Part shown: one piece after another, positions 1 through 59,441 of the stretch
How positions within the stretch are numbered: the first letter of the stretch is position 1
Layout of the letters: each line of letters starts with the position of its first letter
Virus record (IMG/VR): IMGVR_UViG_3300032305_002284
Coordinates: 1 to 59,441 of that record
DNA: 59,441 bases
DNA from: a virus
Taxonomy: Duplodnaviria > Caudoviricetes
Reading direction: 5' to 3' (one strand)
Translations under genes and position numbers: made by a program
Notes under the pieces: generated by a model
Told to the model about the DNA's origin: nothing
Databases searched by the model: none
The model's input: the letters and a program-made list of their open reading frames with translations, nothing else

Positions 1-394
1 ACTGATCAATAAGTACTTATCTGAATTTGATCTGTTTGTTGAATTTGAACTTGATGAACAATTCAATGAAAAGATTAAATCTAGATATAGAGATGAATTT
101 AGTTATTCATCATTTAGTGAGGGCGAGAAGCAAAAGATTGATTTGGCCATCCTTTTTACATGGAGAGCAGTTGCCAAACTTCGTAATTCATTGAATACTA
201 ACTTACTTATTCTCGATGAAATATTTGACTCGAGTCTTGATGGTAATGCAGCTGATGATCTTTTAAAGATTCTTCAGAATATAAGTCAAGATTCAAATAT
301 CTTTATTATTTCTCATAGAGAAAATCTTCATGACAAATTTGAGAATGTTATTAAATTTATAAAGCATAAAAACTTTTCAAGGATTTCAGAATGA
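1..394 (+). CDS. gp46: T4 gp46-like recombination endonuclease ATPase subunit (Rad50/SbcC family), 3' part; starts before the window
   Basis: Frame is open from base 2: ...FSYSSFSEGEKQKIDLAILFTWR...LLILDEIFDSSLD...FIISH (ABC signature, Walker B, H-loop). Confidence 0.93.
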   Translation, partial: LINKYLSEFDLFVEFELDEQFNEKIKSRYRDEFSYSSFSEGEKQKIDLAILFTWRAVAKLRNSLNTNLLILDEIFDSSLDGNAADDLLKILQNISQDSNIFIISHRENLHDKFENVIKFIKHKNFSRISE

Positions 395-867
395 AATTAG
401 TTGATTATAAAGATCCTATTCTAAAGAACGTTTCGGAAAAGTTCGACTTTTCTAATCCACCTTTTGAACCTATTGAATTTGCACAAGAACTTGTAAAATT
501 TATGTATGATAACAATGGCATATATGTGAGTGCACCACAAGTTGGTATTCCATATAGGATATTTGCTATGCGTGGATTGCCTGAAAATTTTGTTTGCTAT
601 AATCCAAAGATTGTAATGCCAGGCGAAGAAAAAATTCGTATGGAAGAAATATCGTTGACATATCCGGGATTGTGTGTTAAAATAAAAAGACCAAGGCATT
701 GCAAAGTTCGTTTTGCTACGCCCAATGGTGAAATTAGAACGGAAACATATACGGGTATGACCGCTCGTGCATTTTTTCATTGTATGGATTTCCTTGACGG
801 TGAGGTTTTCTATTCAAAAGCAAATCCAATCCACCGCCAACAAGCTTTTAAGAAATGGAAACGATGA
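391..867 (+). CDS. def: Peptide deformylase-like protein with degenerate catalytic motifs
   Basis: PDF layout (DPIL...APQVG...NPKI...YPG...RP...ARAFFH..D.LDG), but motifs read GIYVSAPQ / EISLT / HCMDF. Confidence 0.8.
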   Translation: MKLVDYKDPILKNVSEKFDFSNPPFEPIEFAQELVKFMYDNNGIYVSAPQVGIPYRIFAMRGLPENFVCYNPKIVMPGEEKIRMEEISLTYPGLCVKIKRPRHCKVRFATPNGEIRTETYTGMTARAFFHCMDFLDGEVFYSKANPIHRQQAFKKWKR

Positions 868-1403
868 ATATTTTCTACTTGTCCACGGATGCTCGCCAAG
901 CGGCGCAATGGATGGTTGATAAACATGTTGTTAAAATGATTTTGGAATCGGCGCAATTGCTGTCCACCGCACATCGTGTATTGGATGGTATTGAATCGGT
1001 TGGTAAATCACCAACTGGTCGTAAGCAAAAGACCTGGACTCTTGGTGATGCTCGTGACTCTGTACTATATAAAGCTACCCATATTAATCATCCCTCGGCA
1101 ATCTGGACTCGCAAGTCGGTTCAAAACTATAACTGGCTAGTAGACCATTTTTATGCACTTGGTGACGAATATACATATCGTTATGGTAAGACTCATAAAT
1201 CTTTTACAGGTGATTTGGCTTATATGCTTCAGTCGCCACCAAAGAACCTGACCGAATATGATATGACAGTTATGCCATCCGCAATGGCTGATGAATTTGT
1301 TGTGGATGAAGATCCTATTATTAATTATCGTAATTACTACAAGATCGGGAAAGCAAGAATGCATTCCTGGAAAAACCGTCAACCACCTGAATGGATTATC
1401 TAA
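864..1403 (+). CDS. Pyrimidine-dimer DNA glycosylase (DenV-related) family protein
   Basis: MNIFYL...DKHVVKMILESAQLLSTAH...THINHPSAIW...YRYGKTHKS...YRNYY pattern. Confidence 0.7.
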   Translation: MNIFYLSTDARQAAQWMVDKHVVKMILESAQLLSTAHRVLDGIESVGKSPTGRKQKTWTLGDARDSVLYKATHINHPSAIWTRKSVQNYNWLVDHFYALGDEYTYRYGKTHKSFTGDLAYMLQSPPKNLTEYDMTVMPSAMADEFVVDEDPIINYRNYYKIGKARMHSWKNRQPPEWII

Positions 1404-1405
1404 AT

Positions 1406-1771
1406 ATGACATACGAAATTACAGAATCAGAAATTACCGTTATCCGTAATATTCAAGACAAGCTTTATGGGCAGGCAAGTGCTATGGGTTGGCATGATAA
1501 GCCTCGTGAAATCGGGACTTTTATTGCTCTAGCTCATTCCGAACTTTCCGAAGCACTTGAAGGTGCCCGTAAGGATCTTATGGATGACCACTTGACAAAT
1601 AGATCAATGCTTGAAGTTGAACTTGCCGATTGCATCATCCGAATTCTTGATATGGCTGGTCATTATAAGTTGGACGTTGCAGGTGCTATTGCAGAAAAGC
1701 ATCAATATAATGCTAATCGTGCAGATCATAAGCGTGAAAATCGTGCCGCAGCTGGTGGTAAGAAATTCTAA
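1406..1771 (+). CDS. MazG-like NTP pyrophosphohydrolase
   Basis: ALAHSELSEALEGARK...EVELADCIIRILD (ExxE...ExAD). Confidence 0.8.
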   Translation: MTYEITESEITVIRNIQDKLYGQASAMGWHDKPREIGTFIALAHSELSEALEGARKDLMDDHLTNRSMLEVELADCIIRILDMAGHYKLDVAGAIAEKHQYNANRADHKRENRAAAGGKKF

Positions 1772-1778
1772 ATAACAT

Positions 1779-2102
1779 TTGGGAGATAACCTAATGACAA
1801 TAGAAGTACGGGATACCTCCCAAGACTATGATGATATGGTTTCTTATAAAGCCAAAGAAAATATTCGAACTGATTTGTCTGTATTCTTTGGCGAGGAAAC
1901 CGATCAAAAGCCAATTGTTCCACCCAAGAAAATTGATCCAGATTTTCCTGAACAATGGCAATCTTTATTTGTAAATTTTAGATCACATGATGATTTTGTC
2001 AAATTCATGAAACTGATTGATGAAGTCCCATCGCCTAAAACTAAAGATCTTATTTTTAAAGCAAATAAAGATAATGGTATTTTGAATTTTTTTGGAGATT
2101 AA
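1779..2102 (+). CDS. Hypothetical protein, paralog of the next ORF
   Basis: WQSLFVNFRSHDDFVKF...KTKDLI aligns with WKQISIKFPTMEDRKKF...KTNVIW. Confidence 0.6.
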   Translation: MGDNLMTIEVRDTSQDYDDMVSYKAKENIRTDLSVFFGEETDQKPIVPPKKIDPDFPEQWQSLFVNFRSHDDFVKFMKLIDEVPSPKTKDLIFKANKDNGILNFFGD

Positions 2103-2103
2103 A

Positions 2104-2367
2104 ATGAATCTACATAAAACGATCGAAGATTTGGAAACGGATTGGCGAAATCCGTATGCACAATGGTATGCAGCAGGTATGCCAGCATTTGTTACTAAAA
2201 ATCTTGAGCCATGGAAACAAATTTCAATTAAATTTCCTACCATGGAAGATCGTAAGAAATTTGCTGAAATCACCGGTTATTCCTTGACCGAAAAGACAAA
2301 TGTTATTTGGTATCCCGATAAGGGCCGTGAGCGAAACAATATGAATAGAGTTATTGAAGATGAGTAA
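2104..2367 (+). CDS. Hypothetical protein adjacent to glycosyltransferase
   Basis: GMPAF...F...ED..KF...LTEKT..IWYP; overlaps the GT start. Confidence 0.6.
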   Translation: MNLHKTIEDLETDWRNPYAQWYAAGMPAFVTKNLEPWKQISIKFPTMEDRKKFAEITGYSLTEKTNVIWYPDKGRERNNMNRVIEDE

Positions 2368-3298
2368 AGCAAGCCGTTATCCGATTTACATTATCAGTAA
2401 AGGTCGATGGGATTCTAGATATACTAGTAAAGCCCTAGAGCGTATGGGTGTTCCATATTATATTGCGGTTGAACCTCAAGAATATGATAATTATGCTGCT
2501 GTAATTGATCCAAAGAAAGTACTTACTTTACCTTTCAGTAATCATGGTAAAGGTTCAGGTCCTGCCCGTAACTGGTGCTGGGGACACTCACAAGCAAATG
2601 GATTTAAGCGTCATTGGCTTATGGATGATAATATCTATGAGTTTTGGCGCTTTCATCAGAATAAGCGTTATCGTGTGGAGAAAGGTTCTGGTATTTTTAG
2701 AGCAACCGAAGATTTTGTGGATCGGTATGAAAATATTGCCCTAGCAGGTCTCCAATATAAGTTTTTCTGTGTGGATGATTATCCATACCCACCGTATATT
2801 CTTAACACTCGTATCATGTCATGTTTCTTAATCGACAATGATTGTCCACATAAGTGGCGTGGTCGCTATAATGAAGACGTTGATTTGTCTATCCGTGTTC
2901 TTAAGGAAGGTCTTTGCACAATGCTATTCTATGCTTTCCTTTGTGGTAAAGCAAGAACCGGTACTGTCAAGGGCGGTAATACATCGGAAGTTTATAATAA
3001 CTATGCTGATGATGCCTCACTCAAGAAGTCACAAATGCTTGTTGAGATGCATCCAGATGTAGTTACTCTTGACCAGCGCTACGGTCGAGTGCATCATCAT
3101 GTCGACCTTAATGCTATTATTAATAAGAATGGTCAACCTGCTAGAGATAATCGACCAATCCTGAAAAAAGATGTTGACATTTTCAACAAAGTGGATAATT
3201 ATGGTATGAGACTCATTCGTGAATGGGATACACCCGAAGCATATGAAGATTTGGAATATTCCAGTGATGTATATCCACAAGGACGGAAAAATTATTAA
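2360..3298 (+). CDS. GT-A glycosyltransferase, TET-associated/GREB1-like type (putative DNA-base glycosyltransferase)
   Basis: YPIYIISKGR...ARNWCW...HWLMDDNI...WRGRYNEDVDLS...GGNT. Confidence 0.7.
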   Translation: MSKASRYPIYIISKGRWDSRYTSKALERMGVPYYIAVEPQEYDNYAAVIDPKKVLTLPFSNHGKGSGPARNWCWGHSQANGFKRHWLMDDNIYEFWRFHQNKRYRVEKGSGIFRATEDFVDRYENIALAGLQYKFFCVDDYPYPPYILNTRIMSCFLIDNDCPHKWRGRYNEDVDLSIRVLKEGLCTMLFYAFLCGKARTGTVKGGNTSEVYNNYADDASLKKSQMLVEMHPDVVTLDQRYGRVHHHVDLNAIINKNGQPARDNRPILKKDVDIFNKVDNYGMRLIREWDTPEAYEDLEYSSDVYPQGRKNY

Positions 3299-4257
3299 TG
3301 GCTAAAATTTTAATTACCGGTGGGGCAGGCTTCATCGGTTTTCATCTTGCACAGAAACTTATCAATGGTGAAGATACCATTCATATTATTGATAATTTTA
3401 ATGATTATTATGATGTCGAGTTGAAGCATGCTCGTGCAAAAATCCTATTTGATACTAACAAGGTTGAAATTTTTGGTCATGATCTGAACGACTCTAAGGT
3501 CTTACAGAAATATTTTATTACAAATAGGCCTGATATTGTAATCCATCTTGCTGCTCATGCGGGTGTCCGACATTCACTTGACCATACGATGGATTATATT
3601 CAAAATAATATTGTAGCGACTCAAAATCTTATCGCTATGTGTGAGATTTATGGTGTAAAGAAAGTAATTTATGCTTCAACTTCATGCGTTATGGCAGGTA
3701 ATCCATTGCCATGGCGTGAAGATGTTCCGGTTGGTCACCAATTAAATCCATATGGATACACCAAGCGCACAAATGAATGTCAGTTTATGACTTCTAAGAT
3801 TCCAAATACTATTGGTCTTAGGTTCTTTACTGTTTATGGTCCATACGGTCGCCCCGATATGGCTCTATTTCAGTTTGCAAATTCTGCTGTTACCGGTGCA
3901 CCAGTTAATGTTTTTAACTATGGTGATATGAAGCGTGACTTTACTTATGTAGACGATATCGTCAATGGTATTATTATTGTTCTAGATCGCATTATATGTA
4001 TTGACAAATCATTGGATGAGATATATAATATAGGGAGAGGTGAACAAATCCAACTTATGGATTTTATCTCCGAGATCGAAACTAATTTTGATCGAATTAT
4101 TACCAAGAATTTTGTCCCAAAGCATCCTGCCGATACATTGGAAACTTGGTCCGATACAACCAAGTTACAGGCTCTTGGATGGAAACCTTCGGTTTCTGTT
4201 CCTGAAGGTGTTGCAAAATTCTGTGAATGGTATAAAGCATATTATGAGGTAAATTGA
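3298..4257 (+). CDS. NAD-dependent epimerase, UDP-glucuronate 4-epimerase-like
   Basis: TGGAGFIG, HLAAHAGVRHS, YGYTK, LRFFTVYGPYGRPDMA, RDFTYVDDI. Confidence 0.88.
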   Translation: MAKILITGGAGFIGFHLAQKLINGEDTIHIIDNFNDYYDVELKHARAKILFDTNKVEIFGHDLNDSKVLQKYFITNRPDIVIHLAAHAGVRHSLDHTMDYIQNNIVATQNLIAMCEIYGVKKVIYASTSCVMAGNPLPWREDVPVGHQLNPYGYTKRTNECQFMTSKIPNTIGLRFFTVYGPYGRPDMALFQFANSAVTGAPVNVFNYGDMKRDFTYVDDIVNGIIIVLDRIICIDKSLDEIYNIGRGEQIQLMDFISEIETNFDRIITKNFVPKHPADTLETWSDTTKLQALGWKPSVSVPEGVAKFCEWYKAYYEVN

Positions 4258-5115
4258 ATGAAGATTGCTATTATTGGTCATGGATTTGTTGGAAAGGCCG
4301 TTGATTATGGCTTTCCCGATATTATGTGTGAAAAGTTTATTTTTGATCCACTGCTTAATAACCCAGTTGAAAACATCTCCTCAGTCGATAATATAGATTT
4401 TTCATTCGTCTGTGTCCCCACCCCTATGGGTGTTGATGGTAGTATTGATTCCTCTATTATTGAAAATGTTTTGGCCGTATTAAAGAAAAATACAAGTGGA
4501 ACAATTATCATTAAATCTACAATCACTCCTGATATTATCAGTAAAATTTTCCGAGGACCTCATCGTGATCGGATTGTTTATAACCCGGAGTTTTTAACCG
4601 AAAAAAGTGCCAATGAGGATTTTGTAAATCCTTTCATGCATATTTTTGGTGGTAATCCGGACTATACTAGTAAGGTTGAGGAATTATATAAGTATTATAG
4701 TCTTTGCAAGCCTTGTCCAGTATATCATATGTCTGCGGTAGATGCCAGTTTTGTCAAGTATGGTGTTAATAGTTATCTGGCATCTAAGGTTCTTTGGTTT
4801 AATCAATTCTATGATATTGTTAATTCCGAGGGTGCAAATTTCGGTAAGGTAATCAGTGCTATTACTGCTGATTCCCGTGTAGGTAGATCACATACAACTG
4901 TCCCCGGCTTTGATGGAAAGAGAGGTTTTGGTGGTGCATGTTTCCCTAAAGACACCATGGCATTCCTGAATTATTCTAAGAAGAATAAGCAAAATTTCTC
5001 TGTCCTGGAGACTGTTATTAGGGAAAATAATAACTATCGTAAGGGGTATGAAAAAGATACTAGGGAAATTGAACAGAATATTAATTTTGATATGGGAGTA
5101 ACTAATGCCACCTGA
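4258..5115 (+). CDS. ugd: UDP-glucose/GDP-mannose 6-dehydrogenase family (short form)
   Basis: IIGHGFVG, CVPTP, IKSTI, YNPEFL, GFGGACFPKD. Confidence 0.88.
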   Translation: MKIAIIGHGFVGKAVDYGFPDIMCEKFIFDPLLNNPVENISSVDNIDFSFVCVPTPMGVDGSIDSSIIENVLAVLKKNTSGTIIIKSTITPDIISKIFRGPHRDRIVYNPEFLTEKSANEDFVNPFMHIFGGNPDYTSKVEELYKYYSLCKPCPVYHMSAVDASFVKYGVNSYLASKVLWFNQFYDIVNSEGANFGKVISAITADSRVGRSHTTVPGFDGKRGFGGACFPKDTMAFLNYSKKNKQNFSVLETVIRENNNYRKGYEKDTREIEQNINFDMGVTNAT

Positions 5116-5395
5116 AAAATTTTTGTTTAAGTATAACGAAGGTCAAATACTAGACGAGCTATATGCATATATAATGAAGACATATGGCAGTCATTACGGA
5201 GATAGAGTCCAAGCACAAGATCTGATAATTTCATCTGGTCACGCCGAAGGTTTCTATATTGGAAATGTTATTAAATATGCTTCTCGCTATGGAAAAAAGA
5301 ATGGTAAAAACAAAGATGACCTGATGAAGGTTCTTCACTATACTGTTCTTGCTTTAAATTATCACTTCATTGAAAATGAAAATAAGGAAAATTAA
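5105..5395 (+). CDS. DUF3310 / T7 gp1.7-like protein
   Basis: HY...GFYIGNVIKYASRYGKKNG...DLMKVLHY. Confidence 0.7.
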   Translation: MPPEKFLFKYNEGQILDELYAYIMKTYGSHYGDRVQAQDLIISSGHAEGFYIGNVIKYASRYGKKNGKNKDDLMKVLHYTVLALNYHFIENENKEN

Positions 5396-5397
5396 TC

Positions 5398-6246
5398 ATG
5401 GAAATCTCGATTCAAATTGAAGAACTTCGTAAGCGTAAGATCTTTTTGGCAACCCCTATGTATGGTGGTCAATGTGCAGGTATGTTTGCTAAGTCTGTTG
5501 CTGACTTGACATCTCTTTGTACATCTAATGGTATTGAACTACGTTCATACTTTTTGTTCAATGAATCTCTTATCACTCGTGCACGTAATTATTGCGTAGA
5601 TGAGTTTATGCGGTCCGATTGCACCCACATGATGTTCATTGATTCGGATATCGGATTTGATCCTCGTGATGTTCTTGCAATGCTTGCACTCCAAAGTGAT
5701 GATTCCGAATATGATGTCCTTGCAGGGCCCTATCCTAAGAAGTGTATCAGTTGGGAAAAGATCAAGCTTGCTGTCGACAAGGGTATTGCTGATGAGGATC
5801 CCAATGTCCTTGAAAAGTATGTTGGTGATTATGTTTTTAATCCAAAGGGTGGTGGTGGAAATATCCGTATTGATATTCCGGTAGAAGTGTCTGAGATTGG
5901 TACCGGATTTATGATGACTCGGCGCTCTGCTTTTGAAAAGTTTGAAAAGGCATTTCCTCAGTATAGTTATAAACCAGATCATGTCCGCACAGAACAGTTT
6001 GATGGTTCTCGTGAAATCATGCAATACTTCCAGGCTGAAATTGATCCTGCTTCTAAGCGCTATCTTTCGGAAGACTATTGGTTCTGTCAGAAGCTTATTG
6101 AAATCGGTGGTAAGGTTTGGTATTGCCCATGGATGAAGCTTCAACACGTTGGTAGTTATATCTTTGGCGGATCATTGGTTGATCTAGCTTCTATCGGTGC
6201 ACCTGCTACCGCTGACCCTGGTCTATTGAAGAAGACCAAGAAGTAA
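5398..6246 (+). CDS. GT-A fold glycosyltransferase-like protein
   Basis: ATPMYGG...ESLITRARN...MFIDSDIGF...GTGFMM...LSEDYWFC. Confidence 0.7.
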   Translation: MEISIQIEELRKRKIFLATPMYGGQCAGMFAKSVADLTSLCTSNGIELRSYFLFNESLITRARNYCVDEFMRSDCTHMMFIDSDIGFDPRDVLAMLALQSDDSEYDVLAGPYPKKCISWEKIKLAVDKGIADEDPNVLEKYVGDYVFNPKGGGGNIRIDIPVEVSEIGTGFMMTRRSAFEKFEKAFPQYSYKPDHVRTEQFDGSREIMQYFQAEIDPASKRYLSEDYWFCQKLIEIGGKVWYCPWMKLQHVGSYIFGGSLVDLASIGAPATADPGLLKKTKK

Positions 6247-6274
6247 TTTTTATATTTTATAATGGAGAACGTGA

Positions 6275-6928
6275 ATGAAGATTAATAATAAGACCCTGAA
6301 TATTCTTAAGAACTTTGCAACAATCAATCCCTCGATTATTGTAAAGCCTGGAAATATTCTAAAGACAATCTCCTCGAGCAAGACCATTCTTGCTCGGGCC
6401 GAGGTTCCCGATACATTTGAATACCCATTTGCAATTTACAATCTGTCTCAGTTTATTGGTTGTATTTCAATGTTTACGGATCCGGATCTTGACTTTGATG
6501 AAAGTTCTGTGACCATCAGCGATGGAAAGAACAAGATCGTATATCACTATGCCGATTCCTCAATCATTCTTGCGCCACCCGATAAGGATATTAATATCCC
6601 ATCAGTTGATGCAGAATTTAAGATTTCAGCAACTGATATTCCTAGTGTTGCCAAGGCACTCAGTATTCTTGAACTTACTGAAATTGCATTTGTCGGCGAT
6701 GGTGATAATATCCTTATTCAAGCAATTGATAGTAAAAACCCATCCTCAAATCAATATAGTGTAAAGGTTGGTGCTACCGATAAGGTTTTTAAGGCTATTT
6801 TCAAGCCTGATAATCTTAAGATGGTTCCTGATGACTATGTTGTCACACTTTCTTCTAAGGGCCTTTCAAAGTTTGTTGGTACTGAGGCTACATACTACGT
6901 AGCTATTGAGGCAACAAGCACTTTTTGA
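6275..6928 (+). CDS. gp45: Sliding clamp
   Basis: TLNILKNFATINPSI...FAIYNLSQF; position before gp44. Confidence 0.92.
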   Translation: MKINNKTLNILKNFATINPSIIVKPGNILKTISSSKTILARAEVPDTFEYPFAIYNLSQFIGCISMFTDPDLDFDESSVTISDGKNKIVYHYADSSIILAPPDKDINIPSVDAEFKISATDIPSVAKALSILELTEIAFVGDGDNILIQAIDSKNPSSNQYSVKVGATDKVFKAIFKPDNLKMVPDDYVVTLSSKGLSKFVGTEATYYVAIEATSTF

Positions 6929-6957
6929 TTTACAATATAGTATTATTGGTGTATAAT

Positions 6958-6987
6958 AGGGTAGGGTGTATAACTCTACCCTTTTTT
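6958..6987 (+). terminator. Rho-independent terminator-like hairpin
   Basis: gggtagggt-gtata-actctaccc followed by a T run. Confidence 0.65.
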
Positions 6988-7003
6988 ATGACGGAGAATT
7001 TAA

Positions 7004-7942
7004 ATGCTTGAGCAATTTTTGTGGGTGGAAAAGTATCGTCCAAAAAAGATTAGTGACACTATTCTTCCGATCGAACTAAAGAAAACGTTTCAGCAATTTG
7101 TAGATCAAAAGAATATTCCAAATCTACTCCTCACCGGTTCAGCAGGTGTTGGTAAGACTACCGTAGCTAAGGCTATGCTTGAAGAACTTGGTTGTGATTA
7201 TATTGTCATTAACGGCTCGATGAATGGTAACATCGACACACTCCGTAATGAAATCCAAAACTTTGCTTCCACCGTATCGTTTGCTGGTGGTCGTAAATAT
7301 GTAATCCTGGACGAGGCGGATTATCTAAATCCTAACTCTACACAACCTGCTCTCCGCAATTTTATGGAAGAGTTCAGTCGTAACTGTGGGTTCATTCTTA
7401 CATGTAATTATAAGAATCGAATCATTGCACCTCTGCATTCCAGATGTTCGGTCGTTGATTTTAGTATTCCTAAGGATTGTAAGCCTAAGTTGGCATCACA
7501 ATTCTTTAAGCGTGTAATTGGTATTCTTGATTCTGAAAAAATTTCATACGATCAAGCCGTTGTTGCAAATGTTATCCAAAAGCACTTTCCGGACTGGAGG
7601 CGTGTGCTTAATGAATTGCAGCGCTATAGTGCTATCGGTTCTATTGACTCAGGTATTCTGACTAATTTCCAGGACCTATCAGTCAAGCAAATCTTTGATG
7701 CATGTAAGAAGAAAGATTTTGATGGAGTTCGGAAATGGGTTCATGATAATAGTGATCAAGATCAGGTTGCCGTATTTCGTTCGGTCTATGAAAATTCATT
7801 TGAATATGTTTCAAAGAAGTCTATCCCCGAACTGATTGTTATTATTGCTGATTATCAATACAAGGCGGCATTTGTGGTCAACCATGAAATTAATATGTTG
7901 GCATTCTTTGTAGAACTCATGATGCGCTTGGAGTGGCAATAA
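7004..7942 (+). CDS. gp44: Clamp loader large subunit
   Basis: LWVEKYRP, GSAGVGKTT, ILDEAD, LHSRC. Confidence 0.96.
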   Translation: MLEQFLWVEKYRPKKISDTILPIELKKTFQQFVDQKNIPNLLLTGSAGVGKTTVAKAMLEELGCDYIVINGSMNGNIDTLRNEIQNFASTVSFAGGRKYVILDEADYLNPNSTQPALRNFMEEFSRNCGFILTCNYKNRIIAPLHSRCSVVDFSIPKDCKPKLASQFFKRVIGILDSEKISYDQAVVANVIQKHFPDWRRVLNELQRYSAIGSIDSGILTNFQDLSVKQIFDACKKKDFDGVRKWVHDNSDQDQVAVFRSVYENSFEYVSKKSIPELIVIIADYQYKAAFVVNHEINMLAFFVELMMRLEWQ

Positions 7943-8466
7943 TGGCTGTTAAGCCCAAGCGTGGTAAACAAGCCGAAAAGGTAGATCCTAATTCTATATC
8001 TACCATTTTCGGCAGGGTTATTAAACACGAAGAGAAGGAAGAAAAGGGCACTGGTGTTAACCCATTTTCGTTTATCAACGATATTAATTTTGGTAAGGAA
8101 TATATCTACAGCGATGAAACAAAGTCATCGTTTGAGCCCTATATCGTCACCAAGGCCATGTCTATCTTTCCAGACACTCTTTCTGATGCTATCTTTTTAA
8201 ACTCAAATTTCCATCTCGATGAAAAGATGCAACATGACTACCTATTCTATAAGGTAGCCAAGCGCAAGAGATTCAAAAAGGATGCATGGTTTAAAAAGAC
8301 AGAGGATGAAAAAAAGGAATTAAAAATCCTTAAAGATATTGGTAAAATTATTAATTATAATCTAAATGAAACAAAACGTTTTTGGAATATGCTTACAGAA
8401 ACACAAAAGAAAGACTTCTTGGAACAATATGTGTATCCAGACTCAAGGAATAAAAATAATAAATAA
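7942..8466 (+). CDS. gp62: Clamp loader small subunit
   Basis: NPFSFINDIN...PYIV.KAMS.F.DT...MQHDYL; lies between gp44 and regA. Confidence 0.8.
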   Translation: MAVKPKRGKQAEKVDPNSISTIFGRVIKHEEKEEKGTGVNPFSFINDINFGKEYIYSDETKSSFEPYIVTKAMSIFPDTLSDAIFLNSNFHLDEKMQHDYLFYKVAKRKRFKKDAWFKKTEDEKKELKILKDIGKIINYNLNETKRFWNMLTETQKKDFLEQYVYPDSRNKNNK

Positions 8467-8494
8467 AGAAAAATAATAATGAGGTACTACTGTT

Positions 8495-8893
8495 ATGTCT
8501 ATAATAGAAACATTCCTAGAAGTGAAACTAGCTGAGGAAGAAGATTTCTTAAAAATTAAAGAAACTCTTACTCGTATTGGTATAGCTTCCCATAAAGAGA
8601 AGAAGCTATACCAATCTTGTCATATTTTACATAATCGCGGTAGATATTTCATAGTTCATTTTAAAGAACTATTTCTACTTGATGGCAAAGAATCAGACTT
8701 TACCGAAGATGATTTAGGCCGCCGTAATACTATAGCCAGTCTTGTAGAGCAATGGGGTTTATTTCGAATCGTTGACTATAAACGTTTTGATGAACCAAAA
8801 ACACCTCTTAATAAGATTAAGGTGCTACCTTTCAAGGACAAGGATGAATGGACTCTTGTATCCAAATATACGGTAGGCCGTAAGAAAAAATAA
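8495..8893 (+). CDS. regA: Translational repressor RegA
   Basis: DFLKIKETLTRIGIAS...LYQSCHILH..GRYFIVHFKELF. Confidence 0.96.
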   Translation: MSIIETFLEVKLAEEEDFLKIKETLTRIGIASHKEKKLYQSCHILHNRGRYFIVHFKELFLLDGKESDFTEDDLGRRNTIASLVEQWGLFRIVDYKRFDEPKTPLNKIKVLPFKDKDEWTLVSKYTVGRKKK

Positions 8894-8908
8894 AGGATAT
8901 ATTATATT

Positions 8909-9256
8909 ATGTTTAAGTGGTTTTGGCAAAAAGAAGTGAAAATTATTATACGAGATAAAGAACTTCAACGACTGACGGATCTTTTATTCCCACCTCTCGA
9001 GCGAATTGAACGCGATGGTGATCTTTACCAGGTGGATTATTCAGTCGATATGAACCTGGATTCAGCACTTCAAGATCTTAAGTATGGTTCGAACGACAAA
9101 ACCACCCAAGAGACCATCTCAAGGGTGTTGGATCGACTGATCGAAGCTAGAAAAATCTTAAACGCTTATCCAGTGCTAGATGAGAATACCAAGTTTCTCA
9201 TCGTGGATAATCTACCTAACGAAAAAGAAAGAGAGATTAATCCTTCTCGGGACTAA
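8909..9256 (+). CDS. Hypothetical protein
   Basis: ORF with aagga RBS after regA. Confidence 0.6.
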   Translation: MFKWFWQKEVKIIIRDKELQRLTDLLFPPLERIERDGDLYQVDYSVDMNLDSALQDLKYGSNDKTTQETISRVLDRLIEARKILNAYPVLDENTKFLIVDNLPNEKEREINPSRD

Positions 9257-9374
9257 CCTTCTCTTTCTTTCTGTTATAGACTTTTTTAGACTCGACGACT
9301 CGTTTTCGAAACAAAGGTGTGTGCAGAGCCCGAGCAATTGGATTCCGCTTTTTGGGAACCGAGCGCTTTTGCAT
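9237..9374 (-). CDS. Small basic ArfA-like protein
   Basis: MQKRSVPKKRNPIARALHTPLFRKRVVESKKVYNRKK; AGGAGA RBS on the minus strand at 9381-9386. Confidence 0.65.
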   Translation of the reverse strand: MQKRSVPKKRNPIARALHTPLFRKRVVESKKVYNRKKEKVSPEKD

Positions 9375-9834
9375 AACTTTTCTCCTTCTTATGTTTATTA
9401 AAACCAAGATAAAGTTCTGATTCCATACGGTGAGCCTCAACCTCCCATGGCCAGGTGAAATAACCCCCATCATTTTTTGAGTGATGGATATTATGCCAGG
9501 AACACACAGAAGAGTCTCTTAGGTAGTCTTTAAGTTGACCTAGCGCATATTGTTTCACATGGACCATCTCATGCGCTAGCGCCAGCAAAGTCCGTTTTTT
9601 ACCCATATCACCATCAATGCGGATGGTAAACTCACGTGGTCGGATATTAATATCCTCCCATACACAATCCGCATCGATTTTATCTTTACGAACAAGCCCT
9701 TTCACAACCACAACTCGGATTTCGATATTCCTCAGCAGTCGTTTGCTCATCATGGTTTCCCCATAATGAACCAGCGACTCAAAGATCATATTCGGATCAA
9801 CCTTTGACGACCGATCAATGAGTGTGATATGCAT
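9286..9834 (-). CDS. Putative zinc metallopeptidase (HExxH)
   Basis: LAHEMVHVKQY...PWEVEA. Confidence 0.75.
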   Translation of the reverse strand: MHITLIDRSSKVDPNMIFESLVHYGETMMSKRLLRNIEIRVVVVKGLVRKDKIDADCVWEDINIRPREFTIRIDGDMGKKRTLLALAHEMVHVKQYALGQLKDYLRDSSVCSWHNIHHSKNDGGYFTWPWEVEAHRMESELYLGFNKHKKEKSYAKALGSQKAESNCSGSAHTFVSKTSRRV

Positions 9835-10043
9835 TAAAACTTATTCTTAGAAATATGATTCTTAGCATCCTTTTGAGTCTTAAAGTAAAGGATCGAACCA
9901 TCACGTGCCCGGAGGTTATTCTGCATGGTATTATCCCACACAAAAAATTCACGGGTCAATGTGGATTCCATGACTTGGAAACGATTTTTGATCAGTTCCG
10001 AGACATAGTATCCTGGCGAGTTAATCTGAAGTATGACGGTCAT
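9834..10043 (-). CDS. Hypothetical protein
   Basis: GAGGA RBS; lies downstream of the leftward promoter; coupled to the peptidase. Confidence 0.6.
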   Translation of the reverse strand: MTVILQINSPGYYVSELIKNRFQVMESTLTREFFVWDNTMQNNLRARDGSILYFKTQKDAKNHISKNKF

Positions 10044-10066
10044 ATATCTATCCTCAATTTATAAGT

Positions 10067-10172
10067 TATTATAACAAACTTTCGGGGCAAAGTCAACAAA
10101 AGTTTTGTTAACATTTTGTAATCCGATTCGACGATTTTTTGGTTGACATACCCCCCGAAATGGGATATATTA
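10067..10172. promoter_or_regulatory. Divergent sigma70-type promoter pair with a central TTAA-N6-GTAA box
   Basis: Minus strand TTGACT-N17-TATAAT; plus strand TTGACA(10143)-N17-TATATT; gttaacattttgtaa at 10107-10121. Confidence 0.65.
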
Positions 10173-10199
10173 CATATATAAACAAGGGAATACCTAAAT

Positions 10200-10412
10200 A
10201 TGCTAACAGTCACTATCGATGTAGAACAAGCCGATAAAATTGTTATTTCACATTTGACCAATACTGTTGGTGTTCTTATTGATATTATTGAGTTGAATAA
10301 CAAGAATCCGAATGAAGACACCAATTCATATAATCAAGAATTGATGAACGAGATTCGATCCATCAATGAAGTTATTGAATATTTTGGTGGAACTAAGGTT
10401 TCTTTCAGTTAA
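10200..10412 (+). CDS. Hypothetical protein
   Basis: Follows a promoter and an aaggga RBS. Confidence 0.6.
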   Translation: MLTVTIDVEQADKIVISHLTNTVGVLIDIIELNNKNPNEDTNSYNQELMNEIRSINEVIEYFGGTKVSFS

Positions 10413-10422
10413 GTAATCTTTT

Positions 10423-10507
10423 GCGGGCTTGGTGAAATGGTAGACACAAGAGACTTAAAATCTCTCGGCTAAAAGCTGTACCGGTTCGAGTCCGGTAGCC
10501 CGCACCA
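10423..10507 (+). tRNA. tRNA-Leu(TAA)
   Basis: Cloverleaf; agaga-ctTAAaa-tctct; long variable arm; GTTCGA; CCA. Confidence 0.95.
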
Positions 10508-10589
10508 AATTTTTTTGATCTATAAAATAGATCACTGTATTTTAGTTGAGTGCTCTAGTTTTATAAATAGCAGGAAAGGAATTCCTAAT

Positions 10590-11162
10590 ATGAAAAAAAC
10601 TAAGAGTGACGCTTGGTATCTTGCAATGCGTACCAAAAAAGAAAGAGGCACAAATTTAAATGGTTATTCTAAAGCCAAACAATTAGGATTACCAAAACCG
10701 GAAATTTCAGAGGAATCTCATTTAAAAAGAAGTAAAGCTAATCAAAGACCTCATACAGAAAATACCAAAAGGAAAATAAGTGAAGCGCGAATAAAATTTT
10801 TACATGAAAATCCTGATATGGTACCATATAAACTGAATCATTATTCAAAAGGTAGATCATATGCCGAAGAATATTGGAAAGCTATATTAGATTCAAACAA
10901 TTTGATTTTTCAAGAACAATATCAAATTGGTCCATATCAATTAGATTTTGCGTTTATTGAACTAAAAATTGATCTTGAAATTGACGGGGATCAACACTAC
11001 TTAGATAAAAGAATTGTTGAAAGTGATAAAAGAAGAAATTTATATCTTAAAGAACTTGGTTGGACCATAATTCGTGTCAAATGGTCCGAATATAAAAGGT
11101 TGACAAATAAGAAAGAATATGTTAATATGATTTTGGGACAAATTAGAGGACCCGTAGTTTAG
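10590..11162 (+). CDS. Putative homing endonuclease (NUMOD3-like N-terminus + DUF559/Vsr-like nuclease)
   Basis: HTENTKRKISE; YQLDFAF...EIDGDQH...DKRRNLYLKELGWTIIRV; TATAAATA at 10562. Confidence 0.8.
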   Translation: MKKTKSDAWYLAMRTKKERGTNLNGYSKAKQLGLPKPEISEESHLKRSKANQRPHTENTKRKISEARIKFLHENPDMVPYKLNHYSKGRSYAEEYWKAILDSNNLIFQEQYQIGPYQLDFAFIELKIDLEIDGDQHYLDKRIVESDKRRNLYLKELGWTIIRVKWSEYKRLTNKKEYVNMILGQIRGPVV

Positions 11163-11219
11163 TGGCCAAACAGAAGACTTTTAATCTTTATAACGTGGGT
11201 TCGAATCCCACCGGGTCCT
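11148..11219 (+). tRNA. tRNA-Lys(TTT), CCA not encoded
   Basis: ggacccg/cgggtcc acceptor; gaaga-ctTTTaa-tcttt; gtggg-TTCGAAT-cccac. Confidence 0.85.
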
Positions 11220-11265
11220 CTAATTTGCTTCATTTGTTTAACCTTTAATATGAAAGATATATGTA

Positions 11266-11445
11266 ATGTCAGGTGATTATAGGATTCAATTTTTGGATAA
11301 TTCTGGTTGGCGTACTTGTGTTACCTTTACTGCTCTAGCCGATGGTGCTATGGTAATGAGGGAAATGCAACAAGCACAGGTTTATTATCCTGAGTTTCGA
11401 ATTCGATGTGTCGATGAAAATGATCGACTGATTGATATGCTATAA
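11266..11445 (+). CDS. Hypothetical protein (59 aa)
   Basis: MSGDYRIQFLDNSGWRTC...DRLIDML; fills the spacer between tRNAs. Confidence 0.55.
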   Translation: MSGDYRIQFLDNSGWRTCVTFTALADGAMVMREMQQAQVYYPEFRIRCVDENDRLIDML

Positions 11446-11491
11446 ATAAGTTCATACAGTGAGATCTAGTCAATGACTAGATCTCATATAA

Positions 11492-11568
11492 TCCTCGATA
11501 GCTCAGCTGGTAGTAGCAAATGGCTGTTAACCATTAGGTCGTTCGTTCGAATCGAACTCGAGGAGCCA
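11492..11568 (+). tRNA. tRNA-Asn(GTT)
   Basis: tcctcga/tcgagga; aatgg-ctGTTaa-ccatt; CCA. Confidence 0.93.
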
Positions 11569-11692
11569 GGTCGCACAAAAACTGTTCCTATCCGGTTTTG
11601 TGCATTGTGTAGATAGGATACGCTCTTACTGTCTGGGGGTAAGAGAAGAGATAAACTTGCTATTGAAATCAATGGTGGGTTAGCCCAGACCA
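11569..11692 (+). ncRNA. Candidate structured ncRNA (two pseudoknots, 3' CCA)
   Basis: Four perfect 7-8 bp helices in a crossing arrangement plus one hairpin; no ORF. Confidence 0.6.
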
Positions 11693-11697
11693 AATTT

Positions 11698-11773
11698 GCT
11701 TCCTTAGCTCAGCTGGTAGAGCATTCGGTTGATAACCGAAAGGTCGATGGGTCGGGACCATCAGGAAGCACCA
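11698..11773 (+). tRNA. tRNA-Ile(GAT)
   Basis: gcttcct/aggaagc; ttcgg-ttGATaa-ccgaa; atypical T-loop gtcggga; CCA. Confidence 0.88.
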
Positions 11774-11778
11774 AGTTT

Positions 11779-11853
11779 GCCGGATTAGCACAGCGGTAGT
11801 GCAATCGCCTTGTAAGCGATAGGTCGGGAGTTCAATCCTCTCATCCGGCACCA
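11779..11853 (+). tRNA. tRNA-Thr(TGT)
   Basis: gccggat/atccggc; atcgc-ctTGTaa-gcgat; CCA. Confidence 0.95.
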
Positions 11854-11859
11854 TATTTT

Positions 11860-11949
11860 GGACGTGACATCGGGTGATGACAAGGGCCTTATATTCCCTT
11901 TGCAGCTGATTACTGCTTGGATAGGATTCGAATTCCTACACGTCTACCA
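11860..11949 (+). tRNA. Atypical tRNA-like gene, probable anticodon TAT, long variable arm
   Basis: ggacgtg/cacgtct acceptor; tagga-TTCGAAT-tccta; 4-nt D-loop; CCA. Confidence 0.65.
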
Positions 11950-11951
11950 AA

Positions 11952-12051
11952 ATCAAAGACTACCAGGAATAAATGGGCTCTCCTGGTTCAAGATGACTGC
12001 TAGTAAAACTGATAAATCCCACCCATGGTTTGCAGGGCTCTGGTCTTTGAT
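11952..12051 (+). ncRNA. Candidate structured ncRNA
   Basis: Closing stem atcaaagact/ggtctttgat; accagga/tcctggt hairpin; loop atggg can pair with cccat. Confidence 0.45.
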
Positions 12052-12058
12052 ACTTTTT

Positions 12059-12133
12059 GCGGGTGTGGTATAGGAGATGTGCCCTAGCCTTCCAAGCTAG
12101 AGAGGACCGGAGCGTTGCCGGCCACCCGCTCCA
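12059..12133 (+). tRNA. tRNA-Gly(TCC), non-canonical T-loop
   Basis: gcgggtg/cacccgc; ctagc-ctTCCaa-gctag; T-loop agcgttg; CCA. Confidence 0.85.
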
Positions 12134-12137
12134 TTGT

Positions 12138-12206
12138 GGCGCTAGAACAGGTGTTCCGATTGGTCTCATAAGCCAATACGTGGTGGTTCGATACCACCTG
12201 GCGCCT
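12138..12206 (+). tRNA. Compact tRNA with CAT anticodon (Met or Ile2), CCA not encoded
   Basis: ggcgcta/tggcgcc; gaac-aggt-gttc D arm; attggt-ctCATaa-gccaat; ggtgg-TTCGATA-ccacc. Confidence 0.7.
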
Positions 12207-12227
12207 TATAAATAAGTTTACTAATAC

Positions 12228-12264
12228 GGAAGAGTGGCCGAGTGGTTGAAGGCTCTAGTCTTGA
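12228..12264 (+). pseudogene. 5' half of a tRNA-Ser(TGA), truncated right after the anticodon
   Basis: ggaagag-tg-gccgagtggttgaaggc-t-ctagt-ctTGA, then unrelated AT-rich sequence; no matching 3' half seen. Confidence 0.75.
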
Positions 12265-12343
12265 TTTTCTATTTGTATAAATAAGATATGGTTCACGGGA
12301 TTGCAGTCCCCAACCATTCTAGAATGCAAACGGAGATTCCAGC

Positions 12344-12988
12344 ATGTCACTATTTATTTGTAACTATTGTTTACGCACCCATCCAAATCCCGGTGCTAAA
12401 GCAAAACACGAAAAACATTGTAAACTTAATCCTGATTATGTAAAGGCTTTCAGAAGCCCATTTGCAGGCGTCAAAAAAGGTAATATTCCATGGAATAAAG
12501 GTAAAAAATCTTCTATTCCTGCTTGGAATAAAGGAATAAAAGGATCTACAAGTGGTAGAGCCTCATCAGAAGAAAAAGAACTAAAAAGAATACAAAAAAT
12601 AAGTGAAAAAGCAAAAATAAACAATGGTGGTTATAGAAAAGGATCTGGGAGAGGTAAAAAGGGTTATTATAAAAATATATGGTGTGATAGTTCTTGGGAA
12701 CTAGCATTTGTTATATACAATATAGATCACAATATACCTTTTTTGCGAAATACAAAGTTTTTTCTTTATAAATATAAAGGTATTACAAAAAAATATTATC
12801 CTGATTTTATAATCAATGATACATATTATGAAATAAAGGGGTATTATTCCGATCAGTTTCAATCAAAACTTGACCATTTCAATGAAAAAATATGTATTTT
12901 AGATAAACAAAGTATAAAAAAATATACTGATTATGCCATGGCAAAATATGGTAAAGACTATACCAAATTATATCATTTTGGAGAGTGA
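12344..12988 (+). CDS. Putative homing endonuclease (Zn-finger-like N-terminus, PWNKG repeats, PD-(D/E)xK nuclease)
   Basis: CNYC...HEKHC; PWNKG/AWNKG; DSSWE...YYPDF...EIKG; TATAAATA at 12276. Confidence 0.78.
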   Translation: MSLFICNYCLRTHPNPGAKAKHEKHCKLNPDYVKAFRSPFAGVKKGNIPWNKGKKSSIPAWNKGIKGSTSGRASSEEKELKRIQKISEKAKINNGGYRKGSGRGKKGYYKNIWCDSSWELAFVIYNIDHNIPFLRNTKFFLYKYKGITKKYYPDFIINDTYYEIKGYYSDQFQSKLDHFNEKICILDKQSIKKYTDYAMAKYGKDYTKLYHFGE

Positions 12989-13070
12989 ACCGGACAGGCG
13001 TACCGGCACCGCCTTGAAAGCGGTTGGATCCTGCAAAGGATTGGGCTTCGAGTGCACCCGCTCTCCTCCA
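12980..13070 (+). tRNA. tRNA-Ser(TGA), apparently 8/4 acceptor/T-stem type
   Basis: ggagagtg/cgctctcc; accgc-ctTGAaa-gcggt; long variable arm; CCA. Confidence 0.85.
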
Positions 13071-13078
13071 GTTTATTT

Positions 13079-13168
13079 GGAATGGTGGCTGAGTGGCCTA
13101 AAGCTCACGGTTGCTAACTGTGCGAACCTTAACTGGTTCCGTGGGTTCGAATCCCACCCATTCCTCCA
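13079..13168 (+). tRNA. tRNA-Ser(GCT)
   Basis: ggaatgg/ccattcc; cacgg-ttGCTaa-ctgtg; long variable arm; CCA. Confidence 0.93.
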
Positions 13169-13192
13169 TATTTTACAAAAAAGGATATAAAT

Positions 13193-13357
13193 ATGGCTGG
13201 TTATTCTATTGATGTTCTTAAGAAGGCAGCTTTTGAAGACGAGCTTATGAATATCTTAAACTTAGAAGTTCTAGAGAATAGAGATGAAACTTGGATAATC
13301 ATTCATGATTATTTCAAGGCTCGACTAAAAGAGCTTGACAAAGCGACTAAACGATAG
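13193..13357 (+). CDS. Hypothetical protein (54 aa)
   Basis: aagga RBS; MAGYSIDVLKKAAFEDELMNIL... Confidence 0.55.
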   Translation: MAGYSIDVLKKAAFEDELMNILNLEVLENRDETWIIIHDYFKARLKELDKATKR

Positions 13358-13363
13358 TATAAT
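13335..13363 (+). promoter_or_regulatory. Consensus sigma70-type promoter upstream of tRNA-Pro
   Basis: TTGACA-N17-TATAAT. Confidence 0.8.
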
Positions 13364-13372
13364 ACATTTTAA

Positions 13373-13450
13373 CTGCGCGTCGCCTAGCCTGGAATGGCAC
13401 TTCGTTTGGGACGAAGAATAACGGGAGTTCAAATCTCTCCGCGCAGACCA
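13373..13450 (+). tRNA. tRNA-Pro(TGG)
   Basis: ctgcgcg/cgcgcag; cttcg-ttTGGga-cgaag; CCA. Confidence 0.93.
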
Positions 13451-13454
13451 TTTT

Positions 13455-13530
13455 GGGAGGTTAGCTCAGTTGGCAGAGCGTCACGTTTACACCGTGAATG
13501 TCATCGGTTCAAACCCGGTACCTCCTACCA
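13455..13530 (+). tRNA. tRNA-Val(TAC)
   Basis: tcacg-ttTACac-cgtga; CCA. Confidence 0.93.
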
Positions 13531-13537
13531 TTTTTAT

Positions 13538-13608
13538 TGCCTGATAGTTTAATGGTAGAACGCCGGTTTTTGGTGCCGGTTGTGTTGGTTCAAATCCAGC
13601 TCGGGCAT
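13538..13608 (+). tRNA. tRNA-Gln(TTG), CCA not encoded
   Basis: tgcctga/tcgggca; ccggt-ttTTGgt-gccgg. Confidence 0.88.
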
Positions 13609-13618
13609 TTTTAGTTTA

Positions 13619-13701
13619 GCCTCAATGGTGGAATTGGCAGACACGCTGGATTTAGGTTCCAGTGCTCCGGCGTGGGGGTTCAAGTCCCTCTTGAGGTACC
13701 A
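13619..13701 (+). tRNA. tRNA-Leu(TAG)
   Basis: ctgga-ttTAGgt-tccag; long variable arm; CCA. Confidence 0.93.
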
Positions 13702-13706
13702 TATTA

Positions 13707-13782
13707 GGGGAATTAGCTCAGTTGGTAGAGCGTTAGCTTTGCAAGCTAAATGTCATCGGTTCGATTCCGATATTCTCCACCA
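13707..13782 (+). tRNA. tRNA-Ala(TGC)
   Basis: G3-U70 pair; ttagc-ttTGCaa-gctaa; CCA. Confidence 0.95.
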
Positions 13783-13837
13783 TTTTTTATAATATAAATA
13801 AACCCACTATCAACAATTTACAGTGAGGTTTCATGAA

Positions 13838-14200
13838 ATGGAGAAAACAGTCCCGCCACTAGGGAAACATTTAATTCTTGATGTATGGGGTGAAGTTGGT
13901 TCACTTCCATATTGGAATATGGATGAAGCAGCGGAGTTATTAAAACAGGCTGCCATTCATGCAGGTGCCACCATCTTAACGGAACGATGGCATCATTTCG
14001 GATCCGGGCATGGTTATACCGGGGTTATTATCTTAGCTGAATCCCATATTTCAGTCCATACGTGGCCCGAGAAAGGATATGCTGGAATTGATGTTTTTAT
14101 GTGTGGTGACTGCGATCCGCGGACATCTCTTGATATGATTTTAGACTTTTATAAAGCAGAACGACATAATATAACATTTTTGATACGTGGTGAAGAATAA
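13838..14200 (+). CDS. speD: S-adenosylmethionine decarboxylase proenzyme
   Basis: GKHLILD...GYTGVIILAESHISVHTWPEKGYAGIDVFMCG. Confidence 0.92.
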   Translation: MEKTVPPLGKHLILDVWGEVGSLPYWNMDEAAELLKQAAIHAGATILTERWHHFGSGHGYTGVIILAESHISVHTWPEKGYAGIDVFMCGDCDPRTSLDMILDFYKAERHNITFLIRGEE

Positions 14201-14204
14201 AAGC

Positions 14205-14235
14205 AAAGGCAGGGCAAAAATCCTGCCTTTTTTTA
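14205..14235 (+). terminator. Rho-independent terminator
   Basis: aaaggcaggg-caaaaa-tcctgccttt followed by a T run. Confidence 0.8.
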
Positions 14236-14301
14236 TGCAAAAAGTGTTGACATTAGATCCAATATGGTGTATAATGTACTTGACAATGAAGAGGATATAG
14301 T

Positions 14302-14649
14302 ATGCAATTGCTAAAACCATATATTAATAATATTGGATCCAATAAAAAGAAATTGAATGCTAAGCAGCTTAAAGCTAAGGCCGAACATGAGGCATGGTTG
14401 CTTAAGAATGGCGTGCATCTAAGTCAATTGAAACCACAAAAACGCGGTAAGCTTAAGACTCTATTCTCTAAACCAATCGAAAAACTTTCAGACGGTAATT
14501 TTACTGATCTTGGTAAGACTGGTATGAAGAAGGAAGAGAACAAGTATACTGGTGATAAGTTGGTTGGTATTGCTATTATGCATAAGAGTTGTCTCCAACC
14601 TGTGTTTAGTAAAGAATCCGCAAAAGATTCTGCACAAATGAGACGTTGA
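14302..14649 (+). CDS. Conserved T4-like phage hypothetical protein
   Basis: YTGDKLVGIAIMHKSCLQPVFS...A...AQMRR; upstream TTGACA-N17-TATAAT. Confidence 0.7.
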   Translation: MQLLKPYINNIGSNKKKLNAKQLKAKAEHEAWLLKNGVHLSQLKPQKRGKLKTLFSKPIEKLSDGNFTDLGKTGMKKEENKYTGDKLVGIAIMHKSCLQPVFSKESAKDSAQMRR

Positions 14650-14706
14650 TAATAAAAAATATTGACCTTTTTGATATATAATATTATGATATGAAGGAGA
14701 TCATAC

Positions 14707-14901
14707 ATGGCTTTTACAACTGCTTATAAATGCACTTATAATGAAATTGAAAGAGACCACACATCAAAGAATTTTGGTATGATGGTCGAGCGCTCTCAAC
14801 GGTTTTCATTTTTCAATGATGCGGTTGATTTTGCGCGCAAGATTTCCAATACATCGGTCAGTATGGTTGGGCGCCCTATTATTGAAGAGGTGAAGCGATG
14901 A
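14707..14901 (+). CDS. Hypothetical protein
   Basis: aaggag RBS. Confidence 0.6.
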   Translation: MAFTTAYKCTYNEIERDHTSKNFGMMVERSQRFSFFNDAVDFARKISNTSVSMVGRPIIEEVKR

Positions 14902-14991
14902 ACTATATTTCTAGGTTTAATGCAGAGAATCGACTTTGGGAACTTGGATATTTGATTGGCGCACGTTTCTTTGTGATGTCACGATATCCAA

Positions 14992-15219
14992 ATGTTTAGA
15001 ACTATAGTTCTATTAACTGGTATGTTGGTGGTTACGGCGTGTGTTCCTGTAACCACCACGTATTATCCAAGTGCACCCGTGGTTACTACCGGATATGTAG
15101 CACCGACAACATACTATTATAGTCATCGATACTACCGTTCATATTATCGTAATAATTATCACCGTAATCATAATCATAACAATTATCGTCGTCATCAAAA
15201 TTATAGATATTATCGTTGA
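14992..15219 (+). CDS. Putative small lipoprotein with Tyr/Arg/His-rich tail
   Basis: Signal-like N-terminus ending VTAC; YYR/NH-rich C-terminus. Confidence 0.5.
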   Translation: MFRTIVLLTGMLVVTACVPVTTTYYPSAPVVTTGYVAPTTYYYSHRYYRSYYRNNYHRNHNHNNYRRHQNYRYYR

Positions 15220-15506
15220 GTTTGATTCTCTTGTGGGGAATTAATGGTAGTTCTGGCGTTCTCTAGAAACGTTCTAATAGCGTCAATACTATTCCTACAC
15301 TGCACGTTGTTTTGGTATAGCGTGACAATGAACCTCGCAACCTGCGTGTCTGTAAGGGTTGTTGTGTCAGGAAAAGTATCGACAACTTCACAGTTGTACA
15401 TACCCTCCTCGGGTATTACTAAGACATTTTGAGTTGATCTTAACATAAAAGGTTGATTGCTACATCCAATCAGTAACAATAAGGATAAAATAAATACATA
15501 TCTCAT
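15210..15506 (-). CDS. Putative o-spanin (outer-membrane lipoprotein)
   Basis: Lipobox LIGC; two further Cys; overlaps the upstream i-spanin. Confidence 0.7.
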   Translation of the reverse strand: MRYVFILSLLLLIGCSNQPFMLRSTQNVLVIPEEGMYNCEVVDTFPDTTTLTDTQVARFIVTLYQNNVQCRNSIDAIRTFLENARTTINSPQENQTQR

Positions 15507-15868
15507 CTTGTATTACCTTGTCTAAGTTGTTCTATGGTTTGTCTTATAATGTCTGAAGCAGGTCTATCATTTGCTGCAGCCTGTGGTGAATTAATAAATT
15601 GATTGGTTGCTTCAATGCGTGTTTGTAAACTTCTATTTCTCTGTTCCAATTCACGAGCAATTGCTCTTTGACGATCAGAGATTTCCTGTTGTTGTCTTAC
15701 AGATTCTTGTTGATCTTTTAATGTTTGTTCTAATTGTCGTTGATTCTGTTCAAGTATAACTTGTTGTTCAATACTGTGCTTCCATCCAAGATAGGCAGCA
15801 CCAATTGAACCGGAAACGACTAAAGCTAATACTAAATATATAGCGATTTTACTTAATCCAAAATCCAT
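15503..15868 (-). CDS. Putative i-spanin
   Basis: N-terminal TM followed by a Q/E-rich coiled coil. Confidence 0.7.
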   Translation of the reverse strand: MDFGLSKIAIYLVLALVVSGSIGAAYLGWKHSIEQQVILEQNQRQLEQTLKDQQESVRQQQEISDRQRAIARELEQRNRSLQTRIEATNQFINSPQAAANDRPASDIIRQTIEQLRQGNTR

Positions 15869-15897
15869 TGTATTATAACCTTTCTAATGAGTATAAC

Positions 15898-16110
15898 ATG
15901 TCAGCATCTTTAAAAATTATCCCTGAAAAAGTTATCAAAGATTCGGCCAAATATTTATCGGATGAAGACCCCGATAATTCATTTATATACGCATTAAAAA
16001 CAGGAAGAATCTATAAAAAGAATAATCTTTCTCCAATGTATATACTTGATTGTGATACGATGACTATCTACGTAACAACTGAAGAAAGAATGCAAAATAA
16101 ATTTCATTAA
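15898..16110 (+). CDS. Hypothetical protein
   Basis: ORF only. Confidence 0.5.
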   Translation: MSASLKIIPEKVIKDSAKYLSDEDPDNSFIYALKTGRIYKKNNLSPMYILDCDTMTIYVTTEERMQNKFH

Positions 16111-16208
16111 CAGTTGACAATTTGGTATATACGTGATATAAATAAACGTGTACATGCGCCTAATGGGTTTGTACATTATACAATCTTGCTTAATAAGGAG
16201 AAAAGCAA

Positions 16209-16697
16209 ATGGACTTTTGGAAAGTATATAATATTGATGCAAGCAATTTCGATCGCTTCTTTGTAGGATCGGATAAGATTGCTAAGACTCTAAAGGCAAA
16301 TGCCGATTGGCTGGCCAATAATGTAAGTCAAACATTCCCCCCTTTCAATCTAAAAAAGACTGAAGATAACAAGTATGTTATTGAAATGGCTGTAGCTGGT
16401 TTTGCCAAGCAAGACATTGAGATTACGCTTGAAAATAATAAGCTTGTAATCAGGGGTAATGCCCAGGCTGATTCTGAACCAAAGGATAATTATTTGCATA
16501 TGGGAATTGCAGGTCGTGCATTTACACGTCAATTCACCCTTGCCGATAATGTCGTAATTCATAACGCACACCTAATGAATGGTATGCTTAAGGTTTGGCT
16601 CGAGAATATTATCCCAGAAGATAAGAAGCCAAAGAAGATTGAAATTGCGGATACACCTACTCCCGCTTCAGATACTAAAACATTCTTAAAGGAATAA
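16209..16697 (+). CDS. hsp20: Small heat-shock protein Hsp20/IbpA
   Basis: FPPFNL...IEMAVAGF...YLHMGIAGRAFTRQFTLAD...NGML...IPEDKKPKKIEI. Confidence 0.95.
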   Translation: MDFWKVYNIDASNFDRFFVGSDKIAKTLKANADWLANNVSQTFPPFNLKKTEDNKYVIEMAVAGFAKQDIEITLENNKLVIRGNAQADSEPKDNYLHMGIAGRAFTRQFTLADNVVIHNAHLMNGMLKVWLENIIPEDKKPKKIEIADTPTPASDTKTFLKE

Positions 16698-16700
16698 AAA

Positions 16701-16859
16701 ATGTTAAACGCCTATAACTGGTTTTGTGGTATTATGAATTTTTGGAGGGAAATGTCTGATCTTCAAAAAATGTCTGATCGTGATTTAAAGGATATTGGTC
16801 TAAATCGTACCGATGTCAATGCTATAGCTTGTGGAATGAAGCGAGTTAGAGGTGTGTAA
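16701..16859 (+). CDS. DUF1127 (YjiS-like) small protein
   Basis: DLQKMSDRDLKDIGLNRTDV. Confidence 0.75.
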   Translation: MLNAYNWFCGIMNFWREMSDLQKMSDRDLKDIGLNRTDVNAIACGMKRVRGV

Positions 16860-16864
16860 TAAAT

Positions 16865-16890
16865 AGGGAGACGAAAGTCTCCCTTTTTTT
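16865..16890 (+). terminator. Rho-independent terminator
   Basis: agggagac-gaaa-gtctccct followed by a T run. Confidence 0.85.
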
Positions 16891-16906
16891 ATGGAAAGTC
16901 CACAAA

Positions 16907-17527
16907 ATGAAGCCAGTAACTTCGGATCAATTGATAAGATTTTTTAATAGAACTGATAAAAGTATTGTGAATTCATATGTTGAACCTATGAATCGTACTC
17001 TTAATAGATATATTATTGACACACCTAGACGTATATCTATGTTTTTAGCTCAAATAAGTCATGAATCTGGTGGACTTACGGCAACCCAAGAAAATTTAAA
17101 TTATAGTGCAGATCGACTCCTTGTAGTATTTCCAAAATATTTCAAAGATGTTGATGTTAATTTTTATGCCAGAAATCCTGAAAAGATAGCAAATAAAGTA
17201 TATGCTAATAGAATGGGTAATGGATCTGAATCCAGTGGCGATGGTTATCGTTATCGTGGTCGTGGACTTATTCAACTTACCGGTAAAAATAATTATGAAC
17301 GATTTGCTAAGGGTATGATTATGCCTCTTGACAAAGCAGTTCAATATTTGACTACACCAGAAGGTGCGTGTATGTCTGCCGGTTGGTTCTGGGATACGAA
17401 TAATCTTAATATACTTGCAGATGATGGTGATCTTGTAGGTTGCACCAGAAAAATTAATGGTGGGACACACGGTTTGGAAGACCGCCAAAGTCAATACACA
17501 AAAGCACTAACTATATTTGGTGGTTGA
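16907..17527 (+). CDS. Glycoside hydrolase family 19 endolysin
   Basis: FLAQISHESGG...ENLNYS...YRGRGLIQLTGKNNY...SAGWFW...INGG. Confidence 0.92.
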   Translation: MKPVTSDQLIRFFNRTDKSIVNSYVEPMNRTLNRYIIDTPRRISMFLAQISHESGGLTATQENLNYSADRLLVVFPKYFKDVDVNFYARNPEKIANKVYANRMGNGSESSGDGYRYRGRGLIQLTGKNNYERFAKGMIMPLDKAVQYLTTPEGACMSAGWFWDTNNLNILADDGDLVGCTRKINGGTHGLEDRQSQYTKALTIFGG

Positions 17528-17576
17528 CATTCCTTGCTCCCTATGATAATATCAGAGGATATGAAGGAACTTTATA

Positions 17577-20087
17577 ATGGAATTCTATACTAATATTTTT
17601 ACACGCGGTGATAGGGTTTATTATCGCGGTTATAGAAATAATGCTCGTATTACCGAGATTGTAAATTATAAGCCATATCTCTTTATTTCATCTCGTAAAG
17701 ACAATAATACACAATATAAAACACTTGATGGAAAACCGGTTGATCGGATGAATTTTGATTCGATCACCGATGCCCGTGATTTCCTCAAGCAGTATAGTGA
17801 TGTTTCCAATATGGAAATTTATGGCTTTAACCAATTTGGATACATGTTTATTTATGATAAGTTTCGTGGTGAAATTAACTATGATACATCACTAATTAAT
17901 ATCATTTCACTTGATATTGAGACCGATTCATCGGGTGGATTTCCTGATATTGGTAAAGCCGATAAAGAAGTGACTGCCATCACCATCAGTAGAAAAGGTG
18001 AAAAGGTGGTATTTGGCATGTTTGATTATAAGCCAAAAGAAGACAATATCACTTATATTAAATGCAAAGATGAATGGCATCTACTAAATAATTTCCTTAG
18101 AGTTTGGCAGTCAGGTCGATTCTGTCCTGATGTGGTAACTGGATGGAATATTGAATTCTTTGATATTCCATATCTGGTCAATAGAATCAGAGGTGTTCTT
18201 GGTGAGCATGAAGCCAAGAAACTTTCACCATGGGGAATTCTTGATGAACGAACCGTGGAGATGCACGGCAATCAAAACCAAACATTCACACCAGCTGGAA
18301 TTAATGTTCTAGATTATTTGAGTCTTTACAAAAAGTTCAAGTTTGAGCAACAGGAATCTTATAAATTGGATTCGATTGCCGAGAAGGAACTTGGTGAAAA
18401 GAAGGTGGATTATCGTGCTGAGGGTTATACCTCACTTAATGATCTTTATGAACGTAACTTCGAATTGTTTATTGATTATAACATCCATGACGTTACACTA
18501 ATTGATAGACTTGAGGAAAAACTTAAGTTTATTGAACAAGTAGTTGCATTTGCATATGACGCAAAGGTGAACTATAGTGATACAATGACTACTGTTAAAC
18601 CATGGGATGTTATTATTCATAACTATCTTATGGATCATGCTATTGTGATCCCACAATTTAAGAAGGGAAAATTTGATGGCGGTCTTGTTGGTGGTCACGT
18701 AAAAGATGTAAAGGTCGGGCTGAATGAATGGGTGGTTTCATTTGACTTGAACAGTCTATACCCACATCTGATTATGCAATATAATATCAGCCCTGAAACC
18801 AAGGTTGGACGTGAACCATATTTCCCTAGTATTGATTCCATTTTAGATCAGTATGCTGTCATTGAAAATGATGGGCATGCATATACTGCAAATGGTGTAA
18901 AGTTCCATAAGAAAAAGCAGGGATTCCTACCTGCTCTAATGGAAAAGATGTATAATGATCGCACCGAATATAAAAAGCGTATGATTGATGCCAAGAAACT
19001 ACTTGAGGATACACCAAAGAATAAAGTCGAGGAACGACGTTTAATTGCTAATGATATTGCAAAATATCATAATCTACAACTTGCTAAAAAAATTCAACTT
19101 AACTCAGCTTACGGTGCTCTTGGTAATGAATATTTCCGTTGGTTTGACTTTGATCTTGCCGAGGCTATTACCATGTCTGGTCAGTTGTCAATTCGCTGGA
19201 TTGAACGAGACTTCAACGAGTATCTAAATAAAATGTTAAAGACAACCAAAGTTGACTATATTGTAGCCAGTGATACCGACTCGATTTATGTAAATATGAA
19301 ACCATTGGTTGATATGTTGGGTATTACCGATCGTGATAAAATAGTTGAGGCGGTTCACCAATTCTGTGAAACCAAGATCCAAAATATGATTAATAAGTCA
19401 TATAAAAATCTTGCAGATTACATGTATGCTTATCAACAAAAGATGTTCATGAAGCGCGAAACAATTGCTAATAAGGCAATTTGGAAAGCTAAAAAGATGT
19501 ACATCTTGAATGCCCTTGATATCGAAGGTGTTCGCTTTAGTGAACCACAATTAAAAATTCAAGGTATTGAGGCGGTTCGGTCATCAACACCTAAGGCATG
19601 CCGAACAAGTATTAAGGAAGCAATTAAGATTATCATGAATAAGGATGAACCATCACTTCATGAATATATTGCAAACTTTAAAACTAACTTTATGAATATG
19701 CCTTTTGAAGATATCGCATTCCCCCGAGGAATGAAAGGTCTTGATGTTTATAAAGATAATAAGACCATATATTCAAAAGGCACTCCAATCCATGTTCGTG
19801 GTGCCCTTCTTTATAATAACTTTATTAGTAAAAATGGAATGGGTGATGACCTTAAACTGATTGGTAATGGTGATAAAATTAAATTTGCATATCTTAAGTT
19901 ACCAAATCATCTTCATGAAAATGTCATTTCAGTACCTGATGAATTACCCAAGGAATTAGGATTGGATAAGTATATTGACTATGACATTCAGCTACAGAAA
20001 AGTTTTATTGAACCAATCAAATCCATTCTAGAGACAATTGGATGGGAAGTAGAAAAAACAAGCACGCTTGAAAGTTTCTTTAATTAA
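17577..20087 (+). CDS. gp43: Family B DNA polymerase
   Basis: DIET exonuclease motif, SFDLNSLYP, KIQLNSAYG, DTDS. Confidence 0.98.
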   Translation: MEFYTNIFTRGDRVYYRGYRNNARITEIVNYKPYLFISSRKDNNTQYKTLDGKPVDRMNFDSITDARDFLKQYSDVSNMEIYGFNQFGYMFIYDKFRGEINYDTSLINIISLDIETDSSGGFPDIGKADKEVTAITISRKGEKVVFGMFDYKPKEDNITYIKCKDEWHLLNNFLRVWQSGRFCPDVVTGWNIEFFDIPYLVNRIRGVLGEHEAKKLSPWGILDERTVEMHGNQNQTFTPAGINVLDYLSLYKKFKFEQQESYKLDSIAEKELGEKKVDYRAEGYTSLNDLYERNFELFIDYNIHDVTLIDRLEEKLKFIEQVVAFAYDAKVNYSDTMTTVKPWDVIIHNYLMDHAIVIPQFKKGKFDGGLVGGHVKDVKVGLNEWVVSFDLNSLYPHLIMQYNISPETKVGREPYFPSIDSILDQYAVIENDGHAYTANGVKFHKKKQGFLPALMEKMYNDRTEYKKRMIDAKKLLEDTPKNKVEERRLIANDIAKYHNLQLAKKIQLNSAYGALGNEYFRWFDFDLAEAITMSGQLSIRWIERDFNEYLNKMLKTTKVDYIVASDTDSIYVNMKPLVDMLGITDRDKIVEAVHQFCETKIQNMINKSYKNLADYMYAYQQKMFMKRETIANKAIWKAKKMYILNALDIEGVRFSEPQLKIQGIEAVRSSTPKACRTSIKEAIKIIMNKDEPSLHEYIANFKTNFMNMPFEDIAFPRGMKGLDVYKDNKTIYSKGTPIHVRGALLYNNFISKNGMGDDLKLIGNGDKIKFAYLKLPNHLHENVISVPDELPKELGLDKYIDYDIQLQKSFIEPIKSILETIGWEVEKTSTLESFFN

Positions 20088-20100
20088 AAAGGAAATAAAG

Positions 20101-20391
20101 ATGTCATGGGATGATGTAGGACCAAACCATTGTAATATGGATGGAACACCGATACAAAGGAGTATAAAAATGAAAAATGATGATAATGATTTTGGCTTTA
20201 CTTTTATGGATGAAGAAAGTTTTATAAAGTCTGATAATAGTAAATTGCTTGAACTTAGAGCAATGATTATGCCGCTTCTTAATAATCTTAAGAAGAACCC
20301 TGATAAAGATATTATTCAATGGCCAGGCAAAGATCGTGTAAAAAAAATAGATTCTTTCATTGAAATAATGGATAAGCTTATTAACCGATAA
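20101..20391 (+). CDS. Hypothetical protein
   Basis: DFGF...IMPLLNNLKKNPDKDIIQWP. Confidence 0.6.
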   Translation: MSWDDVGPNHCNMDGTPIQRSIKMKNDDNDFGFTFMDEESFIKSDNSKLLELRAMIMPLLNNLKKNPDKDIIQWPGKDRVKKIDSFIEIMDKLINR

Positions 20392-20408
20392 TTTAAAGAG
20401 GTATTATA

Positions 20409-21458
20409 ATGTCACTAAAAGATCGACTGATTAAGAATAGTACTATTGATTATACAGCTACTTTGACGGACTCAAAGATCTATGGCAAGAAGGATATGAT
20501 TCCGACTCGAGTGCCAATGATTAACGTAGCACTTTCAGGTAGTATTGATGGCGGCTTGACCCCAGGCCTCACAGTGCTTGCCGCTCCATCCAAGCACTTC
20601 AAGACCGCATTTAGTCTTTTGATGGCTGCAGCATTTCTTAAATCAAACCCAGAAGGTATTATTCTATTTTATGACTCTGAATTCGGTACTCCAGAATCAT
20701 ATTTTACTTCGTTTGGTGTTCCACTTGACTCGGTAGTACATACACCCATCACCGATATTGAACAACTTAAGTTTGATATAATGCAACAGCTTCAGGAACT
20801 TAAGCGTGATGATAAAGTCATGATTGTTATTGATTCTGTTGGTAATCTTGCTTCAAAGAAAGAAGTTGAAGATGCACTAAAGGGTAGTTCGGCTGCAGAT
20901 ATGTCAAGAGCAAAGCAACTTAAGTCATTGTTCCGCATGGTAACACCTCACTTGACTCTAAAAGATATTCCGATGGTTGTCGTAAACCATGTTTACATGA
21001 CACAGGAAATGTATTCCAAGGCAGTTGTCAGTGGTGGTACTGGGATTTATTATTCAGCAGATAATATTTGGATCATTGGTCGTCAACAAGATAAGGATGA
21101 TAAGGAACTACTTGGTTATCATTTTGTTATCAATATTGAAAAGTCACGTTACGTCAAGGAAAAGTCTAAGATTCCTATTACTGTAGGGTTTGATTCAGGC
21201 ATTAATAAGTGGTCTGGTCTACTGGATTTGGCACTCGAAGGTAAGTATATTGTAAAACCAAAGCAAGGTTGGTATGCTCGAGTCGATCAAGAGACCGGTG
21301 AAATTTCCGGAAAGAATTATAGGGCCGCAGATATTGTTGATAATGGTGACTTCTGGAAGACTATTCTTAGTGAAACTAATTTTGCGGAATGGATTAAAAA
21401 TAAGTATGCATTGAGCAGTGGTGAAATTATGAAGAAAGATGAAGATGATGATGTATAG
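20409..21458 (+). CDS. uvsX: RecA-like recombinase
   Basis: AAPSKHFKT, FYDSEFG, IDSVGNLASKKE. Confidence 0.96.
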   Translation: MSLKDRLIKNSTIDYTATLTDSKIYGKKDMIPTRVPMINVALSGSIDGGLTPGLTVLAAPSKHFKTAFSLLMAAAFLKSNPEGIILFYDSEFGTPESYFTSFGVPLDSVVHTPITDIEQLKFDIMQQLQELKRDDKVMIVIDSVGNLASKKEVEDALKGSSAADMSRAKQLKSLFRMVTPHLTLKDIPMVVVNHVYMTQEMYSKAVVSGGTGIYYSADNIWIIGRQQDKDDKELLGYHFVINIEKSRYVKEKSKIPITVGFDSGINKWSGLLDLALEGKYIVKPKQGWYARVDQETGEISGKNYRAADIVDNGDFWKTILSETNFAEWIKNKYALSSGEIMKKDEDDDV

Positions 21459-21660
21459 AATAGTATTGACCGAATATCATAGTGATGATAAAACGCTTAA
21501 AGCCGTAATACAAAAAGATAATAGTGATTATGGTTATTATGTTGACTTATATCGAAATGGTGATATAGTCAAGACTTGCGATGTTGTAAATCATTCCCTT
21601 CGATATGCCGAAGATTTGGCTTTAAATTATGTTGAAGGTATATTAAAAATTAATTCTTAG
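21451..21660 (+). CDS. Hypothetical protein
   Basis: ORF between uvsX and gp41. Confidence 0.55.
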   Translation: MYRIVLTEYHSDDKTLKAVIQKDNSDYGYYVDLYRNGDIVKTCDVVNHSLRYAEDLALNYVEGILKINS

Positions 21661-21668
21661 GAGACTAC

Positions 21669-23072
21669 ATGGACTTCGAAAAGGTAATCTTTGGAAATCT
21701 TCTTGCAAGGGAGGAATATGGCCGAAAGGTCATTCCTTTCCTCAAGACTGATTATTTTCATGATGCTGCAGATCGTACTATATTTGAACTTATTGAGGCT
21801 TATACGCTAAAATATAACAGGTTTCCTACTAAGGAAACTCTTTCGATTGATTTAAAAAATAAAACTGGACTAAATGGCGGTATATTTGAATCGTGTAATG
21901 AAACCATTGGTGAACTAACACATGATGACAATACAGAACTTGATTGGCTTGTTGAGAGAACCGAAAAGTTCTGCCAAGAAAAAGCAATCTATAATGCTAT
22001 TATGCAATCAATTCAAATCATCGATGATAAAGATACAAAGAATGACAAGGGTTCCATTCCAGCAATTCTAAGTGATGCTCTATCTGTAAACTTTGATACC
22101 AATATTGGTCATAACTTCCTCGAGGATATTGAATCTCGTTTTGAATTCTATCATCGTAAGGAATTCCGGATTCCGTTTAACTTGGAATACTTCAATGAAA
22201 TCACAAAAGGTGGTTTGCCTAGGAAGACTCTGAATATTATTCTGGCAGGTACTGGTGTCGGCAAGTCACTATTCATGTGTCATTGTGCTGCCGGTAATCT
22301 ACTTGATGGTAAGAATGTTCTTTATATTACAATGGAAATGGCCGAGGAAAAGATTGCCGAACGTATCGATGCCAATCTTCTTGATGTGACTATTGATGAT
22401 CTTAGTATCATGCCTAAGGAGACATTTTTCAAGAAATTGGAACGGGTTAAGACCAAGACTACCGGCCGACTTATTATTAAGGAATATCCAACCTCGGGTG
22501 CGGGTTCTGCCAATTTTAGGCACTTAATTAATGAATTGAAGCTCAAGAAGAACTTCATGCCTGATATTATCTATATCGACTATCTGAATATTTGTGCATC
22601 AAGTAGAGTAAAGTACTCTGCTAATATGAATAGTTATACCTATATCAAGGCCATTGCAGAGGAACTTCGTGGTCTTGCAGTTGAATTTAATCTCCCGATT
22701 GTTTCTGCTACACAGACAACCAGAAGTGGCTTTAATAATAGTGATGTCGAGTTAAGTGATACCTCGGAATCATTTGCTCTACCTGCTACAGCCGACTTGA
22801 TGTTTGCCTTGACCACATCCGAGGAACTTGAGAGTCTGGGACAAATAATGGTCAAACAATTGAAAAATCGTTATAATGATCTAGCAAAGAACAAACGGTT
22901 TGTCGTCGGTGTTGACAGAGCAAAGATGAAACTATATGATGTCGACCAATCAGCCCAGGATGGAATTCAGGATGATAAACCATTAATGGATAAAACTGAA
23001 TTTGGCGAACGTGACTCTGATTTCTTTAAAAAGAGATCAAAGTTTGGTAAAAGTTTTGATGGATTTGCATAA
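21669..23072 (+). CDS. gp41: Replicative helicase
   Basis: AGTGVGKS, ITMEMAEE, IDYLNI, SATQTTR, QLKNRY. Confidence 0.97.
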   Translation: MDFEKVIFGNLLAREEYGRKVIPFLKTDYFHDAADRTIFELIEAYTLKYNRFPTKETLSIDLKNKTGLNGGIFESCNETIGELTHDDNTELDWLVERTEKFCQEKAIYNAIMQSIQIIDDKDTKNDKGSIPAILSDALSVNFDTNIGHNFLEDIESRFEFYHRKEFRIPFNLEYFNEITKGGLPRKTLNIILAGTGVGKSLFMCHCAAGNLLDGKNVLYITMEMAEEKIAERIDANLLDVTIDDLSIMPKETFFKKLERVKTKTTGRLIIKEYPTSGAGSANFRHLINELKLKKNFMPDIIYIDYLNICASSRVKYSANMNSYTYIKAIAEELRGLAVEFNLPIVSATQTTRSGFNNSDVELSDTSESFALPATADLMFALTTSEELESLGQIMVKQLKNRYNDLAKNKRFVVGVDRAKMKLYDVDQSAQDGIQDDKPLMDKTEFGERDSDFFKKRSKFGKSFDGFA

Positions 23073-23124
23073 AAATATTTTTTTTATTTTTTTTCTAAAA
23101 TCGTGATCTTGAGTATAAATAATA

Positions 23125-23275
23125 TCACTGAAGCGGCATTAGTTTGGCTTTTGTCAAGCAAGTGGCACAGTGACTAACAGAGAAGGAATAGCTAGGAATA
23201 ACGGTGGGGTTCCGCCTAGCAATGCCGCATTTGCTATTCAAAAGGGTTGAGTCCGAAAGGCTCAACCCTTTTTTA
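23125..23275 (+). ncRNA. Candidate late-expressed structured ncRNA with its own terminator
   Basis: TATAAATA at 23114; gcggcatt/aatgccgc and gctagg/cctagc stems; terminator 23240-23275. Confidence 0.55.
23240..23275 (+). terminator. Rho-independent terminator
   Basis: aagggttgagtc-cgaaa-ggctcaaccctt followed by a T run. Confidence 0.85.
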
Positions 23276-23320
23276 TTATAAATAGATCAAATATTCATCC
23301 ATCTCTAGGGATTTGATCAT

Positions 23321-24463
23321 ATGGATTCGTTCAAGCATTATATAACCGAAGTTGCTTTACAAGCTTCCGGTCGTGAAGCCGCTAGACATACAGCAAAATA
23401 TATTACTCCATATATTGGCAAAGAAGGTACTCATACTATTGCATCAAAAGCACCAGGTTTAAATATAGGTGATAGTGTAACCATACATTCACATCACGTG
23501 GATGATCAAGGTACTCATCATATAGTGGTATCAAAACCTGGGTCATCCGAAAAAATTACCATTCCTACTTCAAAAGTTCATAAGGTAGGAACAAAGACTG
23601 AAAATAAAGGTCACCAAACTGAAAAAGATTTTTTTGAAAGAATGCAAAAAAGAGGTCTAACACCCGAAGGTGCCACACCTGCTGGATCGACCGCAGGTTC
23701 AGATGTTCCGGTTGTTGATAAAAGACAAAATACAACACATCTTGGTAGAGATATTACAAGTCAAGCAAATGAACTCAATGGTGAAGTAAAAAAAGATACT
23801 AGTGCTGCTTTCGGACAAATAACAATTGAACATAATCCCGAAAAAGGTGGGTGGCATATTCCAGATAGAGCAAGAAAATTAAGACCGGAATATGCGGATG
23901 CAATTGAAAAAGCCGGTCTCATAGAACATGCAAATAAAAATATACCAGAACCCCATAAAGCTATCACCACAGCAAGTGGAAGAGCACAAAATATTACAGT
24001 TCCACACCCAGATTTACAACCAGCAGAAGCTTATTTAAAAGATCACGATGTAGATTTTCTACATATAGGCAGTCACGGCACTTTTAGAGTTGGTGAAAAT
24101 GATGCGACCGGTCATGGATTACCACGTCTCACAGGTAAAGGTCTTTGGACTATTCGTCAAAAAACATCAGATCCTCGTAAAAGAACAATTCAGTTTCAAC
24201 CGCACGGTAGTAGAGGATTACATAAAAGTCATGTAAATCTTGATAATGATGATCATCTTGATGAATTTGCAAAAACTTTGGGACACGGTGATGCTCCTGC
24301 TCCTGGCGTTACAAATAAATCACCGGTACCGGTACCATCAGCAAAATCTGAACCAAAGATTGAACCAAAGGCCGCAGCAGTAAATTCAATATTACAAAAT
24401 CGACAAAGAGTACGTAAACCAATACTTGGTAAAAATACAATGGTGAGAAAAGGTTTACGATAA
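23321..24463 (+). CDS. His-rich hypothetical protein, probable internal virion protein
   Basis: TATAAATA at 23277; N-terminus MDSFKHYITE. Confidence 0.6.
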   Translation: MDSFKHYITEVALQASGREAARHTAKYITPYIGKEGTHTIASKAPGLNIGDSVTIHSHHVDDQGTHHIVVSKPGSSEKITIPTSKVHKVGTKTENKGHQTEKDFFERMQKRGLTPEGATPAGSTAGSDVPVVDKRQNTTHLGRDITSQANELNGEVKKDTSAAFGQITIEHNPEKGGWHIPDRARKLRPEYADAIEKAGLIEHANKNIPEPHKAITTASGRAQNITVPHPDLQPAEAYLKDHDVDFLHIGSHGTFRVGENDATGHGLPRLTGKGLWTIRQKTSDPRKRTIQFQPHGSRGLHKSHVNLDNDDHLDEFAKTLGHGDAPAPGVTNKSPVPVPSAKSEPKIEPKAAAVNSILQNRQRVRKPILGKNTMVRKGLR

Positions 24464-26343
24464 TGCTTAATTTTGTAAATTATCTCCACGAAGAAGCGGA
24501 TAATCAAGGTAAACATTTAAAACATCTTACACATGTAGAAGATTATGCTATTCATCACGGTCATGAAGGTATTTCACAAGCAACTGAAGCACTAAATGCA
24601 CTTCATAATCATCTTCTTGGTAAAAAATCTAATCATGCTTTTTCAGATAAAGCAGACGGTGCACCATCTATAGTTTATGGTAATCATCCCCAAACTGGTC
24701 AATTCTTTGTTGCATCAAAGTCCGCATTTAATAAAAACCCAAAGATTAATTATACAGAACAAGATATTGATAAGAATCATGGTCATGCACCCGGTCTTGC
24801 ACTTAAATTAAAAGAAGCATTAAAACATTTATCAAAAACCATGCCGGAATCCGGTGGTGTATATCAAGGTGATTTGATGTATGGCAAAGGTGATGTAAGT
24901 ACAAAGGATGGTCATCACCATTTTACTCCAAATCTACTTACATATTCTGTTGATAAGAACAGTTCTGAAGGCCATAAAGTCAAAAATTCAAAACTCGGTA
25001 TTGTAACGCATACAGTATATAAAGGCAAAAGCGGCCTTGAAAATATGGTCGCCGAACCTTTATCTGCAAAGGAAAGAAAAACTTTCACCGAGCACCCAGA
25101 CGTAAATAATATTGATCCATCACAAACTTTTGGTAAAGTAAATCCAAGAAATTATACTGGTGAAGAACAAGCAAAATTTCATATGCATATGGAAAATGCT
25201 AGAAAAGCTTATTCCAAAGCAGCACCAGAAATGTATGACTCAATAAAAGGTCACGAGGCAACATTAGAACAACATATTAATGATCAAGTCCGAAAAGGTG
25301 GTGCACCTTCTGTTGAAGGCTATACAAAATTTTTGACAGATAAAGCACAAAAAGAAATTGATAGTGTAAAGACAGAAAAGTCCAAACAACAAAAACACCA
25401 AACATTAGCAAATAAACTTAAACATATTTCAGATAATAGAAAACATTTTGAAAATTTATTAAAAATCCACGGTCATTTACAAAATGCAAAGAATGTTTTG
25501 CTTGGTGTTCATGATAAAAATGGTCAAACTGAACGAAATCCTTTAGGTAAAACTTCTATTGGTGGTAATCCAACTGCTGGTGAAGGTATTGTTGGTACCA
25601 GTAAAGAAAGCAATATGTTTAAATTTGTGAATAGAGGTGCGGGTGGATTTGCACAACATAATCTGAGTGGTGGTAGATTCCAAAAAGTTACAGAGGAACA
25701 AGAAAAACATCATGTACTTACATTTGGGCGGTTAAATCCACCAACAATTGGTCATGAAAAATTGGTTAATCATGTACAAGAACTTGCAAAAAAACTAAAT
25801 GCAAGTCATACAATTGTAATGTCAGGTTCACAGGATAGTAAAAAAAATCCATTAACACCTGAACAAAAATTAAAACATGCTAAAAGAGCATTTCCAACGG
25901 CAAACTTAAAAATGGCCACTGCGGAACATCCAACTCTATTACATCATTTGTCTAACCTACATGATCAAGGTGTGACTCATCCAACAATTGTAGTTGGTCA
26001 AGATAGAGTTGAAGAATTTAAAAAACTAACCGGAAAATACAATGGTGTTTCTGCTGGGCATGGTCATTATAATTTTAAACATATAAACATACAATCTGCA
26101 GGTCAACGAGATCCTGATGCCGAAGGCGCTGAAGGTATGTCTGCTTCAAAAATGAGAGACCTTGCACAAAAAGGTGATAAAGAAGGTTTTGCTAAAGGTG
26201 CACCATCTGCTATGAAACCAGAACATGTTGAAGAAATGAGACATGATATAGTAAATGGAATGAAGGCAAAGTCAAAATCGGTGAAAGAGGGTGTTACTTA
26301 TACTGTTTTGCGTATCATCAAAGAATCATTGAATTATAAATAA
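24463..26343 (+). CDS. Two-domain protein: conserved phage domain + cytidylyltransferase-like domain
   Basis: HLTHVED...K.DGAPSI; TFGRLNPPTIGHEKL...KKNPL...VVGQDRV...SAGQRDPD...MSASKMR. Confidence 0.75.
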   Translation: MLNFVNYLHEEADNQGKHLKHLTHVEDYAIHHGHEGISQATEALNALHNHLLGKKSNHAFSDKADGAPSIVYGNHPQTGQFFVASKSAFNKNPKINYTEQDIDKNHGHAPGLALKLKEALKHLSKTMPESGGVYQGDLMYGKGDVSTKDGHHHFTPNLLTYSVDKNSSEGHKVKNSKLGIVTHTVYKGKSGLENMVAEPLSAKERKTFTEHPDVNNIDPSQTFGKVNPRNYTGEEQAKFHMHMENARKAYSKAAPEMYDSIKGHEATLEQHINDQVRKGGAPSVEGYTKFLTDKAQKEIDSVKTEKSKQQKHQTLANKLKHISDNRKHFENLLKIHGHLQNAKNVLLGVHDKNGQTERNPLGKTSIGGNPTAGEGIVGTSKESNMFKFVNRGAGGFAQHNLSGGRFQKVTEEQEKHHVLTFGRLNPPTIGHEKLVNHVQELAKKLNASHTIVMSGSQDSKKNPLTPEQKLKHAKRAFPTANLKMATAEHPTLLHHLSNLHDQGVTHPTIVVGQDRVEEFKKLTGKYNGVSAGHGHYNFKHINIQSAGQRDPDAEGAEGMSASKMRDLAQKGDKEGFAKGAPSAMKPEHVEEMRHDIVNGMKAKSKSVKEGVTYTVLRIIKESLNYK

Positions 26344-26364
26344 TAAAAAAATAAGAGGTGTATT

Positions 26365-26901
26365 ATGGATTTGAAAGAAAAACGAGGCCTTTGGGATAAT
26401 ATTCACGCAAAGCGTAAACGAATTGCTGCAGGTTCGGGTGAGCGCATGCGTAAGCCTGGATCAAAAGGTGCTCCAACTGCTGATGCTTTAAAAGCCGCCC
26501 AAGAGTCTTGTACAACTGAACCGCAATCAACAAATAAAAATGATTCCAGTTCTAGATTTTATGGTACAGATTCTGCAACAAACATTTATAAAAGTGATAC
26601 ACCGGGTCAAGGTAAAACAACTAAACAAATAGTAAAACAAGCAGTGCGTGAAGCTACATATCAAGGTAAAACAGTGCCTCTTAATAAACCAATGAAAGGT
26701 GATATTAAGAAGTCAAAAGTATATGTGGATCCTGACGGTGATGGTAAAGCACAAAAAGTTAATTTTGGCGATAAAAATTTGAGTATTAAAAAGAATATCC
26801 CTGCTCGTAAACGCTCATATTGTGCTCGTTCAAGTGGTCAAGGTAATTTAACTAATAAAGCAAGCGCAAATTACTGGTCACGTAGAGCATGGGATTGTTA
26901 A
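26365..26901 (+). CDS. Conserved T4-like hypothetical protein
   Basis: GLWDNIHAKRKRI...MRKPGSKGAP; KVNFGD...ARKRSYCAR...ANYWS; TATAAATA at 26335. Confidence 0.7.
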   Translation: MDLKEKRGLWDNIHAKRKRIAAGSGERMRKPGSKGAPTADALKAAQESCTTEPQSTNKNDSSSRFYGTDSATNIYKSDTPGQGKTTKQIVKQAVREATYQGKTVPLNKPMKGDIKKSKVYVDPDGDGKAQKVNFGDKNLSIKKNIPARKRSYCARSSGQGNLTNKASANYWSRRAWDC

Positions 26902-27062
26902 AATTTAAAGAATATATAAAAGAACTTAGTGTTCCGCAAGGAACCACGGGTAATCGTAAAGAAGTTTCTACGTCAATGGTGGCGATTAGAATGGTATCTG
27001 GTAAAATAGAAAAACATCCACCTGGAAAGAGCGGAAGCTCAGGTGGTGGTGGGGGAGAATAA
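26895..27062 (+). CDS. Small hypothetical protein
   Basis: TTG start; MLKFKEYIKE...PGKSGSSGGGGGE. Confidence 0.5.
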   Translation: MLKFKEYIKELSVPQGTTGNRKEVSTSMVAIRMVSGKIEKHPPGKSGSSGGGGGE

Positions 27063-27063
27063 A

Positions 27064-27294
27064 ATGGAATATTTTGTATTTTTTAGTATTGTTGCTGCAG
27101 TAGGCGGTCTTATTTGGTATCTGACCGATAAGTTTCTAAAGAACGAAGCTGCAATGGTTGCGGAGAGCACCAAGAAAGAATTGCATAAGTTCAAAGAAGA
27201 AGTTGCTGCTGTTACAAATGCTGTTGAAAAGAAAGCAGAAGAGGTTGTTGCCGAGGTTAGGGTTGTAAAGACTAAAAGAAAGGCAAAGAAGTAA
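27064..27294 (+). CDS. Hypothetical membrane protein
   Basis: N-terminal TM; ggag RBS. Confidence 0.6.
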   Translation: MEYFVFFSIVAAVGGLIWYLTDKFLKNEAAMVAESTKKELHKFKEEVAAVTNAVEKKAEEVVAEVRVVKTKRKAKK

Positions 27295-27728
27295 TGAATG
27301 AATTAATTCAACAGATGAAGGTGGTTTTGGCATCTTCATTTGCTCTTTATTTAAAGACACATAACTTCCATTGGAATATTGAGGGCCCTAATTTCCCTCA
27401 ATATCATTCATTTCTTGATGGTATGTACAATGAAATCTGGACTGCTGTAGATGCAATTGCCGAGCATGTTAGAATACTTGATGCATATGCTCCAGGAAGT
27501 TTAAGTCGTTTTACTCAGCTTTCTGTTGTTGATGATCAGCTGAATATTCCTACTGCAAAAGCAATGCTTGCTGAATTAGAATCAGATAATCAAAAACTTA
27601 TATCTGAATTAAATAAAACACTTAGACTTGCTGAATCTGCTGATAAGAATGGCCTATCCAATTTTATTCAGGATCGTATTGATATTCATGAAAAACACAG
27701 ATGGATGTTAAGGTCTATAGGTAAATGA
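27294..27728 (+). CDS. dps: Dps ferritin-like DNA-protection protein
   Basis: LKTHNFHWNIEGPNFPQYH...DAIAEH.R...HEKHRWML. Confidence 0.93.
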   Translation: MNELIQQMKVVLASSFALYLKTHNFHWNIEGPNFPQYHSFLDGMYNEIWTAVDAIAEHVRILDAYAPGSLSRFTQLSVVDDQLNIPTAKAMLAELESDNQKLISELNKTLRLAESADKNGLSNFIQDRIDIHEKHRWMLRSIGK

Positions 27729-29494
27729 AAAATTTTAAATCAATATTTGAAGGCATTTCAAGTCAAGGTAAAATGATGGGTTCAAGAGGTTCTTCTTTTA
27801 GAGATTCATCTTCATCGAGCGATCAAAACAGTGGTTTAAGTATTGGTGCTAGTAGAGCTAAAGATCATGAAGATGCAGCAAAAAAAGCTTCGATTACAAG
27901 TGAAAAAAACCGTAAAAATGAAATAGAAAAACGTAATAAAGAAGCAGAACAACGCCAAAAGGAAACAATGCAAATGTCTCAAGAAGAAACTGTAGCCGAA
28001 GCAAAAATGATCAAGAAGTTTGTATTTGATAAGCCATATCAGCCTTTGGTCAAAGCTTATTCAAATCATGATACAGATCATTTGAAAGATATGCATAAGC
28101 GCTGGTCCGAAAGCCACCAAAGAAATATGAAAGGCTCGATGGACACAAATACAAGTGAAAAATTGTTAGCAGTTAATCACGTATTGAAAAGTCGCGGTGA
28201 AGATATGAAGATGCCCGAGCATAAGAATCTTGGTATGCACACATATAATATGCAGGAAGAAACCAATACAGAGAAGCGTGAAAAAATCAAGAATGTTGCC
28301 CGTATGGATGACGTAGAACCAACATCTAAAAAATCAACTTTGGGTAAAACAGATTCAATTAAAACAAAAATTGTAGAGGAAAAACCAACAATGTCATTAC
28401 CAAACTTTGGGCTTTCAGCAAGTCTAATTGCTGCTGCACGCCAAATCGTCGAAAAGAAAGATGATGTAAAACTTACCGGTGGTAAGACACAAGTTGAAGT
28501 AGAACCAGAAACAGATGATCGTTCCGAGAGTGACGAAGATACATCTACTTCAAAGAAGAAAAAGAAGCTTGATCCAGTCGGTAAAGAAGATGATGACATT
28601 GATAACGATGGTGATGTTGATAGGTCAGACAGTTATTTGAAGAATCGTCGTAAGGCTATCGGCAAAGCAATCAAGGAAGATGAACAACTTGAAGAAAATA
28701 CCATGTCTATAAAAGATGCTAATAAACTTCAAGACAAGCATAGATCCGCCGCTGAATACGCTCGTAAAGCTGGTGATAAAAAGGCATACAACGCACATAT
28801 GCAGCATTCTGCTTCTATTGAGGATAAACTTATTCAGAGTAGAAATGGTAGCACTATCGTAGGTAAAGCATTAGCAGCTAAATCCGAAAAGATATTCAAG
28901 GATCATCCATATGGTATTAAAGAAGAAATCGATCAACTTGATGAACTATCAAAAAAGACACTCGGCTCATATGTAAACAAAGCAGGTAATGACATAAGTT
29001 TGAAATCATACAATACTGGTAAAACCGGTAATGTAGATACTGCTGCAAAGGCCTCAAAAAGAATTCGTGGTATTCAAAAAGCAACCGATAAGCTTATTAC
29101 ACAAGGTGATTTTACATCCGATGAACTTGCCCGTATTGATGAGATTGCACAATCAATCTTTGAAATAGCAGCACCAGGGCTTGATTCAGATAAGAAATAT
29201 GCAAAGGGTGATGTGACCAATGCTGTTCTTTCGGATGAAAAGAAGCCTGGTATGGATGACGATCAACATAAGCATCCAATGCAACAACTGGAAAAAATTG
29301 CACATTCCGTTGAAGGTAGAGAACCATCCTTCGAACATAAAGATGGTTCTAAGACTAAAGTCGGCAAGACTCTAGCAAGACAATTGAAGTCTGTTCACGA
29401 TTCCATGAAAACTACACAAGAAAAAAATAAGTTTGCTGATTCTGTTCATGCTAGCCGTGATTCAATGAGAGCCGCTGCAGATAAGCATCTCTAA
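27725..29494 (+). CDS. Large charged protein, probable prohead-protease-processed internal protein
   Basis: LDPVGKEDDDIDNDGDVD.SD.YLKNRRKAI; LDELSKKTLGSY; many I/L-x-E sites. Confidence 0.6.
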   Translation: MKNFKSIFEGISSQGKMMGSRGSSFRDSSSSSDQNSGLSIGASRAKDHEDAAKKASITSEKNRKNEIEKRNKEAEQRQKETMQMSQEETVAEAKMIKKFVFDKPYQPLVKAYSNHDTDHLKDMHKRWSESHQRNMKGSMDTNTSEKLLAVNHVLKSRGEDMKMPEHKNLGMHTYNMQEETNTEKREKIKNVARMDDVEPTSKKSTLGKTDSIKTKIVEEKPTMSLPNFGLSASLIAAARQIVEKKDDVKLTGGKTQVEVEPETDDRSESDEDTSTSKKKKKLDPVGKEDDDIDNDGDVDRSDSYLKNRRKAIGKAIKEDEQLEENTMSIKDANKLQDKHRSAAEYARKAGDKKAYNAHMQHSASIEDKLIQSRNGSTIVGKALAAKSEKIFKDHPYGIKEEIDQLDELSKKTLGSYVNKAGNDISLKSYNTGKTGNVDTAAKASKRIRGIQKATDKLITQGDFTSDELARIDEIAQSIFEIAAPGLDSDKKYAKGDVTNAVLSDEKKPGMDDDQHKHPMQQLEKIAHSVEGREPSFEHKDGSKTKVGKTLARQLKSVHDSMKTTQEKNKFADSVHASRDSMRAAADKHL

Positions 29495-29539
29495 TATAAT
29501 TCTTTTTATAAATAAGAAAAACAATTTAGGAGTAAAACC

Positions 29540-30511
29540 ATGCCACTTTGGGGTAGAAACGACCAAGCTGTTACAGCTAATAGTACAACAACAAAGGAGT
29601 CTTCAAATGGGGCTCCAATTGGAACATATGCTCTTGTAAAGGGTGGTGGTGGTGCAAATGCACACTTTGGCAACACCTCATCTGGATCACGCGCATCTGT
29701 TGATTCTGCAATGTTTACCAACACAACAATCAGTGCCTTTGTACCTGGTCAGGCTGTTGGTGTATTTGGTATTGATACAACAGAAATGGGACTCAGTAGC
29801 GGTCCTCTAGGTCTTGCAAGAGTAACATTCGGTGGATCAGGTTATAGTGCAAACGCAACTGTAACTATTACTGCAACAAATGGTGGAACATCCGGCGCTG
29901 CTAATGCTTTTGCCAATACAACTGCCGGTGTTGGTGGTAAAATTACTGCAATCAATGTTACAGCTAATGGATCCGGTTATGTTACAAATCCAACTGTTGT
30001 TATTTCAGCCCCAACCGCTTTAAATATTACAGCTAATACAAGTGGTGTAAGTAATACAGCTGATGTTCTTTTACTTGCAACTGCTAACTCACGTTTCCAA
30101 GCAGGTGACAGACTTTTTTATGGTGTGCCTACCGGCAATACAGCTATTCCTAACCTCGTCGGTAATACATTTTACTTTGTAACATTTGCCAATACAACTG
30201 CTCTTGCTCTTTCAACTACTCTTGGCGGTTCGAACGTAGATATTGCTACAACAGTCGCCGTTGCAGGGCAAACCCACACACTAACTGGCGATACTGCAAC
30301 TGGTGTTATTCTGACACGTGGCGCTAAAAATGGTGGTGTTGCACATGCTGGATGGGTTGTAAGAAGAGAGGGTACTGGTGGTAGAGCTGGCCGTGTTCAT
30401 TATGAAACATTAGTAGCCGGTGGTTCACTTGGCGCTCAGACTGCTGCTTATGGCACTGCAGCAACAACTGCTGACGGTAACGACGATATTGTACTACATG
30501 AAACACCATAA
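29540..30511 (+). CDS. Putative structural protein (Gly/Thr/Ala-rich)
   Basis: MPLWG...GSGY repeats...HAGWV.R..G.GGRAGRV.YETLVA; TATAAATA at 29507. Confidence 0.7.
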   Translation: MPLWGRNDQAVTANSTTTKESSNGAPIGTYALVKGGGGANAHFGNTSSGSRASVDSAMFTNTTISAFVPGQAVGVFGIDTTEMGLSSGPLGLARVTFGGSGYSANATVTITATNGGTSGAANAFANTTAGVGGKITAINVTANGSGYVTNPTVVISAPTALNITANTSGVSNTADVLLLATANSRFQAGDRLFYGVPTGNTAIPNLVGNTFYFVTFANTTALALSTTLGGSNVDIATTVAVAGQTHTLTGDTATGVILTRGAKNGGVAHAGWVVRREGTGGRAGRVHYETLVAGGSLGAQTAAYGTAATTADGNDDIVLHETP

Positions 30512-30542
30512 TAAATACTACTAAAAACTAGGAGTATTTCTT

Positions 30543-30827
30543 ATGGCAAATGACGCTAAAAAAGTAAGTGAATTAGCAGTAACAACTACCCTGTCTGCAA
30601 ATGACAGGGTAGTTATCTTATCAAGCCCATCGAGCGCAGCTAATACAAAAACCATTACTGCGGCTAACTTTGCTAACAGCGTAGCAGCAAAATTCATTTC
30701 TAATTCTGCGCCAACTAGCAATACATCAAATGGTGTAACAGGTCAAATAGCTTATGATAGCAATACTTTATATATTTGTGTTGCTAATAATAAATGGGGT
30801 AAAGCTACTCTTTCCCTTTCTTGGTAA
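30543..30827 (+). CDS. Putative small structural protein
   Basis: KKVSEL...GQIAYDSNTLYICVANNKW. Confidence 0.6.
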   Translation: MANDAKKVSELAVTTTLSANDRVVILSSPSSAANTKTITAANFANSVAAKFISNSAPTSNTSNGVTGQIAYDSNTLYICVANNKWGKATLSLSW

Positions 30828-30858
30828 CGATATCATAAAGAAATTATATAATAACATA

Positions 30859-31254
30859 ATGAATGAACATTTGACTGATGAGAACTTTTTAATATATTGT
30901 GCTAAAGTGTATGACAATCTTGGTATGACATCTACTGATGAATTCATGGAAGATCTTGACAGAATAAAGTATATTAAAAAATTACTTACTCGTTATTGTG
31001 AAACTGGAGAGTTAAAAGAAAGATTGATCCTCAATCATATTATAACTCTCCATAATTGTTTTAATAAACATTTAGCTAAAATTTTATTTTTAAAAGCGGA
31101 AAAACAGTTTCATCATATTAAGCCTTTTCTAATTTTAATTAACGCACTTCCTGAAAAAATAAATAACGTAGGTGAACACAATATAGTTTATATGGACACT
31201 ATACCTCTAGATACAAAAATTGTTTTAGCACTACGGAAAATTAATAATGGATAA
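30859..31254 (+). CDS. Conserved T4-like hypothetical protein
   Basis: LTDENFLIYCAK.YDN...EF.EDL.RIKYIK...ERLILNHII. Confidence 0.7.
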   Translation: MNEHLTDENFLIYCAKVYDNLGMTSTDEFMEDLDRIKYIKKLLTRYCETGELKERLILNHIITLHNCFNKHLAKILFLKAEKQFHHIKPFLILINALPEKINNVGEHNIVYMDTIPLDTKIVLALRKINNG

Positions 31255-31411
31255 AATCAAAGAAGATATGGCTTCAACTGGGGCTTTTAATTCCGCCGGA
31301 GGTGGTGGTGTTGATGGTATCGGTGTTGGACCAAAAGGTGAGCCGGGTGTTTATCCAAAGAAAAAGAAGTTGCGTATTATAGCCCCAATGTTAAAATGTA
31401 AAGGACAATGA
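31247..31411 (+). CDS. Small hypothetical protein
   Basis: IKED...GGGGVDGIGVGPKGEPGV.PKKKK. Confidence 0.55.
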   Translation: MDKIKEDMASTGAFNSAGGGGVDGIGVGPKGEPGVYPKKKKLRIIAPMLKCKGQ

Positions 31412-31412
31412 A

Positions 31413-31781
31413 ATGAATCCAGAAGAGCGTTTTGATAAGATAGATGATGCCATTCAAAGACTTGCTGTTGTCGCCTCCGATCTTTCCAAAATGCTCGCTG
31501 TGCATGAGCATCGTATCGGACAACAAGAAAAAACTTATGAAAATATTGTTTCGTCAATGGAAAAACGTAGAACTGAAATTGATGTTACATTAAAAGATGT
31601 TTATTCTACAATTAAAACTGAAAATAATGCTTTAAAAGAATACTTTACAAAGGAAAATAGTGCACAAAATTCAAAAATTGATTATCTTGAAAAAAGATTT
31701 TATATGGCATTAGGTGCTATTACAATAATAGGTCTATTTGCATCTCATATTATGAAAGTACTTTTTAATATTTCAAATTAA
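31413..31781 (+). CDS. Coiled-coil protein with C-terminal TM
   Basis: LAVHE.RI...; C-terminal hydrophobic segment. Confidence 0.6.
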   Translation: MNPEERFDKIDDAIQRLAVVASDLSKMLAVHEHRIGQQEKTYENIVSSMEKRRTEIDVTLKDVYSTIKTENNALKEYFTKENSAQNSKIDYLEKRFYMALGAITIIGLFASHIMKVLFNISN

Positions 31782-31855
31782 TAACAAAAAACTATAGTTG
31801 ACTTTTTCTCTGGCCATGTTATAATCCTAGTGAGGTTACAAAATGGATTATAGTT

Positions 31856-32884
31856 ATGAATTGGCTTGACTCAAAATATTTAAATATGGTGTCACCTAGA
31901 CTTAGGAATTACAAACGTAAGTCTGGTACCCTGGTTAATTTCTCATGTATACTTTGTGGTGATTCAACCACCAATACCAGGAAAGCCAGGGCTTACATTT
32001 ATGAAAAAAAAGGTAATACTTTATTTCATTGTCATAATTGTGGTGCTACCAAAAACTTTCCTAATTTTTTGAAAACTATTGACTTTCAATTATATAGTGA
32101 TTATAATATTGAATTGCTCAAAGATAGTAAAATAGTTAATAAAGAAAAGGATGAATTTGAGCAATTCGTTGCAAAAATGAAAACACCTTTGTTTATTAAG
32201 GATGGACCGCTCAAAGGACTTAAAAAAATTAGTCAGTTACCTGCAGATCATTTTTGTAAAGAATATGTTGCAGGTCGACAAATCCCAAATATATTTCATT
32301 CAAAAATGTTTTATTGTCCTAAGTTTTTTACTTGGGTCAATACTTTTATTCCTGGAAAATTCAGTGACGAATCATTGCTTTATGATGAGCCTAGACTTTT
32401 GATTCCCTTTATTAAAGATGATAAGATGCATGCTTTTCAAGGTAGATCCTTAAATAAAGAATCAAGTCTCCGGTATATTACTATTGTATATGATCAAGAT
32501 GTACCGAAAGTTTATGGGTTGGATACAGTGGATTATGATAAAAAAGTATATGTATTTGAAGGTCCGATTGATTCAATGTTTGTACTTAATTCAATTGCTA
32601 CTGCTGGTGGTGATCTTGTTTCTACTGTAAAGGATATTCCTAAGAAAAACTTGGTGGTTGTATATGATAATGAACCACGAAGCAAAGAGACTAAACAAAA
32701 GATTGACAAAGCTGTAATAAATGGTTATAATGTATGTGTATGGCCAAGTAATCTTGAACATAAGGACGTGAATGATATGATCCTGAATGGATTGTCTGCA
32801 GATTTCGTTCGATATATAATTGACACAAATACTTATAAAGATCTCAAAGCCAAATTGGCACTTAATATGTGGAGCAAAGCATGA
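31856..32884 (+). CDS. gp61: DNA primase
   Basis: CILCGDS...CHNCG; FQGR; VFEGPIDS; YDNEPR; KDVNDM. Confidence 0.96.
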   Translation: MNWLDSKYLNMVSPRLRNYKRKSGTLVNFSCILCGDSTTNTRKARAYIYEKKGNTLFHCHNCGATKNFPNFLKTIDFQLYSDYNIELLKDSKIVNKEKDEFEQFVAKMKTPLFIKDGPLKGLKKISQLPADHFCKEYVAGRQIPNIFHSKMFYCPKFFTWVNTFIPGKFSDESLLYDEPRLLIPFIKDDKMHAFQGRSLNKESSLRYITIVYDQDVPKVYGLDTVDYDKKVYVFEGPIDSMFVLNSIATAGGDLVSTVKDIPKKNLVVVYDNEPRSKETKQKIDKAVINGYNVCVWPSNLEHKDVNDMILNGLSADFVRYIIDTNTYKDLKAKLALNMWSKA

Positions 32885-33048
32885 AATTCGATGTTGTTTC
32901 GTTTAAAGATAATGATGACGGTTCTGGTACTATGGTTGTTGACTTTGATAATGAAGCTCTGATTGCTTTTGCAAAGATTGGCATCCTCAAGATATTGACT
33001 GATGAGGCTGAACGCGTTATTAAAGAACATGAAGAGGTAAGTGAATGA
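32881..33048 (+). CDS. Small hypothetical protein
   Basis: Coupled by ATGA overlaps on both sides. Confidence 0.55.
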   Translation: MKFDVVSFKDNDDGSGTMVVDFDNEALIAFAKIGILKILTDEAERVIKEHEEVSE

Positions 33049-33698
33049 ACACAGCAAAAATAGTTGCTATTACTAATCCTTTAATTGAAGGACTTGATTC
33101 AGCAGATAAATTTATTGCTTATGCAGCTCGAGTGTCCAATCCCAGTAATCAAATGAATACTGGTACATCAGAAAAGTTGCTTAGGTATTGTATTAAAAAC
33201 AAACACTTCTCGATTTTCGAGATGGTTAATGTAGTTATGGAGATAGATACAACTCGTGACATTGCTCGACAAATTCTACGTCATCGTTCATTCTCGTTTC
33301 AAGAATTTTCACAACGCTATGCTGATCCTACAAAGGATCTTGGGTTCGTAACTCGAGAAGCAAGACTTCAAGATTTTAAGAATCGACAGAATAGTATTGA
33401 GGTTGAAGATGATCTTGAATTGACTGCTGAATGGAATAGGAAACAATTAAATTTAATTGTGAAGTCTAGAGATGTATATGATTGGGCAATCAGCAATGGT
33501 ATTGCTAAAGAACAAGCCAGAGCAGTACTTCCTGAGGGGTTGACTAGATCTCGTATGTATATGAACGGTACTCTTCGTAGCTGGTTTCATTACTGCGAGC
33601 TGCGTATGGAAAATGGTACGCAAAAAGAACACAGACTTGTGGCCGAATCAGCTTGGAATGAATTGTCTGTATATTTCAAGTTTCTAACAGAAAAGTAA
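33045..33698 (+). CDS. thyX: Flavin-dependent thymidylate synthase
   Basis: RQILRHRSFSFQEFSQRY. Confidence 0.96.
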   Translation: MNTAKIVAITNPLIEGLDSADKFIAYAARVSNPSNQMNTGTSEKLLRYCIKNKHFSIFEMVNVVMEIDTTRDIARQILRHRSFSFQEFSQRYADPTKDLGFVTREARLQDFKNRQNSIEVEDDLELTAEWNRKQLNLIVKSRDVYDWAISNGIAKEQARAVLPEGLTRSRMYMNGTLRSWFHYCELRMENGTQKEHRLVAESAWNELSVYFKFLTEK

Positions 33699-33709
33699 GG
33701 TAATAACAA

Positions 33710-35998
33710 ATGATTAGAGTAACAAAGCGGGATGGTAGACATGAACCGCTAAATCTGGAAAAGTTCCATCGTGTAGTCGCTTGGGCTTGTGAAAATCTCA
33801 CTGGTGTTTCTGAGAGTGAGATTGAACTTAAGTCTCAAGTTCAGTTTTATGATAATATTAAAACAAAAGATATTCACGAGACTCTAATCAAGGCAGCTTC
33901 TGAACTGATTGATGTTGATACTCCAAACTATCAATATGTTGCATCACGACTGATTAACTATGCACTTCGTAAGGAAGTCTATGGTGGTCCTGATCCATGG
34001 GATCTTAGTATTCACATTTATGAAAATGTTGAAGCGGGATTCTATGATAAAGATATTTTGAGTCAGTATACCGTTGATGAAATGAAAAGCTTGAATAAGC
34101 ATATTGATCACAATCGTGATTTTAATATTGCTTATGCAGGTATGGAACAATTCCGTGGTAAGTATTTAGTTAAGAATAGAGCAACAAAGCAATATTATGA
34201 AACACCTCAAATGGCGTTCATGCTCATTGCCATGACTCTATTTCGTAATTATGCAAAAGAAACTCGGCTGAAGTGGGTCAAGGATTTCTATGATGCAGTA
34301 TCTACATTCGAAATCTCATTGCCAACACCAATTATGGCAGGACTTAGAACACCACAACGCCAGTTTTCATCTTGTGTATTGATCGAGGCTGGTGACTCAC
34401 TTGATTCTATTATTGCAACAACTGGCGCAATCGTAAAGTATATTAGCCAGAAGGCTGGTATTGGTCTTGGTGCTGGTTCTATTCGTGCAATTGGAACACC
34501 AGTTCGGAATGGTGATGCTACATCCGAAGGTAATATTCCATACTATAAGCTATTCCAGGCAGCAACTAAGTCTTGTAGTCAAGGTGGTGTTCGCGGTGGT
34601 TCAGCAACTATTCATACGGTGTTTTGGCATAAAGAGATTGAGGATCTTCTAGTACTTAAGAATAATAAAGGTACTGATGAGAATCGTGTTCGGAATATGG
34701 ATTACTCAATTCAGTTTAATAAAGTCATGTATGAACGTCTATTGACCGGTGGTAATATTACACTATTTGATCCACATGATGTTCAAGATATGTATGATAC
34801 ATTTTTTACCGATGTTGATAAGTTTCGTGAACTTTATGAAGCAGCAGAAAAGAATCCAGCTATAAACAAGAAAGCGGTGTCTGCTATTGATCTGTTCTCT
34901 ACATTCTTACAGGAACGTAAGGATACAGGTAGAATTTATCTTATGAATGTTGACCATGCAAATGATCATGGTGCGTTTGATAAACATATGGCACCGATTA
35001 GACAATCCAACTTGTGCCAAGAAATTGATCTTCCTACTAAGCCATTAAATAGTCTTGATGATGAATCTGGTGAAATTAGTCTTTGTACTTTAGCAGCAAT
35101 TAATTGGGGAAAAATCCGTGATCCTAATGATTTTGAACGTGTTTGTACTCTTAGCGTCCGTGCATTGGATGAGTTGCTCGATTATCAAAATTATCCAATC
35201 GAGGCGGCCAGGCGGTCTACCATGTCGAGAAGACCACTTGGAATTGGTATTATCAATTTTGCTTACTGGCTTGCTCGTAATGACCTTAACTATCAGCATA
35301 TAACTTCTGAAGGTCTACAAAAGATCCATGAATATGCAGAAGCATGGTCATATTACTTGATCAAGGCATCCGTTGATCTTGCAGCAGAAAAGGGTCAATG
35401 TTTATTCTCACATCAAACAAAATATCATTATGGTCAATTTCCAATTGATACATACAAAAGAGATGTTGACGAATTAGCAAAACCGGTATATAATATGGAT
35501 TGGAATGGCCTACGTCTATCTATTGCTGAACACGGTATTCGTAATTCCACTTTAATGGCTTTAATGCCATCTGAGACAAGTGCTCAGGTTTCCAATTCAA
35601 CAAATGGTATTGAACCACCTCGTGCTTTGGTGTCCGTTAAGACATCGAAGGATGGTGTGCTGAAGCAGGTTGTTCCAGAAGTTCGTAGACTTAAGAATAA
35701 GTATGATTTGCTTTGGGATCAAAAGTCACCCGAAGGATACCTGAAGATCTGTGCTGTGTTACAGAAGTTTATTGATCAGGGTATTTCTGTTAATACTAGT
35801 TATAATCCTAAGTTCTATAATGATGACCAAATTCCTTTATCAGAGCTTATCAAGCATGTAATTATGTTTTATAAGTATGGTGGCAAGCAATTATACTATT
35901 TTAATACTGCTGATGGTGCTGGTGAGGCAAATATTGAACCAACAAATAATCAAGTACCAGAAATTTATGAAGAAGATTGTGAAAGCTGTAAAATCTAA
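33710..35998 (+). CDS. nrdA: Class Ia ribonucleotide reductase alpha subunit
   Basis: ATP cone, TPIMAG, SSC, SNLCQEI, LYY, C-terminal CESC. Confidence 0.98.
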   Translation: MIRVTKRDGRHEPLNLEKFHRVVAWACENLTGVSESEIELKSQVQFYDNIKTKDIHETLIKAASELIDVDTPNYQYVASRLINYALRKEVYGGPDPWDLSIHIYENVEAGFYDKDILSQYTVDEMKSLNKHIDHNRDFNIAYAGMEQFRGKYLVKNRATKQYYETPQMAFMLIAMTLFRNYAKETRLKWVKDFYDAVSTFEISLPTPIMAGLRTPQRQFSSCVLIEAGDSLDSIIATTGAIVKYISQKAGIGLGAGSIRAIGTPVRNGDATSEGNIPYYKLFQAATKSCSQGGVRGGSATIHTVFWHKEIEDLLVLKNNKGTDENRVRNMDYSIQFNKVMYERLLTGGNITLFDPHDVQDMYDTFFTDVDKFRELYEAAEKNPAINKKAVSAIDLFSTFLQERKDTGRIYLMNVDHANDHGAFDKHMAPIRQSNLCQEIDLPTKPLNSLDDESGEISLCTLAAINWGKIRDPNDFERVCTLSVRALDELLDYQNYPIEAARRSTMSRRPLGIGIINFAYWLARNDLNYQHITSEGLQKIHEYAEAWSYYLIKASVDLAAEKGQCLFSHQTKYHYGQFPIDTYKRDVDELAKPVYNMDWNGLRLSIAEHGIRNSTLMALMPSETSAQVSNSTNGIEPPRALVSVKTSKDGVLKQVVPEVRRLKNKYDLLWDQKSPEGYLKICAVLQKFIDQGISVNTSYNPKFYNDDQIPLSELIKHVIMFYKYGGKQLYYFNTADGAGEANIEPTNNQVPEIYEEDCESCKI

Positions 35999-36624
35999 TG
36001 GCATATTTAAATCATAATCTACCTACGTTTACATGTTTGATAAGAAACGAATACTTGTTTAATCATGAACAAGGTTGGGACGAATATACTTTATGTGATG
36101 TTCATAGTGTAGCATCTCTTGAGAAAAGAGTTCCTCTTTTTGAGGCTTTTTTAGAGAATGGAGTGAATTGGACTAGGCGACCAATAACTGCTTTTTGCTG
36201 GAAACCAAATGCTCCGGTACATAATTTGAATGTTCATATGTATTGGGATTGTTTTTCTCCTTACGTCGATGTTCAAATAAGAAATAGGCTTGCTAATCTA
36301 AAAGCCGAATTAATAGATTTTCGTGGTAATAAACATTCAGGCATTTACATGTTTACTATGGATTGGTCTTGGGAAAATAAAGCTGTATTAAATACTAATT
36401 TCTCAGAGACTCCTGAACATAAATGCGCTCATATGTTTAAGATGAATGACGGTAATTTTTTTGCTTATCCAAATAATAGAATCATTTGGCATGATGATGC
36501 TTGGACTAAAAATCGTATAACCGGTAATCCTGGATACAAAATTGATATGAATGAATATTCCGTTGAAAATTCCAGACAAGTAGAAACTTCTGAAGAATAT
36601 TTTTATGAAATCAAGGAGACCTAA
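35998..36624 (+). CDS. Conserved phage hypothetical protein
   Basis: YLNHNLP...WDCFS...YMFT.DW...EHKC.H...AYPNNR. Confidence 0.7.
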   Translation: MAYLNHNLPTFTCLIRNEYLFNHEQGWDEYTLCDVHSVASLEKRVPLFEAFLENGVNWTRRPITAFCWKPNAPVHNLNVHMYWDCFSPYVDVQIRNRLANLKAELIDFRGNKHSGIYMFTMDWSWENKAVLNTNFSETPEHKCAHMFKMNDGNFFAYPNNRIIWHDDAWTKNRITGNPGYKIDMNEYSVENSRQVETSEEYFYEIKET

Positions 36625-37731
36625 ATGACATATAAGGTATTTGATCCAACTAATAAAAAAGATCATCTAAAGGTTCGTGCATTCTTTGATGATGCTCCAA
36701 CTATTGCACGGTTTGATAAACAAAAGTATCCATTCCTAGAAAAATTGACCAGACAACAAATGGGGTTTTTCTGGGTACCGGAAGAAGTTGACTTGACTCG
36801 TGATAGTAAAGATTTCCGTGATCTATCAACACATGAACAACATATCTTTACTAGTAATTTAAAGCGACAAATTCTTCTTGATTCAGTTCAAGGTAGAGCG
36901 CCATCAGCAGCATTTGGTCCAATTTGTTCATTGCCTGAATTAGAGAATTGGATTGTTGCCTGGACATTTAGTGAATCCGTTCATTCACGTTCCTATACAC
37001 ATATTATTCGTAATGTCTATAGTGATCCGTCAAAAGTGCTTGATGGAATCCTTGACATGGAAGAAATTGTAAATTGTGCTAAGGATATTAGTTTATATTA
37101 TGATAATCTGATTGATCTAAATCAACGCGCAACTAGTGGTAGTCATGTACATTTAATTCCAAATTCTTATAAGCATAAGAAGGCACTTTGGATGGCTCTT
37201 ATGTCTGTCAATATTCTTGAAGGTATCCGTTTCTATGTAAGCTTTGCTTGTTCGTGGGCATTTGCTGAATTGAAGAAGATGGAAGGTAATGCCAAGATTA
37301 TTAAGTTGATTGCTCGTGATGAAAACCTACATCTTGCAAGTACTCAACAACTATTGAAGGTATTGCCTCAGGATGATCCTGATTTTGCAGCCATTCGAAC
37401 TGAGACCAAAGATGAATGTGTAGCAATGTTTAAGTCTGCTGCCGAACAAGAAATAAAGTGGGCTGAATATCTATTCAAAGATGGATCAATGATCGGTTTG
37501 AATAAAGAACTATTGGAAGATTATGTGGAATGGATCACCAATAGACGTTTACAAGCCGTTGGATTGCCATTGATATATAAGACAGGTTCGAATCCACTTC
37601 CATGGACACAAAAATGGATTAGTGGTGGAGAAGTTCAAGTAGCACCGCAAGAAACACAGATCACATCTTACATTGTCGGTGGTGTAAAGAAAGATGTATC
37701 AACAGAGAGCATGAGAGGCCTAAGTTTATAA
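36625..37731 (+). CDS. nrdB: Class Ia ribonucleotide reductase beta subunit
   Basis: FFWVPEE, ESVHSRSY, EGIRFYVSF, DENLH, VAPQETQITSY. Confidence 0.98.
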   Translation: MTYKVFDPTNKKDHLKVRAFFDDAPTIARFDKQKYPFLEKLTRQQMGFFWVPEEVDLTRDSKDFRDLSTHEQHIFTSNLKRQILLDSVQGRAPSAAFGPICSLPELENWIVAWTFSESVHSRSYTHIIRNVYSDPSKVLDGILDMEEIVNCAKDISLYYDNLIDLNQRATSGSHVHLIPNSYKHKKALWMALMSVNILEGIRFYVSFACSWAFAELKKMEGNAKIIKLIARDENLHLASTQQLLKVLPQDDPDFAAIRTETKDECVAMFKSAAEQEIKWAEYLFKDGSMIGLNKELLEDYVEWITNRRLQAVGLPLIYKTGSNPLPWTQKWISGGEVQVAPQETQITSYIVGGVKKDVSTESMRGLSL

Positions 37732-38604
37732 ATGACACAATCTAATACATTAATAAACAAAGCATCTTTAGTTATAAGTAAATTAGAAAATAACAAAAAA
37801 ATAATTAAAGAACCAGAATATCCTTATATACATTTTAAACATATAGCACCACCTTCTGTAAATCTTAAAGAAGAACAAGATTTAGAACAATTACCACATG
37901 ATAGATTACCTACCATTACATCTGGTTGGAGAGAACGTAATGATAATTCTCATATAGGTAAGAATTCAGATTCGATAACATCTGTTTTAAAAAAAATACC
38001 AAAATTAAATAGTTCAGAAAAAGAAGATGTCGAAAGTTATACAGGTAAAAAAGGCGGCGGAAGTGGTGAAATTAACAATACATTATTAAAGTCTAAGAGT
38101 CCAATACATTATAGTCAATATGGATTTGCCAAAAGATTACACAAAACTACATCCCGGCCTATAGGTCATAATATTAACCTATATTCCGGTGTATATAGCG
38201 ATCCTAGAAAATGGCAAAAAGAAAGCGATGGGTCAACAAAACTTAGAGCTTTTACATCGCTAACACATGATAAAAAAACAGCTCATGTATTTGCTCATCA
38301 ATGGTCTGAAGGAAAAAAAGCATCACCTGAAGGTAAAAAAGGTAAAATTCATATTATACATTTACATGCCAAAGCTAATGATCTAGGTCTTCCTGTGATG
38401 AAGCATTCAGATTTTAAAGAACACGAAACGGTTCTTCCACCAGATACACACATCAAACCGCACCCAGATTATGTTAATGATAAAGGTGTGCATGAACCGG
38501 AAATTCATACAGGTTCGGACGGTACAAAAATACATATACACCATTATGTTATTCATAGCCAAACGCACCCGGATAATTATAGACCAGCTAACAAAGTATA
38601 TTAA
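37732..38604 (+). CDS. ADP-ribosyltransferase-like protein (VIP2/Alt-type fold)
   Basis: SYTG...INNTL...LYSGV...FTSLT...EHETVLPP. Confidence 0.6.
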   Translation: MTQSNTLINKASLVISKLENNKKIIKEPEYPYIHFKHIAPPSVNLKEEQDLEQLPHDRLPTITSGWRERNDNSHIGKNSDSITSVLKKIPKLNSSEKEDVESYTGKKGGGSGEINNTLLKSKSPIHYSQYGFAKRLHKTTSRPIGHNINLYSGVYSDPRKWQKESDGSTKLRAFTSLTHDKKTAHVFAHQWSEGKKASPEGKKGKIHIIHLHAKANDLGLPVMKHSDFKEHETVLPPDTHIKPHPDYVNDKGVHEPEIHTGSDGTKIHIHHYVIHSQTHPDNYRPANKVY

Positions 38605-38616
38605 GGAGAAATAAAA

Positions 38617-38868
38617 ATGGGATGGAGTTCAGGATCGTCACTTTTTAGTGATGTTGCAGAAATTATTGCAGAAAATGTAGTAGATGATAATGTTCGTAAG
38701 CTCATTTATATGGGACTTATTGATGCATTTCAGAATTATGATTGCGATACATTAGATGAATGTATGGATATTGATCCAGTGCTTGATACTTTACTTGAAG
38801 CACTAATTGAAGCTGATGAAGAAGACGAAGATGATGAATGGCCTGATGGTGGAAGGGAGAATTTCTAA
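38617..38868 (+). CDS. Acidic hypothetical protein
   Basis: aggag RBS; MGWSSGS...DCDTLDEC. Confidence 0.65.
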   Translation: MGWSSGSSLFSDVAEIIAENVVDDNVRKLIYMGLIDAFQNYDCDTLDECMDIDPVLDTLLEALIEADEEDEDDEWPDGGRENF

Positions 38869-39008
38869 TGGGTACTACAAAATCATTTGGTGAATCCAAA
38901 GTTTATAAAGGTAAAAATGGATTTACATCAACATTTACCAAAGTTGCTGGTAGTTTCAAGAAGACCGGTGGCACACCAAAGAAAACCTCTACTTCTAAGA
39001 AAAAGTAA
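38868..39008 (+). CDS. Small basic hypothetical protein
   Basis: TAATG coupling; K/T/S-rich. Confidence 0.45.
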   Translation: MGTTKSFGESKVYKGKNGFTSTFTKVAGSFKKTGGTPKKTSTSKKK

Positions 39009-39041
39009 AGGCCTAAATATGAGGGAATATGGAGTTCCCTC

Positions 39042-39458
39042 ATGTGGATTTATAATGAAAAAGAAATTGATGAATCTTTACTTGAAGGATTCATCGGATT
39101 TGTATATAAAATAACAAATTTAAAAACCAATAGAATCTATATTGGTAAAAAGCTTTTAAAGTTTAGTAAAACAAAAAAAGTAAAAGGCAAGAAGAAAAAG
39201 TTCTTGGTTGAATCAGATTGGAAACAATACTGGGGATCAAATAAAGTTCTAAGTCAAGATGTACTTGACTTAGGCGAAGAGAATTTTACTAGAGAAATTC
39301 TTAGATTATGCAAAATGAGAGGTGAAATGTCTTATTTTGAAGCAAAGTTACAATTTGACTTATGTGTTTTGGAATCCGATCAGTATTACAATGAATGGAT
39401 AATGATTAAAGTCCACAAAGCACATTTAAAAAAGATTGACTTTGTCACAAAAGTATGA
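39042..39458 (+). CDS. GIY-YIG family endonuclease
   Basis: GFVYKITNLKTNRIYIGKK...YWGS...FTREIL...YYN. Confidence 0.8.
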   Translation: MWIYNEKEIDESLLEGFIGFVYKITNLKTNRIYIGKKLLKFSKTKKVKGKKKKFLVESDWKQYWGSNKVLSQDVLDLGEENFTREILRLCKMRGEMSYFEAKLQFDLCVLESDQYYNEWIMIKVHKAHLKKIDFVTKV

Positions 39459-39483
39459 TATAATACACTCATAGGAGAATACT

Positions 39484-39954
39484 ATGATATTTGATATTGA
39501 AGAAGTTCGACGATATATTACTAATTCATCAATGCAGTCTAAAATTTATATCGGCGGGGATTCAGAACGAATTAAGTTACCTAATGGTAAATGGGTTGCA
39601 GATTATGCAACAGTGGTTGTTATCCATATTGATGGAAAGCATGGTGCTAAGATCTTTGGTGAAGTAACTCGTGAGCCTGATTTTGATCATAAAATTGCTA
39701 GACCATCTCTACGTTTGATGAACGAAGTTTATAAGGTAGCAGATTTATATTATAAACTTGCCGATTCGATTGGTTCACGTATGGCTGAAATCCATTTGGA
39801 TCTAAATCCTGATGAACGGCATGGATCATCTTGTGTTGTTACTCAAGCGGTTGGATATATACTTGGTACATGCAATATTAAAGCACAAGTAAAGCCAAAT
39901 GCATTTGCTGCTTCAATTGCAGCCGATAGATTTAAAGCCCTAGCAGCGGCCTAA
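39484..39954 (+). CDS. RNase H-like YkuK/DUF458 protein
   Basis: IYIGGDS...RLMNEV...EIHLDLN...KP.AFAAS.AAD. Confidence 0.75.
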   Translation: MIFDIEEVRRYITNSSMQSKIYIGGDSERIKLPNGKWVADYATVVVIHIDGKHGAKIFGEVTREPDFDHKIARPSLRLMNEVYKVADLYYKLADSIGSRMAEIHLDLNPDERHGSSCVVTQAVGYILGTCNIKAQVKPNAFAASIAADRFKALAAA

Positions 39955-39984
39955 ATACATAATCAAAAAATAGGAGACAAACTC

Positions 39985-40488
39985 GTGTTAAAGACCATAA
40001 TGATTGGTCTTTTGAGTTTGGGCATACTTTTATTAGTCAATATTGACTCAACTTATAGTAATACAACAATCAACAATTCTCATATAGAGGAAGAGAATAA
40101 CAGCCAACAAGCTGTATCTGAATTATTGTCAGCCGATGACAATGAAGTTATTGCCCAAATTCAAGAGAACCTGGAAGCTTTTATCGTAAGTGTAAGGCCG
40201 CCACGACGACCAAGATATATAACAGCATCATGGTATCGTCATGGTAAAATAACCGCAAATGGTGAAAGATTCGATCCAAATGGATTGACAGTAGCTCATA
40301 AAAGATTGCCGTTTAATACTATGATTCGATTCACTAATCCGGATAATGGTCTATCTATCATTGTAAGAGTTAATGATCGTGGACCATATATAAGAGGTAG
40401 AGATTTTGATCTTAGTGCTAGATCGGCACAACTTCTAGGATTCTACGAAAAAGGAGTTGCAAGACTTGATATGGAAATTATTAGATAA
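39985..40488 (+). CDS. RlpA-like lytic transglycosylase (DPBB domain)
   Basis: ASWY...TANGERF...AHKRLPF...VRVNDRGPY...DLS. Confidence 0.88.
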   Translation: MLKTIMIGLLSLGILLLVNIDSTYSNTTINNSHIEEENNSQQAVSELLSADDNEVIAQIQENLEAFIVSVRPPRRPRYITASWYRHGKITANGERFDPNGLTVAHKRLPFNTMIRFTNPDNGLSIIVRVNDRGPYIRGRDFDLSARSAQLLGFYEKGVARLDMEIIR

Positions 40489-40510
40489 ATTGAGGAGGAA
40501 TATTATTAAT

Positions 40511-40930
40511 ATGCCAAGACCACACGGAAGTAAGAATAAGCCTAAAACTTCAGCAGAAGAACCAATCGAATTTGATTATGAAACATTTGGTAATGATGAT
40601 ACATATAACCAAATAATGAATACTTCACAATCATTTACTACACCTACAAATCCAAGTGTTAGGGAAATGCCAGTTGTAACCGAAACATTTTATAACAACC
40701 CGGAGTTAATCATGTCTGATAAAGCACAACTACTATATCTAATTGAAGGTCGAGTTCGTATGGATCAAATGGGTTCATCTGAACCTATTTTCTCGGACCA
40801 AAAGAGACTTGTATGGGCTTACTCTTTTGAAGAAGCCGTTGGTAAGTTTACCAATTACTTTGCTGGTATTTCAACTACTTCTCAGCGCTATACTGTTGTT
40901 GGTGCTGGAGGTTCGGAATCAATCAGTTGA
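40511..40930 (+). CDS. Hypothetical protein
   Basis: gaggagg RBS; PRPHGSKNKPK. Confidence 0.6.
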   Translation: MPRPHGSKNKPKTSAEEPIEFDYETFGNDDTYNQIMNTSQSFTTPTNPSVREMPVVTETFYNNPELIMSDKAQLLYLIEGRVRMDQMGSSEPIFSDQKRLVWAYSFEEAVGKFTNYFAGISTTSQRYTVVGAGGSESIS

Positions 40931-41178
40931 TTGAGGTATATTCAAAAGCTGATTGTATCTATTGCAATATGGCCAAGGATCTTCTGGCCTTTTGTAATAT
41001 TACATATGCAGAACAAACGCTTGGGGTGGATTTTACTTTAAATACACTCAAGACAAAATTTCCAGATGCTAAAACTTTTCCAATAATAGTTGTTGACGGA
41101 TTCTATATTGGAGGTTATAATCAACTTAAAGAGCATCTACATTCCAATAATGACTATCGTAAATTTCTTACCGAATAA
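40927..41178 (+). CDS. nrdC: Glutaredoxin
   Basis: CIYC...KTFPII...IGGY. Confidence 0.88.
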   Translation: MIEVYSKADCIYCNMAKDLLAFCNITYAEQTLGVDFTLNTLKTKFPDAKTFPIIVVDGFYIGGYNQLKEHLHSNNDYRKFLTE

Positions 41179-41190
41179 GGAACATATATA

Positions 41191-41478
41191 ATGAGTGGTT
41201 TATATCAACGTGACACGGTCCTTAAGGATCTGCGCGAACAAGTGATGGAAGTACATTTTGTTAAGACTAATGGTGAACAACGTATTATGCGTTGTACTCT
41301 TCAGAAGCATATGCTTCCTGAAATGTATCAAAATAGTTATGAAGAACAACAAGAAGAACGTGAGTTTCATCAAAAGAATCCTAATGTAGTTGCTGCATGG
41401 GATGTCCAAGAAAATGGTTGGCGTTCATTTAGAATTGATAGTGTATTTTACACTCAAACCGTAAATACCGCAGTTTAG
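41191..41478 (+). CDS. SH3/WYL-like conserved phage protein
   Basis: F.KTNGE.R.MRCTL...WDV...GWRSFRIDSV. Confidence 0.7.
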   Translation: MSGLYQRDTVLKDLREQVMEVHFVKTNGEQRIMRCTLQKHMLPEMYQNSYEEQQEEREFHQKNPNVVAAWDVQENGWRSFRIDSVFYTQTVNTAV

Positions 41479-41496
41479 ACTAAAGGATATATAATA

Positions 41497-41880
41497 ATGA
41501 GTGAAGAAAAGTTCTGGGGTTATCACGCTATTCTTGATGCCGCCGGCTGTGATCTTGACAAGATGACAAGTTATGAAAATGTTTATAACTTTGCAAAGCA
41601 ACTTGTCAAGGATATTGATATGGTTGCCTATGGTGAACCACAAATTGTTAACTTTGGTTCCGGAAATAAAGCAGGATATACTTTGGTTCAATTGATTGAG
41701 ACCAGTAATATCTGTGCACATTTTGCAAATGAAAATCAAGAAATGTATCTTGATGTATTCAGTTGTAAGCCTTTTGATGAACGAATTGTTGAGGATTTGG
41801 TCGTTCAGTATTTTGGTGCCAAGTCTCTTCGTCGTGCATTCATTAAACGTCAGGCAGTTCTTGATGTAACCAATACATGA
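41497..41880 (+). CDS. Second AdoMetDC-fold pyruvoyl decarboxylase (divergent)
   Basis: GYHAILD...GYTLVQLIETSNICAHF...YLDVFSCKPF. Confidence 0.8.
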   Translation: MSEEKFWGYHAILDAAGCDLDKMTSYENVYNFAKQLVKDIDMVAYGEPQIVNFGSGNKAGYTLVQLIETSNICAHFANENQEMYLDVFSCKPFDERIVEDLVVQYFGAKSLRRAFIKRQAVLDVTNT

Positions 41881-42287
41881 TAGTTGGGTTTACTTGTGGA
41901 GCATTTGATTTGCTCCACCCAGGCCATCTATATTTGTTAAAGATGGCCTCAGAACATTGTGATAAACTTATTGTTGGATTGCATACGGATCCTTCAATTG
42001 ATAGGCCGGAAAAGAATAAGCCTGTCCAGACTACACTGGAAAGATATATACAATTAACATCTCTCCCACATGTTAAACAGGTCATACCTTATGACACAGA
42101 GAATGATCTAGAAAACTTATTTTCCGTTTGGAAATTGGATAAGAGATTCATCGGTTCAGATTATATGGATACTGATATTACCGGTGAAGATGTGTGTTAT
42201 CAAAGAAATATTGAAATCGTTTTTATTCCGAGACTTCACTCCTGGAGTTCGTCGGGGTTGAGACATCGAGTACGTGAGGATATATAA
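41877..42287 (+). CDS. TagD/HldE-type nucleotidylyltransferase
   Basis: GAFDLLHPGH...LIVGL..D...GSDY...SSS. Confidence 0.85.
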   Translation: MIVGFTCGAFDLLHPGHLYLLKMASEHCDKLIVGLHTDPSIDRPEKNKPVQTTLERYIQLTSLPHVKQVIPYDTENDLENLFSVWKLDKRFIGSDYMDTDITGEDVCYQRNIEIVFIPRLHSWSSSGLRHRVREDI

Positions 42288-42880
42288 TGGTTAGAAATTT
42301 TAAAGAAGCTTATTTTAAAGAAAAGATTGATAATTTGATCAACAGAGATCATAGTACAAATGATACTTTACTTGAAAGACTGGTAAGACTTTCACCTAAA
42401 GATGGCCTAGTTCTTGAATTTGGTGTTTTTTCTGGTGTAACTGTGAATAGAATTTCCACTGTTACCAATAAAACCGTGTATGGATTTGATTCATTTGAAG
42501 GCCTCCCTGAAGATTGGGGCCGTGGTATGAATAAAGGTTTTTTTAAGTGTGATCTTCCAGAGGTCAACTCTAATGTTGAATTAGTGGTTGGTTGGTTCAA
42601 TGAAACACTTGAAGGATTTTTAGAAAAGCATGATGCAAAAATTGCATTTTGTCATGTTGATTGTGACTTATATTCGTCAACAAAATATGTTCTTGACAAA
42701 CTAAAAAATAGATTTCAGCGCGGTACAATCCTTCTTTTTGATGAATTGGCTAATTATAGTGGTTATGAAGATCACGAATATAAAGCTTTTATAGAATTTT
42801 TATCCGATGAAAATAATGATTATGATATCGAATTCATGGGTAGAAGACACATGGAGAGCTTTGGGTTTAAGTTAGTATAA
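42287..42880 (+). CDS. TylF/MycF-like SAM-dependent O-methyltransferase
   Basis: LEFGVFSG...GFDSFEGLPE...GWFNETL...HVDCDLYSS...FDE. Confidence 0.85.
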   Translation: MVRNFKEAYFKEKIDNLINRDHSTNDTLLERLVRLSPKDGLVLEFGVFSGVTVNRISTVTNKTVYGFDSFEGLPEDWGRGMNKGFFKCDLPEVNSNVELVVGWFNETLEGFLEKHDAKIAFCHVDCDLYSSTKYVLDKLKNRFQRGTILLFDELANYSGYEDHEYKAFIEFLSDENNDYDIEFMGRRHMESFGFKLV

Positions 42881-43866
42881 TGAAACCTATCGCTATTGTA
42901 ACTGGATCATATGGATATATTGGCTCAGTTCTAACTAAAGTACTACACGAGTCCGGTTATTTTGTGGTTGGTATTGATTATAATCCGCAGGCAGAATATT
43001 GTTGGACTCGTAATAAAACCAGAACAAAGTATTGTGGTGATTTTCTTTGCGATGACTTTGCTTCTGAAAAAGCACTACATATTCTAAAAGAATATCCAAA
43101 TTCTACTGTATTTCATTTGGCAGCCAATAGTCTATTAGGCCCAAGCGCTTATGATCCTTTGAGTTATTATGAAAATAATACTGCAAAGACATTAAAGTTA
43201 ATACAAAATCTCAAACCTACACATAAGTTTATCTTTGCCAGTACTGCAGCTGTATATGCCGAGACCGATAAGTTAGTTACTGAAAATAGTGAAATTAATC
43301 CTCCGAACAACTACGGTCTTTCAAAGCTTTGGTGTGAACAAATTATTGATTCGTGCTATGAAATATTAAAGCTTAAAACAGTATCATTTAGATTCTTTAA
43401 TGTAATTGGTGCATACGATGATATGGGCCAACTTCCTAATACACCACATATTATCAATAAACTTTGTGATAAAGCTATCTATAAGGATAGCCCATTCATA
43501 ATCACAGGTGATGATTATGATACAAGTGATGGTACATGTGTCCGTGATTATTTACATGTAGTTGACGTGTGTAGAGCATTAATTCACGCCGATAAGATTT
43601 TGGATGATAGAGATGCTTGTTCATTGAAGTTCAACTTAGGAACAAAATATGGTACCACTGTTAAACAAATAGTGGATTTATTTATTGGTTTATGCGCACA
43701 TGTTGAATGTAGAATTGGTGAAAGACGTATAGGTGATCCGCCTTTTCTAGTTGCAAATCCCGATAAGTTTATAGAAAAGACCGGATTTAACTATCGATAT
43801 AGAAGTAATGATTTAGATTTAATGATTAAAAGCCATTGGGAGTATAGAAATAATGTCAGGCTTTGA
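42880..43866 (+). CDS. galE: GalE-like NAD-dependent epimerase
   Basis: TGSYGYIGS, YGLSK, RFFNVIGA, DGTCVRDYLHVVD. Confidence 0.85.
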   Translation: MKPIAIVTGSYGYIGSVLTKVLHESGYFVVGIDYNPQAEYCWTRNKTRTKYCGDFLCDDFASEKALHILKEYPNSTVFHLAANSLLGPSAYDPLSYYENNTAKTLKLIQNLKPTHKFIFASTAAVYAETDKLVTENSEINPPNNYGLSKLWCEQIIDSCYEILKLKTVSFRFFNVIGAYDDMGQLPNTPHIINKLCDKAIYKDSPFIITGDDYDTSDGTCVRDYLHVVDVCRALIHADKILDDRDACSLKFNLGTKYGTTVKQIVDLFIGLCAHVECRIGERRIGDPPFLVANPDKFIEKTGFNYRYRSNDLDLMIKSHWEYRNNVRL

Positions 43867-44848
43867 AGAAAACGAAATTTCAGTAAAGTCAAACGGCGGT
43901 ACTGAACAAACTAAACGAATGGTTGCATCTTATCTGCCAGAAGGATTGGTAGATGATTTTCAAATTATTTGTTCGCGTGTAAGAAAGATTGAAGAAGATA
44001 AGATTAGAGTATATTGGTTACATGATCTTCCGAATGATCCAGAGACTAATCATCTAAAAGATGTATCGAGTCGTAGCCGCTTTCACAAAATGGTGTTTTG
44101 TGGTCACTGGCAATATAATCAATATCTAAATCTATTGGGTGTTCCACCAAATGATAAGTGTGCAGTTATTGATACACCTATTGTACCAATTGAATATAAA
44201 GTCAAGTCGACTGATCAAGTCCGATTGATTTATAGTAGCACACCTCAAAGAGGTTTGGCTCTTCTTGTACCTGTATTTGTTGAACTTGCAAAAACAAGAA
44301 AGAATATTCACCTTGATGTGTTCTCGAGTTTCTCAATCTATGGTTGGGATCAAGCAGATGATCAGTTCAAGGAGCTATTTGAAATCTGTAAGACACATCC
44401 ACAAATCACTTATCATGGCCATGCTTCAAATGAAGCAGTGAGAGAAGCCCAACAACAAGCACACATCTTTGCTTATCCTTCTATTTGGCAAGAATGTAAT
44501 AGTAGGGCATTGATTGAAGCAATGAGTGCCGGTGCTCTTTGTTTGCATCCTAATCTTGCCGGTCTTTCCGATACATCTGGTAATTTAACATCAATGTACC
44601 AATATGAGGAAGATCATAATGTACATGCTAATAAGTTTTATCACCTATTGAGTCAAGCAATTGACTTGGTACATATGGATGAAACACAAAATTATTTACG
44701 GTTTATTAAGCAATATGCCGACAACAGATTCAATATTGTCAAGATTGCAAATCAGTGGGAAAATCTTCTTGTTTCATTGAAGGAACAATATCCAACTGTT
44801 CAATCACGCTACTTGGCAAAGAAAACGTTTCAGTATAGCACAACATGA
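43853..44848 (+). CDS. GT-B glycosyltransferase
   Basis: GGTE...YSSTPQRGL...AYPSIWQE...IEAMSAG. Confidence 0.82.
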   Translation: MSGFEENEISVKSNGGTEQTKRMVASYLPEGLVDDFQIICSRVRKIEEDKIRVYWLHDLPNDPETNHLKDVSSRSRFHKMVFCGHWQYNQYLNLLGVPPNDKCAVIDTPIVPIEYKVKSTDQVRLIYSSTPQRGLALLVPVFVELAKTRKNIHLDVFSSFSIYGWDQADDQFKELFEICKTHPQITYHGHASNEAVREAQQQAHIFAYPSIWQECNSRALIEAMSAGALCLHPNLAGLSDTSGNLTSMYQYEEDHNVHANKFYHLLSQAIDLVHMDETQNYLRFIKQYADNRFNIVKIANQWENLLVSLKEQYPTVQSRYLAKKTFQYSTT

Positions 44849-45819
44849 TTATTACATCAACTCCACTTAGAATAAGTTTTTTCGGTGGTGGGTCGGATAT
44901 CCCACAATATTATAATAAAAAGCCAGGCATGGTTATTTCAACTTCTATTGATAGACAAATCCAAATTGCCGTCAATAGATGTGAGACTCCACATATCAGA
45001 GCCGTTTATTCCGAAATGGAAGTGGTCAATAATGTTGAGAATATTAAGCATTCACGTATTAAAGAAGTTCTAAAGTACTTTGCAATAAGTAATAATATTG
45101 AAATTTGTAGTTTCTCTGATGTTTCAACAAAAGGCACTGGATTAGGATCATCATCAACATTTACTGTTGGTCTGTTGAATGCTCTTTATAATCAAAAGAA
45201 TCATTTTTATAATAGAAAAGATCTAGCCGAAACTGCCTGTGAAATTGAAATTGATAAGTTAAAAGAACCTATCGGAAAACAAGACCAGTATGCAGCTACA
45301 TATGGTGGGTTCAATGTAATACGATTTGATGCATCAAATGTAGATATTACACCAATAAGTGTTGGTGCGAATGTTCTTAGAAAACTAAATCAGAACTTGA
45401 TGTTCTATTTTACTGGTACAAGTAGAAATACATCTGATATTCTTTCAGATCAAGTAAAGAACATTGTTGACGATCAAACCATATTTGATAATACCACTCG
45501 ACTTGTTGATCTAGCAGAAGATGCCCTTAAGTATCTACAGCAGAATAAGCTAAATGATTTTGGTTCATTACTTGGTGATGGTTGGAATATTAAAAAGAAA
45601 CTATCAACCAAAATATCCAATCCTAATATTGATGAAATGTATACTACAGCAATAAATGCAGGTGCTCTTGGTGGTAAGTTATTGGGAGCAGGCGGTGGTG
45701 GGTATCTTATGTTTTATGTACCAGAATCATGCCAAAATAAAGTTTCACTTGCAATGACAAAATACAAGAAAGTAAATTTTAATTTCACAGACAAAGGATC
45801 AACAGCAACATGTCTATGA
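44845..45819 (+). CDS. hddA: D-glycero-alpha-D-manno-heptose-7-phosphate kinase (GHMP family)
   Basis: TPLRISFFGGGSD, GTGLGSSS, GKQDQY, GGKLLGAGGGG. Confidence 0.88.
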   Translation: MIITSTPLRISFFGGGSDIPQYYNKKPGMVISTSIDRQIQIAVNRCETPHIRAVYSEMEVVNNVENIKHSRIKEVLKYFAISNNIEICSFSDVSTKGTGLGSSSTFTVGLLNALYNQKNHFYNRKDLAETACEIEIDKLKEPIGKQDQYAATYGGFNVIRFDASNVDITPISVGANVLRKLNQNLMFYFTGTSRNTSDILSDQVKNIVDDQTIFDNTTRLVDLAEDALKYLQQNKLNDFGSLLGDGWNIKKKLSTKISNPNIDEMYTTAINAGALGGKLLGAGGGGYLMFYVPESCQNKVSLAMTKYKKVNFNFTDKGSTATCL

Positions 45820-46406
45820 TTACTAATTCTTATCTAAATTATGCAAAAGATTTATATGTTGCTATGAATACTGTAGCAGAAACTGATATTAAAGATGCAT
45901 ATAATGCATTCACAATAAGTTTAGGTAGTCCGGTATATATTTTTGGTAATGGTGGTTCTGCTGCCATTGCCGATCACTTCTGTTGTGACTATAATAAAGG
46001 CATATATTATGACACCGGACTAAAAACTAAAGCAATTAGTCTTGCCTCTAATGGTCCATTGACTAGTGCAATATCGAATGACTTTAGTTATTCACAGGTA
46101 TTTTCTCGACAATTGGAATTTCTTGGTGATGGATCATTTGCAACAGCTATTGCTATATCATCAAGTGGCAATTCATTAAATATTATTGAGGGACTTAGAC
46201 AAGCCAAAAAGAAAAATATGTCAACCATGGCTCTTGTTGGTTTTGATGGTGGTCAGGTAGTACGAGATAAGTTAGCTGATTGCATTGTGCATGTAAAGAG
46301 TAATAATTATGGTATTGTAGAAGATAGTCATATGGGTATTCTTCATAGTCTCATTCAAATGATTCGAACCGACTATGCTTTAAATCAAGATAACCTAAGA
46401 TTATAA
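45810..46406 (+). CDS. gmhA: Phosphoheptose isomerase (SIS domain)
   Basis: FGNGGSAAIADH, AISND, ISSSGNS.N, VEDSH. Confidence 0.9.
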   Translation: MSMITNSYLNYAKDLYVAMNTVAETDIKDAYNAFTISLGSPVYIFGNGGSAAIADHFCCDYNKGIYYDTGLKTKAISLASNGPLTSAISNDFSYSQVFSRQLEFLGDGSFATAIAISSSGNSLNIIEGLRQAKKKNMSTMALVGFDGGQVVRDKLADCIVHVKSNNYGIVEDSHMGILHSLIQMIRTDYALNQDNLRL

Positions 46407-46452
46407 ATAAAAAAGTTGTTGACAATATGAACTACAAGGTATATAATACACT

Positions 46453-46839
46453 ATGAACGCAAATAACATTGTTCTGTTTCCGCAAAGAGACAACCCTCGA
46501 AATATAATGCCTCAAACCATTGAGGAAGTAATCGAGAACATGGATGATGTTAGACAAGTTCATATACAAGAATCACTTGAAAATATGATGCCAATGTTGT
46601 TTGATAGACTATCTTTGGCAGGATTTAATCTTGATGATGAAGATCCCAATATTACCAAACATGGTGCATTAGTAGTTGAAGCGGTGAGATCATTTCTATG
46701 TAAAGTATATGGAATGGAACATCCGCTTCAAATTATTGCCAATAATCTATTTGAGACTGATGATGATGGCAATCTAAGTATAGCCGAAAACATAAGAATA
46801 ACTATAACTAACAATAGTGAAACCGAAACAAAGGATTAA
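46453..46839 (+). CDS. Hypothetical protein
   Basis: Promoter upstream (TTGACA...TATAAT); NNIVLFP start. Confidence 0.65.
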   Translation: MNANNIVLFPQRDNPRNIMPQTIEEVIENMDDVRQVHIQESLENMMPMLFDRLSLAGFNLDDEDPNITKHGALVVEAVRSFLCKVYGMEHPLQIIANNLFETDDDGNLSIAENIRITITNNSETETKD

Positions 46840-46843
46840 TTAA

Positions 46844-47698
46844 GTGATTATTCTTGACCTGAGTCAAGTTATGCTAAGTAATATTATGGTTCAACTTGGT
46901 AATCATACCAATGCACAAGTTGAAGAAAATATGGTTCGCCATATGGTTTTGAACTCAATTCGTATGTATAAGACCAAATTTGGTTCAGAGTATGGTGAAT
47001 TTGTTATTGCTTGTGATAACAAGAACTATTGGCGCAAGCAACTTTTTCCCTACTATAAAGCAAACCGCAAGAAGTCTCAAGCAGCATCCGAACTTGATTG
47101 GAAGGCTATTTTTGAATGCCTGAATAAGATTCGTGGTGAACTTAAAGAACATTTCCCGTACCGAATTATTGATGTTGAAAGTGCAGAAGCTGATGATATT
47201 ATTGGCACTCTTTCCATCGAGTTTGGTAATACGAATGAAAAGATCCTGATTCTGTCTGGTGATAAAGACTTCCAGCAACTGCAGCGTTATATCAATATTC
47301 GGCAGTATAATCCTGTGCTGAAGAAGTTCATTACATGCAACGATCCAGATAAGTTTCTTGCGGAACATATTTTAAAGGGTGATGCCGGCGATGGAATTCC
47401 TAACATTCTTTCTGACGACAATTGCTTTGTATTGGGCAGCCGCCAGAAGCCGATGACACAAAAGAAGATGGATGATCTAATTAATCTTGGTCTTGACGGC
47501 AAACTGGATCATCCAAACTTCCGCAACTACGTACGAAATAAGCAACTTATTGACTTGACTCAAGTGCCTGAAGGTATTAAACTTCAGATCCTTGAGAGTT
47601 ATGATGAACAAGCAAACAAGAAGAGTTCTAATTTGCTTAACTATTTTATTGCAAATCGTCTTAAAAATCTAACCGAATCTATACAGGACTTTACATAA
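46844..47698 (+). CDS. rnh: T4 RNase H (5'-3' exonuclease)
   Basis: WRK..FPYYKANRK, EADDII, SGDKDF.QL, GDAGDGIPN. Confidence 0.95.
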   Translation: MIILDLSQVMLSNIMVQLGNHTNAQVEENMVRHMVLNSIRMYKTKFGSEYGEFVIACDNKNYWRKQLFPYYKANRKKSQAASELDWKAIFECLNKIRGELKEHFPYRIIDVESAEADDIIGTLSIEFGNTNEKILILSGDKDFQQLQRYINIRQYNPVLKKFITCNDPDKFLAEHILKGDAGDGIPNILSDDNCFVLGSRQKPMTQKKMDDLINLGLDGKLDHPNFRNYVRNKQLIDLTQVPEGIKLQILESYDEQANKKSSNLLNYFIANRLKNLTESIQDFT

Positions 47699-48115
47699 AT
47701 GAAACTTGGGATTGCAGAAATTCTTTCAAAGGCATCAGCTATTACTGATGATGCCGCAAGGATTGGTTATCTTCGTCAGAATCAATCTACCACGCTACAT
47801 ATGATTCTTCGTGGTGCATTTGATCCTACAATCAAATGGGCATTGCCTGAAGGTAATCCTCCATATAAGCCGAATGATCTAGTTGACCAACAACATCGAC
47901 TATTCACCGAAGCACGTAAGTTGTATTTGTTTGTTGAAGGTGGTAGTCCAAATCTTAAACAACTGCGCAGAGAAACATTGTATGTTGAATTGCTTGAGAC
48001 AGTCGATCCAGAAGATGCAAAACTTCTTCTAAAAATAAAAGACAAGCAATTACCCTATCCAGGTGTAACACTCGACATTGTCAATCAAGCGTTTCCCGGA
48101 CTCATCAATGTCTAA
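47699..48115 (+). CDS. Conserved T4-like hypothetical protein
   Basis: FDP.IKW.LPEG.PPY...RRETLYVELLE. Confidence 0.7.
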   Translation: MKLGIAEILSKASAITDDAARIGYLRQNQSTTLHMILRGAFDPTIKWALPEGNPPYKPNDLVDQQHRLFTEARKLYLFVEGGSPNLKQLRRETLYVELLETVDPEDAKLLLKIKDKQLPYPGVTLDIVNQAFPGLINV

Positions 48116-48278
48116 AAGCAAGCCTAAGAACTACAATACTCGTCGTGATGATTATGAAGATTATGATGATTATAGGGCGGTCAAGAAAGATCGCAAGGAA
48201 AAGAAGTTAAAGAACTTGTTTCGGTCAAAGAATGTCCATCGGATTGTGGATGCATATGAAGATGAGGAGTATGAATAA
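48108..48278 (+). CDS. Small hypothetical protein
   Basis: Coupled ORF, highly charged. Confidence 0.5.
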   Translation: MSKSKPKNYNTRRDDYEDYDDYRAVKKDRKEKKLKNLFRSKNVHRIVDAYEDEEYE

Positions 48279-48472
48279 TGGATAATAATGAAGAAACTGA
48301 AAAGCTTATTGAATCTGGTGTGGCAACGATTTACGGTGGACTTTATAAGTATCGTCAGGCAGCTGAATATCGAAAAGAATATGAAGCAATGAGTACATTG
48401 ATCATTATGTTACAAGAAGACCGCAAGTATTTACTGAACAAGTACAAGGACAAGATCAATGCCGTCTTATAA
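48278..48472 (+). CDS. Hypothetical protein
   Basis: TAATG coupling; gaggag RBS. Confidence 0.55.
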   Translation: MDNNEETEKLIESGVATIYGGLYKYRQAAEYRKEYEAMSTLIIMLQEDRKYLLNKYKDKINAVL

Positions 48473-48701
48473 CTTCAAAAATATAAATACCGGTGAGGAA
48501 TGGACTACTATTATGTCCAATACTGAAAGGGAAGAGTTCCTCGAGCAAAATAAACACATTCAACAACAGTTGAATAGTGCTCCTGCTTTAGGTTATTCCA
48601 TTGTCACCAAGAAACCTGATGCCGGCTTTAGAGATCGTTTAAAAGAGATAAAAAAAGCGCATTCTAAAGGCTTCAGTAGGAGTACTGTCAACACTTTCTA
48701 A
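48459..48701 (+). CDS. Conserved small protein (FmdB-like, Cys-less)
   Basis: MPSYNFKN..TGE...KPD.GFRD.L..IKK. Confidence 0.6.
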   Translation: MPSYNFKNINTGEEWTTIMSNTEREEFLEQNKHIQQQLNSAPALGYSIVTKKPDAGFRDRLKEIKKAHSKGFSRSTVNTF

Positions 48702-48713
48702 TAAGAGAGATGC

Positions 48714-49475
48714 ATGCCAGCAAAGATAACTCGTAAGCAACGTCGTGCGGCCAGACAAAATAATGAAGATATAGTCGAGGTTGAACAAAAAGAAAAGTTC
48801 AATCTTAAACTTAAACAAATAAATCCTCTCACAGACAATCAACGAAATGCTTTTGCTGCTTATGAAGATGGTCAACATCTTTTATTAGCAGGTACTGCCG
48901 GAACAGGTAAATCATTTTTAGGCATATATCTTGCCTTGAATGATATTATTCATAATGAGACTGAACAAAAATTGGTGATAGTTCGCTCAGTAGTTCCAAC
49001 AAGAGATGTCGGATTTCTACCTGGTTCCGCTAAAGACAAAGCAGCTGTATATGAAGCTCCATATGCGGCTATATTTTCTGAATTATTTAGTCGTGGCGAT
49101 GCTTATGAGTATTGTGCTAAAAAAGCTATAGTAACATTTATGACATCATCATTTATTCGTGGCATTACAATCAATAATGCTATTATAGTAATAGATGAGA
49201 TGCAGAATATGACTCCGGGTGAACTACATTCTATCTTCACTCGTGTTGGTAAGAACTGTCGTGTTGTATTTGCTGGCGATTTAAAGCAAAATGATCTTAC
49301 CACAAAGAAATATGAGCAGTCAGGCTTTAAAGATTTCTTTGCTATCTTAAATAATATGAAATCATTTACAACTATTGAATTTACATCTCAAGATATTGTC
49401 AGATCTGGGCTAGTAAAAGAATACATTCTTACTCGTGAGCGTCTTGAAGATAAAGGTATTGTTGATCCACTATAA
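48714..49475 (+). CDS. phoH: PhoH-like ATPase
   Basis: GTAGTGKS, GFLPG, RGIT, IDEMQN, TRVG, GD..Q.DL, DIVRS. Confidence 0.95.
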   Translation: MPAKITRKQRRAARQNNEDIVEVEQKEKFNLKLKQINPLTDNQRNAFAAYEDGQHLLLAGTAGTGKSFLGIYLALNDIIHNETEQKLVIVRSVVPTRDVGFLPGSAKDKAAVYEAPYAAIFSELFSRGDAYEYCAKKAIVTFMTSSFIRGITINNAIIVIDEMQNMTPGELHSIFTRVGKNCRVVFAGDLKQNDLTTKKYEQSGFKDFFAILNNMKSFTTIEFTSQDIVRSGLVKEYILTRERLEDKGIVDPL

Positions 49476-49572
49476 ATGGTTGACAATACCAATGATCCAT
49501 TATATAATAGTCTTGATATTATGTGGAAACAATATATTATGAATGTAATTGCCCTTACAAGGAAATAATTCA

Positions 49573-50319
49573 ATGAGATATAGATCAGTTTTTATTTCCG
49601 ATTTACATCTCGGGACCAGTTCCTGTAAGCATGAGTCATTGTTATCTTTTCTAAAAGAACTTAAAAATAACCCACCCGATAGTCTCTATTTGGTGGGTGA
49701 TATTTTGGACCTATGGAAGTTAGGTGCCGGTGGTACTTGGTCTGAAGCTGATAATGCTGTATTAAAATCTATTTTGGATTTATCTCGTCAAGGAATAAGA
49801 GTATACTACATTTCAGGTAATCATGATGATGTATTGAGAAAACTACCACAGTTTTTTATGTTTAATGAAATACCACTATATGAATCAATCTCTTTTGTAA
49901 GTAAAGATGGAAGACGATTCCTTATAATACACGGTGATCAATATGACAAGTTCATTAATAATCATAAGTTGCTAGGTATTATTGGCTCGTTTATCTATGA
50001 TGCAACTACATATCTGAACAAGGTATTGTTTTATATCCAAGATAAATTTGGTCGACCACATTGGTCATTATCACAATATTTAAAACAAAAAGCAAAAGCA
50101 TTTACACATGTAATAGATGTGTTTGAACATTCAATGTCTGAATCCATTAAAGCAGAAGGCTATAATGGCGTTATCTGTGGACATATACATTTTCCAAAAA
50201 TACTTGAACAAGATCAATTCCAATATATGAATTGCGGGGATTGGACGGAGAATTGTTCTGCCATCGTTGAGCATGATGATGGAACATTTCACATTTTATA
50301 TCATAAGGAACATCCGTGA
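49573..50319 (+). CDS. LpxH-like calcineurin-family metallophosphoesterase
   Basis: FISDLHLG, LVGDILD, GNHD, HGD, CGHIH, NCGDW. Confidence 0.85.
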   Translation: MRYRSVFISDLHLGTSSCKHESLLSFLKELKNNPPDSLYLVGDILDLWKLGAGGTWSEADNAVLKSILDLSRQGIRVYYISGNHDDVLRKLPQFFMFNEIPLYESISFVSKDGRRFLIIHGDQYDKFINNHKLLGIIGSFIYDATTYLNKVLFYIQDKFGRPHWSLSQYLKQKAKAFTHVIDVFEHSMSESIKAEGYNGVICGHIHFPKILEQDQFQYMNCGDWTENCSAIVEHDDGTFHILYHKEHP

Positions 50320-50534
50320 AATATTATTGTTTTGACACTTGGAAGACAGACCCGGTTGTTGATTCATATGTTGAGGTTATGTCTGAGCAGGAAATACTTG
50401 ATGAATATTGGCCACATTGGTATAATCAAATGTGCAAAAAATTTGGCAAAGAAACTGTAGATGAAATCTATTCTGCTGATGACTGTATTGACGATTGGTG
50501 TGCCATAAATTGGGCTTGGTTGGCTAAAGACTAA
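50316..50534 (+). CDS. Hypothetical protein
   Basis: EIL.EYW..W...M...CIDDW...NWAW. Confidence 0.6.
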   Translation: MKYYCFDTWKTDPVVDSYVEVMSEQEILDEYWPHWYNQMCKKFGKETVDEIYSADDCIDDWCAINWAWLAKD

Positions 50535-50549
50535 TATAAGGATTATATT

Positions 50550-50822
50550 TTGATGAGTGACAATATGACTGTTGGCGTAACAATAACACGAGCAATAGGA
50601 ACCAAATGTTCTCGTTGTTGGAAGGTTCTGGAAGAAGTGGGGTTCTGTTCTGATCACAAGGATCTTTGTTTTCGTTGTGTTGGTGTAGTAGAACCAAGTC
50701 TTTCAATTTATGAATTAGCACCTATGCGATTTGATTGGTTATACAAATCTTATCTTGTGGACGGTTACACAAAAGAGCAAGCAATCCAGAAAGCAGGGCA
50801 TATGAATAGGATCCATGGTTGA
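50550..50822 (+). CDS. Small protein with IleRS C-terminal-type zinc finger
   Basis: A.GTKCSRCWK...VG...H.DLCFRC. Confidence 0.65.
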   Translation: MMSDNMTVGVTITRAIGTKCSRCWKVLEEVGFCSDHKDLCFRCVGVVEPSLSIYELAPMRFDWLYKSYLVDGYTKEQAIQKAGHMNRIHG

Positions 50823-51268
50823 TGAATTGGCACCAATATTTTCTCGGCATGGCTGAATACGTAGCCACAAAATCAAAAGATACTACAAAAATGGGCTGTG
50901 TTATTGTGGGACCAAACCATGAAATCCGCACAACAGGTTATAATGGCTTTTGTAGAGGAGTTGACGATAGTGTTGAGTTGAGGTATAATAAACCTGAGAA
51001 GTATTATTGGGCTGAACATGCTGAACGTAATGCTATATACAATGCAGCCAGAAATGGAATACCACTAGAAGGAACTACTGCTTATATTAGTTCAAATGTA
51101 CCACCATGTGCGGATTGTACAAGAGCACTTATTCAGTCTGGAATAGTTCAAATAATAACTAGACCAATGACAAATGATAATCCCAAATGGCAAGAGTCAT
51201 TTGAACGTAGTCGTGAAATGATGGCTGAAGCAAGAATAGATTTTGGAATATATTATGGAGATGTATAA
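50822..51268 (+). CDS. cd: dCMP deaminase
   Basis: TGYNG, HAERNAI, PCADC. Confidence 0.92.
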   Translation: MNWHQYFLGMAEYVATKSKDTTKMGCVIVGPNHEIRTTGYNGFCRGVDDSVELRYNKPEKYYWAEHAERNAIYNAARNGIPLEGTTAYISSNVPPCADCTRALIQSGIVQIITRPMTNDNPKWQESFERSREMMAEARIDFGIYYGDV

Positions 51269-51910
51269 ATGTTCAAATACGATCTATTAACATTTCCAAA
51301 ACTTACAAGAGTAGATGGACCTAATGGCAGGTTCTATAGAACACCCGATGGTGATTTCAAGTCAGTAACAACAATTCTATCCGAACGACTTGATCACTCT
51401 GCTATAGATGCATGGAAGCAAAGAGTAGGACCTGAAGAAGCCAATAGAGTATCACAACAAGCATCAAGACGCGGCACTGCTATTCATAATCTTGCTGAGC
51501 AATATTTACTGAACAATAAAGACTATGCCAAAGGTGCGATGCCTATTAATGTGCAAACATTCAGCTCTATTAGATCTATTTTGGATAAGAATATTGGAAC
51601 AATCTATGGAATAGAAGCACTACTTTATTCTAGACTATTACAAGCAGCAGGTACCGCTGACCTATTAGCACAATATAATGGGATAAATTCTATTATAGAT
51701 TTTAAAACTTCAAAGCGTATCAAGACTGAAGATCAGATCGAGTCATATTTTATTCAAACAGCCGCTTATAGTTTGATGGCAGCAGAGCACTCTAACTATA
51801 ACTTCCCGCAAATTGTGATTCTGATGATGGTGGATAACGAAGACCCACTTATATTCACCAAGAAGGCTCGTGATTATTTTCCACGTGTCAAGGAAGTTTT
51901 TATCAGCTAA
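51269..51910 (+). CDS. PD-(D/E)xK exonuclease (RecB/Cas4-like fold)
   Basis: SVTTIL, RGTAIH, AGTAD, IIDFKTS, Q..AY. Confidence 0.85.
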   Translation: MFKYDLLTFPKLTRVDGPNGRFYRTPDGDFKSVTTILSERLDHSAIDAWKQRVGPEEANRVSQQASRRGTAIHNLAEQYLLNNKDYAKGAMPINVQTFSSIRSILDKNIGTIYGIEALLYSRLLQAAGTADLLAQYNGINSIIDFKTSKRIKTEDQIESYFIQTAAYSLMAAEHSNYNFPQIVILMMVDNEDPLIFTKKARDYFPRVKEVFIS

Positions 51911-51992
51911 CCTAACGAAAAGTTAACAAATCTATCGTTGACCTGACCCTGGTTTTTTGGTATAATCCACTCATAGACAAAGGGATACAAAC

Positions 51993-52145
51993 ATGACCGT
52001 TTCCGAACTGATGGCCATCCTTAGCACTTGCGAACCCGATGCTAAGGTATATACCCTGAATATGATTTCTGGGGAATATGTTACTCCCCATATCGAAATC
52101 GACGAGGTCGAGGACGGTGACGTGCTCATCGATTGCGGCGACTAG
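51993..52145 (+). CDS. Small acidic hypothetical protein
   Basis: Follows module 1 and an aaggga RBS; MTVSELMAILSTC.PDA.V. Confidence 0.65.
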   Translation: MTVSELMAILSTCEPDAKVYTLNMISGEYVTPHIEIDEVEDGDVLIDCGD

Positions 52146-52242
52146 GTTACCAAAAGTTAACAAATCCTTCGTTGACAACACCTCATAAACCTGGTATAAT
52201 CCACTTATCAACCGGCCAATGGCCACAAACAGGAGATACCAA

Positions 52243-53106
52243 ATGCCTAGAGGAGTTTACGCTCGCAAAGGTACTAAATCTGCAGTCAAGGCGCAAATGG
52301 ATCGGCTGCTTAACGTGCAGTCGACTCCTCTTGTTGTTGAGACTGACGAAGAGATCGAGGCTCGTCTCCGCGAACGATTTGAGGTTCTTGCCGAGATGAC
52401 TGACATGGCAATTGCTGGTGATGCTCGTGCCATGATCGTGTCCGGTCCCGCCGGTCTCGGCAAGTCTTTCACTGTTGAGACTGCTCTTAACTCTTGGGAT
52501 CCGGATGGTGTTAACCATCGCATTGTCAAGGGTTACGTCCGTGCCCCTGGTCTCTTCAAGCTTCTCTATGCTCACCAGAATGCTGGTCAGGTTCTGGTGT
52601 TCGACGACGCTGACGAAGTGTTCCTTGACGATACGGCTATTAACTTGCTTAAGGCGGCCTGTGATACTTCCGACCGTCGTATCATCTCTTATATTACTGA
52701 GGCGACTCTTATTGACGAAGAGACTGCAGAGCGCCTGCCCAAGGAGTTTGAGTTCAAGGGTACTATTATCTTTATCACCAACTACGACTTCGACCGTATG
52801 ATTGACGGTGGTTCCAAGATTGCTCCCCACCTCGAGGCTCTTGTGTCTCGTGCGCACTACATTGACCTCAGCATGAAGAACCGCCGTGACTATATGATTC
52901 GCATCCGTCAAGTCATCAAGGACGGTCTCTTGTCTGGTCGTGGTCTCACCGAACTCGAGCAGTTTGAGGTTGTTCAATTCTTGGAGACTAATCAGGACAA
53001 ACTTCGTGAGTTGTCCTTGCGTATGGCACTAAAGGTTGCAGACCATCGCCGTAAAGGTGGTGACCGGTGGAAGGTTCGTGCAAAGATCGGTTGCTGCCGG
53101 TCTTGA
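52243..53106 (+). CDS. AAA+ ATPase
   Basis: GPAGLGKS, LVFDDAD, IIFITN, ALVSR; caggag RBS. Confidence 0.85.
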   Translation: MPRGVYARKGTKSAVKAQMDRLLNVQSTPLVVETDEEIEARLRERFEVLAEMTDMAIAGDARAMIVSGPAGLGKSFTVETALNSWDPDGVNHRIVKGYVRAPGLFKLLYAHQNAGQVLVFDDADEVFLDDTAINLLKAACDTSDRRIISYITEATLIDEETAERLPKEFEFKGTIIFITNYDFDRMIDGGSKIAPHLEALVSRAHYIDLSMKNRRDYMIRIRQVIKDGLLSGRGLTELEQFEVVQFLETNQDKLRELSLRMALKVADHRRKGGDRWKVRAKIGCCRS

Positions 53107-53350
53107 GACTAGTTGACTTGATACCAACGACCGTTTACCAGCATATGGGTGGGTATTGACCAAGGTACCGATCCTAAGTGCTGGTAAGCGGTTGTGCAGT
53201 TATGCGGAATTCCGTTATAACTCAACGGCTTAAGTCTGGTTTCGACACCAAATTTAACAAGCGACTGACGTGGTAAAAAGTCAACTAACTCAACGGTTTA
53301 GCAGCTCTGCGAAACTTAGGTACCTGGGAAAACACGGCGTCTGGTGACGG
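53107..53350 (+). other. Structured non-coding element A
   Basis: Shares sequence blocks with 56425-56645; inverted repeats. Confidence 0.55.
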
Positions 53351-53430
53351 ATTACCAATTTGTAATAATTTCTTGGTTGACATCGACCGCCATCCATGGT
53401 ATAATCCACTTATAAACAGGAGAGACAAAC

Positions 53431-53697
53431 ATGAGCATGAAGCAAGAAATTCTGGACTATATCGACGAAGCAATTCAAGAATGTGATGAACAACTCCAGC
53501 ATGCATTTAAACCTGAGAATATTCTTCAGGATTGGGCCGAAATGGATATTCGCTCTTCAATGCAGCGCAAGCTTGATTTAGTAAAGTTCCGTGTTTCATT
53601 TGAAAGTGGCGGGGCCCCTAAGGGTAAGGTTGCTTTTGAAACATATTCCAGGATCATGTGTGAGGCGGTGGAGACCATCACCTCGTTTGAGGATTAA
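53431..53697 (+). CDS. Hypothetical protein
   Basis: Promoter module and RBS upstream. Confidence 0.7.
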   Translation: MSMKQEILDYIDEAIQECDEQLQHAFKPENILQDWAEMDIRSSMQRKLDLVKFRVSFESGGAPKGKVAFETYSRIMCEAVETITSFED

Positions 53698-53774
53698 CAA
53701 TTTGTAATAATTTCTTGGTTGACAGCCACCTCCATCCATGGTATAATCCACTTATAAACAAAGGGATACATCAT

Positions 53775-54014
53775 ATGACCTACAAAGTTCGTGAATATAC
53801 CTGCCGTGTCCGTGAAGCAGTTGATGAACATCTCCTGAATAAGGATATGCTTATTGATATGATGCTTCAATGGATGTCAGAATCCGATGTGAAGGCCATG
53901 TGTGAGGTCAATGATATTTGTCTTGATGATGAGGAAGAAGAGGATGAGGCTGAAACGGCTACGCTATCGGATCTCGAGAACCCTGACTCGGTCTACAGCC
54001 GCTACCATTACTGA
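53775..54014 (+). CDS. Acidic hypothetical protein
   Basis: Promoter module and RBS upstream. Confidence 0.7.
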   Translation: MTYKVREYTCRVREAVDEHLLNKDMLIDMMLQWMSESDVKAMCEVNDICLDDEEEEDEAETATLSDLENPDSVYSRYHY

Positions 54015-54094
54015 GGTTAACGCTTTGTAATAATTTAGTCGTTGACAGCGGCCCTATGGCCTGATATAATCCACTTATAAACAGGAGACAAGAC

Positions 54095-54247
54095 ATGCAG
54101 CTGACTATGGAACAAGCTTTCAAGACGGATCTGGCAATGCTGATCAGCGCTTATATTACGCAGGGTCTAAAGCCCGGTGTCATAGAGGAAGAACTTTATA
54201 AGGCCACCGACGATCTATTTGCGTGTGATGAAGAGCCGGATGAATAA
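54095..54247 (+). CDS. Small hypothetical protein
   Basis: Promoter module and caggag RBS upstream. Confidence 0.65.
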   Translation: MQLTMEQAFKTDLAMLISAYITQGLKPGVIEEELYKATDDLFACDEEPDE

Positions 54248-54303
54248 CGGCAGTGGTATGATACTTCCGCTGAGTTGATCTAATAGATAACAGGAGAGAG
54301 AAG

Positions 54304-54378
54304 ATGCAGTACACGATCCGTGATATTCTCGTTGGTCTAGCCGTGGGTATTACTCTCGGCGCTCTTGCATTCATTTGA
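54304..54378 (+). CDS. 24-aa single-TM peptide
   Basis: caggag RBS; MQYTIRDILVGLAVGITLGALAFI. Confidence 0.5.
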   Translation: MQYTIRDILVGLAVGITLGALAFI

Positions 54379-54393
54379 TAGGAGACTAGATCT

Positions 54394-54693
54394 ATGTCCC
54401 GTAAAACCATTTCTATTGCTGCCACTATCATCGAGTTCAATAAGACACTTCGTGTCAGCACATGTACTCCTGACATTCGTAGGGGTATCATGAATGCCAT
54501 GGAGCATATCTTGCACAGCACTGATAACTATTGTGGGTTCCGGTACTTGACTACTCCTGAGGTGCCGACCGATCAATTGCCTGGTATTAATATTGACGAG
54601 AATGGAGATTTCTATCCAGACTCGCCGCACAAGCGATTCGAAAATACGGATGAAACTCGTCGTGTATATCATCTTCCGGCTAGTCTAAAGTAA
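54394..54693 (+). CDS. Hypothetical protein
   Basis: aggag RBS; E.ILH.T.NY.GF.YL. Confidence 0.7.
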   Translation: MSRKTISIAATIIEFNKTLRVSTCTPDIRRGIMNAMEHILHSTDNYCGFRYLTTPEVPTDQLPGINIDENGDFYPDSPHKRFENTDETRRVYHLPASLK

Positions 54694-55406
54694 TGAATAG
54701 TACCAGGAGCAAAATATATGATCCTATAGTTTGGAATGTTCTTCAACAAATAGATCTATATGATCATAATGCATCTAATCTTTATAAAACCAATCCCCAT
54801 ACTGATAACACTGTTGAACTTGTAAAAGAGCAACTGAGGTATGATATAAAGTATAAAAGCAAGCGATGACTGTTAATTCTCTTCATAGTATAATTAGAAA
54901 TAAACCTATATTCCAGGCTGGGGATAAAGTCAGAGATCAATTCTATTACAAGGAACAAAATCAAGTCAGTGATCTCGTCAGAGGTAATCTTTATGGTCGA
55001 GTACTTGTTTTAATAAAAGCACAACTTAAAGATGATCTATCATGACTGATATTAGAGATCAAGTCTATAGGCAAGTCTGCGATCAAGTCTTTAATCAAGT
55101 CTATAATCATGTCGAGAATAATAAAGTCTGGAGTCAAATCCGGAATCAAGTCTGTAATCAAGTCTGTAATCAAGTCTATATCCAAGTCTCTGGTCAAGTC
55201 TATATGCAACTTGAAGAAGATCTAGTGTAATGACTACTATTAGAGATCAAGTCCATATTCAACAAGTCTATAATCATGTCAATAGTCAAGTCAGTAGTCA
55301 AATCCGGAACCAAGTCTGGAGTCAAATCCGGAACCAAGTCTTGGGTCAAGTCTCTAATCAAGTCTCTAATCAAGTCTATAATCAAGTTAAAGAAGATCTA
55401 TTGTAA
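54693..55406 (+). repeat. Four coupled ~60-aa related ORFs (54693-54869, 54866-55045, 55042-55230, 55230-55406); the last two carry 12-nt (xxQV) repeats
   Basis: caagtc recurs every 12 nt; shared C-terminal Q(L/V)xxD(L/I). Confidence 0.7.
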
Positions 55407-55682
55407 ATCCTATACTAAAGGAAGGATTTATCCTTCTAAGGAAGGACATGCCCTTCTAAATCGCAACTAATTAATTGGTAACGTATTGTGACATATATGG
55501 AGAGTGGTTCTGTGGATCTGACGAATTAGGTCATAACCATTGACATATAATAGGTCATAGAGTCTGTCCTATTTTCTTCCGCCGGATTAACAAAAGTTAA
55601 CAAATCTGTGGTTGACATCGGTACCGATCTGTGGTATAATCATCTTATAAACAAGGCCAATGGCCATACAGGAGATAAACAG

Positions 55683-55928
55683 ATGAGCAACTATCCCAAC
55701 ATGTCTTATTGCGCCTTCGAGAACACTGCCGCTGCTATTCGCCAATTGATTGGCATGCTCGGTGATGCTATTGATGAAGGTGAGCCTCGCGAGATGTCTA
55801 GTTACCAGGAACAGCGTGCATTCAATGAGATGCATGAGCTGATCCAATCCTTCCAGGAGACTCTCGATCAGTACAATGAGCACTTCCCGGACGGTGAGGA
55901 TGAGGAGACTGAGACTGAGGAAGGTTAA
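55683..55928 (+). CDS. Hypothetical protein
   Basis: NMSYCAFENT; promoter module upstream. Confidence 0.7.
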   Translation: MSNYPNMSYCAFENTAAAIRQLIGMLGDAIDEGEPREMSSYQEQRAFNEMHELIQSFQETLDQYNEHFPDGEDEETETEEG

Positions 55929-56003
55929 CGCTTTGTAATAACTTAGTGGTTGACAGCCGTGCCTAAGCTTGATATAATCCAACTGTAGACAAAAGGATAC
56001 ATC

Positions 56004-56228
56004 ATGGACACCAATGACACCTGGTCCGCTCTGGAAGTTTTCGGCCACTCTAGGATCTCTTATGAAGTGGTGGCTGAGGCTGCTGATGTTTGGAATGTTA
56101 CATATGAGGTCGCTCAGCGCTGGATCCGGAATCAGTTGAACTCCGAGGCTAATCTTGAGGGTGTGAGTCTTCGGATCAATACTCTTCCCGATGGTCGGCT
56201 TGACATCTACCTTCGAAAGTACACCTGA
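56004..56228 (+). CDS. Hypothetical protein
   Basis: Promoter module and RBS upstream. Confidence 0.65.
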   Translation: MDTNDTWSALEVFGHSRISYEVVAEAADVWNVTYEVAQRWIRNQLNSEANLEGVSLRINTLPDGRLDIYLRKYT

Positions 56229-56241
56229 AAGGATAGCCGAT

Positions 56242-56424
56242 ATGCAAGAGTTTAGTGAGCTGAGAGTTCCTATCATTGTGGATGGGAAAGAGATCGGTGC
56301 ACCGAGCATCACCGGTGAACTGTATCATAGTATGTGCCGGCTACATGATCCAAAAGAAGTCAAGAAGGAAGCCATTCGCGTCATGATGTTCGAAATACGA
56401 TCGATCTTGGAGAAGATGTTGTGA
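56242..56424 (+). CDS. Hypothetical protein
   Basis: aagga RBS. Confidence 0.55.
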   Translation: MQEFSELRVPIIVDGKEIGAPSITGELYHSMCRLHDPKEVKKEAIRVMMFEIRSILEKML

Positions 56425-56645
56425 TGGAAGTCTCGTTTACCAGCACCGCCTATATGTATACCCACAATGCCGACCTAAGTGCTGGTGAGAACCACAGTTT
56501 CCCATATAACTCAACGGTTTGACGTAAAATTTGATGGGAAACTGCCATAGTAGGAAAGTCAACTAACTCAACGGTTTCCCAGTTATGTGGAAATCCAAGT
56601 GCTCTAAGCAATTCGAATCCCAGTAACGGCATAACTGACGGATAT
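56425..56645 (+). other. Structured non-coding element B
   Basis: Shares sequence blocks with element A. Confidence 0.55.
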
Positions 56646-56729
56646 CCTCATTACCAAAAATTAATAAAACAACCGTTGACATCAGCACCTGGCTATGGTA
56701 TAATCACCCTACAAACAGGAGACAATGAC

Positions 56730-56915
56730 ATGACCTCAGCTTACTTTGCCGGCCGCAAGGCCTACCATTATGGATTGCCGACCACGGGTAATCCCCACCG
56801 GTACTACACTGCGGAGTATCGTGACTGGCGTGATGGTTGGGATGATGAGCAGTACGAGGCCGATCAAGAATATGATCGGGAGTATGAGATGGCCCTGCAC
56901 GAGGAGGATTGCTGA
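56730..56915 (+). CDS. Rmf/CrpP-like small protein
   Basis: AYFAGRKAY..G....NPH......WRDGW. Confidence 0.5.
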   Translation: MTSAYFAGRKAYHYGLPTTGNPHRYYTAEYRDWRDGWDDEQYEADQEYDREYEMALHEEDC

Positions 56916-57012
56916 TCCTGACCAAGCTAGGTTAACTCTTTGTAATAATTTCTCTGTTGACATTGCCCGCTGGTGATGGTATAATCCACTCATAGACAAA
57001 GGGATGCATAAC

Positions 57013-57417
57013 ATGACCGTTACGACCTACACCTATGACGACCAGACCGTTTCTGACCTTCACAAGGATGCCTATGGCACTCGCCCGGGCGCCGTCTTTA
57101 TGCGGGTCTGGAAGGGCCTGAGCCCGGACGACAAGCAGGGCCTGTGGGATCACATGTGTGAAAAGCTCGAGGCTGAGATGGCTCGAGAGAAGGAAGCCGC
57201 CCGCAAGGCCTATAGTGTTTGGATTAACCGTATGTTTGTCCTGGCCAAGGATAAGGGCATCACTACTGCTGAGGCCATCAAGCAAGACGTCGGTGAGGAC
57301 GTCGACGGTGACTATGGCTTCGATTATGGTTACTATTGCTTCCGGAATGGCCTGGAATTCAGGCATGCCGACTTCATTCAGCAGATGGTGGAATCGGTGG
57401 AGGATCTGGTAGGTTAA
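57013..57417 (+). CDS. Hypothetical protein
   Basis: SDLHKDAYGTRP; promoter module upstream. Confidence 0.7.
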   Translation: MTVTTYTYDDQTVSDLHKDAYGTRPGAVFMRVWKGLSPDDKQGLWDHMCEKLEAEMAREKEAARKAYSVWINRMFVLAKDKGITTAEAIKQDVGEDVDGDYGFDYGYYCFRNGLEFRHADFIQQMVESVEDLVG

Positions 57418-57492
57418 CAATTTGTAATAATTTAGGCGTTGACAACGGCCTCTGGCCATGGTATAATCATTTTATAAACAGGAGACAGAGAC

Positions 57493-57720
57493 ATGGAACT
57501 TTTGGTTGTTGACTTTGGTGACTCCTACGACCGCTCGGTGGTGGGTGTGGCTCGTGACCTGGCTGAGGCCCGGGTGATGGCTCGAGCCTATGTGACCTCC
57601 GTGTGCTGGGGTCAAGTCGTGCAGGAATTCCAGTACTTTGCCGTGCAGCGGCATCGGCTCGGTGAGCTCACCACCGGGTATGTCGCGGATGAGGCCCTTG
57701 ACCTGGGCGTGGCAGATTAA
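57493..57720 (+). CDS. Hypothetical protein
   Basis: Promoter module and caggag RBS upstream. Confidence 0.7.
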   Translation: MELLVVDFGDSYDRSVVGVARDLAEARVMARAYVTSVCWGQVVQEFQYFAVQRHRLGELTTGYVADEALDLGVAD

Positions 57721-57795
57721 CAATTTGTAATAATTTAAAAGTTGACATAGGCCACCGGCCATGGTATAATCACCATATAAGGAAAGGGATACCAC

Positions 57796-58002
57796 ATGGC
57801 TCGCAAAACCGCTCGTGTCACCCAGGTCTGGACCATTCGGGAGGTTGGCTCCAACGGCTTCCTTGGCACTTATCGGACTTATACGGCTGACCAGGCCATC
57901 CTGAAGTTCTGGGATGACCAGGCAGCCACTGCCGCTACTTTCCGCCGCTCTCAGCCGATGCGCAAGTTTGCAGTCACGGCCACTGTGGAATCGGTAGATT
58001 AA
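57796..58002 (+). CDS. Hypothetical protein
   Basis: Promoter module and RBS upstream. Confidence 0.7.
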   Translation: MARKTARVTQVWTIREVGSNGFLGTYRTYTADQAILKFWDDQAATAATFRRSQPMRKFAVTATVESVD

Positions 58003-58077
58003 CTATCTGTAATAATTTCCCTGTTGACATAGGCCTCTGGCCATGGTATAATCCTCTTATAAACAGGAGATAGACCG

Positions 58078-58461
58078 ATGAAGCTTTATCACTCCATCTA
58101 TCACTACCGTGGTTGCAACCAGCCTCGGACTCCTCGTGAGGTCAAGGATGCTGTCGAACGGGATGAGTATGTCAAGATCGCCGTCGTGCAGTGTCACTCC
58201 ATGGATGAGGCCTTTGCCCTGACTCAGAACATCGATCAGCCATGGACTATGAACCCAGGGGTGGAGATGCGGCCAGTTCCTGGTCCTTTCAGGTCGACTA
58301 TGCCTGGGGATATGATCTCGTGCTGTTACGAGGTATACATTGTCGGCAATAGTGGATTCGTCTACCTGCCACACAAGGCCTTTAAGGATCGGCAACGTGC
58401 CCGTCGTGCAAAGGCCATGGCTGAATTCGATCAGTACAATGAGCGCCGCCGGCAAGGTTAA
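58078..58461 (+). CDS. Hypothetical protein
   Basis: AF.LTQNID..W...RSTMPGD; promoter module upstream. Confidence 0.7.
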   Translation: MKLYHSIYHYRGCNQPRTPREVKDAVERDEYVKIAVVQCHSMDEAFALTQNIDQPWTMNPGVEMRPVPGPFRSTMPGDMISCCYEVYIVGNSGFVYLPHKAFKDRQRARRAKAMAEFDQYNERRRQG

Positions 58462-58546
58462 CGCTTTGTAATAATTTCCCTGTTGACAGCCGTGACCAAA
58501 CCTGGTATAATCCATATATGATCAAGGCCTATGGCCTAACAAAGGA

Positions 58547-58732
58547 ATGAATATGAACGTATCCACCATCATCGATCGCCTTCATGCCGCCGCTATGGCG
58601 TCAACTAATGACCGGGAATCCAATTTCATCTCGGCCCTGGCTAATCGTCTCGAGCACCGGTCGTCCTTGTTCGAGAAGGATCTGACCAAGATCGAGATTG
58701 CCATGATCAGCCGGTATGCAGGCTTGACCTGA
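58547..58732 (+). CDS. Hypothetical protein
   Basis: Promoter module and RBS upstream. Confidence 0.65.
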   Translation: MNMNVSTIIDRLHAAAMASTNDRESNFISALANRLEHRSSLFEKDLTKIEIAMISRYAGLT

Positions 58733-58812
58733 GGTTAACAATTTGTAATTAATCTCTGGTTGACATCCAGCCCGGTTTTTGGTATAATCCACCTATGATC
58801 AAGGAAACAAAT

Positions 58813-58959
58813 ATGACCGATCTTGCAACCGCCGAGGCCCTGTTGGCCGCGTTCACTGCCGCCACTGCCAAGGCTTTGGCCGATTATCGTGACATGGAAG
58901 AGTCCGGCCTTATGGATGTTTTTCATGTCGCTATGGATGATGAAGAGGAGGGTATTTGA
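58813..58959 (+). CDS. Small hypothetical protein
   Basis: Promoter module and aagga RBS upstream. Confidence 0.6.
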   Translation: MTDLATAEALLAAFTAATAKALADYRDMEESGLMDVFHVAMDDEEEGI

Positions 58960-58961
58960 TC

Positions 58962-59159
58962 ATGACCGATTTTGAAAACACAGTCCTGGATATGATGACC
59001 CCCAAGGAACAGGATCGCCTGCTTCGTGTCTTGGCTCAGTCTTCTGTCCGTGAGGGTGCTATCGTCAGTCTAGTGGCTGAACGTCTGCGAGACATGGTGA
59101 ATAGCGGTCTGATGGATCGCCTCTATCCGGAATTGGTTGATGCAATGGAGGGCAATTGA
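58962..59159 (+). CDS. Hypothetical protein
   Basis: ggagg RBS; coupled. Confidence 0.65.
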   Translation: MTDFENTVLDMMTPKEQDRLLRVLAQSSVREGAIVSLVAERLRDMVNSGLMDRLYPELVDAMEGN

Positions 59160-59161
59160 TT

Positions 59162-59392
59162 ATGACCGATCTTGAATACGAAGAGGTAATGGCAAATTTT
59201 GACTTGTTGATTGTCCATGTACAAAAGCTCCGGACTGATTATAATAATGATTATAATAAGCTTCAGGAGAAGTTCCGTTCGGCCTGTTTGTTATTGCGCG
59301 AGGCTGCAGAAGAGTTGGGTAGGATTGATTACCCGGATGTGAATTACCCCCAGAACAGTATTGAACAGTTCCTAGAGGAGAATGATAAGTGA
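59162..59392 (+). CDS. Hypothetical protein
   Basis: ggagg RBS; coupled. Confidence 0.65.
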   Translation: MTDLEYEEVMANFDLLIVHVQKLRTDYNNDYNKLQEKFRSACLLLREAAEELGRIDYPDVNYPQNSIEQFLEENDK

Positions 59393-59441
59393 TGACTGAT
59401 CTAGGAGACATTTTTAGAATAGAATATAACGGCGGTGGATG

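What the first reader, a model, noticed from the sequence alone, without database searches (positions are those of the whole stretch)
11569..11692. CCA-ended tandem-pseudoknot RNA embedded in the tRNA operon
Seen: it starts directly after the tRNA-Asn CCA and ends ...gacca. Pseudoknot 1: gcacaaaa(11573-80)/ttttgtgc(11596-603), with loop tcctatc(11586-92) pairing to gatagga(11612-18). Pseudoknot 2: ctcttac(11623-29)/gtaagag(11639-45), with loop gtctggg(11631-37) pairing to cccagac(11684-90). A wobble-rich hairpin sits at 11654-11681. Four perfect crossing helices in 124 nt are unlikely by chance. It is not a cloverleaf and I recognise no family. Established: T4 makes stable non-tRNA species (rnaC, rnaD) from its tRNA cluster, and plant-virus tRNA mimics use 3' pseudoknots. 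Inference: a possibly undescribed tRNA-mimic or decoy RNA.
Basis: partly seen in the sequence, partly recalled or inferred. Interest (0 to 1): 0.78.

Follow-up and report, generated by a model that had tools for sequence, protein, structure and literature searches.

The report
New double-pseudoknot RNA in phage tRNA clusters
A small RNA gene beside the transfer-RNA genes of an uncultivated T4-like lake phage folds into two consecutive pseudoknots ending in CCA, is conserved in dozens of phage contigs, matches no catalogued RNA family, and has no known function.

Summary
All four crossing helices and the hairpin lie at the stated coordinates.

**Conservation.** The element belongs to a family I found on 34 other IMG/VR contigs, giving 24 distinct core sequences.

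**Structural support.**
- Pseudoknot 2 has 335 of 336 cells paired, 10 of 14 pairs changed on both sides, and 0 of 500 shuffles as good. Slid controls pair 34-44%.
- Pseudoknot 1 recurs with unrelated sequences in 14 of 14 lineages examined.
- The helix lengths of pseudoknot 2 are invariant. 23 of 24 sequences end in CCA.

**Context.** The element usually follows tRNA-Asn and precedes another tRNA. It also occurs away from tRNA genes in other phages, including a complete 50.5 kb phage that shares only a helicase with the T4-like carriers.

**What it is not.** It matched no Rfam family, no GenBank phage record, neither T4 rnaC nor rnaD, and none of the alphaproteobacterial genomes sampled.

**Function** is inferred only. 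My best guess (about 0.35) is a stable, host-directed small RNA matured by the tRNA-processing machinery, whose CCA-ended pseudoknot imitates a tRNA acceptor end. A new ribozyme or a binding element remain open.

The parts
11441..11448 (+). TATAAATA, a T4-type late-promoter-like motif 44 nt upstream of tRNA-Asn; a possible start of the transcript that carries the element
   Evidence: Read. That this motif is the T4 late-promoter consensus is recalled knowledge, not tested. No terminator-like site lies in 11200-12300.
11492..11568 (+). tRNA-Asn(GUU) with encoded CCA, the upstream neighbour
   Evidence: ARAGORN and Rfam tRNA at 59.1 bits. tRNA-Asn is the nearest upstream tRNA in 15 of 19 distinct family members.
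11569..11572 (+). 4-nt 5' leader (GGUC) between the tRNA-Asn CCA and pseudoknot 1
   Evidence: RNAfold pairs it with 11688-11691, but that pairing competes with the covarying helix d/d' and is not conserved in relatives.
11573..11603 (+). Pseudoknot 1, stem a/a' (11573-80 with 11596-603) enclosing strand b (11586-92)
   Evidence: Perfect 8 bp. An equivalent hairpin of different sequence is present in 14 of 14 lineages examined.
11612..11618 (+). Pseudoknot 1, strand b', pairing with the loop strand b at 11586-92
   Evidence: Perfect 7 bp. In every lineage the strand just 5' of the invariant UACG pairs with the loop of the upstream hairpin, with different sequences each time.
11619..11622 (+). 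Invariant UACG linker between the two pseudoknots
   Evidence: Invariant in 24 of 24 sequences.
11623..11645 (+). Pseudoknot 2, stem c/c' (11623-29 with 11639-45). Its 9-nt loop holds U11630 (loop 1), strand d (11631-37) and G11638.
   Evidence: 7 bp, 99.4% of cells paired, 6 of 7 pairs changed on both sides. U11630, G11631 and G11636-39 are invariant.
11646..11655 (+). A-rich start of loop 3 (AAGAGAU, then AAA), nearly invariant
   Evidence: AAGAGAU is invariant apart from one A-to-G change in 1 of 24 sequences. That it lies in the minor groove of stem c/c' is inferred from standard H-type pseudoknot geometry.
11656..11679 (+). Hairpin P3, embedded in loop 3 of pseudoknot 2
   Evidence: Folds in all 21 sequences tested. 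The closing pairs hold in 16/16, 15/16 and 13/16 distinct P3 sequences, with 5 pair types at the second and third. A variant in an RNA-library contig changes 11659-61 and keeps the pairing.
11680..11683 (+). UUAG linker from P3 to strand d'
   Evidence: G-UUAG-CC is invariant apart from one U-to-A change in 1 of 24 sequences.
11684..11690 (+). Pseudoknot 2, strand d', pairing with the loop strand d at 11631-37
   Evidence: 7 bp, 100% of cells paired, 4 of 7 pairs changed on both sides; the other 3 never vary.
11690..11692 (+). Terminal CCA. The first C is the last base of d', so only CA is left unpaired.
   Evidence: CCA in 23 of 24 sequences; L052 has CCG. One metatranscriptome contig ends at 11691, which is only a weak hint of an RNA end.
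11698..11773 (+). tRNA-Ile(GAU), starting 5 nt after the CCA; its RNase P cut would set the element's 3' trailer
   Evidence: ARAGORN. A tRNA starts 10-13 nt after the TTAGCC motif in 16 of 19 distinct members.

Best explanation
Shown: bases 11569-11692 encode a member of a previously uncatalogued family of phage small RNAs, about 120-160 nt long.
- The RNA consists of two consecutive H-type pseudoknots.
- In each pseudoknot the loop of a hairpin pairs with a strand further 3'.
- The two are joined by an invariant UACG.
- The second carries an embedded hairpin in its long loop and ends in CCA.

Inferred mechanism:
1. The RNA is transcribed as part of the polycistronic tRNA precursor.
2. It is released by the host tRNA-processing enzymes. 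Maturation of the upstream tRNA-Asn 3' end sets its 5' end. RNase P cleavage of the next tRNA, followed by exonuclease trimming back to the pseudoknot-protected CCA, sets its 3' end.
3. It accumulates as a stable, trans-acting RNA aimed at a host factor, not at a phage protein.
4. The stacked 7+7 bp helices of pseudoknot 2, with their CCA end, would present an imitation of a tRNA acceptor end. Candidate targets are enzymes that read that end: RNase P, the CCA-adding enzyme, or a toxin that attacks tRNA 3' ends. The RNA would act as competitor, decoy or pseudo-substrate.

The structural part I hold at about 0.95. The confidence given is for the mechanism.
For: Structure:
- Pseudoknot 2 covaries: 335 of 336 cells paired, 10 of 14 pairs changed on both sides, 0 of 500 shuffles, slid controls 34-44% (earlier 20-sequence count).
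- Pseudoknot 1 is rebuilt from unrelated sequences in 14 of 14 lineages. Shuffles reaching the observed score were 0, 0, 12, 1, 4, 7, 1, 1, 0, 0, 5, 1, 9 and 5 of 100.
- P3's closing pairs are conserved.
- Across 24 sequences there is no insertion or deletion in the pseudoknot-2 helices or their one-base loops. That is what a measured, enzyme-read shape would predict.

Processing context:
- The element is co-oriented with the tRNAs. tRNA-Asn lies upstream in 15 of 19 distinct members and a tRNA follows 3-6 nt after CCA in 16 of 19.
- No terminator-like site lies nearby.
- CCA is encoded in 23 of 24, including members with no tRNA nearby.

Host-directed:
- The same RNA occurs in a complete 50.5 kb terminal-repeat phage and in T4-like phages. 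These share one detectable protein, an SF2 helicase.
- Close relatives have tRNA-Asn joined directly to tRNA-Ile without the element, so it behaves as a portable accessory module.

Precedent:
- H-type pseudoknots carrying a 3' RCCA are cleaved by bacterial RNase P in loop 1, and plant-virus pseudoknotted tRNA-like ends are RNase P substrates (PMC12710915, abstract and Introduction read).
- Here the base 5' of strand d is an invariant U and the first pair an invariant G-C. My recollection, not checked here, is that this matches the usual -1/+1 context of bacterial pre-tRNAs. The same paper's section headings say U is preferred at that position.

Presence in RNA libraries: contigs from two lake or freshwater metatranscriptome studies cover the element.
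Against: - No free NCCA tail. Pair 28-87 of the alignment (the base before CCA) covaries (C-G 17, U-A 5, G-C 1, U-G 1) and the first C of CCA faces an invariant G. Only CA protrudes, and the stack is 14 bp, not the 12 bp of a tRNA acceptor/T arm.
- There is no T-loop, no anticodon-like conserved loop and no identity element that I could recognise.
- One member (L052) lacks the terminal A.
- In 5 lineages there is no tRNA within 1.5-2.5 kb and an ORF follows (at 15-25 nt in the 3 of them measured), so tRNA-type processing cannot be the universal route to its ends.
- The many invariant unpaired bases at the helix junction (UACG, U, G, AAGAGAU, UUAG) are more than a simple decoy rod would need. 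They would suit a catalytic or ligand-binding core equally well.
- No discrete transcript, RNA end or binding partner has been shown.
Confidence: 0.35

Rival explanations
1. It is a cis-acting processing element, possibly a new class of self-cleaving ribozyme. It would cut the polycistronic transcript and free the neighbouring tRNA or mRNA, as HDV-like theta ribozymes are proposed to do for phage tRNA 3' trailers.
For: - In the window it starts at the base after the tRNA-Asn CCA, and it follows tRNA-Asn in 15 of 19 members.
- It is pseudoknot-rich, compact, has invariant helix lengths and has about 26 invariant positions clustered at junctions, as in small ribozymes.
- Phage tRNA-adjacent ribozymes have precedent (PMC10879173, passages read).
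- In three lineages outside tRNA clusters it lies 15-25 nt upstream of an ORF start, where cleavage could shape an mRNA 5' end.
Against: - No ribozyme family of Rfam 15 matches, even at E up to 10.
- The topology is two pseudoknots in tandem, not the nested P1/P2/P3/P1.1 fold of HDV-like ribozymes. Only 0-5 nt lie where P3/L3 would be.
- The distance from the upstream tRNA varies (48-86 nt to the UACG motif in 14 members, 225 nt in L017), and 5 lineages have no tRNA nearby.
- One RNA-library contig runs unbroken from tRNA-Asn through the element. This is weak, since it may be DNA-derived.
Confidence: 0.15
2. It is a ligand-binding or protein-binding regulatory domain, riboswitch-like or an autoregulatory operator. 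Its folded state would control expression or stability of whatever lies immediately downstream.
For: - An H-type pseudoknot with a hairpin embedded in loop 3 and a highly conserved junction is, from recall and not tested here, the plan of the preQ1-II and preQ1-III aptamers.
- In L318, L081 and the L332 type an ORF start lies 15-25 nt after the CCA, in two cases behind a visible Shine-Dalgarno-like run.
Against: - In 16 of 19 members the next gene is a tRNA, not an ORF.
- The downstream ORFs of four contexts show no similarity to one another (blastp, no pair below E 0.1).
- The Shine-Dalgarno-like run lies outside the conserved structure.
- No riboswitch family matches.
Confidence: 0.12
3. It is an RNA counter-defence mimic of a host pseudoknotted antitoxin, in the way some phages escape type III toxin-antitoxin systems with a pseudo-ToxI RNA.
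For: - Type III antitoxins are pseudoknotted RNAs, and T4-family phages escaping ToxIN are documented (PMC5449768, seen only as a search listing with the start of its abstract).
- The element is a portable accessory present or absent among close relatives and is shared by unrelated phages.
Against: - There is no tandem direct repeat (Tandem Repeats Finder, 0 rows), and the two pseudoknots share no sequence.
- Each pseudoknot is larger than the 34-45 nt antitoxin units (sizes recalled).
- No homologue appeared in 401 alphaproteobacterial genomes searched by pattern. Of these, 151 were also searched by model. A copied host RNA might have been expected to show up there.
Confidence: 0.06
4. It is a decayed remnant of a tRNA or of the two-piece tmRNA that related phages carry, with no function of its own.
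For: - It sits in a tRNA array and ends in CCA.
- Relatives carry permuted tmRNA genes in the same clusters (ARAGORN).
Against: - Compensatory changes maintain four helices across 24 sequences, which requires selection on the fold.
- L017 and L018 carry both the element and a tmRNA gene.
- ARAGORN and Rfam see neither tRNA nor tmRNA features in it.
- It also occurs away from tRNA genes.
Confidence: 0.02

Closest known systems
Plant-virus 3' tRNA-like structures with upstream pseudoknot domains (TYMV and TMV type)
   Same: - The 3' CCA is held in an H-type pseudoknot formed by a hairpin loop pairing with the 3'-terminal strand.
- Further pseudoknots are stacked directly upstream, giving a rod of coaxial helices.
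- Such ends are RNase P substrates (PMC12710915, Introduction).
   Different: - It is encoded by a DNA phage as a separate small gene, not as the end of an RNA genome.
- There is no free NCCA tail, no T-arm or anticodon-arm analogue, and the extra hairpin sits inside loop 3.
- Aminoacylation is untested.
T4 species 1 and species 2 RNAs (rnaC, rnaD)
   Same: Non-tRNA RNAs of 119-139 nt encoded inside a T4-family tRNA cluster, co-oriented with the tRNAs, with no assigned function. The genome encodes CCA at the end of rnaD.
   Different: There is no detectable homology: model R1 gives no hit in the T4 region. rnaC folds with a T-arm-like hairpin, and the rnaD fold is not better than shuffles (z = -0.83). 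I did not see tandem pseudoknots in either by eye, and ran no formal test.
HDV-like theta ribozymes next to phage tRNAs
   Same: A pseudoknotted RNA placed directly 3' of a phage tRNA gene. The proposed role there is 3'-trailer processing (PMC10879173, passages).
   Different: Theta ribozymes have a nested double pseudoknot with P3/L3 and a catalytic C. This element has two tandem pseudoknots and no P3. No HDV family matches. The tRNAs here encode CCA, whereas only 4.5% of theta-associated tRNAs do.
Pseudoknot strings of tmRNA
   Same: Consecutive H-type pseudoknots in a CCA-ended RNA of the translation apparatus. Related phages carry permuted tmRNA genes in the same clusters.
   Different: There is no tRNA-like domain with a T-arm and no tag reading frame. 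Neither ARAGORN nor the Rfam tmRNA families call it. It coexists with a tmRNA gene in L017 and L018.

Membership tests
Viral tRNA-like structure (TYMV/TMV type) | Encoded or added 3'-terminal CCA | tested here: met
   CCA in 23 of 24 aligned sequences; L052 has CCG.
Viral tRNA-like structure (TYMV/TMV type) | Acceptor arm built as a pseudoknot: a hairpin loop pairs with the 3'-terminal strand | tested here: met
   Helix d/d' has 100% of cells paired and 4 of 7 pairs changed on both sides.
Viral tRNA-like structure (TYMV/TMV type) | Single-stranded discriminator plus CCA (NCCA) tail on a 12-bp acceptor/T stack | tested here: not met
   The base before CCA covaries with its partner, and the first C faces an invariant G. 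Only CA is free, and the stack is 7+7 bp.
Viral tRNA-like structure (TYMV/TMV type) | T-arm, D-arm and anticodon-arm analogues giving an L shape, with an anticodon or other identity element | tested here: not met
   There is no cloverleaf. The sequence and loop of the only extra hairpin (P3) are variable.
Viral tRNA-like structure (TYMV/TMV type) | Aminoacylation, CCA addition, elongation-factor binding | not testable with these tools
   These need biochemical assays.
T4 rnaC/rnaD stable RNAs | Location inside a T4-family tRNA cluster, same strand | tested here: met
   for the window; for T4.
T4 rnaC/rnaD stable RNAs | Sequence or structure homology to rnaC or rnaD | tested here: not met
   Model R1 has no match at E up to 5 in L082, the T4 tRNA region.
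T4 rnaC/rnaD stable RNAs | Discrete stable transcript in infected cells | tested here: inconclusive
   Contigs from two metatranscriptome studies cover it, and one ends at 11691. Contigs cannot show RNA ends, and DNA carry-over is not excluded.
HDV-like (theta) ribozyme | Nested double pseudoknot P1/P2 with P3-L3 and P1.1 | tested here: not met
   The pseudoknots are tandem. Only 0-5 nt lie between strand b and a'. No HDV-type Rfam match appears at E up to 10.
HDV-like (theta) ribozyme | Self-cleavage at its own 5' end | not testable with these tools
   This needs an in-vitro transcription and cleavage assay.
tmRNA (one- or two-piece) | tRNA-like domain with T-arm, plus a tag reading frame | tested here: not met
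   ARAGORN finds no tmRNA in the window. No Rfam tmRNA family matches.
Type III antitoxin RNA (ToxI-like) | Tandem direct repeats beside a toxin gene | tested here: not met
   Tandem Repeats Finder returns 0 rows for 11450-11800. The flanks are tRNA genes.
RNase P pseudoknot substrate | H-type pseudoknot followed by a 3' RCCA, with cleavage in loop 1 | tested here: inconclusive
   RCCA is present in 22 of 24 sequences (L057 has CCCA, L052 GCCG), and loop 1 is an invariant U. However, R and the first C are base-paired, and cleavage itself cannot be tested here.

The most novel reading that the evidence does not exclude
This would be the first bacteriophage counterpart of the plant-virus tRNA-like end. 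It is a portable RNA module of about 125 nt, passed between unrelated phages, whose pseudoknotted CCA terminus is read by host tRNA-end enzymes. In that reading it either soaks up a host defence that disables tRNA 3' ends or diverts RNase P. Equally unexcluded is that its invariant junction forms the core of a new self-cleaving ribozyme class. Either answer would also offer a way into the long-unanswered question of what the non-tRNA RNAs in T4-type tRNA clusters do.
Probability: 0.2. Interest if true: 0.9.

Novelty: categorically new. Interest (0 to 1): 0.72.

Why it matters
T4's tRNA cluster is annotated with two stable non-tRNA RNAs that carry no assigned function. From recall, these have been known for decades. 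This element is a new and much better constrained example of the same kind of gene.

Two properties make it unusually easy to test:
- Its fold is pinned down by covariation.
- It is shared by unrelated phages.

If it imitates a tRNA end, it extends viral tRNA mimicry from RNA plant viruses to DNA phages. It would also add an RNA to the growing list of phage answers to tRNA-directed host defences. If it is catalytic or ligand-binding, it is a new functional RNA class.

Either way it deserves a covariance model in the public RNA family libraries, so that phage tRNA arrays are annotated correctly.

Tried and rejected
**Known families**
- Rfam at gathering thresholds gave only tRNAs.
- Rfam at E up to 10 over 11400-12400 gave, besides 5 tRNA matches, 6 matches of 14.7-19.2 bits. 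All were far below their thresholds (microRNA, plastid and lncRNA families), so I rejected them as noise.

**GenBank phages**
- blastn with the window's 11400-12300 matched 146 records. In the 40 rows listed, no match starts before query base 286, so only the element's last few bases and the tRNAs are matched.
- Two other family members gave no match at E up to 1.

**T4 and neighbouring clusters**
- rnaC and rnaD were fetched and folded, and R1 found nothing there.
- R1 found no further members in 46 sources totalling 474 kb. These included the tRNA clusters of L014-L016 and L019-L028.

**Host genomes**
- The pattern was found in 0 of 401 alphaproteobacterial genomes. R1 was found in 0 of 151 of those same genomes.
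- These are samples only. The tool itself notes that an empty answer without a positive control shows little.

**Mis-typed patterns**
- Searches had one N too many.
- One search found nothing.
I take them as chance matches.
- Whether the family occurs in bacterial genomes, prophages or the wider metagenome collection therefore remains open.

**False positives**
- 28 of the 54 stretches, and L319, lack the helices and were dropped.

**Shared partner protein**
- tblastn of all ORFs of at least 60 aa from the complete 50.5 kb phage, against the 139 kb T4-like carrier and the window, found only an SF2 helicase.

**Common downstream gene**
- None was found.

**RNA-library evidence**
- The metatranscriptome contigs show presence in RNA libraries of two studies. 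They do not show transcription, RNA ends or abundance.

**L019**
- A different CCA-ended sequence fills the slot after tRNA-Asn. It has no Rfam match and no significant fold.

**Tools and literature**
- Supplements of PMC10690425, which lists 8,495 unnamed candidate structured RNAs from IMG/VR, could not be opened. The motif may already be among them.
Full report
**1. What the window is**

The window is a whole IMG/VR virus record of 59,441 bases, estimated 36% complete. Its DNA polymerase is a T4-type gp43, at most 49% identical to those of cyanomyoviruses. It is therefore an uncultivated, distant T4-like phage.

Bases 10423-13782 hold a tRNA cluster of 12 ARAGORN calls, interrupted by two endonuclease-like ORFs. 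The finding lies between tRNA-Asn(GUU), which ends with CCA at 11568, and tRNA-Ile(GAU), which starts at 11698.

**2. The observation**

Reading base by base, every helix is perfectly complementary at the stated coordinates:

| Helix | 5' strand | 3' strand | Length |
|---|---|---|---|
| a/a' | 11573-80 | 11596-603 | 8 bp |
| b/b' | 11586-92 | 11612-18 | 7 bp |
| c/c' | 11623-29 | 11639-45 | 7 bp |
| d/d' | 11631-37 | 11684-90 | 7 bp |

- Strand b lies in the loop of hairpin a, and strand d lies in the loop of hairpin c. These are two H-type pseudoknots in tandem.
- The hairpin called wobble-rich is 11656-11679 (10 bp, six of them G-U).
- The nested fold alone gives -39.5 kcal/mol and z = -2.67.
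- ARAGORN does not call the element. Rfam 15 has no match at gathering score and only noise at E up to 10.

**3. Homologues**

- An exact 23-mer found one other contig. Its tRNA cluster is 91% identical, and the element differs by one loop base although the upstream tRNA-Asn is a different sequence.
- Loci collected through the neighbouring S-adenosylmethionine decarboxylase gene gave near-identical copies and two distant ones, L017 and L018. In those, the strands of c/c' and d/d' differ but stay complementary.
- Motif scans of IMG/VR then gave 26 true members among 54 stretches, one more (L318), five more and two more.
- All 33 stretches carry the core. With the truncated L334 that makes 34 contigs besides the window, and 24 distinct core sequences (alignment A4).
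- blastn found nothing in GenBank phage records.

**4. Covariation**

*Pseudoknot 2, on A4:*
- 99.7% of 336 cells form standard pairs.
- 10 of 14 pairs change on both sides, in 61 cells.
- The covariation score is 0.618 against 0.229 ± 0.021 in shuffles (0 of 500 reach it).
- Sliding the 3' partner by 1-3 columns drops pairing to 34-44%.
- Helix c/c' has 6 of 7 pairs with double changes. Helix d/d' has 4 of 7, and its other three never vary.
- The sequences are related, so the shuffle count is not a probability. The slid controls and the number of pair types (up to five per pair) leave no real doubt.

*Pseudoknot 1* could not be aligned by MAFFT because its strands are unrelated between lineages and some carry an extra hairpin in loop 3. 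A script therefore searched each sequence for a strand ending at the invariant UACG that pairs into the loop of an enclosing upstream hairpin.
- The script found such an arrangement in 14 of 14 representative lineages.
- Shuffles reaching the observed score numbered 0, 0, 12, 1, 4, 7, 1, 1, 0, 0, 5, 1, 9 and 5 of 100.
- For L017 and L031 the script's choice differs from the arrangement I drew by hand by analogy with L018. In those lineages the exact strands are less certain.

*P3* closes with C-G in 16 of 16 distinct sequences. The next two pairs hold in 15 and 13 of 16, with five pair types each.

**5. Architecture**

From 5' to 3' the family consists of:
1. an optional first hairpin
2. pseudoknot 1
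3. invariant UACG
4. stem c (7 nt)
5. an invariant U
6. strand d (7 nt)
7. an invariant G
8. strand c'
9. AAGAGAU
10. NAA(R)
11. hairpin P3
12. UUAG
13. strand d'
14. CA

Further points:
- Across 24 sequences there is no insertion or deletion from UACG to AAGAGAU, or from the closing G of P3 to the end. 26 columns are invariant.
- By the usual geometry of H-type pseudoknots (established knowledge, inferred here), the four helices could stack into one rod. The A-rich AAGAGAU would then cross the minor groove of c/c', and the CCA would sit at the far tip beside the invariant U-G step.
- CCA is present in 23 of 24 sequences (L052 has CCG) and is followed by an A/U-rich run.

**6. Context**

- Among the 19 distinct members, tRNA-Asn(GUU) is the nearest upstream tRNA in 15. 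A tRNA (Ile 7, Val 7, Thr 2) starts 3-6 nt after the CCA in 16.
- Five lineages (L081, L318, the L332 type on four contigs, L337 and L338) have no tRNA within 1.5-2.5 kb. In three of them an ORF starts 15-25 nt after the CCA. Those ORFs are unrelated to one another.
- L318 lies in a complete 50,562-base phage with terminal repeats. There the element follows a GcrA-like gene, a regulator family typical of Alphaproteobacteria (recalled). Related T4-like contigs carry permuted tmRNA genes with alphaproteobacterial-looking tags (the tag reading is recalled).
- That phage shares only an SF2 helicase with a 139 kb T4-like carrier and with the window.
- Long contigs from two runs show relatives in which tRNA-Asn is joined to tRNA-Ile by three bases, with no element.
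- The element is therefore a portable accessory module, not tied to one phage protein or one neighbour.

**7. Expression**

Six RNA runs held a few words of the stretch, and I laid four of them.
- In one lake-water metatranscriptome, short contigs cover 11564-11606 and 11630-11780.
- In a freshwater one from another study, a 288-base contig covers 11524-11691 and stops there. It carries changes at 11628 and 11659-61 that keep c/c' and P3 paired.
- This shows presence in RNA libraries of two studies.

**8. What it most likely does**

Nothing here tests function directly.

The facts that bear on it:
- strict helix lengths
- an encoded CCA kept even away from tRNAs
- placement where tRNA processing would release it
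- no terminator nearby
- spread between unrelated phages that share no specific protein

Published work shows that H-type pseudoknots with a 3' RCCA, and plant-virus pseudoknotted tRNA-like ends, are RNase P substrates (PMC12710915).

On that basis I favour a stable, host-directed RNA whose CCA-ended pseudoknot imitates a tRNA acceptor end, at about 0.35.

Against this reading:
- The tail is CA, not NCCA.
- The stack is 14 bp, not 12.
- There is no T-loop or anticodon analogue.
- The dense invariant junction would suit a ribozyme (0.15) or a binding pocket (0.12) as well.

An antitoxin mimic (0.06) and a functionless relic (0.02) are unlikely, for the reasons given under the rival explanations.

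**9. Comparison and novelty**

The element fails tested defining features of plant-virus tRNA-like structures, T4 rnaC/rnaD, HDV-like theta ribozymes (PMC10879173), tmRNA and type III antitoxins. For RNase P pseudoknot substrates the test is inconclusive.

My literature searches found no description of it. A 2023 catalogue of 8,495 unnamed candidate structured RNAs from IMG/VR (PMC10690425, passages read) may include it, but its supplements were closed.

I rate it as a new RNA family outside every known kind, of unknown function, and of high interest to RNA and phage biologists.

**10. Limits**

Distribution outside IMG/VR rests on 401 alphaproteobacterial genomes searched by pattern. Of these, 151 were also searched by model. 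None matched.
- The host assignment is an inference.

Noticed in passing
window 11860-11950: A 91-nt CCA-ended tRNA-like gene with a 7-bp acceptor stem, a good T arm, a long extra arm and UAU in the anticodon loop. Neither ARAGORN nor Rfam calls it in the window. ARAGORN does-nt 'tRNA-Ile(tat)' genes at the matching place in L011, L013, L018 and L024. From recall, long extra arms belong to Leu, Ser and Tyr tRNAs, so a class-II-shaped tRNA reading AUA would be unusual.
   Followed up: partly
window 11951-12058: Another non-tRNA stretch of about 108 nt, between the tRNA-like gene and tRNA-Gly. It has long-range complementary ends and internal hairpins. It is present in G001 but absent from L011 and L013, where the two tRNAs are 6 nt apart. 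It has no Rfam match.
   Followed up: no
window 12228-13071: The 5' half of a tRNA-Ser(UGA) gene (12228-12264) stops right after the anticodon when compared with the intact gene in G001. An insertion follows that carries an endonuclease-like ORF (12344-12988). After that comes a degenerate Ser(UGA)-like sequence (about 12980-13071) with a matching acceptor stem, a CUUGAAA loop and a long extra arm. It looks like a homing-endonuclease insertion with a replacement gene copy.
   Followed up: partly
window 10515-11162: An HNH-type endonuclease-like ORF (PHROG 559) lies between tRNA-Leu and tRNA-Lys. Its last codons overlap the start of tRNA-Lys at 11148.
   Followed up: no
window 11441-11448, 12207-12214, 12276-12283: TATAAATA motifs, the T4 late-promoter consensus as I recall it, occur inside the tRNA cluster, each followed by AGT/AGA.
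   Followed up: no
window 12138-12206: A weak tRNA match (Rfam 31.8 bits, just above threshold) that ARAGORN does not call.
   Followed up: no
L015:1073-1462, L017:3677-3996, L018:3330-3693, L022/L023:16-328: Related T4-like contigs carry permuted (two-piece) tmRNA genes inside their tRNA clusters, with tags such as ANDNFAVE...LAA (ARAGORN). The window and its closest relatives have none in the cluster.
   Followed up: no
L019:944-1137: In this relative the slot after tRNA-Asn holds a different sequence of about 155 nt. It ends ...ACCA after a T-arm-like hairpin and is followed by a strong palindromic hairpin. It has no Rfam match, and its fold is not better than shuffles.
   Followed up: partly
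L320:857-1228 (G005): A complete 50.5 kb terminal-repeat phage encodes a GcrA-like cell-cycle regulator (Pfam PF07750, E = 1e-23). The gene ends about 170 nt upstream of the element, with only a doubtful 74-aa GTG ORF between them.
   Followed up: no
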